Shown piece after piece: positions 1 to 64,000 of a stretch of DNA of 64,000 bases (the stretch's first letter is position 1; every line of letters begins with the position of its first letter). The notes under the pieces are model-generated. The model saw nothing but the letters and a program-made list of their open reading frames with translations, was not told the DNA's origin and searched no databases. The stretch covers positions 1,696,001 to 1,760,000 of the forward strand of contig OY969564.1 in the NCBI GenBank assembly GCA_963701095.1, in the 5' to 3' direction. The DNA comes from an uncultured Methanoregulaceae archaeon. GTDB lineage: Archaea > Halobacteriota > Methanomicrobia > Methanomicrobiales > Methanospirillaceae. Made by a program: the position numbers and the translations under genes.

Positions 1-62
1 GCGACGCTTCGACCACGCGGATACGGTACATCCTCGATAACATCGGGGTGAAAAAAGCATGA
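1..62 (+). CDS. 3' end of an upstream CDS (partial, ...DASTTRIRYILDNIGVKKA*)
   Basis: Open frame from nt 3 to TGA at 60-62, overlapping the next ATG (ATGA), typical of translational coupling. Confidence 0.55.
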   Translation, partial: DASTTRIRYILDNIGVKKA

Positions 63-1345
63 AGTTCCGTAGCTTCGGTATTGGAATCTTCATCGTATGC
101 CTGCTTCTCACGGTGCAGGTATGTAGTGCATATCCTACTGGTGATTATTCCAAAGTGCTTATCCTCCACCTTACCTTCAGCAACGGGACAATAAACGATC
201 AATCGGTAGAGATGCAGTACGGTCATCCCCCAACCCTTGGATTCCAGACCGGGAACATACGCGGCACCCTTAAAACATCCGGGGGGGTGGTTCTCCAGGA
301 GTTTGATCTCTCTGATCCAAGGTACCAGTTAAGTGATGAGGGGGTGCTCACCTACTCTGATACTGCTGATTTCACCATTGTCGTCCCCTATTACCCAGGG
401 GAGATGTCCCTTGATCTCACAGACACGAGTACTGGGACACTCCTGAAAACCGTGAATTTTTTGGGTGCCATTAATCAGTTTCAGGTAAAGTACCCGAACG
501 ATCCTGATATGGTAACAAACCCTGGCACGCAGTCTTTGGTTGCAGGGCCGCTTCCCGTTTCACAACCCGGGGCATTAGGTTCTGTCATGACCCTTTTGCA
601 GGCAACGATGTTTTCCTCCTCTGTGTTTCTTGAAGCGGCTATAACAATCTGGATTCTCCGCTGGATAACTGAAAAACGAAAACAGAAAAAGCAGGTTGTG
701 CTCATAGTCGATGATGATCCACTCATTGTTGACGCTATGGGCACATACCTAAACAAAAAGGGATATGCGACCCTTAAAGCATTCAGCGGGAAGGAATGTC
801 TCGATATCCTGAAAATCAGGATTGCCGATGTCATACTTCTTGATGTCCTCATGCAGCCGATGGATGGATGGCAGACCCTCGAACAAATAAAGAAAAATCC
901 CGTTACCCGATCAATCCCGGTGCTCATGCTGACGGGAAAAGAACTCACTGCTACTGAGGCGAAGCAATACAATCTCCAAATCGACGACTATATCATGAAA
1001 CCCTTCAAGCTGGCTGATATCTACACAGCAGTTGATAATATCCTCAAGGAAAAACAGAAAATGATGGAGACACTTCTCTTGATGAAACAGGCTGGTATAG
1101 AGAGGGAGAAGTTCTGTGAATTTGCAAGCCTCACCAGGCGCATAACTATCAACAAAAAGATACTTGAAATACTGGATGTGCCTCAGGCTTCAATTACTTC
1201 GGCGAATTTGGATGCCCTCGACGATATGCTGGTTGTGGATTATATTAACGTAAAAACGAGCATTAACGAGAAGCGCGTGGAAGAACTTCAAAATGAGATC
1301 AATACTACACTCAAATCCAAAGGGCTTCCGGAACTTTCCTGGTAA
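59..1345 (+). CDS. Membrane-anchored response regulator: signal peptide, extracellular domain, TM helix, REC domain, C-terminal helical domain
   Basis: Hydrophobic N-terminus ending VCSA; TM segment followed by KRKQKK; REC motifs VLIVDDD, DVILLDVLMQPMDG, MLTG, YIMKPF. Confidence 0.8.
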   Translation: MKFRSFGIGIFIVCLLLTVQVCSAYPTGDYSKVLILHLTFSNGTINDQSVEMQYGHPPTLGFQTGNIRGTLKTSGGVVLQEFDLSDPRYQLSDEGVLTYSDTADFTIVVPYYPGEMSLDLTDTSTGTLLKTVNFLGAINQFQVKYPNDPDMVTNPGTQSLVAGPLPVSQPGALGSVMTLLQATMFSSSVFLEAAITIWILRWITEKRKQKKQVVLIVDDDPLIVDAMGTYLNKKGYATLKAFSGKECLDILKIRIADVILLDVLMQPMDGWQTLEQIKKNPVTRSIPVLMLTGKELTATEAKQYNLQIDDYIMKPFKLADIYTAVDNILKEKQKMMETLLLMKQAGIEREKFCEFASLTRRITINKKILEILDVPQASITSANLDALDDMLVVDYINVKTSINEKRVEELQNEINTTLKSKGLPELSW

Positions 1346-1431
1346 CAGGATACTACGGCAATCTCTTTCTTAGTGGGGGAGACTATTTTTCTCACTCAAA
1401 AAGATGATATCCGGATTTATTTATGGTTCTT

Positions 1432-2166
1432 TTACACTCGCTTTTTTTTATCCCAATCGAAATAGACAAGGCTTCCACCAATTAAGAGGCCTGCAAGGAC
1501 AATTAAAAGGAGGATATAAATGCTCCATCCGGCGATACTCCTGACTCCTGTACTCGCTCCAAACGCTGGTTGTACCTGAGTTCCGGATACTCCCGGCTGT
1601 TCCTGTGGGACTTGTGTAGGAGTATTTAACGGTCCCATAGGTGGTGCTAGCAATGGGCCAAGATTCGGGAACGGCGCCGGTGCTTCAACAACACCACCGT
1701 AGCTCGCGTATCCGTTACTTCTTCCTCCGTTACTTCCACCGCCGTTCGTAGTGGGTGTAGGGGTGGGAAGAGCTAATGTCTGGAATGTGGAATCGGTACT
1801 GGAGTACATATCACCCGCCAGATTGGCAGATACGAGCTGAAAGTGATATATCGTATTGGAGGACAGACCGCTCAGCGTTATTGAGTGGTTGGTCACCATG
1901 AGCGCGTCGGAACTCGCAGAACCGTAGCTGGAGGTTGTCCCGTACTCTATGGTGCTGTTTGCAGCACCGTTCGTTTGCCAGGAAAGTGTCGCGTCGCTGG
2001 TATCAATTCCGGTGACAGATATGTTGTAAATAACCAACGGGATGTTACCCGTTATCGCCACGGGACCGGAATTCTGGGCATTGGCCGGAAACGCCGTTAA
2101 AATCGTAGCTGTAAGACAAAAACAGCATATGATGAAAAAAATAAGAGATTTTTTTTTTCGGGTCAT
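1432..2166 (-). CDS. Secreted, C-terminally anchored protein with an FN3/purple-acid-phosphatase-N-like domain
   Basis: Signal peptide (..PANA); ATLSWQTN..STIEYGTT..HSITLSGLSSNTIYHFQL FN3-like pattern; PT/G/P-rich linker; C-terminal TM plus KKKRV. Confidence 0.75.
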   Translation of the reverse strand: MTRKKKSLIFFIICCFCLTATILTAFPANAQNSGPVAITGNIPLVIYNISVTGIDTSDATLSWQTNGAANSTIEYGTTSSYGSASSDALMVTNHSITLSGLSSNTIYHFQLVSANLAGDMYSSTDSTFQTLALPTPTPTTNGGGSNGGRSNGYASYGGVVEAPAPFPNLGPLLAPPMGPLNTPTQVPQEQPGVSGTQVQPAFGASTGVRSIAGWSIYILLLIVLAGLLIGGSLVYFDWDKKKRV

Positions 2167-3529
2167 TTCCGTAGCCTTGCAATGCCGCTAACAATGATAG
2201 CTGTTGCAGCGAGTGCTAAAATATTCAGTACCCGGGAACGGAAGCCTGCGTGGGTGACAAACTTGTTGGGGAGGAGACCATGACTGCCCATATACTCAGG
2301 TGGTTCGTTGTCGCTGTTAATGTCATATCCTTTGTGTTCACCTGTGTGGGCAGGACAACCCACTGACTTTGCACCACATCCCAGTATGAAAGTTTCAGCT
2401 GGGACGCGTCTCCGTTAGCAGCTGTAAGATCGTCTGAGGAATATTTTACCTTGACCGAGGCATCTTTGTTGAGCAGTCCTGACAGGCCAGTTATCTCAAA
2501 ACTGGAGGCCCCCAGTTTTGCGCCGGAAGGTGCAGGGCTGAGCTCGTCTTTTGAATACGGTCCCAGCGTGACAACCACATTACTAAGAACAGATCCTTGG
2601 GGGAATGAAACTGAATACCGTCCATCTGGCGACAGTAAGGTAGCTGAGCTGCCGGGAGTTACTGTTATACTCGATTCCGTTGCAGGAGGAATATAATTTG
2701 TCTGAACAGTGAATGTGGTTTTATTTTCATCGAGGACTTGTCCCCCCAGAAGAACTTGTGATTCTACTGAATAGGTTCCTGGCTGCAGGTTTTGCACATT
2801 GGGTTGCGCAACAAACTGAACCGTGTTTCCCGGAATAATTGCGTATACCATCGGCGTTGTTGAAACATTGGCGATAAAAGAGCCGTTTGAATCAGTCACA
2901 GTGACTTCGTTACTGGCACCGTAATAATGATAGTTACCGGTATTTTTGAATGTTGTGGTAATAGTAATTGGCTGACCGATGGTTATGGCACCTGTATCAA
3001 TCCCAAGGATACTGCCCGTTTCAAAGGGTGTCGTTCCGGTAACCGTAATGAAGACTGGCACATTAATTGCCGTCGAAAGGGATGTTCCTGGTCCTGGAAG
3101 GGAACGGATATTGATGATCGCGTACCTGCCGCCCGGACCTACATTCTGCGGGAGATTTATCGATGCCGTTATGCTCTGTGGGATACCGGGCGCCAGATGG
3201 ATTGTTGAATTATCGAGGGTGATAAAACTCCGGGCTGAATAAGGGTTTAGATCATTAACCGGATCCAATGGCATATAAATTCCATCAGGATTCTGTCCGA
3301 ATCCCTCCACTTCTGCCATCACATCAGTAGCTTGCTCATCAGCCCCAATACTTATGGTCACCATATGGGTATCCGACCCACCGGGAGCGATGCTCCCCGT
3401 GTACTTTGCACCTGACACGCCAAGTGCCGCTACCGGCGTCAGACAGAGAACCAATAGAATTACAAAGACAGAAATTGCGATCTTCGTCGATCTTAAGGAT
3501 TGTTGCGCATTTGTCATATTATACCTCAT
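2163..3529 (-). CDS. DUF916/DUF3324-like (WxL-interacting/chaperone-like) secreted protein with a ZU5/GAIN-like domain and C-terminal TM; 1-nt frameshift near 2231
   Basis: Two Ig-like domains (IHLAPG..SINLPQNVGPGGRY; FKNTGNYH..IIPG..PGTY), then a domain ending TTNHLSIWAV. Adding one base in the C-run at 2231-2233 gives ...SVPGVLNILALAATAIIVSGIARLRK*, whose stop overlaps the next ATG (2163-2166). Confidence 0.7.
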
Positions 3530-3650
3530 TTTTCGTTCTAACCACTACCAACACAACATCGGGGATTTCTGAACATGCGCTTTCATAATGAATTACGATG
3601 GGGAGGTGATATAAAATAAAAAGGTCATCGGGGTATTTAGGCGCTCGGTT

Positions 3651-4211
3651 TTATGGATACGTGAGGGTGAACGTCAGATCGATCCTATAGTTATTACCAG
3701 TTGGTAGTATTGGATCAGTATACGCAACCGGCTGGGTAAACGTATTGGGAGAGAGCAGCTGGTTGGTGACTGCTGCACTTCCTGAATAGAGAGTTGCCCC
3801 ACTGGTTATAGGGGGGGTAATAGAGTTCGTAGAGGTTGTACTGTTCGCGGTTCCGGCTAACCCTATAGGCGATGCTAAGTCTGTGAGCGGAGATAACACA
3901 TAATTACCGGCGGTCCAGTTCCCCATATATCCTTGCTTTGAAGGGCGCCCGGTATTATCTGAAACCGAAATGGTCCATGAACCTTCGTTGGCCGTAACAA
4001 TTATTCCAAGTGTTGAATTAGTTGCAGACGAACCGGGGGTCATTGGAGTCATATTTATCGCGGATTCATTCAGCGTGAGCGCAGCGTATGATGTGGGATT
4101 CCCCATAACGGCGGCGCCACCACTCGAAGTCCCTCCCGCTGAAACCGGCCCTGTTATCAACGCGAAAACAGTTGCCAGAAGTATCCCAATAACCAATATT
4201 TTTGATTTCAT
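3651..4211 (-). CDS. Small secreted WxL-like protein (putative fibre/shaft subunit)
   Basis: Signal peptide (..PVSA); internal GSWTISVSD and terminal YRIDLTFTLTYP resemble the two WxL-domain motifs (GWxLxV; YxxxLTWTL..P). Confidence 0.65.
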   Translation of the reverse strand: MKSKILVIGILLATVFALITGPVSAGGTSSGGAAVMGNPTSYAALTLNESAINMTPMTPGSSATNSTLGIIVTANEGSWTISVSDNTGRPSKQGYMGNWTAGNYVLSPLTDLASPIGLAGTANSTTSTNSITPPITSGATLYSGSAAVTNQLLSPNTFTQPVAYTDPILPTGNNYRIDLTFTLTYP

Positions 4212-4235
4212 GTGCTAAAATGCGCGGAATTACTT

Positions 4236-4243
4236 TATATAAA
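4236..4243 (-). promoter_or_regulatory. Archaeal TATA box for the small WxL-like gene
   Basis: TTTATATA on the minus strand 25 nt upstream of the ATG at 4211, implying a nearly leaderless transcript. Confidence 0.6.
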
Positions 4244-4287
4244 TTTAGGTGAAAATAAGGCCCCGGCTTCTTTTAAAGGACTCGACC

Positions 4288-6492
4288 TTATGGATACGTG
4301 AGTGTGAACGTTAGATCTATTCTATAGGTATCGGGATTTGGCAGGATTGGATCGGCATATGCCACCGGTTGTGTGAAAATATTGGGAGTGAGAAGCTGGT
4401 TAGTGACTGCCCCACTACCTGAATAGAGAAGTGACCCACTGTATATGGGTGTAGTCGCATTCTGCCCGGTTGTTACACTCCCTGTACTGTTCGTGGTTCC
4501 GGCTAATTGAAGAGGTGAAGATAACGTCGTATTCAGGGGGTACGTGAAATAAATACCGGCGCTGTAGTTTCCTAAATAACCTTTCCTGGAAGTGCGCCCG
4601 GTATTATCGGAAATTGAAATGGTCCATCCGCCTTCGTTGGCTGTGACTGTTATTCCAAGTGATCCATTCGTTGCAGACAGTCCCGGGGTCATGGGGTTCA
4701 GGAGTATCGTGGATTCATTCAAAATGAGCGCGGCATATGCATTGCTCGTGATATAATTCAATTGTGTTGTACTATTGGAATAATAGGGGTTGGAAGCCGA
4801 TTCGGTGACGTAAAAAGTACCTTCTGAACTATACACGTGAGTGGCGTTAAACGTATATATTGTTGAAGTGTTCGTAAATTGTCCATCACCCCATGTCCAG
4901 TTAACCCAGGTTGCATTATTGTTTACAGAAGTTAGGTTGAACTGGACAGTGAACGGAAATATTCCCGAAGTTGGGGTTCCTGTGAACCCGGAAACCGTTT
5001 GATGGTAAAGTTGTACGTATCCGATTTTAGAGCTAGACCCGTAGACGTTTGCGACTTTCCATGTAACGGTATAATTGCTTCCGCCTGAATAGGTATGTGT
5101 AATATTTGTTGCTGGAAAAGTAGTTGCGTTATACCATCCGCCATCCCCAAATGAAACATTCCATTGTGTCGGAGAATTTGTTGAGGTATCATTGAACATA
5201 ACAATCAAAGGATCGACGCCGGATGTAACATTTGCAATAAAATTTGCAACAGGGATTGACCCAGCAGTAACATTAATAAACGTGGCATTTTTGAATGTGT
5301 TTGATCCACCGAGATTCTTTTCAGTCAAATTTACGGAATAATTACCAATGCCAAATGTCCATACCGGGTTTTGCGTGGTGGCAAAATTCGTCCACGTATT
5401 GTTTCCCGTAACATTATTAAATCCCCATTGAAAAGCGGTTCCTGCGGGATTCGATGTATCGTTAAAACTAACTGCTAGTGGTGAAAATCCGGAAGTTACA
5501 TTCATGGTAAACGATACGACAGGCAACTTCGTGTAACTGACAATAATTACCCCGGAAGCTCCACTGCCTCCTGCTGTTGTATTCTCATAACCGCCACCAC
5601 CACCGCCACTCCCTGTCGATGCGGTAGCTGCGGTTGGAAAGGTTGTGTTGGTTCCGCCAGTGCCACCAATAACCGAACCCCCGGCTCCCGCAGTCGTGTT
5701 TCCGCCTCCGCCCCCACCGGCACCGTAAAAGATTGCTGATCCTGTGATGCTGTTACTCACCCCGGCCCCACCTGCTCCACCAGCAGTTGTAGTTCCTGTC
5801 CCTCCTTTTGCGCCGGCTCCCCCGCCACCCCCGGCGCCAAAACGCGTGACTCCAGAAGCGGTCCCGCCGGCAAATCCATACGCGGTTCCGCCACCCGAGC
5901 TTCCTAAACTTGCCTGGGTAGTAGCCCCTCCAGCACCGCCGTGTGTTCCACCGCCTCCTGAACCACCAGAACCTCCCGCTGTTGAACTTGTTGCTGATGC
6001 GCCCCAACCACCACCTATCGTGAGGATCGTATTGAACGAAGAGTTCATGCCATTTACACCATGGGATGCATTGGCTGCTCCCCCGGTACCTCCGCTACCT
6101 ACAAAAAGATTGAGAAGACTTCCGCCGGTGACCGCATAAGATACTGCATAGACAGCCCCCCCGCCACCGCCACCGCCACCACAGGTGGCGGACGCATTAC
6201 TGCTGCCGCCTCCACTAGCACCCCCGGCTACAACGAGAACGGATAGATTGGAAAGCCCGGTAGGTACTGTCCACGAAGATGATCCCGTGGCATTCCACAT
6301 AATGAGATTTTGATTGCCGTTGGTTGCTGTCCAGCACCCATTGGCTGATGTCCACGTAACTGCGCTCACCGACTGGACACAAACCGTAAAAAGACAACCT
6401 GCCAGAAAAATCCAGATCGCGAGGGTCGCAATTAAGTTACCTTCCAAACTTTTTCGGGCGTTTATTTTTGTTTTCAGGTTAGTCTTTCTCAT
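4288..6492 (-). CDS. Large secreted protein: glycine-rich domain, 3 PKD domains, C-terminal WxL-like domain (putative adhesin)
   Basis: Signal peptide (..SVSA); VLVVAGG..GGGGGG Gly-rich domain; PKD repeats (PLAVSFNDTS, PLIVMFNDTS..WNVSFGDG, WTWGDG); last ~150 aa paralogous to 3651-4088; many N-x-S/T sequons. Confidence 0.8.
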   Translation of the reverse strand: MRKTNLKTKINARKSLEGNLIATLAIWIFLAGCLFTVCVQSVSAVTWTSANGCWTATNGNQNLIMWNATGSSSWTVPTGLSNLSVLVVAGGASGGGSSNASATCGGGGGGGGAVYAVSYAVTGGSLLNLFVGSGGTGGAANASHGVNGMNSSFNTILTIGGGWGASATSSTAGGSGGSGGGGTHGGAGGATTQASLGSSGGGTAYGFAGGTASGVTRFGAGGGGGAGAKGGTGTTTAGGAGGAGVSNSITGSAIFYGAGGGGGGNTTAGAGGSVIGGTGGTNTTFPTAATASTGSGGGGGGYENTTAGGSGASGVIIVSYTKLPVVSFTMNVTSGFSPLAVSFNDTSNPAGTAFQWGFNNVTGNNTWTNFATTQNPVWTFGIGNYSVNLTEKNLGGSNTFKNATFINVTAGSIPVANFIANVTSGVDPLIVMFNDTSTNSPTQWNVSFGDGGWYNATTFPATNITHTYSGGSNYTVTWKVANVYGSSSKIGYVQLYHQTVSGFTGTPTSGIFPFTVQFNLTSVNNNATWVNWTWGDGQFTNTSTIYTFNATHVYSSEGTFYVTESASNPYYSNSTTQLNYITSNAYAALILNESTILLNPMTPGLSATNGSLGITVTANEGGWTISISDNTGRTSRKGYLGNYSAGIYFTYPLNTTLSSPLQLAGTTNSTGSVTTGQNATTPIYSGSLLYSGSGAVTNQLLTPNIFTQPVAYADPILPNPDTYRIDLTFTLTYP

Positions 6493-6754
6493 TCAATCTC
6501 CAATGGGGCATCTAATCCGGCATTGAAAACTCCATGGAAATCAACATCGCCGTAATGGGAAATTAATCTAATAACACTCGTTCTATGAGTTTTTACTCTT
6601 TTCATTTTATCCATTGAGATTATATTATTATTTTGTGTGTTTCCTGATTGCCGTTAGAATATCCTCTTTGACATAATAGAGTCGTACAATATTTTTATCG
6701 CATGACAAATGAACAGAACCATAGCCAAAGCCCCATAGACCCGGAGTCTCAACG

Positions 6755-8242
6755 ATGCTCAAAAATGTCCTTAATCCGAAGAATTGCATCGATAAAAAGG
6801 TGTTTGAAAAAAAGATCGTGTCCATTCAGGAACGCTTGGGTGCCATCCAGCGGGCCCTTCGTGAGGCCCATATACCGGTCATTATTGTCATGGAAGGCTG
6901 GGACGCGGCGGGAATCACCCACTCGACCAAGGAGGTGATCGAGTCACTCGATCCCCGAGGCTTTACCCTCAACACCATTATGCAGCCTACTGATGACGAA
7001 CGGGTTAGGCCATTTATGTGGCGATTCTGGATCCGGACACCGCCAAAAGGACGCATTGCACTCTTTGCCCGGAGTTGGTACAGCCGTGCAATCTCTGCGG
7101 AGATGCAGAGAACCAGCTGGACGAAATCATTAGAGGGAGGGATCATCTCGATCAATAACTTCGAACAACAACTGGCCGATGACGGGACGATCATCATCAA
7201 GTTCTTTTTGCATATTGACAAAGTAGAGCAGAAACACCGTTTCGAAGAACGGGAAAAAAATCCACTGAGCGCGTGGCTTGTGACTCCTGCACTCTGGAAT
7301 CTGCATAATGCGTACGATCTCTCGTTCCCGGTTATTGATCACTTCATTGAAGAGACCAACACAGCCTTCGCACCTTGGCACGTGATCGATGCGACCGACC
7401 AGAACTTTGCGGTTCTGGAGATTTATGCGACACTGATAAAAACCTTGGAAAAAACATTGAATGACCGGGCAAACGGAAAAACAATACGACACAATGAACC
7501 GCTCCTGCCAAAAAAACACCCGCTGAAAAGAAAGACCGCGAACCGGACACAAGACATATCCTGCGTAAAAAAGGAATGTATCCCGATCGTTGATCATCTC
7601 CAAGAAGAGATGTTACGGACCCAGGCACTTCTTTACAAGCGTAAGATCCCACTTATAATTTTGTATGAGGGCTGGGATGCCGCCGGTAAGGGCGGCAATA
7701 TCACACGGATTTCCCGGCATATGAACCCCCGGGGGTATGACGTGATCCCGGTGATTGCTCCAGACGCTACGGAACAGAGTCACCATTATTTCTGGCGTTT
7801 TATTAATTATTTCCCAAAGGCCGGCCACATTGCGATTTTCGATCGGAGCTGGTATGGCCGCGTTCTTGTAGAACGGGTAGAGGGTTACTGTACAGAATGC
7901 GAGTGGAAGCGGGCATATAGGGAGATCAACGATATGGAAGCGGATTTTATTTATTCAACCGGCGGAGGGATATTGAAATTCTGGCTTGAGATAAGCAAAG
8001 AAGAACAGCTCAAACGCTTCAACCAGCGTAAAAGTGATCCGCTCAAGCAGCATAAGATCACAGAAGACGATTGGAGAAACCGGGAAAAATGGGATCAATA
8101 CGAAGTTGCAATCGATGAAATGCTAGCCCGGACCAATACAAAAATCGCGCCATGGACCGTAATCGGATCGGATGACAAATGGACAGCCCGGGTTAAGAGT
8201 ATCGAGGCAGTCACTTCGTATTGCAAGAAACTGCTGGAATGA
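6755..8242 (+). CDS. pap: Polyphosphate:AMP phosphotransferase (tandem PPK2 domains)
   Basis: Two PPK2 domains: EGWDAAG..DPRGF..RSWY and EGWDAAGKGG..DRSWYGRVLVERVEG. Confidence 0.9.
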   Translation: MLKNVLNPKNCIDKKVFEKKIVSIQERLGAIQRALREAHIPVIIVMEGWDAAGITHSTKEVIESLDPRGFTLNTIMQPTDDERVRPFMWRFWIRTPPKGRIALFARSWYSRAISAEMQRTSWTKSLEGGIISINNFEQQLADDGTIIIKFFLHIDKVEQKHRFEEREKNPLSAWLVTPALWNLHNAYDLSFPVIDHFIEETNTAFAPWHVIDATDQNFAVLEIYATLIKTLEKTLNDRANGKTIRHNEPLLPKKHPLKRKTANRTQDISCVKKECIPIVDHLQEEMLRTQALLYKRKIPLIILYEGWDAAGKGGNITRISRHMNPRGYDVIPVIAPDATEQSHHYFWRFINYFPKAGHIAIFDRSWYGRVLVERVEGYCTECEWKRAYREINDMEADFIYSTGGGILKFWLEISKEEQLKRFNQRKSDPLKQHKITEDDWRNREKWDQYEVAIDEMLARTNTKIAPWTVIGSDDKWTARVKSIEAVTSYCKKLLE

Positions 8243-8302
8243 GGGGGTTGGAGAAGATTACTATCAACAGTATATTCTCAAAAAAAAGTTTGTCTGGTCT
8301 TA

Positions 8303-8680
8303 TCAGCTTTCTGCCGGGGCAGGTTCCTTCTTTCTCGGTCCGGAGACGGTTACCTTCATAATACCAGCCCGGGCGGTCATCGCAGCCGTATACTGTGTAT
8401 CCATCGCGAGGCATTTTGTCGGGCAGACTTCGACGCAGCAGTTGCATACGATGCAACGGAGCCGGTCAATCTGCCAGGTCTTCTCCTTGACCTCTACGCA
8501 GATAGCCTGCGTCGGACACTTTCGTTGGCAGGACCGGCACGTGATACAACCATCCGGATTGATTGTTACATGCCCACGGGTGAGATGCGTCTTCTTTGCA
8601 GGCTTCGCCGGGTACATTAGGGTTGCAGGGTGGGAAAACAGGTTTTTTATCACCGTCTTTGTCATCTCAAAATAGGTCAT
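8303..8680 (-). CDS. echF: Ech hydrogenase subunit F (2x[4Fe-4S])
   Basis: CITCRSCQRKCP and CIVCNCCVEVCP; last gene of the ech operon; start taken at MTYFEM. Confidence 0.9.
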   Translation of the reverse strand: MTYFEMTKTVIKNLFSHPATLMYPAKPAKKTHLTRGHVTINPDGCITCRSCQRKCPTQAICVEVKEKTWQIDRLRCIVCNCCVEVCPTKCLAMDTQYTAAMTARAGIMKVTVSGPRKKEPAPAES

Positions 8681-8687
8681 GGCCGTT

Positions 8688-9767
8688 TCACCTCTCCGCG
8701 CAACCAACGCAGGGATCGATAGAGAGCACAATAACCGGTACGTCCGCAAGCTCGCATCCTTTGAGAAGTGTGATGAGCGGCGGGAGGTTGGTGAATGTTG
8801 GTGTCCTTACCCGGTGCCGTACAAGGTTTCTTTTACCGTTTCCCTTAATGTAGTGGACCACTTCACCCCGGGGCTGTTCTGCACGGGCGAAGTACTCGCC
8901 ATCAGGCGCGCCGGTGACCTTGATTTCCACCGGTCCTTCAGGGATCTTTTTGACGCATTGCTCGATGATATCAATTGATGTAAAGAGTTCCTTTGCCCGA
9001 ACCGCACACCGGGCATAACAATCGCCGTCATGCTCAGCAACCGGTTTGAAATTGATCTTCCCGTACGCCGCATACCCGGTTTCGCGGATATCGATCCCGA
9101 TCCCGCTTCCCCGGGCAGTCGGACCAACGGCCCCAAGCGTATAGGCGTCACCTTTCTGGAGAATTCCGACACCCTTAAGCCTGTGGCTTACCGAATTGTC
9201 TTTCAAAAATACATTCACCAGATCGTGAAGGGCAGGCTCCATACTTTTGAGCCCTTTTACCATTTCATCCATTTTCTCTGGTGAGATATCCCTTCGGACA
9301 CCGCCTACTTTGCAGACCCCCTGGATCACGCGGCCGCCTGTGGTTGCTTCCAGATCATCGAGGATATGTTCCCGGAGTTTCCAGGCGTTCATGAAGACGC
9401 TTTCAAAACCCATACCGTCGGCAAAGAGTCCGAGCCACAGGAGATGTGAATGCAACCTCGAGTATTCCGACCATATTGTCCGGAGATACTGCGCACGCTC
9501 CGGCACTTCGATATTCATGATCTTTTCAATACCTTGTGCATAGGTATTACTGTGGATGTAGCTGCAGATCCCGCAGATACGTTCAGCCACGTAAATATAC
9601 TCAGTATATTCCCGTTTCTCGACAAGTTTTTCAAGACCACGGTGGACGTACCCGATCGAAGGGATCGCGTCCACGACCCTTTCGTCTTCAAGAACAAGGT
9701 CGAGGTGGATTGGTTCCGGCAGTACCGGGTGCTGGGGGCCGAACGGGACGGTTATTTGTTTTGACAT
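8688..9767 (-). CDS. echE: Ech hydrogenase large subunit E (group 4 NiFe)
   Basis: GPQHP, ERICGICS (L1) and DPCVGCAER (L2) motifs. Confidence 0.95.
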   Translation of the reverse strand: MSKQITVPFGPQHPVLPEPIHLDLVLEDERVVDAIPSIGYVHRGLEKLVEKREYTEYIYVAERICGICSYIHSNTYAQGIEKIMNIEVPERAQYLRTIWSEYSRLHSHLLWLGLFADGMGFESVFMNAWKLREHILDDLEATTGGRVIQGVCKVGGVRRDISPEKMDEMVKGLKSMEPALHDLVNVFLKDNSVSHRLKGVGILQKGDAYTLGAVGPTARGSGIGIDIRETGYAAYGKINFKPVAEHDGDCYARCAVRAKELFTSIDIIEQCVKKIPEGPVEIKVTGAPDGEYFARAEQPRGEVVHYIKGNGKRNLVRHRVRTPTFTNLPPLITLLKGCELADVPVIVLSIDPCVGCAER

Positions 9768-10132
9768 GGGATGTCCTCCTTTGTTATGGTAACACTGAAC
9801 GGCTGTTTGATCGTAGTTCGGTAGAACTGACCCCCGAAATCGATATTCATTCCCGAAACGGTGATACCGTACAAATCGTGGATCTCGTTTTCATAGACAA
9901 AAGCTCCAAAATATACGCTGCTCACACTGGGAATAACCGTGTCCTGTTTTGCCGTTATACGCAGGTTTGTCATTACGTAATCCTTGTCAAAGACGTAGTT
10001 TATCTCAAAATCGTCACCAAGTTTCGTGCAGCCGATCTGGACAAGCCGGCAGCCATCCTTTTTCATCTGTGCTGTCCGGGAAACGAGTTCATCAATGCTG
10101 ACGGCGATGGTAGTCTGTTGATCTTTTACCAT
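9752..10132 (-). CDS. echD: Ech hydrogenase subunit D (NuoC-like)
   Basis: YENEIHDLYGI motif; lies between echC and echE. Confidence 0.9.
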   Translation of the reverse strand: MVKDQQTTIAVSIDELVSRTAQMKKDGCRLVQIGCTKLGDDFEINYVFDKDYVMTNLRITAKQDTVIPSVSSVYFGAFVYENEIHDLYGITVSGMNIDFGGQFYRTTIKQPFSVTITKEDIPCQNK

Positions 10133-10133
10133 G

Positions 10134-10616
10134 TTAGGCACCCCCGGCAGGTTCTTTGGGCACTTCCACCGGCTGCTCATAGGGAACACCTGATGTCATA
10201 GCCGTCCGTTTCTCTTCAAGAATGCCCAGTGCTTTTACAATTCCGTCGATGATGGACTCAGGCCGCGCAGCGCATCCGGGCACGTACACATCGACCGGAA
10301 TGGTTGTATCGATTCCCCCGGCAACATTGTAACATTCCCGGAAGATACCCCCGGATGTGGCACAGATGCCGATGGCAACAACGACTTTAGGGTCCGGCAT
10401 CTGGTCGTAGATGTTTTTTATCACGTATTTGTTTTCCTCATTGACGGTTCCCGTCACTACAAAGATATCCGCATGCTTGGGGTTGCCAGTATTGAGGATC
10501 CCGAACCGCTCAACATCATACACTGGAGTGAGGCAGGCGAGGATCTCGATATCGCAGCCGTTGCAGCTCGATGCGTCGTAATGGATGAGCCAGGGTGATT
10601 TCTTCAAGTAAGCCAT
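10134..10616 (-). CDS. echC: Ech hydrogenase small subunit C
   Basis: SCNGCDIE, GICATSGG and VPGCAARP motifs. Confidence 0.95.
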   Translation of the reverse strand: MAYLKKSPWLIHYDASSCNGCDIEILACLTPVYDVERFGILNTGNPKHADIFVVTGTVNEENKYVIKNIYDQMPDPKVVVAIGICATSGGIFRECYNVAGGIDTTIPVDVYVPGCAARPESIIDGIVKALGILEEKRTAMTSGVPYEQPVEVPKEPAGGA

Positions 10617-10621
10617 GGTGT

Positions 10622-11479
10622 TCAGACCCTCCCCAGGAGATATAAGATCGCGATGTTTCCTGCTCCCAGAATAAGGGCAACCGCCCATGAGCTCTTCACC
10701 GCGAGTTGCCATTTTACTCTCGCGTTTGTATTGTCTATTGCTAGTTCGAGCAGGTAGACAATGATGATTGCGATGATTGCAATAAGCCAGTTTACCGCAA
10801 AGAACAAGAAGACAAAGCCGAGTAAAAATACCATTTCGTACCAGTGTGCCACTTCAATAAAACCGAGGTTTGGGCCCGAAAACTCGGTCATCACGCCTTT
10901 GACGATTTCCTGGTGGGCATGATGCGATGTGGAGATATCGAACGGGGATTTGCGCAGCTTGATCGTAAGGATGTAGATAAATCCGAAGAAAACGCCGGGA
11001 AGGAGGATTACAAGGTAGCCCGGGAACCCGGCGATGTCGCTCACGTTGAAGGATCGCGTGACAACATACATCCCGACGGCGGCAAGGAGGAGCATAGGTT
11101 CATAGGCCATGATCTGGATCAGTTCCCGTTCCGCACCTATATGGCTGTACGGCGAGTTTGCCGCATAGGCTCCAAGGACCAAAAATACCTCGGCAAGTGT
11201 AAGTGCAAAAACGACTAGCAGGAGGTTTCCGCCGGCAAAGAAAAGCGCCCCGGCAAAAATAGCAAAGACAAAGTAACTGAGCACATAGAAATGCTGCGTA
11301 TCGTTTACGATAGCGCCCTCCTTCTCGAAGAGTTTTCCGACATCATAGAATGACTGGAAGATCGAAGGACCGACACGGCCCTGCATATGGGCAGTCACCT
11401 TGCGATCGATACCGGCGATCAGGCCACCAATAGCCGGCGCAAGCAGAATAAACACCACTGCCCCGACAAGGGAGATCAT
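10622..11479 (-). CDS. echB: Ech hydrogenase membrane subunit B (NuoH-like)
   Basis: DRKVTAHMQGRVGP and KSPFD..HQEIVKG motifs; multiple TM segments. Confidence 0.93.
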   Translation of the reverse strand: MISLVGAVVFILLAPAIGGLIAGIDRKVTAHMQGRVGPSIFQSFYDVGKLFEKEGAIVNDTQHFYVLSYFVFAIFAGALFFAGGNLLLVVFALTLAEVFLVLGAYAANSPYSHIGAERELIQIMAYEPMLLLAAVGMYVVTRSFNVSDIAGFPGYLVILLPGVFFGFIYILTIKLRKSPFDISTSHHAHQEIVKGVMTEFSGPNLGFIEVAHWYEMVFLLGFVFLFFAVNWLIAIIAIIIVYLLELAIDNTNARVKWQLAVKSSWAVALILGAGNIAILYLLGRV

Positions 11480-13395
11480 GGAAAACCTCCTCCGGTAACC
11501 GCTGCAGCAAACATTGCAACGATAAAGATCGAACAGATACAGATACCGGTTGTACAAAGTCTAGCCTCACCGAACCATGATCCGACATAATAGTTGGAAA
11601 GTTTCATCTCGGTTTTTGCCCCCAGCGAATTCTGGAAATGCATATCGTGCGTAGTCGCCACCCCTCCCATATACGGCGGAAGTTGACGGTGTTTCCGGTG
11701 GGGAAGAAGGATACTCAGCGGCAGGAGGACGATGAGGAACATCATCATAATCATGATGAGGATGTTGTCCTGCGACAACTGGGCTGTGCTCCCGTAATTC
11801 GCGAGCAGGAACGGTTCAATAAGGATGGCTGAAATGACTGGAAATATAAAGCAGGTGATAATTGTAAGGCCGGAAAGGGAAACGAGTGCCACCCATTCGT
11901 TTTTATCGACGAGTCCCTCCACGTTCTCTGCGTCCGGTGTTATTACCAGGAGTTTTCCCATCCATTTCGCCCAGAAAAAGAGGGTCAGGGCACTACCGAA
12001 GATCAATATTACGACAAAGACAAGGCCGAAGGGTGCATCGATAAACGCTTGGATTGCGGCCCACTTGGAGATCAGCATCCCAAACGGTGCAAGGAACATC
12101 CCGGCGATCCCGATAACCATCATCGCCGCGATCCTGGGCAGCCTGACGATAAGTCCGTTCATATCCTCGATCTCCCGGCTTTTAATCCTGTGTTCGACGG
12201 TTCCTACACACAGGAACATGAGCGACTTCGAGATTGCGTGGAAGATGATCAGGAGAATTGCTGCCCAGATAGCTTCATAGGTCCCGATTCCCGCACAAGC
12301 TACAATGAGCCCGAGATTGGCGATTGTAGAATACGCAAGCACCTGTTTTGCGTTTGACTGAGAGATTGCAATCCCGGACGCGACAAGGAAGGTAAATGCA
12401 CCCACCAAAGCGAGGGCATATCCTATGGTTGTACCATGGAACACCGGGGCAAACCGGACAAGGATATAGACACCGGCTTTTACCATAGTACTTGAATGAA
12501 GAAGGGCCGAAACGGGAGTTGGGGCAACCATGGCACCGACAAGCCACGAAGAGAAGGGCATCTGAGCGGCTTTTGTGAGGCCGGCAAATCCGATAAGGGC
12601 CGCCGGAATGAGAACAAGTGCTTTTCCGGAGATGAGTACCTGATCAAGACCAAGCATACCCGTTGGCTGGTACGTCAGGTAGACGATAGCCGCAGCAAAT
12701 GCAATGCCTCCCAGCAGGTTCATCCATAAAGCGGTAAACGCGTTCTTTGTTGCCTCCTCGGTTTTGGTAAATCCGATCAGGAGGAAGGAACAGAGTGTCG
12801 TCACTTCCCAGAAAAAGAAGACCCAGACAAGGCTGTTCGAGAAAACAAGCCCGAACATCGCGGAGATAAACACAAAAATAATGAGAAAAAACATATTGGT
12901 CCGGTCGGGGATCCCGGTATGGTGCTGGTAAAAATGCCGCATATAACCGAGCGAATATACGCAGATCAGGCTCCCGATGATTCCTACGATTAGTGCCATA
13001 ATGATCGAGAACTGGTCGATAAAGAGGGGGGACTTTACAACGACTGCCGGAGTTGCGGCAGTTTCAAACCAGACTATCAGCACGGTCTCGACAAGAGTGA
13101 GCGCTATAACGAGGTAATTGCGGAATTTGACGGCAAAACCAAGGATGATAAGTGTGATTACCATCTCAAGGACAAACATCAGCAGGTTGACCTGCTCGGC
13201 GTTGAAACTGTAATATACAGTTCCCTGGCTGAACTGGGTCAAAAGAAGCAGAACGGTCACTGCCCCGATTGCCAGCGCAGAAAGTTTTACAATCCATCCC
13301 CGCTCATAATCACGGCGCACGGCCAGCATGAAAAACGCCGTTATAAGGGGGAAGAGGATAAGAAAGAGTAACAGTTGCACGCTTATATCCACCAA
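11476..13395 (-). CDS. echA: Ech hydrogenase antiporter-like subunit A
   Basis: NuoL/MrpA-type motifs FWEVTT, KAAQMPFSSWL..AMVAPTPVSALLHSSTMVKAG. Confidence 0.95.
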   Translation of the reverse strand: MVDISVQLLLFLILFPLITAFFMLAVRRDYERGWIVKLSALAIGAVTVLLLLTQFSQGTVYYSFNAEQVNLLMFVLEMVITLIILGFAVKFRNYLVIALTLVETVLIVWFETAATPAVVVKSPLFIDQFSIIMALIVGIIGSLICVYSLGYMRHFYQHHTGIPDRTNMFFLIIFVFISAMFGLVFSNSLVWVFFFWEVTTLCSFLLIGFTKTEEATKNAFTALWMNLLGGIAFAAAIVYLTYQPTGMLGLDQVLISGKALVLIPAALIGFAGLTKAAQMPFSSWLVGAMVAPTPVSALLHSSTMVKAGVYILVRFAPVFHGTTIGYALALVGAFTFLVASGIAISQSNAKQVLAYSTIANLGLIVACAGIGTYEAIWAAILLIIFHAISKSLMFLCVGTVEHRIKSREIEDMNGLIVRLPRIAAMMVIGIAGMFLAPFGMLISKWAAIQAFIDAPFGLVFVVILIFGSALTLFFWAKWMGKLLVITPDAENVEGLVDKNEWVALVSLSGLTIITCFIFPVISAILIEPFLLANYGSTAQLSQDNILIMIMMMFLIVLLPLSILLPHRKHRQLPPYMGGVATTHDMHFQNSLGAKTEMKLSNYYVGSWFGEARLCTTGICICSIFIVAMFAAAVTGGGFP

Positions 13396-13577
13396 CCGGA
13401 ATTATGGTAATCTTTCATTATTAATCGTATTGAATTGGTCACGCTCTTCCCGAAAGCTCAAAAAAACGGTGAAAATTTTTTTCCGAATCTTTTGGATTGT
13501 TTTACCAGCATAACCGATTCGTGAAGATATCATGAAAAGAACACGTTCGCGAGGCTTACCGCCCCCAGAATAATTAT

Positions 13578-13590
13578 GATAAATTTTAAT
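13578..13590 (+). promoter_or_regulatory. BRE/TATA-like promoter upstream of the hppA leader
   Basis: GATAAA-TTTTAAT, placing the predicted start near 13613. Confidence 0.5.
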
Positions 13591-13612
13591 GTAACAAAAA
13601 TGCAGTAATACT

Positions 13613-13798
13613 GTCCTGATGGGGGGTGGCCGGCGTGGCAGGGACTTATCGGGTCCCACAAGACATGGCACCATCCTGAAGGGGTATCAAAACAAACAGG
13701 GCACGGCCGGAGTCGGTGCTCTGTTATTACAAACCTGATGTGTTATGGACTTAATATCAGATCGGCTGTTCTGGAGAAGCAGTGTCCCGTATCAGGAC
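13613..13798 (+). ncRNA. Candidate structured RNA (multi-branch 5' leader of hppA, or an sRNA)
   Basis: Terminal stem GTCCTGAT(13613-20)/ATCAGGAC(13791-98) encloses hairpins at 13641-57, 13695-725, 13735-60 and 13765-83. Confidence 0.5.
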
Positions 13799-13844
13799 CC
13801 CGTCTGAATACCAGAATTCCACAACATATCAGGGAGGTCAGGGA

Positions 13845-15905
13845 ATGTTGGAAATTACCGTTGTCGTTTTAATAAGCGTCATTGCACTGATCGTGGCGGG
13901 CCTTCTCGCACGCATTGTCCTCGCACAAGATGAGGGCACACCTAAGATGAAGGAGGTCGCCGACGCGATCCGGGTGGGTGCAGAAGCATTCATCAAGCGA
14001 CAGTATTCGACCATCGCAATTTTTGCGATAGTACTTGCTGTGGTTATATTCTGCGTGTACTATGTCACCGGTCAGCAGGCGTTTGCCGTTGACACGTCTC
14101 TTGCGTACCTCTTTGGTGCGTTCTGCAGCGCCCTTGCCGGGGTCATAGGTATGTCAGTAGCTGTCAGGTCAAACATCCGCACGGCGGCTGCAGCCCAGGA
14201 GAGCGCAGCAAAAGCCCTTAAAACCTCGTTCCGGGGCGGTGCGATCTCAGGCCTGATTATCGTCGCGATGTCCCTTCTTGGCGTCTCGCTTACGTACTAC
14301 GCCCTTGGCGCAAACCCGCAGGTCACGCCGTTTATTATCATCGGCTTTGGCTTTGGTGCCTCGTTTGTTGCCCTCTTTGCTCAGCTTGGTGGGGGTATCT
14401 ATACAAAAGCTGCTGATGTCGGTGCCGACCTTGTGGGTAAGGTTGAGGCCGGTATTCCTGAAGACGATGTCCGAAACCCCGCTGTTATCGCAGACCTCGT
14501 GGGAGACAATGTCGGGGACTGTGCCGGTCGTGGCGCAGACCTCTTCGAATCCACCGCGGCTGAAAATATCGGTGCGATGATCCTCGGGGTTGCACTTTTC
14601 CCGGTCTTCGGTGAGAATGGCGTGCTCTTCCCCATCGTGATGTGTGCATTCGGCCTTCTGGCAAGTATCATCGGCATTCTCGCAGTAGGTATTCTGACGG
14701 TTGAAGGAAAGGAAGGCGCTGACCCTATGACCCCTATGAACATAGGGTATTACTTTACAGCAATTATCAGCGCGATCCTCCTGTATGTGGCCGTGAACTG
14801 GCTCCTGCAGGGCATAATCTGGTTCTATCTCGCAGGACTCGTCGGCATTGTCCTATCGGTACTGTTCCTCAGGGTGACTCTTTACTACACCGACCACCAC
14901 TACCGGCCCGTGAAAGAGATTGCTGATGCCTCCGAAACAGGAGCGGCAACAAACATCATCACTGGTTTCTCGGTCGCCCTTGAGACCACGGCAATCCCAG
15001 CCATCCTTATCGGTGCAGCCCTCCTCCTCGCCTATCAGTGCGGCACAATGACCGGCATCCAGTACGGTGGGATCTACGGAACTGCGGTTGCAACAATTGG
15101 TATGCTCTCGGTCTGCGCCTACGTACTTGCCATGGACGCGTTCGGCCCCATTGCCGACAACGCTGGTGGAATCGTCGAGATGAGCCAGGCTCCCGAAGAG
15201 GTTAGGAAACGCATGGATGCACTTGACGCAGCCGGTAACACCACAAAAGCCCTGACAAAAGGATACGCAATCGGAAGTGCCGCTCTTGCAGTCTTCCTGC
15301 TCTTTAATGCTTATATGATGGATATCTCCCGTTTGATAGGGAAGGTATTTGATACCGTCAACCTCGCATCAATCCCGGTCTTTGTCGGGGGGCTTCTTGG
15401 CGCGATGCTTATCTTCCTCTTTGCGGGCTTTGCAATCCGGGCCGTCTCCAAGACTGCCCAGTACGTGATTAACGAGGTCCGTATCCAGTTCAAGGATCCG
15501 GGCATCATGGCGGGTACGAAAAAGCCGGATTACGCCCGAGTTATCGATATCACTACGCGCGGGGCACTCTGGAACATGGTTATCCCCGGCATTCTCGCTG
15601 TGGCATTCCCCATCTTCATCGGTGTTACCATGAAGTACGAAGCACTCGGCGGGTTCCTCCTCGTCGGAACCATCACGGGTATCCTGTTCGCCCTTATCCT
15701 CAACAATGGTGGCGGCGCATGGGATAACGCAAAGAAATACATCGAAAGTGGTGCTCATGGGGGCAAGGGAAGCGAGGCCCACAAGGCAGCTGTCATCGGC
15801 GACACTCTTGGCGATCCCTTCAAAGACACAGCGGGTCCCTCTCTCCACGTGCTCATCAAGCTGCTTGCGACGCTCTCGCTTGTGCTTGCACCGTTGTTCA
15901 TCTAA
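13845..15905 (+). CDS. hppA: Membrane-bound pyrophosphatase, K+-independent H+-pumping type
   Basis: GGGIYTKAADVGADLVGKVE, DNVGD and GDPFKDTAGP motifs; GNTTKA has Lys at the K+-dependence position; GGAGGT SD before ATG 13845. Confidence 0.95.
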   Translation: MLEITVVVLISVIALIVAGLLARIVLAQDEGTPKMKEVADAIRVGAEAFIKRQYSTIAIFAIVLAVVIFCVYYVTGQQAFAVDTSLAYLFGAFCSALAGVIGMSVAVRSNIRTAAAAQESAAKALKTSFRGGAISGLIIVAMSLLGVSLTYYALGANPQVTPFIIIGFGFGASFVALFAQLGGGIYTKAADVGADLVGKVEAGIPEDDVRNPAVIADLVGDNVGDCAGRGADLFESTAAENIGAMILGVALFPVFGENGVLFPIVMCAFGLLASIIGILAVGILTVEGKEGADPMTPMNIGYYFTAIISAILLYVAVNWLLQGIIWFYLAGLVGIVLSVLFLRVTLYYTDHHYRPVKEIADASETGAATNIITGFSVALETTAIPAILIGAALLLAYQCGTMTGIQYGGIYGTAVATIGMLSVCAYVLAMDAFGPIADNAGGIVEMSQAPEEVRKRMDALDAAGNTTKALTKGYAIGSAALAVFLLFNAYMMDISRLIGKVFDTVNLASIPVFVGGLLGAMLIFLFAGFAIRAVSKTAQYVINEVRIQFKDPGIMAGTKKPDYARVIDITTRGALWNMVIPGILAVAFPIFIGVTMKYEALGGFLLVGTITGILFALILNNGGGAWDNAKKYIESGAHGGKGSEAHKAAVIGDTLGDPFKDTAGPSLHVLIKLLATLSLVLAPLFI

Positions 15906-15998
15906 AAAATATTTTTTTCACGATTTTTCCTGTTCAGGGAACCATAAAAGGGAGCCCTACATTCCTAATTCGCGTACTTTGGGAAATTTCTGACCAGA

Positions 15999-16409
15999 TT
16001 AGCAGTTGGTATCAACAATCGGGAGGGGGACCTCGCTCTTATTAAAGGAAAGCGCTTCTTCTGCGATGATCCGTATCATGCAGGCGTCGCACGGATCTTG
16101 CCGACCGGTTCCCAGAAAAGCGTAACCAGAAGCAAGCATTTTAAGGGAATTTCGTGAGATTTCACGGAGATCCGCATCCCGATCAACAGCGAGCGGTTTG
16201 AGATGCGCGGTAGCCCCGGGATCTCCAAGAGCCCCCAGCATACCTGCTGCCATTACCCGGACCCATTTATCCTCCGCATTGAGACCACTTACCAAGTATT
16301 CAAAGAGAGGCTTCTGGAATTTTTTTACTGCCACGGCCGGATTTTGAACTACCGTTTCCCCGGACTTTTTTCTTTTACCGTAATTAATTTCGCCTTCCAT
16401 CCGAATCAC
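15999..16409 (-). CDS. Small HEAT-repeat protein
   Basis: EDKWVRVMAAGMLGALGDP..DADLREIS HEAT pattern; C-terminal CDAC. Confidence 0.7.
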   Translation of the reverse strand: MIRMEGEINYGKRKKSGETVVQNPAVAVKKFQKPLFEYLVSGLNAEDKWVRVMAAGMLGALGDPGATAHLKPLAVDRDADLREISRNSLKMLASGYAFLGTGRQDPCDACMIRIIAEEALSFNKSEVPLPIVDTNC

Positions 16410-16545
16410 TCTGTCACTTCAGTGAAAGTGATCTTTGGCGGTAACGGTCTTTTCAATATTTGCAACCTGCATTTGCATGGCATAAGCGCAAAGATGCCAA
16501 AAAAACAAAACTTCTGGCAACAAGGATGGATGAAAAGGGAGGAGA

Positions 16546-18767
16546 TCAGCTGCAACCGGTCCAGCCACAGTGTTTGCAGATACCCTGATTGCAGCCTTCG
16601 CCAAAGTCAAGCGGACTGCGGCATTCGGGACAGAGCCGCTGTTCACCTGTTTTCTTTATATTCCAGTCATTTAATGTCGCTACACTCTGGTTTTTCGCCG
16701 AGAGTTCAATACATCTTCCTACAACATCTGCGCAGGAATGGCCTTCCGAAGAGGGATTTTTTATGGCGGAAATACAGTTCACTTTTGCAAACTGTTTAAC
16801 AAATTTACCGTAGGGCACTCCGTTCTGGAGTCCGGTGCTGATTGCCCGGCCAAGAGCGCTGTTATTTGCATCACAACCGCCACTTCCGACCGTCCGGATA
16901 AAAACTTCCATCGGCGTATGCTCCATCATGTTTACTGTTACGTAAAGACGACAGCATCCAGACTGGCAAAGATAGGTACGACCGGCAAGCTCCCGTGGCC
17001 GGTCGATAGAGAGAGAGGGTATTTTCTCCGGTACTGCCCTTTTTACTGATGCGGTCGTGGCGGGTTCTGTCTCTTGCTGATCAGCCGGGCTTTTATCTTT
17101 CAGGGAAAGTACCACGTCATCCCTGCTCCCCGTCCGGTAGATGGTGATGCCCTTGAGACCTAATTTCCAGGCCATAAGAAGGGCTTCCTCGCAGTCCTCC
17201 TTAGTCGCTGAACAAGGCATATTGATTGTCTTACTGATGGAGGCGTGGACATGTTTCTGGAAACTAACTTGCATGAGGATATGATCGCGCCATGAGATGT
17301 CAAGTGCCGTTTTAAATAGCGAGAGGAACTGCTGGGGCAGCCAGTGAAGGTCCTGAACCGACCCAGTCTCATGGACATGGTTGATGACCTCTTCAGCCTT
17401 CTTCGCCCTCTCGTCACCGGCGTACCCATCCCGGAAAGGGTGTGAATAATAGCTTCCTTAAAGACCGGGTTGACGATTACAAAGGTTTTTCCGACTGTAT
17501 TCTTCCGGGTGTAGGCAAAGGAGAAGATCGGCTCAATACCACTTGAGCACCCAGCCAGAAGCGAGATCGTTCCGGTCGGCGCAACGGTAGTCATCGCGGC
17601 ATTGCGCACGGTAAAATCCTTCCAGCAGCTTCCTTTCCATGCCGGGAACGTCCCTTTTGTCTCGGCGAGCTTATGAGATTCGGCAACTGCTGTTTCTGTC
17701 ACGATTTTCATAACCTGCTCGCACCACGATCTACCTTCAGTTGAATCGTAGGCAAGACCTACCATGAGCATGGCATCGTGGACACCCATGACGCCAAGAC
17801 CAATCTTCCTCGTCCGCCGGGTTGCTTCGCCGATCTGCGAGATCGGAAAAACGTTTTTCTCGATGACGAGATCAAGGAACCGGGTCGCCATCTGAGCAGT
17901 CTCGCGAAGCAGTGGTTCGTTGAGAACTCCATCATTGACGCAAGTAGCGAGGTTGATACTCCCCAGTACACAGCTTTCATAGGGCAGAAGTGGCTGCTCT
18001 CCACAGGGATTCGTGGTGTCGATTTCACCTAGATGGGGTGTTGGGTTATGCCGGTTGATCTCATCATAGAAGAGAATGCCGGGTTCTCCGTTCTTCCAAA
18101 TACCGTTTACAATCCCAGTCCAGATCTGCCCGACGGTGATCTTTTCACCAGATCCCTCGCGGGTGAGCCAGACGGTGTCAAACTGCTTTTTTGAGACAAG
18201 ATCCATAAACTTGTCGTTGACCATGACGGAGATGTTGAAATTTGCGATCTCGCCTTCTTTTTTCTTTGCAGCAATAAAAGCAAGAATATCCGGGTGCCAG
18301 ACATTGAGGATTCCCATGTTTGCCCCCCGGCGGCGACCGCCCTGTTTGATCACATCAGTGGCCGCATTAAAGACCTTCATAAAGGATATGGGGCCTGATG
18401 CGACACCGTCCGTGGACTGCACGGGCGAGCCTTCCGGCCGGATATGCGAGAAATTGTAACCCGTGCCCCCACCAGTCTTGTGGATGATGGCACCCTCTTT
18501 CATCGCGTCAAAAATCCCGCAGATAGTATCCGGGACCGGAAGTGTAAAACATGCAGAGAGCTGACCGATCTCGGTTCCTGCATTCATAAGTGTCGGGGAA
18601 TTGGGCAGAAATCGCAGTGAGATCATTGCCTCATAAAAACGGGCTTTTTCAGATTCATCGTCTGCCAACGCCGAAGCTACGCGGCGGCAGATATCGGTAA
18701 AAGTGTTCTCACCCTTCCGCAGGTAGCGGGCTGAGAGGATGCTGTCGACGACGGATGGTTGGTTCAT
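16546..18767 (-). CDS. nrdJ: Adenosylcobalamin-dependent (class II) ribonucleotide reductase; 1-nt frameshift near 17425
   Basis: PNSPTLMNAG, SACF, TNPCGEQ, APTGTIS and SISKTINM motifs; TSCPD/Zn-ribbon tail. One extra base in the run at 17425-27 joins ORFs 17160-18767 and 16546-17274. Confidence 0.92.
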
Positions 18768-18868
18768 GGCATGACCTGTGCTGGTTTTATCGAGATCTAA
18801 AAAGGACTATTTAACGGATGAAATATTAATCACGAAAAGAGTTATAGGTTGTTGTTGAGGGCCATGGG

Positions 18869-19285
18869 TTAACGGGGGATTATGATCCGGTTGATACCAT
18901 GAATCACGCCGTTGGTGCAGGTAATATCCGGAACGGTCACCATAGCGCCACTAAAAAGAACTGCTCCCCCTTCTTCCGTTATCTCAACAGTGATTCCCAA
19001 GCGGGTTTTAGGGAAATTCAATCTCTTCATTATAGCGCACGGCAGGTTGCCAAAGAGGATGTGGTACTGGAGAACCCGCATCAGCTTTCCCTGTGGATCA
19101 GCCATGAGAGATTCTAATATTTCGTTGGGTACACTCCGGAACGCTTCATCTGTCGGGGCACAGAAGGTAAACGGACCTCTCCCGCCAAGCAGGGTATCAA
19201 AGCCGGCGGCTCGAACGGCCCCGGTCATGATTGAGAACCGGTAGTCAGCCGCAAGCGTCTCAGTAATGGTAACCTGTGGTGACAT
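18869..19285 (-). CDS. Fasciclin (FAS1) domain protein
   Basis: GPFTFCAPTDEAF, LQYHI and NGVIHGIN motifs. Confidence 0.9.
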   Translation of the reverse strand: MSPQVTITETLAADYRFSIMTGAVRAAGFDTLLGGRGPFTFCAPTDEAFRSVPNEILESLMADPQGKLMRVLQYHILFGNLPCAIMKRLNFPKTRLGITVEITEEGGAVLFSGAMVTVPDITCTNGVIHGINRIIIPR

Positions 19286-19364
19286 GTCAGAGGGTTGTCA
19301 ACAAATCAGTACTTCGTTCTCGCGCTCCGGTAAATACTCTTTTTCCTAGTGCCTGAGTTGTTAT

Positions 19365-19547
19365 TTAGCAGCCTGATCCCAGATCTACCGTCATATCATT
19401 TGCGAGCCTGCTGTAACGCTTTGGGTTTGCATCAAACTGCTTCTTGCAGTAGTTACAACAGAAGTAATAATCAGCATCCCTGTAGGTGCTCTTATACTTG
19501 GCATCCTCTTCATCAACTATCATAAAACAGACCGGATCTGTGGCCAT
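19365..19547 (-). CDS. YHS/TRASH metal-binding domain protein
   Basis: DPVCFM.V ... YYFCCNYCKKQF..NP.RY. Confidence 0.85.
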   Translation of the reverse strand: MATDPVCFMIVDEEDAKYKSTYRDADYYFCCNYCKKQFDANPKRYSRLANDMTVDLGSGC

Positions 19548-19732
19548 AGACTTACCTCTTTTGGTATCACACAATCTTACTTATCTTTCAGATAAAGGTG
19601 TTGTATTTGAAAAGAAGACGTGGTAGGGGGTGTCTAAAATCGGATTTTTCGGGTGTAGAGACAGGAACATCTGTCTCCCAAATCCAAACCCTGCGAATAA
19701 GAGAAAAGATCAGGATAGATCTTTATTTTCTG

Positions 19733-20383
19733 TTAGAACCCTTTTCCGAGCCGTTTTCCCATATCAAAAGCCTTTTTGCATTCGTCCGGGAAGATTTTCT
19801 CGTGTCTTTGGGCTTTTACTACCGGATCAAACCCAGATGAGACATATTTTGCATAATCATCAAATTGCAAAGTGTCGGTTACCATAAACCACTCTGATGG
19901 GCCAAAAATCCGCTCAAGTATTGCCGCTGTAAGCCGGAACTGCGCTTCATATTCCATATCTTTTACACGGTTCTCATCGGCGCCCATGGTATAGATAAAC
20001 CCTGTCGCCATCTTTTTTGGGAAAAGTGAGGATCGTACCGGGTCATAGACAATATAGGGATAGAGTAATCGTTCCAAGAATGACCGCATCTCACCTGTTG
20101 CCGTACCTACGTAGATTGGCGAACCGAGGATAAGGGCATCAGCTGATAGGATCTTTTCAAGCACCGGTGTCAGATCATCTTTTAATGCACATTTACCGTA
20201 GCTTTTCCCACCCACGAGCTTGCAGGAAAAACAGCTGGTGCAGCCTTTGTAATCCAGGTCGTACAAGTGCACAAGTTCCGTTTCTGCTCCTGTTGATGCC
20301 GCGCCTTTGAGGGCATGTTCGAGTAGCTGTGCCGTATTCCACGTCTTGCGTGGACTTCCGTTGATTGCGATTACGTTTGTCAT
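19733..20383 (-). CDS. Iron-sulfur flavoprotein / flavodoxin-family (NADPH-dependent FMN reductase-like) protein
   Basis: INGSPRKTWNT, CTSCFSC...C and LGSPIY motifs. Confidence 0.88.
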   Translation of the reverse strand: MTNVIAINGSPRKTWNTAQLLEHALKGAASTGAETELVHLYDLDYKGCTSCFSCKLVGGKSYGKCALKDDLTPVLEKILSADALILGSPIYVGTATGEMRSFLERLLYPYIVYDPVRSSLFPKKMATGFIYTMGADENRVKDMEYEAQFRLTAAILERIFGPSEWFMVTDTLQFDDYAKYVSSGFDPVVKAQRHEKIFPDECKKAFDMGKRLGKGF

Positions 20384-20395
20384 GTGTCCACCTCA

Positions 20396-20979
20396 TTATG
20401 ATTTCCCTGCGGTCCCCATCATCTTAAGGAGCCATGCTATGTTCTTCCCTGCATCTCGGGCACGGCCGACACCTTCTTCGTCTTTGTGAACATCCCCGAT
20501 CTCTCTTCCGACGCCAAGAACCGGGAATGCCGGAACAACCATTCCGGTGGCAAGCAGGAAATGGAGCATGGTATCAAGGGTACAACTTCCCCGGAACGCC
20601 GCACTGCAGCAACGGCCATCCCCGCTTTGCGCTGGTAAAGGCCCCCGTTTGCCATGGACACGAACCCCGCCCGGTCGATCAACCCTTTCATCTCAGTGGT
20701 CACGTCCAAGAAATACACCGGTGAACCAAGGATAATCCCATCTGCTTCGACAATCCGGTCGATACAATGGTTGATGATGTCGTCATCGAAAACGCAATGG
20801 CCGTCCTTGTTCTCGAAACACTTCATGCAAGCTGTACATCCCCGTACCTTCTTTCCACCGACCTGTATGAGCTCGGTTTCGATTCCTTCGCCTTCCAGTA
20901 CCTCGAAGATGTAACCGATCAGAATGGAGGTATTCCCCTTTTTCCGGGGACTTCCATTGAATGCAATAACTTTTGTCAT
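20396..20979 (-). CDS. Iron-sulfur flavoprotein (Isf-like); 1-nt frameshift near 20580-20592
   Basis: NGSPRKKGNT, CTACMKC..C and LGSPVY motifs. The shifted frame continues TLDTMLHFLLATGMVVP...GKNIAWLLKMMGTAGKS* ending at 20396. Confidence 0.85.
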
Positions 20980-21049
20980 CGCAGGTCACCTTGTTACTTT
21001 CTTTCTATGCATAAGTACACGATATAATCGATATCCCTTGTAGGTTTCA

Positions 21050-21832
21050 TCATACATTCTCCTTTATCGCCGATGATTCCTCACGGGTGGCAAGAATTCC
21101 ATTCAGCGCCGCTGGGAACCCCGCGTACAGAGAAATAAGCAGCATGATTTCAACGATCTCAGGTTCTGAAAGACCGGCCCGGAGTCCACCACCAATATGG
21201 AACCGGAGCTGAGAAGGGGCTGTCCCTTTTGCAGCGAGAGCGGCAATCGTCGCCACCTGACGGTTGCGGATTGGAAGAATACCTCGTGCGTAGATGTCAC
21301 CATAGCCGAATTCAATCACGTACCTGGTAATATCCGGGTTGATAGGATCGAACGTTTCTTTGAGGAGTCGTTCCTGGTCGGGTGCGATCTGCGAGAGCAG
21401 TTTCTTTCCTCGTTCGTACCTATCCTTGGTACCAGCATGGACTGAAGCCTTAGAAAGAGTCTGGCCGGTTTCTTTTAAAACGTCCATGAGCGTGCCTATT
21501 GCGTTCAAAGTTGCCGGAAAACCGGCATACCCGCACATCTGTATGATGATCTCACGGATTTCTTCAGGGGAACAACCTACATGGAGCGCCGCGTGAATAT
21601 GAACCTTCAGCTGGGGTGCAGCCGTCCCCATGGCGGTCAGGGCGGCGACGACTGCCTGTTCTTTTGTCTTATTGTCGAGAATATCCCGGGTATAGATTTC
21701 CCCGAAGGAATATTCGATAAGATACCGGGCAAGGTCGGGACAAAAACCGTTTAATGTCTCCTCAACCCTGATACCCGCCTCACCGTCTATTTCAAGGAGT
21801 TTTTCCCTCCCTATTCTTGCATAATCAGCCAT
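21050..21832 (-). CDS. Carboxymuconolactone decarboxylase family protein (tandem CMD domains)
   Basis: Two repeats of FG.IY.R..L....AAL.A.G....QL..H....YAGFPA.LN. Confidence 0.88.
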   Translation of the reverse strand: MADYARIGREKLLEIDGEAGIRVEETLNGFCPDLARYLIEYSFGEIYTRDILDNKTKEQAVVAALTAMGTAAPQLKVHIHAALHVGCSPEEIREIIIQMCGYAGFPATLNAIGTLMDVLKETGQTLSKASVHAGTKDRYERGKKLLSQIAPDQERLLKETFDPINPDITRYVIEFGYGDIYARGILPIRNRQVATIAALAAKGTAPSQLRFHIGGGLRAGLSEPEIVEIMLLISLYAGFPAALNGILATREESSAIKENV

Positions 21833-21885
21833 ATCAGCACTTGACTACCAGGTGTATTAATCGTTCCTTTTGCGGATTATCAGCC

Positions 21886-22704
21886 TTAACGCCATGTCAA
21901 CTGTACAGGGTTTCGACGTGGGATACCGTAGATTTTATATTGGGGATAGCCAAACATGAGACTGTAGGCGTATTTACGCCCCGCAGGGAGAGCGAGAGCC
22001 TTCTGCAGGGGTTCGTATACCGCAGCTGCCATGGAAAGGAATCCTGCCCAACAGGTCCCGACTCCAAATGCGGGGGCAGTGATATCGAATGTAGTCAGTG
22101 CAATAAATGCATCGACTGATGCAACCGGGTTGCCCTCAGGGGTATGGGCTATGACGAGATGAGGTGCCCCACGACAGACCGGATCATTTCCGGACTCCCA
22201 CGCCGTTATCAGCGACGGGATATAACCACTCATCGGGTGGTTGCTGTTTTTTAATGTCCGCATCCAGTCAACAGTGAGGCCGGCAAGCCGGTGAACTTCG
22301 CCCGGATTGTGCACGATTAGCCATTGAACCGGCTGCCCGTTCCCGCCGGACGGGGCATATCGTACAATATCGAGGATACTATTGATCTGTTCTTTTGCTA
22401 CCGGTTCATTGGTGAAATGACGTACAGACCTGCGTTTCTTCAGGTAAACGCCGAGTTCTTCGGCAGAGAGACTTCCGGCATTGGCAGGTAAAGCGGACTT
22501 CTCGTCCGGGTGAAAGGCGAGCAGAATCGCCTGTGAAGGGCATGAAACTTCGCAGTGGCCGCACCGGATACAGAGGCCGGCTCGTGCCTCCTTTACATTT
22601 GGCAAAGTGTTCTCATCTGCCGGGTCGATGATCGACGTGGGGCAGATAACGGAGCAGATTCCGCACCGGGTGCAGAGATTCTGGTTGACGAATATTGTAG
22701 CCAT
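21886..22704 (-). CDS. Nitroreductase family protein with N-terminal 2x[4Fe-4S] ferredoxin domain
   Basis: CTRCGICSVICP, CIRCGHCEVSCP, RRSVRHF, APSGGNGQP and GVGTCWAG motifs. Confidence 0.92.
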   Translation of the reverse strand: MATIFVNQNLCTRCGICSVICPTSIIDPADENTLPNVKEARAGLCIRCGHCEVSCPSQAILLAFHPDEKSALPANAGSLSAEELGVYLKKRRSVRHFTNEPVAKEQINSILDIVRYAPSGGNGQPVQWLIVHNPGEVHRLAGLTVDWMRTLKNSNHPMSGYIPSLITAWESGNDPVCRGAPHLVIAHTPEGNPVASVDAFIALTTFDITAPAFGVGTCWAGFLSMAAAVYEPLQKALALPAGRKYAYSLMFGYPQYKIYGIPRRNPVQLTWR

Positions 22705-22898
22705 TTGGAAGAAATATATCTCAACGCCTTAAATAGAAATTGTTAATTATGAAACGGAGATTCATCCGAGAAACTATACTATTATCCTTCGTAGGCAGAA
22801 GAGATAAGCCTGAAGAACAGTAAAATATTTTTCAGAACAATTACCGGATTTTCTTATCACGTCATACGCCTTATCCCCCGGTTCGTTCTAACAGTTGT

Positions 22899-23624
22899 AT
22901 GGACACGGTTATCATTCATATCAGGCAGGAACTCGAGAGCCTGGCGGATACGCAGTTCCAGGAAACCTCCCGGCGTTTTTTTAAAGAGTCGATCGTTTGT
23001 TACGGGATTAAAACCCCAGTCGTTACGGCTCTTGCAAAAAAGTACTGGAAAGAGATCAAATCACGGGAGAAACAGGAAATATTCAGTCTCTGTGAAGAGT
23101 TATACCGATCCGGGCAACTCGAGGAGTCTTTCATTGTTTCAACCTGGACTTATCTCCTTTCCGGGAGGTATGAACGCAAAGATATCGATATTTTCCGACG
23201 TTGGATCGATACCTATATTACAAATTGGGCCTCATGCGACGGTTTCTGCAACCATGCGCTGGGTGATTTTATCGAAATCTTTCCGGAATGCATTGCAAAT
23301 CTTAAGCAATGGACTCGGTCGGGGAACCGGTGGATGCGACGGGCCGCCGCGGTTTCACTTATAATCCCTGCAAAACATGGAAAATTCCTTCATGAGGCAC
23401 TTGAAATTGCTGATCTTCTCCTTCTTGATAACGAAGATATGGTGCAGAAGGGGTACGGGTGGCTTCTCAAAGAGGCAAGCCGCCACCATCAGGCTGATGT
23501 GTTTGAATATGTTATACGCAACAGGCAGGTAATGCCCCGAACTGCGCTACGCTATGCCATCGAACTGATGCCCCCGGAATTAAAAAATGAGGCGATGAAA
23601 AAAGAGCTGCCTGGGGAAAAATAA
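22899..23624 (+). CDS. DNA alkylation repair protein (AlkD-like HEAT glycosylase)
   Basis: YGIKTP, NWASCD, WMRRAA, DMVQKGYGWLLKE and RTALRYAIE motifs. Confidence 0.88.
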   Translation: MDTVIIHIRQELESLADTQFQETSRRFFKESIVCYGIKTPVVTALAKKYWKEIKSREKQEIFSLCEELYRSGQLEESFIVSTWTYLLSGRYERKDIDIFRRWIDTYITNWASCDGFCNHALGDFIEIFPECIANLKQWTRSGNRWMRRAAAVSLIIPAKHGKFLHEALEIADLLLLDNEDMVQKGYGWLLKEASRHHQADVFEYVIRNRQVMPRTALRYAIELMPPELKNEAMKKELPGEK

Positions 23625-23703
23625 TCCTTTCAGACATCTTTTAACTTCCAAAAAAACCGCACTTAACGTCAGGTTTAACATAGCTGCCTTCCCACGCTGT
23701 GCC

Positions 23704-25023
23704 ATGATAATTCGCAGGTGGAATATTGTAACTATTGCACCAGTGCTTCTTTTTCTTTTAGTATTGCTAGCTGGCTGCACGCAAAGCCCGGCAATACAAC
23801 CTCCCCAGACACCAGCTGGGGGAAACTTGACACTCTACGAAGCACCGGCTACACCAGCCCTTAATTCAGGCTCCGGTATCGCTGATTCAAACAACCGGTT
23901 TTCCGCCTCACTGTATCGAACAATCACAAAGGAAAACGAAAACACGGGCAGTAATGTGTTCTTTTCGCCATTCTCAATCTCTTCTGCGCTCGCGCTTACC
24001 TATGAAGGGGCTCGCGGCACAACCGCCGACGAAATACGGTCAGTTTTCTTTTTCCCCGCAAATGAGTCCGTTCTCAGGCAGGGATTTAGCGCTATCAACG
24101 CGGCTATTAACCAGAGAAATGCAGGATATACCCTGAGTACTGCAAATGCTCTATGGGCTGAGAAGAAGTTTGCGTTCCTTCCTGATTACACAAGCATTGC
24201 CGAACAGTACTATGGTGCAAACACTACCGACCTCGATTTTATTGGACAACCCGACGCATCACGCCAGATTATCAACACATGGATAGCTGACAGGACCAAT
24301 AACAAAATCCAGAATCTGCTACCCCAAGGAAGTATCAGTCCCGCTACCAGGCTCGTGATAACCAACGCTGTCTATTTTAAAGGTACCTGGGAAAAACAGT
24401 TCGATCCAAACCAGACGACCGATGCACCTTTTACAAAGCCAGACGGCACAACAGTGACTGCTAGCATGATGCAACAAACTGATGAGGATGCCGCCTATCC
24501 CTACGCGGAAACGGAAGATCTCCAGATGCTCACCCTGCCCTATACAGCAACAAACGAAACGGGACTTTCTATGATAGTCCTTCTGCCTAAAGGAAATAAC
24601 CTTTCAGCTATTGAGCCGTATCTCGACCCGACGAATCTCTCCGCACTTGAACAGTCTGCATCCTCCCGAAGAGTGATGGTATACATCCCGAAATTCAAAA
24701 TTGAATCCCAGTATTCCCTTAAAGACACCCTTAGCACGATGGGAATGCCAACAGCTTTCTCGACTGCAGCAGATTTTTCCGGCATGGATGGAACACAGGA
24801 TCTATACATCAGTGATGTGATCCACAAGGCATACATTGAGGTAAACGAGGAGGGAACCGAAGCAGCAGCAGCTACGGGAGTGGTGATGAACGCTGCTGCT
24901 GCATATCCGGAAGTGCCTCCCACGGTCTTCCGGGCCGATCATCCGTTTGTCTTCTTTATAAAGGAAAACAACACCGGGACAATTCTATTTACAGGGCAAG
25001 TCACGGATCCCAGCAGTGACTGA
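23704..25023 (+). CDS. Serpin, predicted lipoprotein
   Basis: Lipobox LLAGC; NVFFSPFSI, NAVYFKGTW, hinge EEGTEAAAAT and FRADHPF motifs. Confidence 0.95.
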   Translation: MIIRRWNIVTIAPVLLFLLVLLAGCTQSPAIQPPQTPAGGNLTLYEAPATPALNSGSGIADSNNRFSASLYRTITKENENTGSNVFFSPFSISSALALTYEGARGTTADEIRSVFFFPANESVLRQGFSAINAAINQRNAGYTLSTANALWAEKKFAFLPDYTSIAEQYYGANTTDLDFIGQPDASRQIINTWIADRTNNKIQNLLPQGSISPATRLVITNAVYFKGTWEKQFDPNQTTDAPFTKPDGTTVTASMMQQTDEDAAYPYAETEDLQMLTLPYTATNETGLSMIVLLPKGNNLSAIEPYLDPTNLSALEQSASSRRVMVYIPKFKIESQYSLKDTLSTMGMPTAFSTAADFSGMDGTQDLYISDVIHKAYIEVNEEGTEAAAATGVVMNAAAAYPEVPPTVFRADHPFVFFIKENNTGTILFTGQVTDPSSD

Positions 25024-25371
25024 GATTTTCCATTATTTTTTCAGGGTATTAGTAAAATACCCGTAATTAAACGTCGTGATCCGTGCCCCTTCGTCTTCAT
25101 ATAATGATAACCGGCCTTTGAGATCGTTGAGCCTGCAAGGTGTAATCAGGATGCCGGTCATAACATGAATCACCGGTGCGGTTCCCAGTTCCGGTGGATC
25201 ACCTGGTCAAGGCTCCCATGTTAAGGACGAAATCTTCATGATTCTTTAACGATTGTAAGAGTATTGCCACGAGGTCTTCCTGAGTAAGGATAGGTATTTT
25301 TGCCCGTAGATGCTTCGTTCCCACCCATGTACGGACACACTGCATTCAAGATAATAAGAATAGTACCACAG

Positions 25372-26050
25372 TTAAAGCGGACATACCCGGATGCAAATAC
25401 CACACCGCAGGCCGCCGAGAGTTGAGAACATAAAGTCCCGGCAAAGCTGGCCGGAAAGTTCCATCAGAAGAAATTGCCCCTACCGGACAGGCCCTGATAC
25501 ATTTCTGGCAGCCGGTGCACTCAGGCCGGACAAATGCATTACGTGTCGGCTGATCCGCAACAAGCGGCGCATCGGTAAGAATCGCTGTCATACGAATCCT
25601 GGGGCCGGTTTCATGGGTTATTAAAAGCTGGTTAAGACCGAAGGACCCAAGACCGGCGAGCCAGGCTGCGTATTTGAGGGAAATGTCTGCCCGGAGGGTT
25701 TTCTGGTCGGCGTACCACATGCCGAACTCGCTTCCTTCGGTGGGGACAAGAGACGCTTCATATCCCTGTTTTTCCAGATCTCTTGCGAGACGGAATGCAA
25801 TTACCCGGAGCGTTGCCGTGCCTGCCATAAGGGTGTTTGTATATTCGGGCCTGCCTTTGGGGAGGGGTTGGACGCATCCCTTGGGGATCACAACACCAAT
25901 AACAATTACTGAGCGGATCCCGGGCATGAATTCCTGCGGTTTATTCCCGGTATACTCAGGTCTCTGGAATCCCTCAGCGTCGGCTATACCGACAAAATCT
26001 GCCCCCAGTTTTTGGGCCTGTTCTTTAAGTTTTGCAGCACTTACCATCAT
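25372..26050 (-). CDS. Epoxyqueuosine-reductase-like (QueG-like) 4Fe-4S protein; frameshift near 25445
   Basis: GADFVGIA, AGLGSFG..GPRIR..ILTD and CTGCQKCIRACP motifs. The shifted frame gives CRDFMF..CGICIRVCPL* ending at 25372. Confidence 0.8.
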
Positions 26051-26067
26051 ATTTTCGTGCAGTTCGC

Positions 26068-26658
26068 TTAGATTCCCAGATTTTGTAAAAATCTTTTGTG
26101 AAGCCGTAGATCCCCGCCAAGTTCGGGATGGAAAGCAAGGGCCATATACCTACCCTTCTCGGCCGCAACAATGCCCTCATCAAGTGCCGCAAGGACATTC
26201 ACGCCGGTCCCAACGGCGGTCACCACCGGTGCCCGGATAAAGATTGCATGAAAGCTGCCTCCCTCAAGACCTTTAACTGGAATTTCTGCTTCAAATGACT
26301 CTCTCTGGCGGCCAAACGCGTTACGATCCACAGTCATATCCATGAGCCCCAGTGTGTGAACCCGGGGATCGGACACCTGGTTTGCCATTAGTACCATCCC
26401 TGCGCAGGTTGCAAAGATTCCTCCCGGGAACGTGCAAATGGGGCCATAGAGGCAGTTTTTATCGATTAACCGGGATATTGTTGTTGATTCTCCACCGGGA
26501 ATTGCAAGAGCTGCACAACCGGCGAGATCTGCCGGATTCCGGATTTCGGTAACCGTGGATGCCTTCCCGCACCTCCGCAGACATAGTGCCTTTTCGAATG
26601 CGTCTATATGTTCGCTCACGTCGCCCTGTAACGCGAGCACGCCGATTTTAACGTCCAC
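26068..26658 (-). CDS. pdxT: Pyridoxal 5'-phosphate synthase glutaminase subunit
   Basis: [29 protein letters not shown] and FHPEL motifs; GTG start overlaps the end of pdxS. Confidence 0.95.
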
Positions 26659-27544
26659 GGGTCTGCAGCACCTCATCGGGCCTGAGGGTATGAACGTCAA
26701 GACCCGGCATTGCATCACCAAGTCTCCTGCTGACTTTTGCAATTATGGCGGCATCTTCGTAGTGGTTAACTGCTTCAACGATTGCTTTTGCCATTTTCTC
26801 CGGATCTGATGATTTAAAGATTCCGGAACCGACAAAGACCCCATCAGCCCCTAACTGCATCATAAGGGCAGCATCTGAGGGCGTCGCTATGCCGCCGGCC
26901 GAGAAATTCACGACGGGGAGACGGCCTCGCTGAGCACACTCTATAACCAGTTCAGCCGGTGACTCAATAGTCCGTGCATAGCTGATCCGTTCCTGATCGT
27001 CCATGCCCTGGATCTTCCGGATTTCGCCCGTTATCGCATGCATATGGCGGACTGCCTCGACAACGTTACCAGTCCCTGCTTCGCCTTTGGTCCGGATCAT
27101 CGCTGCACCTTCATTTACCCGGCGCAGCGCCTCGCCAAGGTTTCTTGCCCCGCAGACAAACGGGACCTTGAATCGTTTCTTATCGATGTGGTACTCTTCA
27201 TCAGCAGGAGTGAGAACTTCGCTCTCATCTATCATATCGACACCCAGTTCTTCAAGCACCTGCGCCTCGACGAAATGACCGATCCTGACCTTTCCCATGA
27301 CCGGAATTGAGACTGCATCGATGATCTCCAATACCTTTTCGGGATCAGCCATCCGGGCGACACCCCCCTGTTTTCGTATATCGGATGGTACCCGTTCAAG
27401 TGACATGACTGCGACTGCCCCGGCTGACTCGGCAATTTTTGCCTGCTCGGCATTGACGACATCCATGATCACGCCCCCCTTCTGCATGGATGCGAAGCCG
27501 CGCTTGAGAAGCTCAGTGCCAAATCTCAGTTCTTCGAGTTTCAT
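26648..27544 (-). CDS. pdxS: Pyridoxal 5'-phosphate synthase lyase subunit
   Basis: [25 protein letters not shown] and GGIATP motifs. Confidence 0.97.
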
Positions 27545-28498
27545 ATACCAGTACTATGGATCAACCATGCCAATAAAATAAGTGTTCCGGCAGCAGTTGC
27601 CGCAAATGCGAGGGTAACAGCCCGGACGGCACTAATGACGGCCCCTCCCCCTTTTTCAAGAGACTGATAACCATTACCTATTGTGTAAACGCCGGGCTTT
27701 TCAAAACGTATACCGCATCCCCCTGCCATTGCTGCCATGACTATCCCGCCGTTAAAGCCCGGACGTTTCTTTCCGTCACGACGCATTACTTCCCATGCAC
27801 GTCCACCTGTTCCTTTGGTAAGGAAATAGGCAATAAGAAAAAACACGGTTACCCGCGCCGGGATATAGTTAAGAATGTCATCCATCCGGGCAGACCACCA
27901 GCCAAGCCGGATCCGTTCATCCCGGTACCCGAGCATGGCATCCATTGTATTAGCTGCACGAAATATTGCTGCCCCGCAGAGCCCTGCGCCAAATGGTGAG
28001 AGTACTGCAAAATAGAAAAGAGGTGATACTATGCTATCGGTGAGATTTTCAGTCACGGATTCGTACGCAGCTGACCTGATATGTTCAGGATCGAGGAATG
28101 ATGTGTCCCGAGAAACCATCAGTTTCACCTGATCGCGACCTGCATCTACTCCACTTTTTAAAGCTGCCACAACTTCCAACGCATGCTCTTCGAGTGAGCG
28201 CCACGCAAAACAGCATTTGATGAGGAGGGGTGCACCTGCAAGATAGACCAGCCACGGAGCGTCAGCTGCCATACAGGAAAAAAGGCAGAGTGAAAAGGCT
28301 GACAGTTACGATCCAGAAGAGAATCCCTGCTATTCGCTGAAGGATGAGGGGATACAGGGCCGGTTTACCCCACCAGCCGATGAATCGGCCAAGAAGAGCG
28401 ACCGGGTGGTATGGCGAACGGGGGTCTCCAACCAGCCGGTCAACCCCCAGTGCAAGAAAGAGGACTACGCTTGCAAGTATCAGGTCTGTCGGTACCAT
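27541..28498 (-). CDS. cobD: Adenosylcobinamide-phosphate synthase CbiB/CobD; frameshift near 28265
   Basis: N-part [11 protein letters not shown] (ORF 28262-28498); C-part [28 protein letters not shown] (ORF 27541-28272). Confidence 0.88.
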
Positions 28499-29055
28499 AC
28501 GAAAAGTGCACCGACGATAAGTGCAATGAACGCGGCGAGATTTAAGAGGTCGATCCGGGTGTAATACCAGCTGCTGTACAAAATAAGACTAAGACCCATT
28601 GCGACCATCAGCAGGTGTGGTCGGCCGTGTGCTTCAGGCTGAACGGGGAGTTCTTTTTCCAGCTTTGCCTCTTTCCTCGACGGTTTTACTGCGACCTCTA
28701 CTCTCAGGGTTGCCTTCATTGCTCCATAACCGGCGATGATGTCAATATCGAAAAATCCCGGGGCGCATTCTTTCCGTAACGATATTCCAAGCATAACTTC
28801 GTCTATAACGTACATGTTTTCATGGAAAAAGTCGGTGAACATGCCGGCATTTGAAGTCGTAGCGGTGATATGGATGGGGGCTCCCCGGTTTTTGAACCTG
28901 ATCCTCAGAGTTCCTCCACAATCGACGTGTGCATTTTCGGGAGGGATGTCGATGGAGTTTATGCCAGACCGGTTGAGATGGATTTCGGTCATTGTCACTT
29001 CTGCCGTGGATGTTTCAGATACAGCCAGAAATCCAACAGGCAAAAGGGGATTCAT
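28480..29055 (-). CDS. Conserved hypothetical membrane protein (start may be 28992)
   Basis: Operonic between trm112 and cobD; two C-terminal TM segments. Confidence 0.7.
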   Translation of the reverse strand: MNPLLPVGFLAVSETSTAEVTMTEIHLNRSGINSIDIPPENAHVDCGGTLRIRFKNRGAPIHITATTSNAGMFTDFFHENMYVIDEVMLGISLRKECAPGFFDIDIIAGYGAMKATLRVEVAVKPSRKEAKLEKELPVQPEAHGRPHLLMVAMGLSLILYSSWYYTRIDLLNLAAFIALIVGALFVWYRQT

Positions 29056-29059
29056 TATG

Positions 29060-29245
29060 TCACCGGGTTTCTGCGGTGGTAGGAAGAAGGTTAGGAATAC
29101 CCTCGTTTATAGGATAATCTACGTTGCAGGTGGCACAATGAAGATAGCCCTCAAGGATCTCCTTTTCGTCTTCTGCGTCGATATGAAGCACAAGATCGCC
29201 TTTGCAGACAGGGCAGCAGAGGATATCCATGAGCGAACGTTTCAT
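29060..29245 (-). CDS. trm112: Methyltransferase activator Trm112
   Basis: LMDILCCPVCKGDL..C..C..YPI.EGIPNLLP. Confidence 0.92.
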   Translation of the reverse strand: MKRSLMDILCCPVCKGDLVLHIDAEDEKEILEGYLHCATCNVDYPINEGIPNLLPTTAETR

Positions 29246-30255
29246 GCGTATTCTTTCCTGATATCAATGATCTGGGTAAGCTCTGGGCCCGTCGAGATTA
29301 GGGTAACGGGACAGCCAATATCATCCTCGGCGCATTTTAAGAAATCCCTGGCCTTTTTGGATAGTCGGCTGTATTCAGTAATACCAAAACAATCTTTGTC
29401 AATCCGGTCTATGCCGGTGATTGCTGCCTGGGTGCAGCCGTTTATCATGGCCGAGTACCGGGCCATCTCCCCATCCCAGCCTCCAATACGCCGTTTCCGG
29501 TGGGTGACAGTGCCAAATTCCTTGATGCCCATAGCATCTGACTTCTCTGCCGTCATTTCGGTAGAGAACGGGCCTTCGCCTACTCGTGTCGGATACGCCT
29601 TAAAAACAACGATGACGTCATCTATTTTTGTGGGTCCGACACCGTTGTCCGCAGCAATTTGTGACGCGGATGTGTCTTTGCTCGTAACAAACGGGTATGT
29701 GCCGTAATAAAGCGAGATCCCAAACCCCTGGGTACCTTCCAAAAGAACCGTCCTGTTGTTTTTCAGGGCGTCATTGATGGCAAAGGGAACGTCCAGTAGG
29801 TACTCGGCAAGTTCTGGTATATCTTTCGCCTGTGGAGAGATCCTCATCACACGGTCAGCATTTGCCGGCCCGCACCCGGAACCGGTACTACCGATCTTCT
29901 TTGAGAGATGGGCGCTTCCTTTGTCCCGTGCGATGTGATCTTCTGTAATAATGCCACAGCGTTTATCAACAAAAACACGGCCTTTTACACCCAGTGTTTC
30001 AACCTCGTGTTTGAGGACTCTGGGATCAACCAGAACCCCGCTTCCGATGCAGAGTTTGGCCTTTTTATAGACAAAACCGGATGGTACCATCCGAACACTA
30101 TATTCATGATCCCCGACCTGTACCGTGTGTCCGGCATTTGGGCCGACGCCGCCGCGGGAGATGATAACAGGTTCATCCGCATGAGCGATGTGGGCTACAA
30201 TCTTGCCCTTCCCTTCATCCCCAAAAAAGCCACCTACGATAATTGAACAGCTCAT
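29242..30255 (-). CDS. purA: Adenylosuccinate synthetase (short archaeal type)
   Basis: GDEGKGK, GPNAGHT, EGTQG..YPFVTS and TRVGEGP motifs. Confidence 0.96.
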   Translation of the reverse strand: MSCSIIVGGFFGDEGKGKIVAHIAHADEPVIISRGGVGPNAGHTVQVGDHEYSVRMVPSGFVYKKAKLCIGSGVLVDPRVLKHEVETLGVKGRVFVDKRCGIITEDHIARDKGSAHLSKKIGSTGSGCGPANADRVMRISPQAKDIPELAEYLLDVPFAINDALKNNRTVLLEGTQGFGISLYYGTYPFVTSKDTSASQIAADNGVGPTKIDDVIVVFKAYPTRVGEGPFSTEMTAEKSDAMGIKEFGTVTHRKRRIGGWDGEMARYSAMINGCTQAAITGIDRIDKDCFGITEYSRLSKKARDFLKCAEDDIGCPVTLISTGPELTQIIDIRKEYA

Positions 30256-30389
30256 TGGAATATCATACAATGTAAGCCGGGTTTGGCAATAAAGTCTGCC
30301 CTGTAGAACACAATCGATGGATTAATTTCCTGTTTTTTTGTGCATGCCAGAAAGAACGGTGGGAATGATAAAAAAAGAGATGTTTTCCG

Positions 30390-31547
30390 TTACAGCCCGT
30401 TGACGAACGTTTCTATCCTGCTTAATGCCTCAGTAAGCTCCTTTCGGGAAACTGCATATGCGCAGCGAAGGTGGTAATTCCCGCCGTTGCCAAATACACT
30501 GCCTGGTACTACCGCAACCCGCTGCTCTCTGAGGAGTCTCTCGGCAAATTCTACATCGGAAAGCCCGGTACCTTTCACTGAGGGAAACGCGTAAAATGCG
30601 CCTTCAGGAACATGGCAGGAAAGACCAATTCGGTTTAGTCCGGCGACAAACATGTTGCGACGGAGACGGTATTCGTTGACCATACTGGTCTTTTCATCCT
30701 CAGCTGAACGAAGAGCTTCAAGAGCACCGATCTGCCCCATCACCGGCGCACAGAGCATGACATACTGGTGAATCTTAAGTGCCGCATCACAGATATCTTT
30801 TGGCGCACAAAGAAAGCCCACCCGCCACCCGGTCATCGCATAGGCTTTGGAAAACCCGTTGAGGGTAATGGTTCGTTCCCAGAGATCTTTAACTGTCGCC
30901 ACAGCGGTATGAGTGGATTCATAAGTGAGCTCCGAATATACCTCATCGCTGATGAGCATCAGGTCCCGATCGGTTACAACATCGGCAATAGGTTCGAGAT
31001 CCTCTTTTTTCATCACAGCCCCGGTCGGGTTGTTGGGGAAGTTAATGATTAGGGCTTTCGTTTTTGGCGTGATCTTATTCTGGAGTGCGTCTGGATTAAG
31101 CCGGAAGTTGTCGGTCTCGGAGCATTCAATAGGAACAGGAATCCCACCGGCAAGGCATACACACGGGGCATAGGAGACGTAACTTGGTTCTGCAATGAGA
31201 ACTTCATCACCCGGATTAACGATTGCGCGGATTGCGATATCAAGTCCTTCCGATACCCCGGTGGTAATTATCATCTCGTTTTCAGGTGAGTAATTGAGCT
31301 GATAGCGGTTCGCGAGATGTAATCCAAGCGCGTCACGAAGGGACTGGAGTCCCCGGTTAGAGGTATACGATGTTTGGCCTTGTTCGACAGAATAGATGCC
31401 GGATTCACAAATGTTCCATGGCGTTCTAAAATCAGGTTCGCCAACACCCAAGGAAATAACATCTTTCATCGTAAGGGCTAGATCGAAAAATTTCCGAATA
31501 CCTGAAGGAGGTATCTGCAGGGTTCTGTCTGAAATAAAATTCCGCAT
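30390..31547 (-). CDS. Class I/II PLP-dependent aminotransferase
   Basis: SLGVGEPDF, NNPTG, SDEVY and GFSKAYAMTGWRVG motifs. Confidence 0.93.
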   Translation of the reverse strand: MRNFISDRTLQIPPSGIRKFFDLALTMKDVISLGVGEPDFRTPWNICESGIYSVEQGQTSYTSNRGLQSLRDALGLHLANRYQLNYSPENEMIITTGVSEGLDIAIRAIVNPGDEVLIAEPSYVSYAPCVCLAGGIPVPIECSETDNFRLNPDALQNKITPKTKALIINFPNNPTGAVMKKEDLEPIADVVTDRDLMLISDEVYSELTYESTHTAVATVKDLWERTITLNGFSKAYAMTGWRVGFLCAPKDICDAALKIHQYVMLCAPVMGQIGALEALRSAEDEKTSMVNEYRLRRNMFVAGLNRIGLSCHVPEGAFYAFPSVKGTGLSDVEFAERLLREQRVAVVPGSVFGNGGNYHLRCAYAVSRKELTEALSRIETFVNGL

Positions 31548-31557
31548 ACAGCCACCG

Positions 31558-32049
31558 TTAGAAAGAGTACGGAAGACGCTCAGTTTCCTGCTGTTCAAAA
31601 AGCGTGTTGCCATTTTCCTTATAGGATTTCATGACAATGTGTGTCGCCGTTTCACGGATGCGATCCATTGGTGCAACATGCTCAGAGACAAAACGGGAAA
31701 CTTCCTGCATGTTCCTTCCGCTCACCTTAACCTGGAGATCGTAGGTACCCGTGATAAGACGCAATGTCCGGACCTGCTTAAAACGGGAAAGCCTTTCCGC
31801 AATCCGGTCATACCCATAGTCACGTTCGGGACTCACTTTCAACTCAATAATTGCCGATACTTCGCTGTTTCCTGCTTTTTCCCAGTTGATGACGGTTGTG
31901 TACTTTCGGATGATCCGGCTTTCTTCCAATGCGTGAATACGTGTTTCCACCTCAGCCGGGATAAGATTTGTCATTGAGCCTATTTCCATCGCAGACAGTC
32001 GGCTGTTCTCCTCAAGAATCCGGAGGAGTTCGAGATCCTTGTCATCCAT
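31558..32049 (-). CDS. Lrp/AsnC family transcriptional regulator
   Basis: N-terminal HTH (DLELLRILEENSR) and RAM domain (ITGTYDL); paired with the aminotransferase. Confidence 0.9.
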   Translation of the reverse strand: MDDKDLELLRILEENSRLSAMEIGSMTNLIPAEVETRIHALEESRIIRKYTTVINWEKAGNSEVSAIIELKVSPERDYGYDRIAERLSRFKQVRTLRLITGTYDLQVKVSGRNMQEVSRFVSEHVAPMDRIRETATHIVMKSYKENGNTLFEQQETERLPYSF

Positions 32050-32055
32050 CTTTCA

Positions 32056-33349
32056 TCACCTGAACCACGTTTTTAACCATTTGGCTTCCATCTGATTTAT
32101 ATCGAGATCTTTTAGTCCGTTAAGCCGGGGGTCTTTGAGAACGACTTCACGGATCTTTCCGGTGTTTGTATCAAACCACATTTCCTTAGTTCTTCCATAC
32201 CTCCCTCGGCTCACAACACGGGTATTAATAACACCAAGCATGTTGAGTTCTGAGATCAAATCTGTTATTCGGCGGTGAGTCAGAATATCCAGCTGAATAT
32301 CAGGAGCAATATCCTGATAGACGCGGGAGACTTCTCCGCTTGTAAAAATATTCTGGCCAAGCTGTTCCAGCGTCAGCATTGAGTAAAGAATGAGCTTACT
32401 TTGTGTGGGGAGTGTCGCAATGCACTCAATCATGCTGTCAGTTTCAATTTTTGCCTGAGCCTGTTTCACATGGACTTCAGACTACCTGTTTGGACTCGTC
32501 ACGGTCTGCGAGTTCGCCGGAGATCCTGAGAAGATCCAGAGCGCGACGTGCATCGCCGTGCTCCTGAGCGGCAAGGGCTGCGCAGAGAGGGATAACTCCT
32601 TCTGCAATCGCGCCATCGAGAAATGCCCCTGCGGCACGTTGAGTGAGAATGTCTACCAGTTGTGGTGCGTTATATGGTGGAAAGACAATTTCTTCTTCTG
32701 ACAGCGAAGAAAGGACACGCGGATCCAGGAAATCCTTAAAACTGAGATCATTGGAAATACCGATAATACTGACTTTGGAGTTTTTGAGATCAGAATTTAT
32801 CCTGGTCAGATTATAAAGCGTGTCATCGCCACTCTTTTTTACCAGTTTATCAATTTCGTCAAGGACAATTACAAGCACACCGCCGCCTGCTTCCAGCTGG
32901 TTTTTGAGTTCAGAATAAACCTGATCTGTCGGCCACCCGGTCATGGGAATATGAATGCGGGTTTTGTCACTTGATGCTTCTTCAAATCCGTCAATACATT
33001 TGGCAATCTGCGCTAAGACCCGGTATTGTGTGTCTATTACTTCGCAATTGAGATGAACAATACGACAAGTAGTCCCCATCGAACTACTGGCTCTTTCCAG
33101 CTCCGAACCTACATACCGGACACTAGCAGTTTTACCTGTTCCTGTTTTCCCGTAGATAAGAATGTTTGAAGGAGTTTCATTCCTGAGGGATGGGGCCAGA
33201 ATGGATGCTATTGTATCGATCTGGGGCTGACGGTGTGGGAGGATTTGTGGACGATACGAGTGCCGGAGGACTTCACGGTCACGGAATATCCGGTTATTAG
33301 ATAGATATTTTATAAATAAGCCGGTTGAGGGATCTACAGGTTCTGGCAT
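32056..33349 (-). CDS. cdc6: Orc1/Cdc6 replication initiator; frameshift near 32481
   Basis: Walker A GKTGTGKT, LDEID and GDARRALDLL motifs. Removing one base joins the winged-helix ORF 32056-32469 (SRGRYGRT). Confidence 0.93.
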
Positions 33350-33415
33350 GATGACTCGCGGACGTGATCCTTAGTGTGCAGAATTAAAAAAGTACTTGGT
33401 TTATTTCCTTTATAA

Positions 33416-33798
33416 ACCCCCTTGCTTCCCGTGGAAAAACCAATTAATCGGGCGGAAATTAGGATCCGGGGCCATATATAAAAATTAAGATTTTATTATT
33501 TTTCTTTTTTATTCACGTTTATCTAATGTTAATACTTATACATTGTGTTCTTTTGTTGTGGAGAGGGACCCCTTTGTTTCGTGTGGAAACTCAAAAGAAG
33601 TATCTCTTCAATTTGAAGTTATTCAAAAGAAATAGCCAATTATACTATAATTTTAATCCTATTTATGATAATCGAAATGCTTCTCCGGAAGGTGCAGAAA
33701 CAGGTGAAAAGCTATTACCGTAAAAATTTCTGGTACTCTGGATTTGCATCTGGTATTACTCGACATGAAATCTCCAATAGAAACAAAGGGGTCCCTCT
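33416..33798. other. Replication origin oriC with three ORB elements around an AT-rich unwinding region
   Basis: ORB-like TCCA...GAA[A/G]CAA[A/G]GGGGT at 33416-33438 (-), 33565-33590 (-) and 33772-33795 (+); perfect 19-bp inverted repeat 33562-80/33780-98; adjacent to cdc6. Confidence 0.88.
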
Positions 33799-33883
33799 TG
33801 TTTTAAAAAGAAAGGGAAGAAAAACGAGAAGAATGTGAATCGTATATGTTAATTAACGAGCAATCATCAATATCTTTAATAAT

Positions 33884-34372
33884 ATGAATAGGGAACACGT
33901 CAAACCCATTGCGATAGTTGGTGGAATAATCACTGTGTCTACTACCAGAAACAAAGAATCAGATACGAGTGGTAAAACCATCCAGGCGCTCTTTGCCGGA
34001 GCGAAAATCCCAATTAAACATTACGTGGTGATTCCCGATACTATTGAAGATATTCGGTTTGAATTGTCCAAAGCCCTCAAAATCTGTAACTGTATCATTC
34101 TTGATGGGGGAACCGGATTGACACCAGACGATGTAACTATTGAAGCTGTTTCACCACTTCTTGAAAAAAAGATCGACGGTTTTGGCGAACTATTCCGGAT
34201 GAAAAGCTATGACGAGATCGGTACATCTGCGATGTTATCCCGGGCGGTCGCTGGAACGATCCAAGGTAAAGCAGTATTCTGCATACCGGGATCTACTGCG
34301 GCGGTAATCCTTGCAACAAAGACTCTCATTATCCCTGAGATCTCGCATATCCTCTCTCACGCAAACAAATGA
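33884..34372 (+). CDS. moaB: MogA/MoaB family molybdopterin adenylyltransferase
   Basis: ITVS..R..D.SG, GGTG..PDDVTIEA, GFGELFR and PGS motifs. Confidence 0.88.
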   Translation: MNREHVKPIAIVGGIITVSTTRNKESDTSGKTIQALFAGAKIPIKHYVVIPDTIEDIRFELSKALKICNCIILDGGTGLTPDDVTIEAVSPLLEKKIDGFGELFRMKSYDEIGTSAMLSRAVAGTIQGKAVFCIPGSTAAVILATKTLIIPEISHILSHANK

Positions 34373-34420
34373 TTTCCTGTTTTTATATGTGTCATCAGAG
34401 AGAAACTGATACCGACGTAT

Positions 34421-34942
34421 CTATTTGCAGACATTTAGGAGTGCAACCCGTTCAAGCACAAGATCCCTGATCCGGTCTCTTCCTGCAGCTGCAAGCTCTT
34501 CGGGAGAAATGCCAAAAAGGTCTGCAAGCTTTGCAGATTTTTCTGAAGAGATGTCATCGCCGGGATCACCGTAAAATTCAAGAATGTCAGAGAGCTGGTC
34601 CCATATCCCCATCGGCGTCGGGCAGCAGCAGATATACAGGTTATTCTTCCCCTCATGGAGTCCAAAAGAGACAGCAACGCTACATTGCCGGGTTCCAGCT
34701 GCATAGAGAAGTGCCTCCATCTCAAACGAATTGGAGATTGCACAATCCGAGGAAAAGGATCGTTGCGCGTACCGGAGTGCCATATGTGCATGTTCCCGGC
34801 CAGCCAGTTTATCAGCGTCAAAACAGACGATACTGGTGCCAGATTGTCCTGCAATTGTACGTATTTTGTTAAGAAGGGAAGGAATATCGTGGACGGTTAC
34901 TTCGGCGTAACGGATTTGACACGATACATCTGACTCAATCAT
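34421..34942 (-). CDS. cgi121: KEOPS complex subunit Cgi121
   Basis: FDAD.LAG..H...A, EALLYAAGTRQC and LVLERVALL motifs. Confidence 0.88.
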   Translation of the reverse strand: MIESDVSCQIRYAEVTVHDIPSLLNKIRTIAGQSGTSIVCFDADKLAGREHAHMALRYAQRSFSSDCAISNSFEMEALLYAAGTRQCSVAVSFGLHEGKNNLYICCCPTPMGIWDQLSDILEFYGDPGDDISSEKSAKLADLFGISPEELAAAGRDRIRDLVLERVALLNVCK

Positions 34943-34945
34943 GGC

Positions 34946-37132
34946 TCACCCGAACCGTAACAGGGTAGACTGGTCGGACTTGCCGTTATTATCACCGTTT
35001 TCTGCCTCTTTTGCTTTCTCTCTCCTTTTTGGCATGAGCTGAGAAAGAATCTGTTCTGTGATAGCTGCGCCAAGGATTTTTACTAGATCTTCTTTTTTAT
35101 GATGGATAATTTCATCGGGAGATGTGATGCCATTGTTGAATAGACGGCGAGCTCGTACCCGGCCGATGCCACGTATCCGTATTAAGGGGAGCAGCTCACG
35201 ACGGATACCGTTTTTCATGCAGATCTCATAATCGTCTATCTGGGGATAAAATGCAGGCGCAACCATCCTGGCCAGACGGGATGTGGCGTGGAGCAACCAG
35301 TTGATATTCTCTACCATTCCATACACATCGCCGGGACCAACTGCATACCGTTCACAAATTTTCTCCTCCGCAAGTTCGTCGGTCCAGTCAGACAGAAGCA
35401 TGGCAGTCTTTACTGCCCGGTAAAAATTCTCTGCCTCCTCTTCATCTTGAGGGAAGGGGAGCCAGAGATCGCATCCTTTTTGTTCTATCATGCGTGAAAG
35501 TGCGGGCAGGTCCGAATTTTTTGCATAAAGTGTTGGCATGTCTGGTGTAGCACATATGAGCTGGAGAAGGCCGATGTCGGTATAGGTATCTCTTTCCCGC
35601 AACGTAGTCACGATCATTGAGGCACTTCGCGGGTCAATATACATCCGGGAAACAAGCATACCAAGCTCAGTCGCTCCGAGGTGCTCTCCTATTTCCAGGA
35701 TCATTTCTGCAGAGATTAGAAATTCAAGGGCAGCATCAACCGCTCGGTGCATGAGTCTGCCCTGCCTGTGTTCATGGACGTAATATGAACGGTTCATGAA
35801 AGCGGACAATTCACTGCGGTTTGTTGCAAAACCCGAAGCCACAAGAGAAAGGACATGGGTATAGAGAGCGGTTGGCTCCGCCAGACGTGAAGTGACATCC
35901 TCTGCTGCCGCATCAATATAACATGCGAACAATTCCGGGACCTGTTCGGCATCTTTTGCGATCAGCACTGCTTCACCATATGGATCGAGGTGGGGTCTTC
36001 CAGCCCGTCCAGCCATCTGCCGGTACTCGCTGACCGGGATTGGCTGCATCCCCTCACCAGCAGAGAACCGGAGGTAATCCCTGATAATAACCCGGCGTGC
36101 AGGAAGGTTCAGGCCTGCTGCTAATGTCGGTGTCGAAGAAATGCATTTGATCAACCCCTTGCGGAAGGCATCTTCCACAACCAGGCGCTCGTTCCGGCCC
36201 AGTCCGGCGTGATGAAACGCGGCGCCCTTTGCCACACACAGAGCAAGCGTTTTTACCATCTCGGTAGGTGTACCGGAAAGAAGATGTTCGGCGCATTCTG
36301 CAAGAGTAGGGTCCTCACTTTTAATTGCAGATGCCGCTCTCTTTGCAAATGCCTCGGCATTTCGGCGCGATGATACAAAGACTAAACACTGCCCCCCCTC
36401 TGCAATGGTATCAAGGCAGAGGTTAAGGTCATCGTAATTTTTTGATACCTGCTTGATATCCCGCGCTTTCCCCTCACCAAACCGGATCCGGTTGTTATAG
36501 AAGACACCCTGGCGAAGATCGACCGGCCGCCACGAGCTCGTGACCATTTCAGCATCCAGCCACCCTGCAAGCATATTAGGGTTACCAATGGTCGCCGAAA
36601 GCCCGATGATCTGTATGGCCGGGTTCCGGTACCGCATTTTAGCGATCACCATCTCAAGCGTGGGACCCCTATCCGGCGAATCAATCAGGTGAACTTCGTC
36701 TACAACAAGAAGGGTGATTTCCTGTAGCCATCGGGCCGCATTCCTGAGCAGGGAATCAACTTTCTCACTAGTAGCGACGATAATGTCGTTCTTTCCCAGA
36801 TTTTCATCCTGCCGGTCGAGATCGCCGGTTGAGATACCGACCCGGACACCCTTCCCGGAAAATTCTTCGAATTTTTCTGAGGCCAGCGCCTTAAGCGGGA
36901 CAATATACAGGCATTTTCCCCCGGCGGCGATAGTGCGGTGCATAGCCATCTCCGCGATAAGTGTTTTACCGCTCGCTGTAGGAATTGCCACAAGGAGATT
37001 TTTGCCATCCAGCAACCCCTTCTCTACACATGCGGTCTGTGGGGGATAAAGATCTCTTATTCCCGATTTGGAGTACTGCTGCCTGAGGTTTTCGGGTATG
37101 GCGAGATCCTGTACCTGCATGACACTTCCCAC
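34946..37132 (-). CDS. hel308: Ski2-like ATP-dependent DNA helicase Hel308
   Basis: [26 protein letters not shown] and QMAGRAGRP motifs; HhH GIGRVRAR. Confidence 0.93.
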
Positions 37133-37300
37133 GTTATCGTGAATTGTTACAACATATTTCCAAAAAGATCCATCACAAAACTTCCAGCGAACATGCCTGT
37201 ATTTCGTTTTTCCAGGTATGGCAAAAAACAGGCATAAAAGTTTGGTTCAACAAGGTGTTTAGGAACTATCCGTAATTGTAACTTAGGATATCCTGACAAT

Positions 37301-37846
37301 TTAATAGTAGTAACTGATCATATCCTGTTTGGCCTCTTTCTTCTTCTTGTCGAGGAATGCAAAGACGTTTTCGTGAGGAACTCCCTCGATAAGCATATCA
37401 ATAGCTGCTCTTGCGATCTTCATCTGTTCGGGATAGCCAATCAATGCTACAGTATGGCCGAAAACTGAGATATCGACGTCAGTCATATTCTCTATCTGCT
37501 CGCGGGCACGGCCATCTTTGCCGATTATTCGTCCCCTCAGCCGGTCAAGCTGCCGGGGATTATCTGCTACACGGGATAGATCGATAATGTCGAGAAGAAG
37601 GTCCTCGTCTTCGATCATCTCAAACGCACGCTCAGGTGAGAACCCGGCATTTATAGCGTTGATTATCTCTACAGCCCGAAGGAGGGGGATTGCATTTTCT
37701 TCAGATCCTTCAACCTTCACCAATCCTTCCTTGCTATCGATAGAGATGGTAGTGTGCGTCTTCGATTCGAGCTCTTTTTTAATCGCTCCGCCTTTTCCGA
37801 TTAGTACGCCCACTCTGGTCGTTGCAACCTTTAGTTCCTGTATCAT
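37301..37846 (-). CDS. KH-domain ribosome biogenesis protein (Dim2/Pno1-like)
   Basis: Two KH GxxG motifs (LIGKGG, IIGKDG); next to rio1. Confidence 0.9.
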   Translation of the reverse strand: MIQELKVATTRVGVLIGKGGAIKKELESKTHTTISIDSKEGLVKVEGSEENAIPLLRAVEIINAINAGFSPERAFEMIEDEDLLLDIIDLSRVADNPRQLDRLRGRIIGKDGRAREQIENMTDVDISVFGHTVALIGYPEQMKIARAAIDMLIEGVPHENVFAFLDKKKKEAKQDMISYYY

Positions 37847-37920
37847 CGTTCATTCACCTGTCTGGGAATTTACATCGGTATAGTGTCGTTTTGGGGTATT
37901 ACCGCTGCATTCCATGTTTA

Positions 37921-38700
37921 TCATGGCTTGGTAACTTCAAGGCCGGTTATTGAGTTGAAAACATCATACTCTGAAGTTATAGCGCAGCCTCTCTTTTTAA
38001 AGAATCTGTTCACATTACGAATATCCCGCATGAGGAACTGGAGGGCACGAGGGTGATCGCGGGTTACAGACTGCCCCATATCGATGAGATATGGTTGGTC
38101 ATGGTATAATATATTAAACTCACTTAAGTCACCATGTACCAATTCTGCTTTTGCATATAATGTTTTGATCATATCGATAATACACTCGTATACCCGTTGG
38201 GGGTCCTCTATATCTACTGATCGTATCTGGGGATATGGAGTCTCGCCTTCGCCAAGAAAGGACATTATGAGAATGTTCCGGTCCCATACAAACGGTTCAG
38301 GAACGGGAATTCCTGCCTCCCGTGCCCTTACGAGATTGGAAAACTCCTTTTTTGTCCAGGCAAAGATAAGTTCTTTTTTGGATTTCTTAACGTGGGAAAA
38401 CCTGCGGTCACCCGTGATATAGGAGCTCATGGTAGTAAAATTCGCTGACTGGACCCGGTAAATCTTGATGGCCACATTTACCTCCCCCCGTTCGCCGAGG
38501 AAAACGTTCGCCTCTTTACCGGTACTAATCGATCCGCCTATCGCAGTGAGCCATTTTTTGTGCACGAGCTTGTATAATGCAAGAAGAGTAACCTCGTCAA
38601 ATACATTCTCGCTGACTTTAAAGTTGTCCGCATCTTTAATGCGAATACCCATTTCAGCAAGTCGCTGATCGAATGCCTCTTCTCTCTCTTCAATCTTCAA
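37921..38700 (-). CDS. rio1: RIO1 family Ser kinase
   Basis: STGKEANVF, LVHGDLSEFNIL and IDMGQSV motifs. Confidence 0.93.
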   Translation of the reverse strand: MKIEEREEAFDQRLAEMGIRIKDADNFKVSENVFDEVTLLALYKLVHKKWLTAIGGSISTGKEANVFLGERGEVNVAIKIYRVQSANFTTMSSYITGDRRFSHVKKSKKELIFAWTKKEFSNLVRAREAGIPVPEPFVWDRNILIMSFLGEGETPYPQIRSVDIEDPQRVYECIIDMIKTLYAKAELVHGDLSEFNILYHDQPYLIDMGQSVTRDHPRALQFLMRDIRNVNRFFKKRGCAITSEYDVFNSITGLEVTKP

Positions 38701-38741
38701 GGGCAGTCCCCGAACCGGTCCAATCTGATATTCTTTTTATG

Positions 38742-39683
38742 TCACCGTATATAGTCGCGCACCGTGGCAAGGATCTCCACAAGGCCATCACCACAGGCTT
38801 TTTTGAGATCAAGCGGATGAACCTCTCCTTTGGCGTAGGCAGTTTCAAGATCTGTGTAATCGGTGAATATCCGGTTTCCGCCGAATTTTTCCGGCCTTTT
38901 CAGGACGATTTCCGGTAGTCGGGGGAAAATATGGTACTGGAAGATTTGGAGGACCGGGTTTTCGGCCGTCTCCGGCGGGCAGAATGCCCTCTGGCATTTT
39001 TTCCTGATCTCTTCTTCGCTATCAGCGACTGAAATATAGTTTCCCTGTGATGATGACATCTTCTTACCATCAAGACCGTTGAGAATTGGTGTATGGATAC
39101 AGACCGGAGAAGGAAAGCCGAAATTTGGCAGGTGTTCCCGGGCGAGCATATGGATCTTCCTCTGGTCTATCCCGCCGACGGCGGCGTCAACCCCCAGCAT
39201 AGCGATATCGGCCATCTGCATGATCGGATATATCATCTGTGAAACAGTCGGATGATCCATCTGCCTGCCAACTTCGTCCATGCTCCGTGTTGCCCGGGCA
39301 AGAGTGATCTGCTGGGACAGCTGGTGCACAAGCAGCTCATATTCACGGTTGAGCTGGAGATCGGAGCCAAGCACGTATTTCACATTCTTGAGACCAAGCC
39401 CCTCAAAACACCGGCGATTGTATTCGGCGAGCTTCCCCACTTTTTCCATGGTTCCTTTCCGGTTAAGGAACGCATGCAAATCGGCAAGAAGAACGGTAAC
39501 TTCAAAACCAGCTGCTTGGAGATCGACGAGTTTGTTCACCGTAACGAGGTGACCGAGGTGTATTTCACCGCTCGGTTCGTACCCGGCATAAACCTTCTTT
39601 GTTGTTCGGGATAGAAGAGTGCGGATTTCGTCTTCGGTTACAATTTCAACGGTGTTCCGGGTAACCCGTTCGAATGTTTCCAT
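38742..39683 (-). CDS. tyrS: Tyrosine--tRNA ligase
   Basis: YAGYEPSG.IHLGH, YPIMQ, GGIDQRKIH and KMSSS motifs. Confidence 0.96.
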   Translation of the reverse strand: METFERVTRNTVEIVTEDEIRTLLSRTTKKVYAGYEPSGEIHLGHLVTVNKLVDLQAAGFEVTVLLADLHAFLNRKGTMEKVGKLAEYNRRCFEGLGLKNVKYVLGSDLQLNREYELLVHQLSQQITLARATRSMDEVGRQMDHPTVSQMIYPIMQMADIAMLGVDAAVGGIDQRKIHMLAREHLPNFGFPSPVCIHTPILNGLDGKKMSSSQGNYISVADSEEEIRKKCQRAFCPPETAENPVLQIFQYHIFPRLPEIVLKRPEKFGGNRIFTDYTDLETAYAKGEVHPLDLKKACGDGLVEILATVRDYIR

Positions 39684-39708
39684 CAAAAATAATGGGCGAT
39701 TGGTGGAG

Positions 39709-40740
39709 TTAATGGTTATTCTGGATGGGGGTAAAGCCGAGTGCATCGTTGGTGAGTTTTATGGAAGCTGCCGCATCCTTAGAAAGTCCGGTCATAGCCC
39801 GTATCGCATCAACATTCTCCACGACAACATCTGCCTCCTGGTGTATGGCCTGGAAGAAGCAGAGTTCGTTTTTAGTTGCGTATACTGACTCCTCGAAAAT
39901 GCAATTTTCATAGAGGTCCGCCCTCTGACGACCGAGATCTGAGGCAAATTCTTTGAGTTCTGCTGTGCTTTTGATAGCAGCGGTCTTCTTTACAAGACCC
40001 ATGCGAGGATGGGTTTTGATGAGCTCAATAACTCTCTCCCGGTTCACTTCTTTTTTTGTAGTGATCCGGATTGCGTGCATATGCATCATTGTCGTCGGGA
40101 CAATCATGGCCATAGTCGTAATGGAAATATGGGGAAGAACGGTCTGGACATCAGGACCGTGGTGGCTGGGGACAGTCACCGGGTCGAGAACAACAGCGTC
40201 GATCGGTCCCTTCTTGATCTCTCCGGGATCGGATCCCCTGCGGACCATAATCGCGTGAACGTGAGCTACGCCGAATTCTTTGTCAACTTCATGGATAATC
40301 CTACAGAGCCCGGTAGTGTTACAGGAAACGACTCGAACGAATTGCCGGCCTATAGCATCGGAAAAATTACAGGACGAGTTAAACGAAAACCCAGCCACTT
40401 CATGTTCTTCGCCGCCCTGCCAGATTGCTTTCTTTCCCAGTTTTTCGTAGAGCGGTTTGTTGGTTGCTCCCACATCTCCAGGTGTTGCATCCACGATCAC
40501 ATCGGCCGCTTTACACATATCTTCTACCGAGCCTGCGACCACAAGCCCTGCTTTTTCAAAAGCCGGTTTTTTTGAAAGATCTGCGATAAAAAGCGGGTAT
40601 CCCCGCTGTTTTGCTATGAATGCCTCGGCGTTAGGGCGGGTTTTTGAGACACCGATTACCTTCATGTCCTTCTGGGCAGCAACTGCATCGGCAACCCGCT
40701 TTCCGATAGTACCGTACCCGTTGATGGCAACCTTGATCAT
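39709..40740 (-). CDS. gap: Archaeal (type II) glyceraldehyde-3-phosphate dehydrogenase
   Basis: NGYGTIGKRVADA, VVSCNTTGL and PSHHGPDV motifs. Confidence 0.96.
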   Translation of the reverse strand: MIKVAINGYGTIGKRVADAVAAQKDMKVIGVSKTRPNAEAFIAKQRGYPLFIADLSKKPAFEKAGLVVAGSVEDMCKAADVIVDATPGDVGATNKPLYEKLGKKAIWQGGEEHEVAGFSFNSSCNFSDAIGRQFVRVVSCNTTGLCRIIHEVDKEFGVAHVHAIMVRRGSDPGEIKKGPIDAVVLDPVTVPSHHGPDVQTVLPHISITTMAMIVPTTMMHMHAIRITTKKEVNRERVIELIKTHPRMGLVKKTAAIKSTAELKEFASDLGRQRADLYENCIFEESVYATKNELCFFQAIHQEADVVVENVDAIRAMTGLSKDAAASIKLTNDALGFTPIQNNH

Positions 40741-40845
40741 ACAATCAACCTGTATGAACGAGATAAGATAAAGATTGCCTCTTTTATCCCTTAGGGAAAA
40801 TCAAATCTCACTGCCCGGCCAGATAATCCCTTGGTAACGGTGCCA

Positions 40846-41337
40846 TCATAAGAAAAGTGCCTGGAATTTTACGATCTCGGTGCTGTCTTTCGCAGTTACA
40901 TACAGCTCCAGCGGCTCCTTGTCGACTTCTAAAAATCGTTTGCCCCAGCTGACACATCTGAGAATCTCTGCCGCACGATCAGATTCACCAAGAATGTAAA
41001 GGGAAGCAGCGAGCGCTTCTACAGAGGTTAATTTGCAGGGCCTGCCGAAATTGACCGGGTTAGCCGCCATAAGAAAAGGCAGTGCCCTCCGGATTCTCCA
41101 CGATTTGACCAACCCGGTATCTAGAACTTCCCATGAGCAGTCCAGGGCGGTAATGGATTTAACGGATTTATCAGCCGGTGAGAGTGCCTGCTCTGCAGTG
41201 GGATCCAGGAGGAGGGTGTTCCTTGGGATTTGGGAAATTTTTTTAACGATCCGCAAATGACCGGCCCGCTCAAGTTTTTTTACCGTACACTTACGGGGAT
41301 CGCAGCTGTTATCGCGGTACGCAACAAGCGGGATCAT
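40846..41337 (-). CDS. tsr3: 16S rRNA aminocarboxypropyltransferase Tsr3 (DUF367)
   Basis: CDPRKCT, LDCSW and RALPFL.AANPVNFG..KLTSVEA motifs. Confidence 0.93.
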   Translation of the reverse strand: MIPLVAYRDNSCDPRKCTVKKLERAGHLRIVKKISQIPRNTLLLDPTAEQALSPADKSVKSITALDCSWEVLDTGLVKSWRIRRALPFLMAANPVNFGRPCKLTSVEALAASLYILGESDRAAEILRCVSWGKRFLEVDKEPLELYVTAKDSTEIVKFQALFL

Positions 41338-41446
41338 TGATTATTCTGTGCGTCCGCAACGGTATCAATGTACTTATTTTCAGGTTAGTATACATTTTCG
41401 GCTTTTCGAGGATAGGTTTGAAACCCGCCATTCTGGCGACGCAAGG

Positions 41447-41773
41447 CTAATCATTCATCGTGATCTTTCTCGCTGAAATAACCTCATAGATCATCAGTTC
41501 TGTCGGCGCTGCGTGCCATTTCGCTGTTTTTGCAAAAAATTCCTGCATATGGGGCTGTGTGAGATGTTCGTCAAGATGACGTTGGGATCCCCATTCCTCA
41601 AGAAAATGAATCACCGTCGGAGAGGTTGCACTCGTAAAAAGTTCGTACCGGTTGCAGCCCGCCTCGCTACGAACTAATGGCATAACCTTTTGCACTTCAG
41701 CAATAAAGTCACGACGCATTTCCGGCACAAGCACAATCCGTGCATCAACCAATATCAAAATCAACATCCCCAA
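41447..41773 (-). CDS. Antibiotic-biosynthesis-monooxygenase (ABM) family protein
   Basis: RSEAGCNRYEL and FLEEW.S..HL..H motifs. Confidence 0.85.
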   Translation of the reverse strand: MGMLILILVDARIVLVPEMRRDFIAEVQKVMPLVRSEAGCNRYELFTSATSPTVIHFLEEWGSQRHLDEHLTQPHMQEFFAKTAKWHAAPTELMIYEVISARKITMND

Positions 41774-41938
41774 ATAAGAATTAAATTATTGTTAGATGTT
41801 TCGGCATTTTTCTTTTTCGTTGGAAACAGAGTAAAAGGTAGGAGAGCTCCAGCCTTTTATGGTACTGGGGAACAGAGTACATAATATCAGATTATTGAAA
41901 AGGAACGAAAAATGATTCCTGCGGATAGATGATAATCA

Positions 41939-42811
41939 ATGTACATTCTTTGTTCTCCCTGCATTCTATCGCCGTCGCTCCGTGCCAAAGGTATAACACA
42001 TCCTTCGGATATTGCGGCTTTTGCCCGCTCTATAGGGCGTTGTAAGAAATTCGGCATAGATGTCGTGCCACTACCATGCCCGGAAACCCTGTATCTTGGC
42101 AATGACCGACATCCTGGCACATTCCTGGAACGGCTTAATACGCCGGAATTTACCGTGCTCCTCGAAAATCAGGTCCAGCAGGTGAACGCAATTATTGAGG
42201 AAAGGGGCCCTCCCCTTTGTATTCTTGGAGTGAACTCCTCACCGACCTGCGGGGTAACCAGTACGTATTATGGAGCAGAGGGGGATATGCCAGCTAAACG
42301 ATCCGGCCGCGGTGTATTTTATGCAAAATTTCCAGATATCCCGGCACAGGATGTTTTCGATTTCTCAAGATACCGGATCTACCTTGCTGCGCCTTTGTTT
42401 TCGGAAGCTGAGCGAACGTACAATGCAGTAATCTCCGATCTCCTCAGATCTCATTATTATGAAGTATATCTCCCACAGGAAACCGGTGACGATCATGCGG
42501 AAAGAGGTAAAAAAGAACATGCCCAAATTTTCCGCCGCAATAAAAGAGCGATTAAAGATGCGGATTTCGTTGTCGCTATCATTGACGGGGCAGATGCGGA
42601 TTCAGGGACCTCATGGGAGATTGGCTATGCTACAGGGCTTAATAAAAAAGTTATTGCTCTCAGGACAGATTTCCGGGTGGCAGGGAGCCATGAACGGGTG
42701 AATCTTATGCTTGAGCAGTCAACAAGTGTAGTTACTGATAAATTCAAACTTCTCGCTGAACTTGGCGCCTTTCCAACCGATATTCAGACCCCGGGAAAAA
42801 AATCTCCATAA
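41939..42811 (+). CDS. DUF523 (TudS-like) plus nucleoside 2-deoxyribosyltransferase-like fusion protein
   Basis: N-domain SPC, PCPE, SSPTCG; C-domain IYLAAPLFS..D..DSGTSWEIGYA. Confidence 0.75.
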   Translation: MYILCSPCILSPSLRAKGITHPSDIAAFARSIGRCKKFGIDVVPLPCPETLYLGNDRHPGTFLERLNTPEFTVLLENQVQQVNAIIEERGPPLCILGVNSSPTCGVTSTYYGAEGDMPAKRSGRGVFYAKFPDIPAQDVFDFSRYRIYLAAPLFSEAERTYNAVISDLLRSHYYEVYLPQETGDDHAERGKKEHAQIFRRNKRAIKDADFVVAIIDGADADSGTSWEIGYATGLNKKVIALRTDFRVAGSHERVNLMLEQSTSVVTDKFKLLAELGAFPTDIQTPGKKSP

Positions 42812-42861
42812 TCTTCGATTATCGCCTCCTTTTTTAAAGAAGACTCACTTTTTCCGAGGAA

Positions 42862-44436
42862 GTGACAGACAAGATATATCTGAATCCAGACAAATATCTA
42901 CTAAGAATTATGGCAAAGAAAAAAGAGAGATGGGGCCCTGAAAAAAAACGGGAAAATACCAGCGAGTGCGATCTTGACGGAGGTTTTGAATCTCCCGTAA
43001 AAACGTTCCGCGATATCTCTCGAAAAAATATACAATCACTTATTGTCAAAAGCCGGTACTTTCAGGCACTTATTGTTGTTACGGTAATTGGTATTTTCCT
43101 GAGATTCTATGACATCGGATACAATTCTATCTGGCTGGATGAAGCCACCACATATTTCACCTCAATAAAATCTCTTGCCGATATCTGGCAGGCAACTACC
43201 GCTGGAGAATTCAGCCCGCCGCTCTTTATGTGGGGTGAACATTTCATGCTCGTGCTCGGTAATAACGAGACGATCCTGCGCTTCATCCCCGCCGTTCTGG
43301 GTGTCCTTACGATACCTCTTTTTTATGTCATTGGAAAGGAATTCCTCGACAGGAATGCAGGTATTATAGCAGCCACTGCTTGTGCAGTCTCTCCATTTTT
43401 AATCTATTACTCGCAGGAAGCACGCGCATATTCAATGATGCTCTTTTTTTTGGCACTGGCAACGATTTTTTTCCTTAAGGCAATAAAATCCGGCAGTCTT
43501 ATCCATTGGGCACTTTTCGGAATCTTTTCGGCACTGGCCTTCTGGTCACACTTTTATGCTATCGTAATGATAGTGGCACTGGTATTCTTTGCTTTTGTTG
43601 AGTTGGTTCCAGGGATGCGTACCGATCTCAAAAACATGAAAATGCTGATACTGGGCATTGCTTTTTTCGTAATACTTTCGTTACCTCTGTTACTGCTTTC
43701 CGTTCAGTCTTTTGCCTCGAGGACGGCATCTGCACCCACGTACGGGATCCAGGGCTTGGGAATAATTGTAGAAACATTCAACGAGATTTCGGGGTCTAAC
43801 GATCTCGCGATGTTTCTCCTGGTAGCGCTTTTTATCATAGGGATTGTGCAGGCATTTATTATCAACAAAAATAAAGCGGCATTCCTTGTTCTGATCACTG
43901 TTATCTCGGTTATTGTAAGCTATTTCCTTTCATTCAAAATGCCGGAGCTCCCCCGGTATCTAATATTTTTAAGCATCGTCTTTTTTATTGGCATAGCAGT
44001 ATCCTACCGATTTTTTTATTCCCTTTGGAGGAGTGAGGCAGTGGTGTATGGATTTATAATCCTCCTTTTCATCGTCAGTGCACCGATGTTATCCATGTAT
44101 TATTCCGGTTATTCCAAGCCGGATTGGAGAGGTTTTTCAGAAACACTTCAGGAAAAAGTCAGTCCCGGTGATGCAGTCGTTTCCGTTCCCGGGTACATAA
44201 GCCAGCCCCTCGATTATTATTTCTCGTCAGCAAAGAGTGACACAAGAGAATATGGCGCAACAACGAGTCAGGATCTCGAAAAAATCTATTCTCAAAAAGG
44301 GAATGGTACCCTGTATTTTGTCGTAACTGATGATATCAGTGCCGCAGACCCGAATGGTGATGCAGTGGCTTGGCTCAAAAACAATACCTCTTTTGCAGGT
44401 CAGGATACAGGGATTTATCTCTTCACTTCAAACTGA
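42862..44436 (+). CDS. GT-C fold (family 39/PMT-like) membrane glycosyltransferase
   Basis: SIWLDE, PPLF, LRF.PA and YSQEARAY motifs; many TM segments; start may be 42910. Confidence 0.85.
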   Translation: MTDKIYLNPDKYLLRIMAKKKERWGPEKKRENTSECDLDGGFESPVKTFRDISRKNIQSLIVKSRYFQALIVVTVIGIFLRFYDIGYNSIWLDEATTYFTSIKSLADIWQATTAGEFSPPLFMWGEHFMLVLGNNETILRFIPAVLGVLTIPLFYVIGKEFLDRNAGIIAATACAVSPFLIYYSQEARAYSMMLFFLALATIFFLKAIKSGSLIHWALFGIFSALAFWSHFYAIVMIVALVFFAFVELVPGMRTDLKNMKMLILGIAFFVILSLPLLLLSVQSFASRTASAPTYGIQGLGIIVETFNEISGSNDLAMFLLVALFIIGIVQAFIINKNKAAFLVLITVISVIVSYFLSFKMPELPRYLIFLSIVFFIGIAVSYRFFYSLWRSEAVVYGFIILLFIVSAPMLSMYYSGYSKPDWRGFSETLQEKVSPGDAVVSVPGYISQPLDYYFSSAKSDTREYGATTSQDLEKIYSQKGNGTLYFVVTDDISAADPNGDAVAWLKNNTSFAGQDTGIYLFTSN

Positions 44437-44579
44437 TACAATTTTAATCGCGGAAGGAAAAATTAGAGAAATATAGGGATTCCAATATCAGAATTGCAAA
44501 TAAACGATGTAGAGAGGACAAATTTCTGAATTGTGGGATTCTTATTTTTTTTAGAAGGTAGTCTGGCCTTTGGCCTGCG

Positions 44580-45893
44580 TCAGCCTTTTAATGTTTTGGA
44601 AATTGTTTCAATTATAAATTGAACCATGTCGCTTGTCAGTCCGGGATATACCCCAATCCAGAACAGGTTATTCATTACGAGATCGGTATTTTCTAATGTT
44701 CCAATCTGCCGGTAATTCATATTTGAATAGGCAGGTTGTTTAATCAGGTTCCCTCCGAACAGCATGCGCGTTGCAATTTTATTCTTCTCAAGAGATTCGA
44801 CGATTTCGCCTCGATTGAACGGGGCATCTTCTTTAACAAGAATCGGGAAACCAAACCAGCTTGGTTCCGAATTTGTTGTTGCCTGGGGAAGTATCACGTT
44901 TGTATTTCTTTTTTTCAGGCCCTGGTATAATAAATTGAAATTCTTTTTTCTTTTCTCAATAAACGCTGGTAGTTTTTTTAACTGTGCCACTCCGATTGCT
45001 GCCTGCAAATCGGTCACCTTGAGATTGTAACCGATATGGGAATACACGTACTTGTGGTCATATCCTTGGGGGAGTTCACCAAACTGCCAGTTAAATCTTT
45101 TTTTGCACGAGTTGTCGTGTCCGGGATCGCACCAACAATCCCTTCCCCAGTCGCGAAACGAAGCGATAATTTTTTTCAGTATTGGATCATTAGTGAGGAC
45201 CGCACCTCCCTCTCCCATCGTCATATGATGTGCCGGATAGAAACTAAACGTAGAAATTTGGCCAAATGTCCCCGTAAACTTCCCCCGGTACCGGGATCCA
45301 AGGGCGTCGCAATTATCTTCTATATACCACAGGTTGTATTTCCTGACTAATTTCATAATGGTGTCGAGATTGGCAGGATTTCCGAGTGTATGAGGAATAA
45401 AAATTGCTTTTGTTTTATCAGAAATGGCCTCTTCAATCAGATCTGCCTGGATATTGTAGGTTCCAAGTTCCACGTCCAGAAAAACAGGGATAAGATTATT
45501 TTGAAGTATCGGATTGAGGGTCGTTGGAAACCCGCAGGCAGTGGTGATAACTTCGTCTCCTGTTTTTAATGCCCGATGACCCAGTTTGGATGACGTAAGT
45601 GCTGAAACCGCAAGAAGATTTGCCGATGATCCGGAATTTGTCAGAAGACAATGTTCCATGCCAAGAAATGCTGCAAATTCGCGTTCAAATTGTTCTGCGA
45701 AGCGTCCGGAAGTGAGCCAGAAGTCGAGTGATGCATCAACAAGAGCAATCATTTCATCGGCATCATAAATCCTGCCGGCATATGGTATCGGTGAAGTCCC
45801 CGGAACAAATGCGGGCTGCTGTTCACGCAATTTGAATAACTCGGAAACGTTTTGAAAAATTTTTTCACGTATTTTTTTTTCATTTTCATCCAT
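44580..45893 (-). CDS. rfbH: CDP-4-keto-6-deoxyglucose 3-dehydrase (E1)
   Basis: [14 protein letters not shown] (His in place of the usual PLP Lys), GRDCWC..DNSC Fe-S motif and GYDHKY. Confidence 0.92.
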
Positions 45894-45991
45894 AATTTAT
45901 TCCCAGACTAAGAACTCCTTTAAATCTTCCACTCGTTTAATTATCAAGGTTATTGATCATTAATACTATTAGGGAATAACTTCCAATAGCT

Positions 45992-46891
45992 TTGAACAGG
46001 ATGAAAAGGATTTTGCTCACCGGTGGCACCGGGTATCTTGGCAGTAAAATACTCGTTCAGCTGGTAGACGAAGGTTATTGTATCATACTTCTGAAAAGAT
46101 CTTTTTCAAACACGGAACGAATTAAAGAATACATAAAAAAGATTATTGTTTATGATATCGATCGTGTCTCTTTGGAGAATGTTTTTAATGAAAATACGAT
46201 CGATATAATAATTCACTGCGCAACAGATTACGGAAGATCAGAAAATGATCCACTCCACGTCGTAGATACAAATTTAATATTTCCGCTAAAATTACTCGAG
46301 CTGGGTAAAAAAAACCATGTAAAATGCTTCATTAATGCGGATACTGTCTTAGACAAGCAGACCGACAAATACTCCCTTTCAAAAAAACAATTTAAAGAGT
46401 GGTTATACACCTATCGAAAAAGATTTAGCTGCATTAATGTTGCACTGGAGCATTTTTACGGGCCCGGGGATAACCCGACTAAGTTTGTTACCTATCTCCT
46501 GCACAATTTAATGAAAAATGCAGAAAGGATTGATTTGACAAAGGGCGAACAAAAAAGAGATTTTATTTATATAGATGACGTAGTCGACGCTTTCGAAAAA
46601 ATAATAAAATCATCAGACAATTTTTTAAAGGATTTTTATGAATTCGAAGTAGGTTCCAACCAATCGCTTTCTATCAGGGAATTCGTCGAACTGGCAAAAA
46701 ATATATCCGGAAACACGGTGACGGCTCTCAATTTTGGGGTAATACCCTATCGGGAAAATGAAATAATGGATCACAAGGCTGATACCTCTGGAATCTCCAG
46801 TTTAGGATGGAAATGCACTATTTCCCCAGCGGAGGGATTACGTAAAATGTTTGAGTCAGAAAAGCGATCCATAATCCAAGATCGATCATGA
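45992..46891 (+). CDS. rfbS: CDP-paratose synthase-like 4-reductase (RfbS/RfbJ family)
   Basis: [27 protein letters not shown] and RDFIYIDD motifs; context next to the tyvelose epimerase; start probably 46001. Confidence 0.7.
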
Positions 46892-47910
46892 GAATATTAA
46901 TCACCGGTGGTTGCGGTTTCCTTGGATGCAATATCGCCCGGAAAATTTTAGAAACGGGGGACGAGCTTTTCATCTTTGATAATTTGTCAAGGGTGGGGTC
47001 AGAAAAAAACCTGGGATGGTTAAAGGAAAAAGGAAATTTCGAATTCATTAATGGCGATATCCGGGATAAAAACACGGTTTTTGATATCATAAAGAAAGCA
47101 ACACCGGATGTCGTTTTCCACTTAGCCGGTCAAGTGGCAATGACAACATCTATCAGTAATCCCCGGCTGGATTTTGAAATAAACGCTTTAGGATCCTTCA
47201 ACGTGCTGGAATCTGTAAAAAATTATTCTCCAGATACCATCGTGGTCTATTCGTCAACAAATAAGGTATATGGGGACCTTGAATGGGTACACTATGATGA
47301 AACGGAGAAAAGGTACATTGCACGGGAATTTCCCGAGGGGTTCTCGGAGACAATTCGCCTGGATTTCCATTCGCCGTACGGGTGCTCCAAAGGATGTGCA
47401 GACCAGTACATGCTGGATTTTTACCGGATCTTTGGTATTAATACCGTCGTTTTCCGGCATTCCTCTATGTTTGGTGGAAGACAGTTTTCGACTATAGATC
47501 AGGGATGGATAGGCTGGTTCTGCCAAAAAGCTCTTGAAACAAAAAAAGGCACGTTAAAAGAGCCTTTTACCATTTCAGGTGACGGAAAACAGGTCAGGGA
47601 TGTGTTATACGCCGATGATATGGTTGACCTTTATCTTGGCGTAATAAAAAATATTGATAAAGCGAAGGGACAGGTTTTTAATATTGGCGGGGGGATGCAA
47701 AACAGCTTATCCCTGCTGGAGCTTTTTGACATTCTTGAAACCCGGCTCAATATTCAATTAACCTATGACAAAATCCCTGCCAGAATGAGCGATCAAAAAA
47801 TATTCGTTGCTGATATTCGTAAAATTAAGCAATTTATTGGCTGGGAACCAAAAACGGATAAAATATCCGGCATAGAAAAGATGCTTCAATGGATCGATTT
47901 GAATGAATAA
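46888..47910 (+). CDS. rfbE: CDP-paratose 2-epimerase (CDP-tyvelose synthesis)
   Basis: [23 protein letters not shown] and [40 protein letters not shown], closely resembling enterobacterial tyvelose epimerase as recalled. Confidence 0.88.
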
Positions 47911-48601
47911 TTCAATAAAATTAAGCGTGATAATGCCATGTTATCTGGAAGAAGAAAATTTGCGTTTACTGCTCCCGCGATTAGTACATGAAGTTGAGAT
48001 GATCGGGGACCCGTTTGAGATATTAATCATCGATACAATACAGGCAATGGACAATACCAAAGAAGTCTGCGAAGCAAACAATGCCACTTATATCGCAAGG
48101 GAAGGGGGAAATAACTACGGTGACGCGATAAGGACAGGTATTACCCGGGCCCGTGGTGAGTTCACCATTTTTATGGACGCCGACGGGTCCCATTCCCCCG
48201 AATTCATCAGTAACCTGTACAGGCACAGAAATGAATACGATGTCGTCATTGCTTCAAGATACGTAGAAGGAGGATCTACAGATAACACGTGGTTATTGGT
48301 ACTGATGAGTTATATAACCAATAAGACGTATTCGATAATTTTAAATTTACAATATAAAGACATCTCTAACAGTTTTAAATTGTACAAAACAGTATGGCTG
48401 AAAGACCTGACGTTAAGATGTAAAAATTTTGACATTGTTGAAGAGATTTTATACAAAATTAAAAAAAACCATAAGGAATTGACTGTTCTGGAAATCCCGT
48501 ATTCTTTTAAACAAAGGCTCTTTGGCCATACAAAAAGAAATTTGTTTGTTTTCATCCTTACCTATATTGTAACCATTCTCAGACTGAGGTTTGATTTTTA
48601 A
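47903..48601 (+). CDS. GT2 polyprenol-phosphate glycosyltransferase (DPM1/GtrB-like)
   Basis: SVIMPCY.EEENL, MDADGSH.P and ASRYVEGG motifs. Confidence 0.88.
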
Positions 48602-48648
48602 TGCATCCTTGGTGTAACTGTTGTTTTTTTCAGAACTGCCGTGAAAAA

Positions 48649-49050
48649 ATGAGAGAATTATATGAGAACAGTTTTTTGAGATTTTTATTTGTTGGTGGAC
48701 TCGGTACTGTCGTTAATATTCTGATTTTTTTTATATTCGCTGATACCCTGCATTTTGACCCCACATTTTCATCGGTTATTGCATTTTTATTTGCCGTAAC
48801 ACAAAATTATATCCTGAATCATGTGTGGAGTTTTAAAAACATTGTAAACTTTCAGTTGAACAAAAAAAGTTATTTCAAATACGTCTGCGTTAATATTTTT
48901 GGCTTGGTAATCAATCTATTAGTACTCAATATGATTCTCCTTTGGCTCAATCCCGCAATTAAAACGGAAGCCCAATTATTCGGGGTGCTGTCTGGTACGA
49001 TTTTCAATTTTATCTTGTCCAGAATGTATGTTTTCAAAGAAAATCCGTAA
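48649..49050 (+). CDS. gtrA: GtrA family lipid-linked sugar flippase
   Basis: RFLFVGGLGTVVN, NYILNHVWSF and NFILSRMYVF motifs; 4 TM segments. Confidence 0.88.
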   Translation: MRELYENSFLRFLFVGGLGTVVNILIFFIFADTLHFDPTFSSVIAFLFAVTQNYILNHVWSFKNIVNFQLNKKSYFKYVCVNIFGLVINLLVLNMILLWLNPAIKTEAQLFGVLSGTIFNFILSRMYVFKENP

Positions 49051-49143
49051 TTCTTTATTGAGAAAAAGAAGAGGGATTAAAAAACCCATTGTAGTATTAA
49101 AGCAGTTTCATTGAGTTCAGGTCTGATAATATATCCCTGTTTT

Positions 49144-50259
49144 TCAAATCCTGTCTAAATTATACATTTTTTCTGCACAATCGGTAAATTCATGGATCTG
49201 ATCCAATGAAGTTTCAATCATACTCCTGTTTCCGGAATTGTTTTGTTTATACCATTCCACGGTTTTCTGTATTGTCCTATCAATGCCATACACCGGTTTC
49301 CATTCAAGTTTCGTCATCGCTTTTGCGATATCCAGCTTAAGGTAACCTGCTTCATGCACCGGATTTTCCTCATCTAAGGTAATTTCCCATTTTCCCGAAC
49401 CCCATTTGCCAATGACTTTTTCGGCAATTTCCCGGACCGTAATATTACTTGAATAATGCGGCCCGAAATTCCATGCATCAGCATAAACACTAGGATTTTC
49501 TCTCATCCGAAGTCCGAGAAGAAGGTAACCGGATAAGGGATCCAGTACAAATTGCCATGGACGAACGGCTTCGGGGTTGCGGATTCTGATCGGATCGTCT
49601 TTTATGAGGGATCGTATGCAATCGGGAACAATTCTGTTCGCTGCCCAATCCCCCCCGCCAATAATATTGCCCGCCCGTGCGGACGAGATTGAGTGAATCG
49701 GTGCTTTTTCGTTCGGATTAAAAAAACTTTTCCTATACGATGCAATCGCAATTTCAGCAGCACCTTTGCTTGCGCTGTAGGGATCATAGCCTCCGAGGGA
49801 ATCGTTTTCACGGTAGGCATAAATCCATTCCCTGTTCTCATAACATTTATCGCTGGTGATGCAAACACATGTCGTCGGACGCCGGCACAACCTGATAGCC
49901 TCAAGAATATTGACGGTTCCCATTACGTTAACATTAAACGTATCACATGGATTCTTGTACGAATCCCGGACCAATGGCTGGGCAGCAAGATGGAAAATAA
50001 AATCCGGATGGAATTTCTTTACGACCTCAATCAGTTTTTCCCTCTCTAAAATATCTCCCCGGATATCTGTTATGAGGTTTTTTAGTCCTGTCTCATGGAA
50101 GAAGGAAGGATTTGTAGGGGTATTAAGGCTGTACCCAACAATTTTTGCCCCTAACGAGTGCAGCCACAATGCGAGCCACCCGCCTTTAAAACCGGTATGT
50201 CCGGTTATGAGAACGGTTTTACCCTTATAGGCGTCCGAGAGTCTATCCTTGAAATTCAT
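49144..50259 (-). CDS. rfbG: CDP-glucose 4,6-dehydratase
   Basis: TGHTGFKGGWL, HLAAQPLVR, TSDKCY and RAGNIIGGGDW motifs. Confidence 0.95.
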   Translation of the reverse strand: MNFKDRLSDAYKGKTVLITGHTGFKGGWLALWLHSLGAKIVGYSLNTPTNPSFFHETGLKNLITDIRGDILEREKLIEVVKKFHPDFIFHLAAQPLVRDSYKNPCDTFNVNVMGTVNILEAIRLCRRPTTCVCITSDKCYENREWIYAYRENDSLGGYDPYSASKGAAEIAIASYRKSFFNPNEKAPIHSISSARAGNIIGGGDWAANRIVPDCIRSLIKDDPIRIRNPEAVRPWQFVLDPLSGYLLLGLRMRENPSVYADAWNFGPHYSSNITVREIAEKVIGKWGSGKWEITLDEENPVHEAGYLKLDIAKAMTKLEWKPVYGIDRTIQKTVEWYKQNNSGNRSMIETSLDQIHEFTDCAEKMYNLDRI

Positions 50260-51023
50260 CTGTCCCACACGTTCCAAGGTGCTTTTCCTGTGCTCCAAAC
50301 ATTTTCGAGGTAGTTTTTATCTCTTAGGGTATCCATTGGATACCAGAATCCCTCGTGTTTGTACGCATTGAGCTGTCCCTCCTTTGCCAGTTCCTCCAAA
50401 GGAGCTCTCTCGAGGGTAGTTGTATCATCCTCCAAGTAATCGAACAATTGCGGTTCGAATACAAAAAATCCTCCATTTATATATCCGCTTCCTGGTTTTT
50501 CCAAAAATGTAGTTACGTTTGACCCGTTTAATTTTAAAACGCCGAATCTTCCTACAGGACGAATGGCAGTTAAGGTTGCAGTTTGACCTTGTTTTTTATG
50601 AAACTTTATTAAATTAGGAATATTAACGTCGGACAGGCCATCACCGTACGTGAGCATAAAAGGTTCATCTCCAATATATGACTGGATTCTTTTTACCCGG
50701 CCACCAGTCATAGTATTATCCCCGGTATCAATGAGCGAAATTTTCCAGGGTTCTGAGAAATTCTGATGAATTTCTGTTTTGTTGTTTTTTATATCGATAG
50801 TAACATCGGACATATGGAGGAAATAATTGGCAAAATATTCCTTTATGATATACCCTTTATACCCCAGACAAATTATGAAATCATTATAGCCATAGTGAGA
50901 AAAAATTTTCATAATATGCCATAAAATGGGTTTTCCTCCAATCTCCACCATTGGTTTGGGTTTGACAACCGTCTCTTCACTAAGGCGAGTACCCAGCCCC
51001 CCGGCGAGAAGTACTACTTTCAT
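50256..51023 (-). CDS. rfbF: Glucose-1-phosphate cytidylyltransferase
   Basis: LAGGLGTRLSEET..KPKPMVEIGG, MTGGR, TYGDG and MDTLRD motifs. Confidence 0.95.
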   Translation of the reverse strand: MKVVLLAGGLGTRLSEETVVKPKPMVEIGGKPILWHIMKIFSHYGYNDFIICLGYKGYIIKEYFANYFLHMSDVTIDIKNNKTEIHQNFSEPWKISLIDTGDNTMTGGRVKRIQSYIGDEPFMLTYGDGLSDVNIPNLIKFHKKQGQTATLTAIRPVGRFGVLKLNGSNVTTFLEKPGSGYINGGFFVFEPQLFDYLEDDTTTLERAPLEELAKEGQLNAYKHEGFWYPMDTLRDKNYLENVWSTGKAPWNVWDR

Positions 51024-51309
51024 GGATTCGGTTTTCGTAATTTCTCACCTCTAACAAACAAGTATACTTATACATAATTGCTTTTAAACCAATAGCACAA
51101 AAATATCTCTTCATTTATGTCAATTAATTGGTGCATTTCATAATTAATTTCCGTTGTGATAAAGATTATATTTTTTTTGGAATTGTAACACTTGCAATTA
51201 TTAACCTAATCGTTTTTATCTGAAATCACAAAAACGTGGTACTTTACATTCGCATTGCAATCATATCATAAAAAATCCTCATATCCTTCAAGATCCAATA
51301 TAATTGCTC

Positions 51310-52281
51310 ATGTCTAATATCACCGTCGCTGTCCTTGCCCCGAATGGCTTTGCAGAAGAGTTGGGAAAAAAAGGGACGACAAGCGATATCACTTTTTACA
51401 ACCTCAAGAGGGGTGAATCCACTGTCACTCTCATCGAACCTACACGATATCCCGAAAAACTTTCCTCACTCTTTTATACAATCTCTCTTGCCGATCGTGT
51501 CATTCTTGTTGTCGATGAAATCACGGCAACGTTTGGTGAAACGGTTCTTATGCTCCAGAGTGCTGGAAAAGCACAGGGGTATATTATCTTCCGGAATTAC
51601 CTGACACCGGATCAGGTTGCACCGCTCATCAAAGGAACGGTTCTTGAGCACTACGAGGCTATTGAACATGATCCTATTGGTTTACGGGAGAAATTGCTTG
51701 ATGCCGCGGCAAAGTTGACTTCACACCAGAAGATAAAGGAAGGCGTCGGCAATGGAACAGTTCCTGTTGATCATCATTTCAATGTCAAAGGAGTCGGCAT
51801 TGTCGTTTTGGGATGCGTTACCCATGGTCTCATCAAAAAACACGATTCCCTCAAGGTTCTCCCAACAACTAAAGTTGCGCAGGTCCGTTCTATCCAGAAG
51901 CACGATGATGACGCGGAAACTGCAGTTACCGGCGACCGGGTGGGACTTTCACTCAAGGGTATCGAAGCAGAAGACCTTGATCGGGGCTATGTCCTCACGA
52001 ACGATCCTGCAATTAAAAGTTCTCTTACCGTGACCGGCAGAGCGCAGCTTGTCAAATACTGGCCCGCCCCTTTAAAGGAAGGGATGGTAATCTACCTTGG
52101 CCATTGGATGCAATTTTTGCCTTCACGTGTCACCGGGGTATCGGCTGAAGGAGATTGGAGAATGCCCGAACTTTCATTTACCGTTGATAAAGAACTGGTC
52201 TATCCTCCCGGAGCCCACGTGGTGTTGCATTACCTGGAGGGCGGCAAACTCAGGGTTGTAGGATCCCTGACCCTTTCCTAA
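51310..52281 (+). CDS. SelB-like / EF-Tu domain-2 protein with a degenerate G domain
   Basis: LGKKGTTSDIT, PVDHHFNVKGVG, VRSIQKHD and GDRVG motifs; no intact P-loop. Confidence 0.8.
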   Translation: MSNITVAVLAPNGFAEELGKKGTTSDITFYNLKRGESTVTLIEPTRYPEKLSSLFYTISLADRVILVVDEITATFGETVLMLQSAGKAQGYIIFRNYLTPDQVAPLIKGTVLEHYEAIEHDPIGLREKLLDAAAKLTSHQKIKEGVGNGTVPVDHHFNVKGVGIVVLGCVTHGLIKKHDSLKVLPTTKVAQVRSIQKHDDDAETAVTGDRVGLSLKGIEAEDLDRGYVLTNDPAIKSSLTVTGRAQLVKYWPAPLKEGMVIYLGHWMQFLPSRVTGVSAEGDWRMPELSFTVDKELVYPPGAHVVLHYLEGGKLRVVGSLTLS

Positions 52282-52388
52282 ACCGGTTCGTTTTTTCTTT
52301 CTTTTAACCGAATTGTACCCAAAGTGCCATTATCCCGGCTTACCTCACCTATTATCTTGTACCGAATGCATCAATGTACTGATAACTC

Positions 52389-52958
52389 ATGTTCGATGAT
52401 ATCATCGGTTGGATAATTCTTGCCGTAATTGTTGTCATTATTATCGGCCTCATCTTATGGATAGTCGGCATTTACAACAGGTTCCAGTCCCTGAAAAATT
52501 CGTCTGAAGCGACTCTCGGGCAGATCCGGGTTGCAATGAAGAAACGTCTGGATATGATAGAACAGCTGCTAGGTGCAGTGAAAAGCTATGCAAAGTTCGA
52601 GCAGGAGACGTTTACCAAAGTTACTGCCATGCGATCAGTGGTCGCGACTGCAGGGCCCGGGGACCTTAATAAAGTCGAGGCCGAATCCCGCTCCATTTTC
52701 GGACGTCTTCTGGCGGTGGCAGAAAACTACCCGGAGTTAAAAACTTCGCAGACGGTCTCTTCCCTTATGGACGCAGTAAAAAACCTTGAGGACGAAATCT
52801 CTCGCCACAGGTATACATATAACAATATCTCACAGGAATTCAACACAATGATGGATACTATCCCCTCCAAATTTGTCGGGAGTATGACTCATCTGCCAAA
52901 GCTTGAATATCTCCAGTTCGAAGATGAAATCAAGACGCCACCAAAAATCGAGTTCTAA
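52389..52958 (+). CDS. lemA: LemA family protein
   Basis: N-terminal TM; YN..., [15 protein letters not shown] and RYTYN motifs. Confidence 0.92.
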
Positions 52959-53051
52959 AAAAGTCAGATCCTTTTTCCAACAAGGAGAAAAGAGATATAA
53001 ATCCGCATCAATTTATTGAATACCTAAGAAATGTAATAAAAGAGGGCGTTT

Positions 53052-53639
53052 ATGGAGTATTCGGAAGGCCGGCTCGGTCGGGTATTTGTCCTCAGGATCG
53101 ATGACGGCGAGGATCTCCTGGCAGTCACGCAAAAGTTCCTCCAGGATAAATCTGTCAGATCCGGCACTATTCTTTTTCTTGGTGCTCTCAGGAAGGGACG
53201 GATGGTTACCGGTCCTGAAGAACCTACTATTCCGCCAGAACCACATTATATCATGTTCGAAGGTGGCTGGGAGATGGTTGGACTTGGTACGATTAGCCAG
53301 GGAGATGACGCTCCTGCCATTCATTTCCATGCATCGGTGGGACGGGCGGGGCATGCTCTGACAGGGTGCCTCCGGGATATGGCAATCACTTATATTGTTG
53401 CGGAGGTGGTAATTCTCGAATTTTCCGGTTGTAATATACATCGCCGCCTCGATGAAAAAATGGGCGTACCCCTTCCGGTCCATACAAAAACCGGCGAATC
53501 TGCACAACAGTCTCTTCCAAATACTGAACCAGATGCAGCGTCAGAAAAATCGGCCATTTCTGCCGGGAAAAAGGAAGAAGATATGCCAGGAGGCCTCGCT
53601 GAAATTATCCGTGATCTTACCCGGCGCCCGCGAGCTTGA
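53052..53639 (+). CDS. PPC (DUF296) domain protein
   Basis: LRIDDGEDL, LGAL, EMVGLGTI and IHFHASVG motifs. Confidence 0.85.
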   Translation: MEYSEGRLGRVFVLRIDDGEDLLAVTQKFLQDKSVRSGTILFLGALRKGRMVTGPEEPTIPPEPHYIMFEGGWEMVGLGTISQGDDAPAIHFHASVGRAGHALTGCLRDMAITYIVAEVVILEFSGCNIHRRLDEKMGVPLPVHTKTGESAQQSLPNTEPDAASEKSAISAGKKEEDMPGGLAEIIRDLTRRPRA

Positions 53640-55543
53640 CCAGCATCACAACACACAATATGAGACCTCAACCACTATTCCTTCCACTTTCTTCGGTCGA
53701 AGCCAAAGATCTAGGTATCGAACAATTTGACATAATCCTCGTCACGGGCGATGCCTACATCGATCATCCATCATTTGGTACAGCACTTATTGGCCGGGTT
53801 CTTTGGGACGCCGGTTTTTCTGTGGGTATTATCGCACAACCGGATATAAAGTCAGAACTGGATTTTAAGGCTCTTGGGCGACCCCGGCTTTTCTTTGGTA
53901 TTTCTTCCGGTAATGTCGACTCGATGGTCAATAACTATACACCCAACCTAAAACGCCGGAGTTCTGATGTATACTCCCCCGGGGGAATCTTAAAGCGCCC
54001 GGATAGAGCTACGATTGTCTATACAAATCGGATCCACAGTGCGTATCCAGATGTACCTATAATCCTTGGTGGGATCGAAGCAAGCTTGCGCAGGTTCGCG
54101 CATTACGATTACTGGCAGGACCGGGTACGCCAGTCCATTCTTGCCGATGCACCGGCCACTCTTCTTGCTTATGGTATGGCAGAAAGGCAGATGGTTGAAA
54201 TTGCCCTGAGGTTAGATGCCGGAGAACCTGCACGATCACTTAGGGATATACATGGGACTATGTATACTATGGAGGTGGCAGAATGGCGAACAGCACGGTC
54301 AAAATATATTGTTGAAATTCCAAGTTTTTCCGAGGTCGCTTCAGATACTACAGCATATGCAAAAGCGTTTTCCATCCATTACAAAGAACAGGATCCGGTG
54401 CATGGGAGAGCGGTAGCTCAGCCTCACCCAAAAACTGTAGTAATTCAGAACCCTCCGGCCAAGCCACTTTCTTCCACCGCACTCGACCATGTGTACGAAC
54501 TGCCATTCACACGACAGGCCCACCCCACTTACCATGAGCCAATCCCTGCACTTCTTCCGGTACAATTCTCAGTCGTAAGCCACCGGGGTTGTTTTGGAAG
54601 CTGTTCGTTTTGCGCTCTTACCCATCACCAAGGGCGGATTGTCCAGAGCAGAAGTCCCGCATCAATTATCCATGAGGTGACCCGGATTGCAGCAATGCCG
54701 GAGTTCCGGGGAATTGTGCAGGATGTGGGAGGTCCCACAGCCAATATGTATGGGATGGCATGTGACAAGTGGGCTATTGTCGGGGCATGCCAGGACAAAT
54801 TCTGCACTCCCGCCTGCAAAAACCTCCAGATGAATCACCGGAAAATCAGGGAACTTCTTGAAAAAATACGAGAAGTGCCCGGTGTGAAAAAAGTGTTTGT
54901 CGGCTCGGGTATACGGTACGACCTTGTTCTCGCTGATAATGAAGGATCCCATTACCTTGAAGATCTTTGCGGACACCACATTTCAGGACATCTCAAAGTC
55001 GCTCCTGAACATATCTCGCCAAAAGTAACTGTCGTAATGAATAAACCGGATGGTGTGGTATTTGATCGTTTTCTCACTCTTTTCATGTCGTTCCAGAAAA
55101 GCAAACCAAAACGTCAGTACCTGGTTCCCTATTTCATGTCCGGTCACCCGGGCTGCACAATAAAAGATATGATTGCACTTGCGGAATACATTCGGGATCA
55201 TAATCTCTATACTGAGCAGGTCCAGGATTTTACCCCAACTCCAATGAGTGTCTCAACATGTATGTACTATACGGGCCTCAATCCTTTTAGTCTCGAACCG
55301 GTGCATGTTCCCAAAGGGAATGAAAAGAAAATCCAGCGTGCGCTCATGCAGTATAAGGAATCGCAGAACAGGGATTTCATCATTGAAGGACTCCACATGG
55401 CAGGCAGGACCGATCTTATTGGGGCCGGAGATAAATGCCTTATTTCAGGAAAAGATCCCCAAGTTAGGTTGAAGACGGTGCCAGCCTTCCGGCGAAAACA
55501 CGCTGGACGAAAAGATCGTGATCCGCCTCAGGATCAAAAATGA
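53636..55543 (+). CDS. ygiQ: YgiQ (UPF0313) family radical SAM protein
   Basis: GDAYIDHPSFG, GGIEASLRRFAHYD and RGCFGSCSFC motifs. Confidence 0.93.
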   Translation: MTSITTHNMRPQPLFLPLSSVEAKDLGIEQFDIILVTGDAYIDHPSFGTALIGRVLWDAGFSVGIIAQPDIKSELDFKALGRPRLFFGISSGNVDSMVNNYTPNLKRRSSDVYSPGGILKRPDRATIVYTNRIHSAYPDVPIILGGIEASLRRFAHYDYWQDRVRQSILADAPATLLAYGMAERQMVEIALRLDAGEPARSLRDIHGTMYTMEVAEWRTARSKYIVEIPSFSEVASDTTAYAKAFSIHYKEQDPVHGRAVAQPHPKTVVIQNPPAKPLSSTALDHVYELPFTRQAHPTYHEPIPALLPVQFSVVSHRGCFGSCSFCALTHHQGRIVQSRSPASIIHEVTRIAAMPEFRGIVQDVGGPTANMYGMACDKWAIVGACQDKFCTPACKNLQMNHRKIRELLEKIREVPGVKKVFVGSGIRYDLVLADNEGSHYLEDLCGHHISGHLKVAPEHISPKVTVVMNKPDGVVFDRFLTLFMSFQKSKPKRQYLVPYFMSGHPGCTIKDMIALAEYIRDHNLYTEQVQDFTPTPMSVSTCMYYTGLNPFSLEPVHVPKGNEKKIQRALMQYKESQNRDFIIEGLHMAGRTDLIGAGDKCLISGKDPQVRLKTVPAFRRKHAGRKDRDPPQDQK

Positions 55544-55558
55544 ATAGAAAAAAGGCGT

Positions 55559-56908
55559 TTATTTCCTTCCATAATCATCTTCAAACCGTACGATATCATC
55601 TTCTTGGAGATACTCTCCCAATTGCACTTCGATCACTTCGAGAGGGATTACCCCTGGATTTTTAAGCCGATGCTGAACCCCGCTCCGCACAAATGTGCTT
55701 TCTCCCTGCCTGAGCAATATTGTCTCGCCATCGAGCTGCACTTCGGCAGTCCCACTGGCAACTACCCAGTGTTCGCTCCGGTGATGATGGAGCTGAAGGG
55801 AGAGCTTTTGTCCTGGTTTTACTGTAACACGCTTGATCTTGTGCCCTTTTAACTCCTCGAGAATAGTATATGACCCCCAAGGTCGGTGAACCTGCCGGTG
55901 GAACCGGGTAATTTGGTCGTTCTTCTCCTTAAACCGGTGAACTAAAGTCTTGACTTGTTCTGTTTGTCGGCTATCACAGATAAGAAGTGCATCAGCAGTA
56001 TCCACTACGACGAGGTTATCAACACCGATCATACCAACGTGCTTGCCCGGGGCATGCACATAATTATCCCGCGCTGATAGATACTCTGCCATTCCTACAT
56101 TTCCCTCATCATCATGAGGATTTATCTGATATAATGCCGCAAATGTCCCAAGATCGCTCCAATCAGCGTCGAGTGGCACAACAGCAACCATCTTTGACGG
56201 CTCAAGTAGGCCATAATCGATAGATGTGGCATCCAGCTTTCCGAAATCCGGTACTTTATTCCCGTTAAATGCTGCAAAAAGGCCGCGCTGATATTTTTTG
56301 AGTTCTCTGAAAAATACGGGGATAGAAAGAAGGAATATCCCGCTGTTCCAGAGATATCCGTTTTTTAGGTAAATAGCGGCAGTCTTCTTATCGGGTTTTT
56401 CTCTGAATTGTTCGACGACAAAACCTACTGGCAATGCTTTTCCAGGTTTAATATATCCATACCCGGAATGGGGAGAAGACGGTTTAACACCGAAAGTAAC
56501 AAGGTATTTCTTCGAGAGTGGTTCTGCAGCTTTAATCTGATCGATAGCAACGTCCCCAAGGAGGTGATCGCTCGGGAATACAACCGCAGTGGCGGCTTTG
56601 TCTTCTTTTCTAATCTCTTGTAAAGCCCATGCAATGGCTGGCAAAGTGTTTTTTTGCTCAGGTTCTGCAAGAATATGGCCTTCAGGTACCCCATAACCCA
56701 TATCTTCCATCTGATTTCGGACAAGATACTGATGGATCTCGTTTGTTACTACCCAAATCTCGTCCTCCCGGGAGAATTTTCTCGCCCTGTCACAGGTTTT
56801 CTGGAACAAGGATTTCCCCTCCATAGGAATGAACTGTTTGGGGAAATATTCGCGAGATAAGGGCCAAAGCCTAGTCCCCACGCCGCCGGCAAGAATAATG
56901 GTTTTCAT
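55559..56908 (-). CDS. manC: Mannose-1-phosphate guanylyltransferase / mannose-6-phosphate isomerase
   Basis: LAGGVGTRLWPLSR, WNSG and WSDLG motifs; cupin RPWG..LSLQLHHHRSEHW. Confidence 0.94.
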   Translation of the reverse strand: MKTIILAGGVGTRLWPLSREYFPKQFIPMEGKSLFQKTCDRARKFSREDEIWVVTNEIHQYLVRNQMEDMGYGVPEGHILAEPEQKNTLPAIAWALQEIRKEDKAATAVVFPSDHLLGDVAIDQIKAAEPLSKKYLVTFGVKPSSPHSGYGYIKPGKALPVGFVVEQFREKPDKKTAAIYLKNGYLWNSGIFLLSIPVFFRELKKYQRGLFAAFNGNKVPDFGKLDATSIDYGLLEPSKMVAVVPLDADWSDLGTFAALYQINPHDDEGNVGMAEYLSARDNYVHAPGKHVGMIGVDNLVVVDTADALLICDSRQTEQVKTLVHRFKEKNDQITRFHRQVHRPWGSYTILEELKGHKIKRVTVKPGQKLSLQLHHHRSEHWVVASGTAEVQLDGETILLRQGESTFVRSGVQHRLKNPGVIPLEVIEVQLGEYLQEDDIVRFEDDYGRK

Positions 56909-57008
56909 GGATCCTCTTGGAATCTTTTCCGGGATTTGCTCTCGGTCATGTTCTTAGTACTCAGTCGGGGATTATCCCTAATAAAAGTCGATCTTTACAA
57001 CATCGTCG

Positions 57009-58830
57009 TCATATAACCGGGACATCGATAAATTTCCTTAACCAAAGCTCGGTACATGCAATTCGCCAGATCTCAGGAGAATAAACAGAAGTACCCTCAA
57101 GGAATGCCTGATAATCCTGTACTACCGCAGCGGCATCCCAGTAAGGTCGGGATCTAAAACTTTGCGATGTGAAAATCTCCAGCATAAAAGACCGAAGCTC
57201 GTTTTTCATCCAGCACTCTTCTGGGGTAACAAAGCCCATCTTATCGCTGCGGCAACGCACTGTTTCCGGGATCTTTCCCCGGATAGCGGAGCGCAGGACA
57301 AATTTTGTTGAACCCTTCCGGATCTTTTGGGAGAGTGGGAGCGATGCAATATATTCCACCAGTCGTACATCAAGGAAGGGAACCCGGGATTCCAGGGAAA
57401 ACGCCATCGAGTTCCGGTCCTCGTAATGAAGGAGCGCTGGAAGATTCGTGGAAAGGAGCTCGCGGTGCAGGACTTCATCGAGCGTATCCTTGTACCGGTC
57501 GACGGATTTTGGATTATTTTTTAGGAGCTTCCTCCTCTTCTTACGGACATGTATTTGATCCCTTGCAGCAAGAAAGAAATTCCGATGTCGCCGGATACTG
57601 CCAAAAATCTCCGTAAGTGCTGTCCGCCAGTGAAATGTGCGGATAAGCCCCCTGATATAACTTCCCTGATATCCAAGGTAACCTGCCAGAAGTTCGTCAG
57701 CCCCTTGTCCGTCTAACACTACGATTACCTTTTTTTTTGCAAGCCTCATCACGCAGGTACTGGGCGTAAATGGAGAGTGAACCAAAAGGTTCGTCCTGTA
57801 TGTATATCAATCGGTCAATATCCTCACGGAGCTGGCTTGGTTTGGGTTCCGTTTTGTCTGCATCGACTCCGGTTGCAGCAACAATCTCGTCAATATACTT
57901 GCTCTCATCAAATTTTTTATCTGAGAACACAACAGAAAACGTTTTCTGCCTCAAACCGACACTTTCCGGGGCCTCATTTTTAATGAGCGAATTGATCATA
58001 ACCGTCAGAGTCGAGGAGTCGATCCCTCCGGAGAGACAGGTGCCCACAGCTGACATCGCTTCTCAGATGGATCCTAATCGCTTCCATGAGATGTGTATCA
58101 AGAGCGGCTGCAACCTCGTAATCGTCTTCACATCCCCGTATTTCCGGGTTCACTTTTACATCCCAATACTGGAACGGGAACTGGATTCCCTCTACGGTAA
58201 CGACAAGCGCATGGGCCGGTTCGATCTGGAAAATATCTTCGAACATAGTGTGGCTGCAATGGTCGTGTACTCCCCATGCGAGATAGGTGCCAAGCATATC
58301 TTCATCTGGGCCTTTTTTAACACCTGAGTGAACCAGCAGTGCTTTGATTTCGGATGCGAACAGAAACGATCCATCGACAATTGTGTAATAAAATGGTTTA
58401 ATGCCGAACCGGTCCGGGCGCAGAAGAGTTCCTGTTTCTTTTCATCCCACAGTGCAAACGCCCACATGCCATTAAACCGGGTCAGGCAGTCATAGCCCCA
58501 TTCCTCATAGGCATGAAGAATCACTTCAGTATCTGATTTAGAGTAAAATGTGTGCCCTTTTTCCACGAGTTCTTTGCGGAGTTCGATGAAATTGTAGATC
58601 TCGCCATTGAAGACCAGCCAGAGCGAATTATCTTCGTTTGTCATTGGCTGGAGGCCGTCGGGAGAAAGATCGATTATAGCGAGCCGCCGGTGGACGAGGC
58701 CAGCACTACCGTTTATGTGCAACCCCTCGCCATCAGGACCGCGATGGAAAAGCCGTTCAGACATGGCTGCGAGGAGTTGGCGATCAGGTTTTCCACCGTT
58801 ATAGCAATACTGACCTGCGATCCCGCACAT
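57009..58830 (-). CDS. asnB: Asparagine synthase (glutamine-hydrolysing)-type amidotransferase; three frameshifts (~58414, ~58051, ~57756)
   Basis: MCGIAG, HRGPD and NGEIYN; LSGGIDSS; LDGQGADE, DRNSMAFSLESRVPFLD motifs, spread over four ORFs that join with single-base corrections. Confidence 0.85.
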
Positions 58831-58905
58831 TCACCAGATCGTTAGTCGTTGTGGGGATTAAAATATGGTATAAGTATAAAGGATGCTAGCCGTTGATAAT
58901 AGAAA

Positions 58906-59394
58906 TTACCCGGGGTTTCTTCCGGTTTTAATGCCCTTTCGTGGCGACTTTTCCTTTACCGCTATTACCTCACAGGGAAAACATTTCTCCAGTTTGTCAT
59001 CTATAACCCGGTAGGCATTGGCAAGGACCGAGGAGTTTGAGATCATTCCTGAAAGCAGGATCACTTCGAGGATTTCCTCACGTGTTGCACCCATTTTGAT
59101 CGCGGCCTGCATATGGTAGCTGGTACAATACTGGCATTTCAGAGCCGCGCCCACTGCCATACTGATCAGCTCCACATATTTGGGGTCAAGCCGGCTGGTC
59201 TCAGCAACAGTTCCTTTGTAGAGCAGATGGGAAATGAGAACTTCGGGGCGTTCTCCCATTCGTTTAAAAATAAGCGGGACTTTCCCGTATTCCCGTTCAA
59301 TGACTTTTAGCCATTCTTCAGCTGTTGCTTCGGCTCCCTGTTCTACAATCTGCTTGAGCCGGTCCTCAAACTCGACTTCTTGTTTGCGTCCCAT
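58906..59394 (-). CDS. CMD/AhpD-like protein with CxxC
   Basis: ELISMAVGAALKCQYCTSYH..A..GAT.EEI; 9 nt downstream of mmp7. Confidence 0.85.
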   Translation of the reverse strand: MGRKQEVEFEDRLKQIVEQGAEATAEEWLKVIEREYGKVPLIFKRMGERPEVLISHLLYKGTVAETSRLDPKYVELISMAVGAALKCQYCTSYHMQAAIKMGATREEILEVILLSGMISNSSVLANAYRVIDDKLEKCFPCEVIAVKEKSPRKGIKTGRNPG

Positions 59395-59403
59395 GTTTTT
59401 CTC

Positions 59404-60342
59404 CTAAATCACTGTGTTGGTTTCTGAAAATGGCCTGACTCTTACTATAATGTAATCACGCATACGCGAAGGTTCAATGTCTGCGATGTCCCCGATTTTT
59501 ATTCCATCTTCAATCTCAACCTTCCGGAGCACTTCTGCATAGCTATCATATGGCAGTTTTACCCGAAGACCTGACATCTGCACCGTGAGCGGGGTTGGTG
59601 ACGTTACTGCGAGAATAGCTGGCACATGCTCACGAATAACGTCCATAAGTCTGGCCGGGGAAACCGAGAGAGGGTCTTTTGCAAGTTCCTCCCGCCGCTT
59701 TTCGAGGACCCGTGTGATTTCAGCAACAATTTCATCGAGTTTGGTGAGTTCCTCGGATTCTTTGGTCCGGTGCATGAACCGGCCGACATTTCCCACATAG
59801 CCATCTACCGCAGGTTCAACGATGCGCTGAAGCGTTTCCTTGTCCGGGCCGCCACAAAGAACGACCGGTACTTCCACCCCCCGGAGAAGTAATGGCATCT
59901 TATGCTCGATACAGGTCTCGAAATTGCCAAGAAGGTATACGGCAATGTCGTGCTCGTTTATGACGTCGCGTTCTTCATCATTTATACCTGCTATCCGCTT
60001 TCCCGGGCCACGTGCCAGGCTTACCATATTACTTTTGGCACCTATCCGGCGTACATACTCAGCGATATCGCATGAGGGGTGCGGTAAGTGGTGGATCTCA
60101 AGGCTCATGCTGACAATCGCAATCTCTGTCCCCACCAGTGGCGAATCGATCACCTCCCCAGCAAGCGGTTTTCCGATTGCCCGGATTAGTTCTACGTCAT
60201 CCTTTGGCACAAAGCACTGGAGGACCACTTCTTGGGCAATCATATGTTTCTGGACGATATACCCGCCAAGATCTTCGATGAGATCGATAATCTCGTTATG
60301 CCGGTACACACCGCCTTTGTAGGTGATCGGTACCAGGATCAT
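59404..60342 (-). CDS. mmp7: Methanogenesis marker protein 7
   Basis: YKGGVYRH..IEDLGG and HHLPHPSCDIAEY motifs; cluster context. Confidence 0.88.
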   Translation of the reverse strand: MILVPITYKGGVYRHNEIIDLIEDLGGYIVQKHMIAQEVVLQCFVPKDDVELIRAIGKPLAGEVIDSPLVGTEIAIVSMSLEIHHLPHPSCDIAEYVRRIGAKSNMVSLARGPGKRIAGINDEERDVINEHDIAVYLLGNFETCIEHKMPLLLRGVEVPVVLCGGPDKETLQRIVEPAVDGYVGNVGRFMHRTKESEELTKLDEIVAEITRVLEKRREELAKDPLSVSPARLMDVIREHVPAILAVTSPTPLTVQMSGLRVKLPYDSYAEVLRKVEIEDGIKIGDIADIEPSRMRDYIIVRVRPFSETNTVI

Positions 60343-60920
60343 GGCGTCTCCCCCATGAGTGCGAATTTCTCTTTTATCAGCGAGAGGCCAGTGTCAGTCA
60401 GGGTGTCTTCGCTCGCGACAAACGAGAATTTTTCAGCCCCATAGTTTTCGCTTCTGACGCGGAACCCCTCGGGGCAGATGCAACGGAAGGCGTAGACAAG
60501 ATCCTTATACAAAGCTTCGCTGGGATCGGCGATCGCCATCTCTTCTATTTCCCGGGAACTGGCCGTGATTCCTGTCAGGATAACAGTGAACCGGTCCGGC
60601 TGGTCAACATGGTCTTTGCCGAACCGGTCCCAGAACAGCTTGAGCATCGGTGCAAGATAGGTCTCGTCCGATATTGCAAGCGTCATCTTGCCTTCCTGGG
60701 GGTTAACATTGGCGATGTCGCTTACCCGCACCAGAGTTGTAACTTTTTTAAGGATTCCTACGGCTACAAAAATAGGGATTCTGGGGTCAATGTAGACATG
60801 GAGTCTGTGGATCACGCGGAGGAGATTGTGGTCAAGAAGGACGTCGTTTGTGATCTGCCGGTAGTATTCCCCGCCGAGTTTTTCCGTGCATTCCACTTCA
60901 AAATATTCAATGGCCTGCAT
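60339..60920 (-). CDS. mmp17: Methanogenesis marker protein 17
   Basis: VECTE..G..Y, QPDR and PEGFRVR motifs; lies between mmp15 and mmp7. Confidence 0.82.
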
Positions 60921-62160
60921 CTGCCCCGTCCCTGATAAATCCTGATGCCAATAGCGCCGAACCTACTGCACCTATATATTGCGAGTTTGGCGGAACGACA
61001 ATTTTTGTCTTAAGGAGTTTTCCCATCGCATATACCAGACCTTCGATGAGTGAGGTGCCGCCCACCATGATCACCGGTTCCTTAATGTCCACTTCCTGGA
61101 GCTGCTGTTCGAAGACCTGTTCGGCAACGCTGTGACAGGCCGCGGCGGCCACATCCTCTCGTGTACTTCCGGCAGCAAGGGCGTTGACAAGGCTCTGGGT
61201 GCCAAATACGATACAATAACTGTTCATGGGAACCCGGGCACCCATACCTTTCATGGCAAGCGGCCCCAGTTCAGTGATCTCGATACCGAGGCGCTTGGAG
61301 GTCATTTCAAGGAACCTGCCACTGGCACCTGCGCAGATGCCGCCCATGGTAAAAGTACCGGGAATACCATCCATAACCGAAATGGCTTTATTGTCCATTC
61401 CACCGATATCGATAACCGTTGCAGGCCCGTGCTGCCGATCCGCGAGGTAAACTGCGCCCTTCGAGTTTACGGTCAATTCTTCTTGAATCAGATCGGCATT
61501 GAAATCTTTTCCGACAAGGAACCTTCCATAGCCGGTTGTCCCAATCGCTTCGACATCTTCAAGTTTCATCCCCGCTTCGCCAAGAGCATGAGTTGCTACA
61601 TCCCGGGCGCTCTTGAGCACTTCAGTCGTCGGTTGCCAGCCTCTGCCGATGATTTTATTATCCTTCATTAATATGGCCTTTGTCGTCGATGAGCCGGAAT
61701 CGATGCCAAGTGTAATCCCCTCCTGGACCTCACGGGCCAGAAGTGCCCTTCTCCTGGCAATCGTTGTGAGTGCCTCCATCCGGGTGAGAAGTGTTCCTGC
61801 GGTTGTGCGTTCCGTAAACGAGTAGCTGACTACAGGAAGCCGCGAGTGCTCGTGAATATACCGCCGCAGCTCGTTTCTGACTATTGCGGCTTCGGCACAG
61901 CGAAAGCAGGTTGCAATAAAAACCGCGTCGGCTTCCACTCTGCCATCGATAAGCGCCATTGCCCGTGAAATGGCAAGTCTCAGGTCAGGACTCCTGACTT
62001 CAAGGCCGAATGATTCAAAATCCCGCATTATGTCTTTAAGGGCAACATCCGGGAAAAAGATCTCGCCGTTCACCGCTTTTGCTGCTTGGTTAATCTCTTC
62101 CTGAACCCCTGAATAATCCGGGCCGCAGGAAAGCTGGGCGATACGTACCGGCGCTGTCAT
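60907..62160 (-). CDS. mmp15: Methanogenesis marker protein 15 (ASKHA activator-type ATPase)
   Basis: [37 protein letters not shown] and [10 protein letters not shown] motifs. Confidence 0.9.
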
Positions 62161-62603
62161 GATTTTTCTCCCAGATCGGAAAGGAATCGTTTAAGGGCTG
62201 CAACAAATTGTGTTCCCTCGTCCTCATTTTTCGGGTATTCCAGCTCGAGCTTTGGCATATTCTTTTGACGGATTAGAAACTTCAACAGCTCGTTTGTCCG
62301 TGCACAGCCCATGCAGCCGAATGCGAAATCGGAATTATTGATAATTATCGCAGCATCACACATCTCTATCATCGGGCCATACAAGGCCATGCGTCCTCTG
62401 ACCCCGCTTGGGACTTCAACTGCCGCCCACCGGAGCCCCTTCTTGGGCTCTTCAGGTGTTATCTGGAGCGGCATGGATTCAAGCCCGGCGGTCTGAACGC
62501 GCTCCCGGATTGCGATTGCTGAACCAAGGGGTGTGTGGCCAAAGCGTGTCACCATATCAGAAAGAATCAGGCTTGTTGCAGGGTAAATGAATATTTTTGC
62601 CAT
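62157..62603 (-). CDS. mmp5: Methanogenesis marker protein 5
   Basis: [23 protein letters not shown] and [11 protein letters not shown] motifs. Confidence 0.9.
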
Positions 62604-62605
62604 GG

Positions 62606-63065
62606 TCAGGGCTCCTGTGCATCGATCATTTTCTTTAACCGGTAAATGTCAAGGCGTGACGATGTCAGCTGGGGTTTCGGAGCCGGCACAGTTGAGGCGT
62701 CGCGGTGTTCAAGTTCTTCGATGGCGTGAGAAATATAAGGGAGAATGGTCATTTCAAACTCAATCCCGTGGAAACCCGGCCGGGCTCCGCCAAGTGTTGC
62801 CCGGCATCTCCGGGCATCCCCTGGTGGGAACCCGCGGTCTTTTACAAAAATATGGGCCGGATCCATTTTCCGGACTTCGGCGATCACCCGGTTAACCTCG
62901 TCTTCTTTTCCCATTACAACAAGGCCAAAACAGTTCTCCTTGATCATTACACCTTTTGCTACCTCGTATGCCCGGATGGCTACATCAGACCGGCGTTAAG
63001 GTATACGATTCCACCACTACATACCGGGTCACTGTTCCAACGTTTGCCGGCGTATAATCAGTCAC
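62606..63065 (-). CDS. mmp6: Methanogenesis marker protein 6; frameshift near 62988
   Basis: IKENCFG, KDRGFPPGD.RRCR..GG.RPGF motifs. The N-terminus (VTDY..TRYVVVES..LTP) starts at GTG 63065 in another frame. Confidence 0.85.
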
Positions 63066-64000
63066 TGTTTCACCTCGCGGATATAGACAATCTGCCGTTC
63101 TTTTACGTTCTTTAGTTTATCCGTGTCGATCACTCTTCCGATAACATTAGTGCCTTCAAACGGTTCGGAAGTCGGGCCAAACTCGCGGTTCGCCGATAAC
63201 CTCACTCCAACAAGGCCAGAACCTTTACGGGAATCATTGGTAATTGCAAGGGCCGCAGCAGGTGCTTCGCCGACCGGACAATTCTCGGGATAGATCTTTA
63301 CTGTTGTCGGGATTTTTGGCTTGAAGAGATACACGTCATCAAAGATGAAGAATGCCGGCATCATACCGGCATCATGCTCGTGCAGCCCGGTAATACGACG
63401 GAATGTATCGCAGCTCATGGGGGCAAGGGCATCGTCAAGAACGATATCAATAACCTGATCGAATGGCGCCGTAGTAACTTTTACCGATCGCTCACTGAGT
63501 ACATCAAGGGTCGTCCCCGGCTCCTGTGAGACAACAATCCGGTCTTTTTTGTCGCTATCAACGATCAGGGAAACTTCCCGGTCTGCTACGACTTTTTTAG
63601 CCTCTTCCAGGGGCAGGCCGAGGAGATCAATGCGTGGCGGAACAACCCGAATCGAGAGGACATCGCTTTCTTTTGCAAGCTTTACCAGTTCGATGCCGTG
63701 AACTACCTGTCCGACAACACTGTGAGCCGGGCTGCTGGGAACATCGGCCCGGTAGATGTACACCCCTCCGACAGAGGGTCCTTGGGTTCGTACGGTAACC
63801 GTACCTTCGCGACGGGGACGCTTGAATTGTGCCGGGACATCGGTGCCGACAAGTTTCCGGTCAAGGATATGGGTGCTTGTTGCACGGTCAACAACAAATT
63901 TCCCGGATTCAAGAGCCACAAGCAGGTGTTCAACACTGCCTGCGGCCTCAGTGGTAATCCGGTCCGGGAAATAACCCTGCCCCGTTACCCTGACATGGGT
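63062..64000 (-). CDS. mmp3: Methanogenesis marker protein 3 (partial; 5' end beyond the window)
   Basis: RREGTVTVR..G..YIYR..HSVVG and GVRL...EFGPT.EPF..TN.IG motifs; the frame is open to the window edge. Confidence 0.88.
   Translation of the reverse strand, partial: THVRVTGQGYFPDRITTEAAGSVEHLLVALESGKFVVDRATSTHILDRKLVGTDVPAQFKRPRREGTVTVRTQGPSVGGVYIYRADVPSSPAHSVVGQVVHGIELVKLAKESDVLSIRVVPPRIDLLGLPLEEAKKVVADREVSLIVDSDKKDRIVVSQEPGTTLDVLSERSVKVTTAPFDQVIDIVLDDALAPMSCDTFRRITGLHEHDAGMMPAFFIFDDVYLFKPKIPTTVKIYPENCPVGEAPAAALAITNDSRKGSGLVGVRLSANREFGPTSEPFEGTNVIGRVIDTDKLKNVKERQIVYIREVKQ

Follow-up and report, generated by a model that had tools for sequence, protein, structure and literature searches.

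A locus in the genome of an uncultured Methanoregulaceae archaeon appears, on balance, to encode a chaperone-guided donor-strand pilus composed of a tip adhesin, a shaft pilin, a membrane chaperone and a donor-only anchor. The locus lies in a window of 64,000 nt, i.e. the whole stretch of DNA that was analysed (assembly GCA_963701095.1, contig OY969564.1, positions 1,696,001 to 1,760,000 of the forward strand; GTDB lineage Archaea; Halobacteriota; Methanomicrobia; Methanomicrobiales; Methanospirillaceae). The sequence-only reading of this DNA had proposed a tip/shaft/anchor assembly order, and this order was supported: the shaft contact could be modelled, and the tip and anchor roles are suggested by conservation and by the parallel with the Elr/WxL pilus. 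Quite possibly, the locus is a true, highly diverged homologue of the WxL/Elr pilus of Bacillota, present in the Methanoregula group, Methanolinea, Methanothrix, Methanocella and Methanosarcinaceae; in that case, Archaea would have a first pilus built by chaperone-dependent donor-strand exchange, with a sortase-free membrane terminator.

All coordinates below are those of the window and all features of the locus are on its reverse strand (-). The arrangement of one or more pilin genes followed by those of the chaperone and the FN3 anchor, all on a single strand, recurs among 51 related loci that were fetched for comparison, 49 in genome records of methanogens and 2 in those of Dehalococcoidia. 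A strand-bearing small pilin is encoded in 38 of the 51 loci and an acceptor-only protein in 29; in 23, an FN3 anchor gene immediately follows that of the chaperone. Relatives within one locus fall cleanly into strand-bearing and strand-less forms. Transcript evidence was limited to RNA-library contigs spanning 3825-4150, within the small-protein gene, gaps elsewhere in the 5.1-kb stretch being uninformative. A link to the divergent response-regulator membrane protein at 59-1345 was dropped, full-length homologues being found near just 3 of the 51 loci.

The small protein (186 aa; 3651..4211) carries a signal peptide, an N-terminal donor strand and a pilin-like domain, and its role as shaft subunit, both donor and acceptor, is supported by a model of three copies of the mature protein. 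The ipSAE values of this model (0.63, 0.62 and 0.66) were well above those of the controls (0.11, best of 3). As anticipated from the sequence, the motif-bearing N-terminal peptide inserts in trans into the beta-sheet of the neighbouring copy. Mature residues 1-17, the predicted donor strand (4086..4136, delimited by the modelled interface and column conservation), sit between the neighbour's first strand (18-22) and last strand (150-159), antiparallel to the latter, and the interface opposes residues 1-17 of one copy to residues 18-22 and 149-161 of the next. With copy 3 as donor, the contact pairs are 12:150, 9:153, 7:155, 6:156, 3:159 and 6:22; those with the last strand sum to about 162, which indicates antiparallel pairing. 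At least 98% of the contacts were common to the runs and the pLDDT of the partner was at least 88. The mark set for such scores is reached by 20 of 30 solved pairs versus 1 of 23 single-chain proteins, a calibration made on two copies and applied here to three. The score is a measure of model confidence and may reflect the resemblance to solved donor-strand fibres. In the AlphaFold2 monomer, a beta-sandwich with a pLDDT of 95.9, the N-terminus is also confident (mean pLDDT 82 for residues 1-10 and 97 for residues 11-20) and does not form a strand.

Neither Pfam nor NCBIfam assigned the small protein to a family, TasA/camelysin (Peptidase_M73) included; the Pfam search of its 85 relatives gave scattered weak matches only, the commonest being DUF2574 (4/85). 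Profile searches of the pilin and chaperone families against PDB sequences yielded no usable match (best E 0.15 and 1.9, respectively). Foldseek returned no match to the small-protein model at E <= 0.001, so that a wider structural aligner was needed. In an unbiased fold search of 48,161 chains, seven of the best eight matches were donor-strand fibre subunits. They include the CfaE part of the CfaE-CfaB fusion 3f83_A (Z 8.5, with 138 residues aligned at an rmsd of 3.7), CsuA/B (Z 8.1), TLP-1b (Z 8.0) and cannulae (9h8b, Z 7.6), although Z values of 8-9 are, by the tool's own account, often obtained with models that have no true match. The bundling pilus 7ueg was also matched in this search, with a Z of 6.4 and an rmsd of 10.6. 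In a second search, donor-strand fibre subunits made up 45 of the 50 matches listed. The nearest named cluster in the ESM Atlas is 60% WxL (score 0.94, 181 shared features), and a structure search of the same resource led to an unnamed Saccharimonadota cluster (TM 0.65).

The large protein (734 aa; 4288..6492) is composed of a signal peptide, a Gly-rich domain (Pfam Gly_rich_2, E 2.7e-20), PKD domains (PKD_4 and PKD) and a C-terminal pilin-like acceptor domain (residues 585-734; 4291..4740) that runs to the end of the protein. This domain shares 68% identity (E 4e-60) with residues 41-186 of the small protein, so that the large protein begins it directly after the motif position. The motif columns are empty in the hmmalign alignment, which bears out the earlier claim that the large protein lacks the donor strand. 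In longer relatives, the acceptor domain also ends about 3 residues or less from the C-terminus (e.g. 569-719 of 719 and 892-1053 of 1055). A variable N-terminal payload, a C-terminal pilin domain and the lack of a donor strand are features of WxL/Elr-type tip adhesins that are all found in the large protein. Together with the parallel to the Elr/WxL pilus, this conservation suggests that it is the tip.

The FN3 protein (244 aa; 1432..2166) is the candidate donor-only terminator and membrane anchor. It contains a signal peptide, an N-terminal strand, an FN3 domain (Pfam fn3 and Pur_ac_phosph_N), a Pro/Gly-rich linker and, as read from the translation, a C-terminal transmembrane helix (1459..1536) consisting of a hydrophobic run followed by KKKRV. 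Its orthologues end in similar tails. No LPxTG sortase signal is present in the translation, the C-terminus being a plain transmembrane helix with the KKKRV tail. The start of the gene overlaps the true stop of the chaperone gene by 4 bases (2163-2166), as in one of the related loci (L019).

The likeness between the N-termini of the small and FN3 proteins was where the sequence-only reading started. The peptides SGGAAVMGNP (4095-4124; mature residues 5-14 of the small protein) and SGPVAITGNIP (2038-2070, preceding the FN3 domain) were found at the places claimed, each directly behind the signal peptide. Their common pattern S-G-x-[AV]-A-[VI]-x-G-N is non-significant for the pair alone (BLASTP E 0.22), but a signal above chance emerges at family level, the motif being kept in 85 relatives of the small protein and in 24 orthologues of the FN3 anchor. 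The core in the small family is [IVL]-[TS]-G-N-P, with I/V/L at position 10 in 82 of the 85 sequences, G at position 12 in 78, N at position 13 in 59 and P at position 14 in 50. In the anchors it is I-[TS]-[GA]-x-[VIL]: 23 have I and 1 has V at position 10, 22 have T/S at position 11, position 12 is divided between G (14) and A (10), and 22 have V/I/L/M at position 14. The core positions of the strand before the FN3 domain are kept in 24/24 orthologues. The N13 and P14 of the pilins are not, N being found in 7/24 anchors and P being shifted one position later in 12/24. When the 5,108 ORFs of the genome that are 100 aa or longer were ranked with a scoring matrix built from the small-family motif, the FN3 protein of the window came 3rd, and a 16-position HMM of the pilin strand placed it 4th among 11,405 ORFs. 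The best match of the matrix in the genome was an unrelated surface protein, which indicates that such motifs can arise by chance; in addition, 7 of 23 best windows fell outside the post-signal-peptide site, and the HMM gave the FN3 orthologues of three relatives 2.1-3.0 bits only. Taken with the Elr/WxL parallel, the conservation points to the FN3 protein as the probable anchor.

The gene lying between the pilin and FN3 genes encodes a membrane-anchored chaperone candidate resembling WxLIP/ElrE (2163..3529). This fourth part of the system was missing from the earlier reading. Its sequence is divided between a 434-aa ORF (2225-3529) and a second ORF in another frame (2163-2363), which encodes the transmembrane tail. 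An assembly error of 1 base at 2230 accounts for this split and for the apparent loss of the anchor: an extra C follows this position in short-read contigs from X1 and X3. Of 35 full-size orthologues, 31 carry the tail, as does the window protein once the error is allowed for. The AlphaFold2 model (pLDDT 87.9) was matched by Foldseek to 9i1y_B (E 1.6e-10), CsuC (5.9e-8) and CfaA (7.5e-8). The best VIA match, 3 Z units clear of the next, was the WxL-interacting protein of E. faecium (9i1y_A, Z 17.0, 239 residues aligned). Two-domain pilus chaperones followed with Z values of 10.6-11.5 over 173-187 residues (CupB2 11.5, YadV 11.4, FimC 10.9, CsuC 10.8, the series including SafB). An additional third domain, ZU5-like (Z 12.8), is present in the 434-aa protein at residues 246-385.

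Weak matches to PF06030 (DUF916) were obtained for 45 of 62 chaperone relatives, in the same region throughout and with E values down to 4.7e-4, and to PF11797 (DUF3324) for 4 of the 62, all of them staying below the curated cut-off (13-15 bits versus 27.3). The window chaperone itself matched neither family, and PapD_N (PF00345) is not among the Pfam matches listed for the relatives. No solved relative was found by sequence with the chaperone profile, and no named family in the ESM Atlas. The chaperone is the most conserved gene of the locus, adjoins pilins in 42 of the 51 loci and its profile is the better marker of the system: it was found in 79 of 401 genomes of the class, the single-protein search for the small pilin having retrieved 7 of 201 genomes of the order. 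The presence of a membrane-anchored chaperone beside the pilin suggests that the system is chaperone-guided, and closer to chaperone-usher and WxL pili than to TasA fibres.

The closest described counterpart is the Elr pilus of Enterococcus faecalis. According to the available part of the preprint, the elrABCDE genes code for a shaft ElrD, whose N-terminal strand runs antiparallel to strand F, a membrane chaperone ElrE, a tip ElrA and a donor-only base ElrB (bioRxiv 10.64898/2026.10.17.759780). As far as this account goes, the archaeal locus follows the same four-part logic: the large candidate adhesin lacks a donor strand and carries its pilin domain at the C-terminus, the putative two-domain chaperone ends in a transmembrane helix, the base protein is small and a probable donor only, and the three-copy model predicts an antiparallel donor-strand contact. 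It differs in belonging to an archaeon, in the extra third domain of its chaperone and in its base protein, which combines FN3 with a plain transmembrane anchor and has no LPxTG/sortase signal. The donor consensus is [IVL]10-[TS]-G12-N-P14, versus [S/T]8-x-[G/A]10-x-[V/I]12-x-F14 in the Elr account. The Pfam families WxL, DUF916 and DUF3324 remain below threshold in the window system. No match to PF13731 (WxL) was obtained at E <= 1 in the 85 pilin family members or in a six-frame search of the genome, no conserved Trp or Trp-x-Leu pair is seen in the pilin family consensus, and the 50 best structural matches listed for the pilin do not include the long-WxL chain of 9i25.

Chaperone-usher pili (Csu, CFA/I, type 1 and P) rely on an incomplete Ig-like pilin that is completed by the N-terminal strand of the next subunit, as is proposed here. 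Their tip adhesin, like the candidate one of the locus, ends in a pilin domain that is preceded by another domain, and CfaE is the top fold match of the pilin (Z 8.5-9.1, about the range cautioned against above). Their two-domain chaperones (CsuC, CfaA, FimC and CupB2) are matched in fold by the candidate chaperone. A small residue is found mid donor strand, which may parallel the conserved glycine in the strands of Pap and Fim pili. In contrast, the archaeon has no outer membrane or periplasm, its chaperone is membrane-tethered rather than soluble and sequence similarity is undetectable. No usher (PF00577) was found at E <= 1 in the genome of the window (86% complete), the E. coli control being detected.

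The archaeal donor-strand filaments, namely Sulfolobus threads, Pyrobaculum bundling pili, Pyrodictium cannulae and haloarchaeal Tat-fimbriae, are described in the available accounts as chaperone-free. They resemble the proposed pilus in being archaeal and in having Ig-like or jelly-roll-like subunits linked by strand donation, and differ from it, as far as described, by the conserved chaperone-like gene beside the pilin in the window locus and in sequence family, the small protein having no TasA/Peptidase_M73 match in Pfam. The Tsinghua Lotus Pond fibrils (TLP-1), obtained by CryoSeek and reported with an unknown source organism in the part of the article available (PMC11494351), also form by donor-strand exchange, and TLP-1a/b match the pilin with Z values of 8.0-8.4 over 146-150 residues, again in the range common without a true match. 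Their donor is described as protomer n+4 of a tubule, whereas the window pilin was modelled with a linear n+1 contact, and sequence identity is about 10%. The Pam pili of CPR bacteria, as outlined in the accessible text, likewise consist of Ig-like pilins linked by donor-strand exchange, with putative chaperones encoded in the same operon (PMC13278184); the Saccharimonadota cluster listed by the ESM Atlas may be a point of contact with them.

The part of the reading most open to challenge is the terminator. The pilus could be chaperone-guided and yet be held at its base by the membrane chaperone, with the FN3 protein being a separate co-expressed surface protein whose N-terminal likeness is convergent or fortuitous. 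This seems unlikely to us. The anchor is missing from 28 of the 51 loci, and the non-significant pairwise match, the low HMM scores of the three orthologues, the unrelated protein at the top of the matrix ranking and the loss of N13 and P14 all go in the same direction; but the FN3 gene lies directly 3' of the chaperone gene with overlapping stop and start codons, its strand core is invariably kept, the window protein stands high in the matrix ranking and the conserved positions 8, 10, 12 and 14 are the groove-facing ones in the modelled pilin strand. In ElrB, moreover, such a donor-only base has a direct precedent.

A further departure would dispense with the chaperone. The small protein could form a self-assembling donor-strand fibre, like the archaeal threads, bundling pili, cannulae and Tat-fimbriae, with the 434-aa protein serving as adhesin or anchor. 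The two-domain core of the latter, with its matches to WxLIP and to pilus chaperones, its conservation beside the pilins and its transmembrane tail in nearly all full-size copies, comparable to the 96.7% of WxL chaperones given in the available part of the preprint (bioRxiv 10.64898/2026.10.17.759780), makes this improbable, even though its ZU5-like third domain is absent from pilus chaperones, cannulae and bundling pili are among the fold matches of the pilin and, in the same partial account, archaeal Tat-dependent donor-strand pili are cited as assembling without chaperone or usher. The absence of any fibre is more improbable still. The proteins would then form a static surface complex or act singly, and the motif would be a cis element, for instance the first strand of each fold or a signal-peptidase context. 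WxL proteins were long taken as wall-binding modules and not as pilins, according to the accessible parts of two reports (PMC10599100, PMC9772566); the monomer of the small protein is confident throughout and the pilin fold-match Z values are middling. Nonetheless, the strand lies in trans in the three-copy model, which surpasses the controls by a wide margin, the clean division within loci between strand-bearing and strand-less forms fits a capped polymer and not a cis element, and the acceptor domain is always at the C-terminus of the protein, as in chaperone-usher and WxL subunits.

In the preferred reading of a chaperone-guided donor-strand pilus, all four proteins would be exported via their Sec signal peptides. 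The chaperone would fill the open groove of newly exported pilin domains and thereby hold them, a candidate for its groove-filling strand being GGRYAII (mature residues about 94-104). The large protein, with an open groove and no donor strand of its own, would start the fibre as the distal adhesin, and copies of the small protein would then join one by one as the shaft. The FN3 protein, endowed with a look-alike N-terminal strand and devoid of a pilin domain, would plug the last groove, and its linker and transmembrane helix would tie the fibre to the membrane. Neither usher nor sortase would take part in this assembly.

No description of an archaeal counterpart of this locus was found in the literature searched, which covered few subscription journals and to which preprint supplements, perhaps holding sub-threshold matches, were external. 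In the available part of the Elr preprint of October 2026, 4,698 genera were screened with Pfam thresholds and the Elr/WxL system was found in Bacillota only (bioRxiv 10.64898/2026.10.17.759780). Should the homology proposed here be true, this reported restriction would be an artefact of Pfam thresholds, and chaperone-guided strand exchange would exist in both prokaryotic domains, being either ancient or acquired by transfer between Bacillota and methanogens. The chaperone-aided, strand-lending design of fibres was until now demonstrated in bacteria only, and an archaeal locus with the logic of tip, shaft, chaperone and base would bring this assembly principle to Archaea. The locus would also offer a natural case of a transmembrane protein as the end point of a fibre in place of a sortase or an usher. 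Overall, the surface biology of methanogens, including the Methanoregula of peat, sediment and digesters, would gain a testable adhesion fibre.

On the minus strand, positions 1432 to 6492 hold four genes in a head-to-tail array. They encode a large protein of 734 aa (4288-6492) whose signal peptide is accompanied by a Gly-rich domain (PF21722, E 2.7e-20) and by PKD domains, a small protein of 186 aa (3651-4211) without Pfam or NCBIfam family, a 434-aa protein (2225-3529) with no above-threshold family, and a 244-aa protein (1432-2166) in which a signal peptide precedes an FN3 domain, and a Pro/Gly-rich linker leads on to a transmembrane helix with a KKKRV tail. The sequence-only reading had singled out two similar peptides, SGGAAVMGNP in the small protein (4095-4124) and SGPVAITGNIP in the FN3 protein (2038-2070), and both translate exactly as written at these sites. 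They were regarded as donor strands, i.e. N-terminal strands lent to the groove of a neighbouring subunit, with the large protein as tip, the small protein as shaft and the FN3 protein as anchor. The large protein does lack the strand: its last 150 residues are 68% identical to the small protein (E 4e-60), this alignment begins at small-protein residue 41, directly after the motif, and the motif columns are empty for the large protein in hmmalign. It thus contains a pilin domain without the strand.

Two further features were observed. A membrane protein is encoded divergently on the plus strand (59-1345); it combines an extracellular N-terminal portion with a receiver domain (PF00072, E 7.8e-24) and matches methanogen output domain 2 weakly. 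A regulatory tie to the locus is doubtful, since full-length homologues lie near only three of 51 related loci (L038, L042, L054). Identical 326-base contigs spanning 3825-4150, inside the small-pilin gene, are the sole cover within a 5.1-kb stretch in two metatranscriptome runs of different studies (X6, plant; X7, moss). Having the same length and depth, they may come from a single data set deposited twice, and RNA libraries may also hold DNA; they point only weakly to the shaft gene as the most abundantly transcribed of the locus, and perhaps to high expression.

The small-protein family was collected by an exhaustive HMMER search (136 representative proteins at E <= 1e-3, 72 at E <= 1e-10), and 97 of 141 family proteins were stand-alone forms of 160-220 aa. 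Eighty-five of the stand-alone proteins were aligned, after removal of fragments, fusions and proteins that have no N-terminal segment. In this family a signal peptide ending in PV[SM]A is followed by a short Thr/Ser/Gly-rich stretch and then by the motif. In mature numbering (n = 85), position 10 is I (35), V (31) or L (16), position 11 T (46) or S (10), position 12 G (78) or A (5), position 13 N (59) and position 14 P (50) or V/I/L (25). The FN3 family comprised the window protein and 23 orthologues from related loci, a fragment (L052 9365-9955) whose alignment begins only at residue 72 being left out. In the columns ahead of the FN3 domain of these 24 proteins, position 8 is V (14), I (3) or M (3), position 10 I (23) or V (1), position 11 T (16) or S (6), position 12 G (14) or A (10), position 14 V (10), I (9), L (2) or M (1), and position 16 L (20). 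The column counts yield a core common to both families, [IVL]-[TS]-[GA]-x-[PVIL], and the motif is in this form conserved among homologues.

The two peptides aligned pairwise on their own gave no significant match (E 0.22). With a matrix built from pilin positions 4-13, the window FN3 protein ranked third in its own genome among 5,108 ORFs with a minimum length of 100 aa; with a 16-position HMM it ranked fourth of 11,405 ORFs with a minimum length of 60 aa, matching at residues 33-44. Measured against the genome background, 14 of the 23 orthologues reached the top 1% and 19 the top 5%. The site behind the signal peptide was the best matrix window in only 16 of the 23 and in only 10 of the 14 top-1% matches, and three orthologues reached only 2.1-3.0 bits with the HMM. 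The top matrix match in the genome was an unrelated surface protein with a TITGNIG stretch (G000:C1:756966-757934, minus strand). As a candidate donor-strand protein it was rejected as a false positive, and the motif alone is therefore not specific. This protein is the stand-alone paralogue of a different N-terminal domain behind which the pilin domain is fused in some related loci (L020 8372-9559 and L021 3474-4727, both minus strand). Judged by sequence, the likeness between pilin and FN3 N-termini is real as a strand pattern, not as a strong sequence signature.

AF2 run on the 85-row alignment gave a confident all-beta model of the small protein (mean pLDDT 95.9, pTM 0.87). Foldseek returned nothing at E <= 0.001 for this model; its best sub-threshold rows were nearly all chaperone-usher pilins. 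When the model was aligned to 48,161 representative chains, donor-strand fibre subunits accounted for seven of the top eight. Z scores of 7-8 are, by the aligner's own warning, common even for models without a true relative. Top matches included a CfaE-CfaB fusion, in its CfaE part (3f83_A, Z 8.5, 138 aligned, rmsd 3.7), CfaE (2hb0_A, Z 8.3, 138 aligned), CsuA/B (7zl4_A, Z 8.1, 118 aligned), TLP-1b (9ikk_A, Z 8.0, 150 aligned), Pyrodictium cannulae (9h8b, Z 7.6, 134 aligned), CupE (8cio, Z 7.4, 139 aligned) and the FimH pilin domain (1ze3_H, Z 7.2, 117 aligned). TLP-1 fibrils are reported to assemble through donor-strand exchange (PMC11494351). In a second look at the Foldseek top 1,000, donor-strand subunits made up 45 of 50 rows among the matches listed. 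The model thus suggests a fold likeness to donor-strand pilins, not family membership.

Three copies of the mature small protein were then modelled together on the same alignment, with three controls. The ipSAE values were 0.63, 0.62 and 0.66 versus 0.11 for the best control, a result classed as supporting binding by a mark that 20 of 30 solved pairs reached versus 1 of 23 proteins whose solved structure is a single chain, this calibration being for two copies, not three. The runs had at least 98% of contacts in common and partner pLDDT of at least 88. As anticipated, the motif strand was placed in trans: residues 1-17 of one copy pack against residues 16, 18-22, 24-34, 133-144 and 149-161 of the next. 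Residue numbers in the closest contacts (12:150, 9:153, 7:155, 6:156, 3:159) add up to about 162, so that the N-terminal segment would run antiparallel to the last strand (YRIDLTFTLT, Y175-T184 in full-length numbering). SGGAAVMGNP, mature residues 5-14, forms the modelled donor strand with its conserved positions facing the groove. Even donor residues reach the deeper fold (6 to first-strand residue 22; 10 to 133; 12 to 29, 32 and 71; 14 to 137 and 141), and odd ones contact the neighbouring strand only. The complex is a prediction and may draw on the knowledge of solved donor-strand fibres contained in the modelling network.

For the 434-aa protein, at least 301 close relatives were found, every one annotated as hypothetical. 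The window comes from a methanogen, and source records of close relatives of this protein have the names Methanoregula or Methanomicrobiales. Its AF2 model, built with 62 relatives, has three beta domains (pLDDT 87.9). In Foldseek, the Enterococcus faecium WxL-interacting protein came first (9i1y_B, E 1.6e-10), followed by its complex with a long WxL protein (9i25_C, E 1.9e-10), and matches extended to the pilus chaperones CsuC (5.9e-8), CfaA (7.5e-8), CupB2, FaeE and FimC. With the wide aligner, 9i1y_A (Z 17.0, rmsd 5.6, 239 aligned, model residues 1-269) stood three Z units ahead of the next row, a single-domain match; two-domain chaperones followed (CupB2 Z 11.5, YadV 11.4, FimC 10.9, CsuC 10.8, SafB 10.6). 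The third beta domain, residues 246-385 (about 2264-2683), is ZU5-like (3ud1_A, Z 12.8). A shorter homologue class of about 330-350 aa is devoid of it and aligns only to positions 1 to about 285. No relative was found when the family profile was searched against sequences of solved structures, and the window protein itself has no PF06030 or PF11797 match. Sub-threshold matches to PF06030 (DUF916, WxLIP_PGBD) occur in 45 of the 62 relatives (best E 4.7e-4) and to PF11797 in four. In four matching members checked, PF06030 positions 62-111 align to residues 82-159 or so, a region that includes the most conserved strand of the family, GGRYAII. The resulting sequence-level tie to WxL-interacting proteins is faint but consistent. 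The predicted fold supports a candidate membrane-anchored chaperone, whose function we infer from this likeness.

Orthologues of this protein are 440-490 aa long, a transmembrane-like tail closes 31 of the 35 orthologous ORFs of at least 400 aa, and the window copy ends early. The tail that it lacks, made up of a hydrophobic helix and then RLRK, lies in another frame (ORF 2163-2363, minus strand). Short-read contigs of two runs, X1 (depth 13.9/13.9) and X3 (15.4/15.4), which hold this DNA and may be its own source, have one extra C after 2230, within a C/G run (2225-2235), and this base puts the tail back in frame. The split of the gene is thus a one-base assembly deletion. The true gene continues into the helix, stops at 2163 and overlaps the FN3 start codon by four bases, an overlap identical at locus L019. 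Further homopolymer errors are likely, since marker genes put the completeness of this single-contig genome at only 86%.

When the chaperone alignment was searched against a single genome from each species, 51 loci were obtained. The records are assigned to Methanoregula sp. (23), Methanoregulaceae (7), Methanomicrobiales (9), Methanomicrobia (1), Methanobacteriota (1), Methanolinea (2), Methanomicrobiaceae (2), Methanosarcinaceae (1), Methanotrichaceae or Methanothrix (4) and Methanocella (1), with two contigs labelled Dehalococcoidia (L043, L067) that hold chaperone and pilin homologues. Look-alike clusters in the ESM Atlas come mainly from bacteria (Acidobacteriota, Gemmatimonadota, Saccharimonadota, Chloroflexota). 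The family may extend beyond Archaea; alternatively, the Dehalococcoidia contigs may be mis-binned. The chaperone profile matched 79 of 401 genomes sampled across the class, 49 of 215 high-quality ones and 16 of 45 by genus. Several genomes hold two or three matches; L024 has two tandem pilin-chaperone pairs, and L066 and L071 have several pilins and two chaperones.

The recurrent order on one strand is pilin(s), chaperone, FN3 anchor. By a strand heuristic that misfiles at least one strand-less paralogue (L054), a small pilin with donor strand is present in 38 of the 51 loci, an acceptor-only pilin-domain protein in 29, both forms in 25 and an FN3 anchor in 23; nine have no pilin ORF, at least two of them cut at a contig end. 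Acceptor-only proteins are either large, with the pilin domain at the C-terminus, or small 'class B' paralogues whose mature N-terminus leads straight into the first domain strand (e.g. SA|ATIDISV). Pairing a strand-bearing with a strand-less form fits a polymer with a cap. A second small strand-less paralogue was seen at L018 (7285-7824, minus strand) and also at L028, L029, L031, L032, L034, L037, L039 and L052. As the large adhesin is absent at those loci, this paralogue may be a minimal fibre cap in Methanoregula.

A similar division of labour is described for the elr operon of E. faecalis in the main text of an October 2026 preprint (bioRxiv 10.64898/2026.10.17.759780). There, ElrD, a small WxL protein, builds a fibre through donor-strand exchange, in which mature residues 1-15 supply the N-terminal strand and lie antiparallel to strand F. 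The membrane-anchored chaperone is ElrE, a DUF916/DUF3324 protein that ends in a helix and has Foldseek matches to CsuC, CfaA, Caf1M and EcpB. ElrA, large and with a C-terminal WxL domain, has no donor strand and is modelled as tip; ElrB, with a donor strand and an LPxTG signal and no acceptor domain, is modelled as base (bioRxiv 10.64898/2026.10.17.759780). The window locus appears to have the same four roles of tip, shaft, chaperone and base, and its chaperone model is a clear structural relative. It has neither Trp-x-Leu motifs nor a sortase signal; the base protein joins a plain membrane anchor to an FN3 domain, and the chaperone includes a third domain. The preprint, on a screen of 4,698 genera with Pfam gathering thresholds, reports the WxL/Elr system from Bacillota alone, apart from a small satellite of chaperones in Actinomycetota, and its Discussion describes archaeal donor-strand filaments assembling without chaperone or usher (bioRxiv 10.64898/2026.10.17.759780). 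Having no Pfam model at threshold, the window locus falls outside that system by the criteria of the preprint. Neither an usher (PF00577) nor a WxL domain (PF13731) was found at E <= 1 in the 86% complete genome, and no description of an archaeal chaperone-guided donor-strand pilus was found in the literature searched.

Within the reach of the tests made, the results support the tip/shaft/anchor reading: the shaft contact between small-protein copies is modelled, the large protein would stand at the tip and the FN3 protein would act as terminator. The locus is better described as that of a donor-strand pilus assembled with the help of a chaperone, which would be the counterpart in Archaea of the WxL/Elr system. 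The chaperone candidate, the gene that the three-part scheme had left out, has structural support for its fold and would be part of this proposed system.
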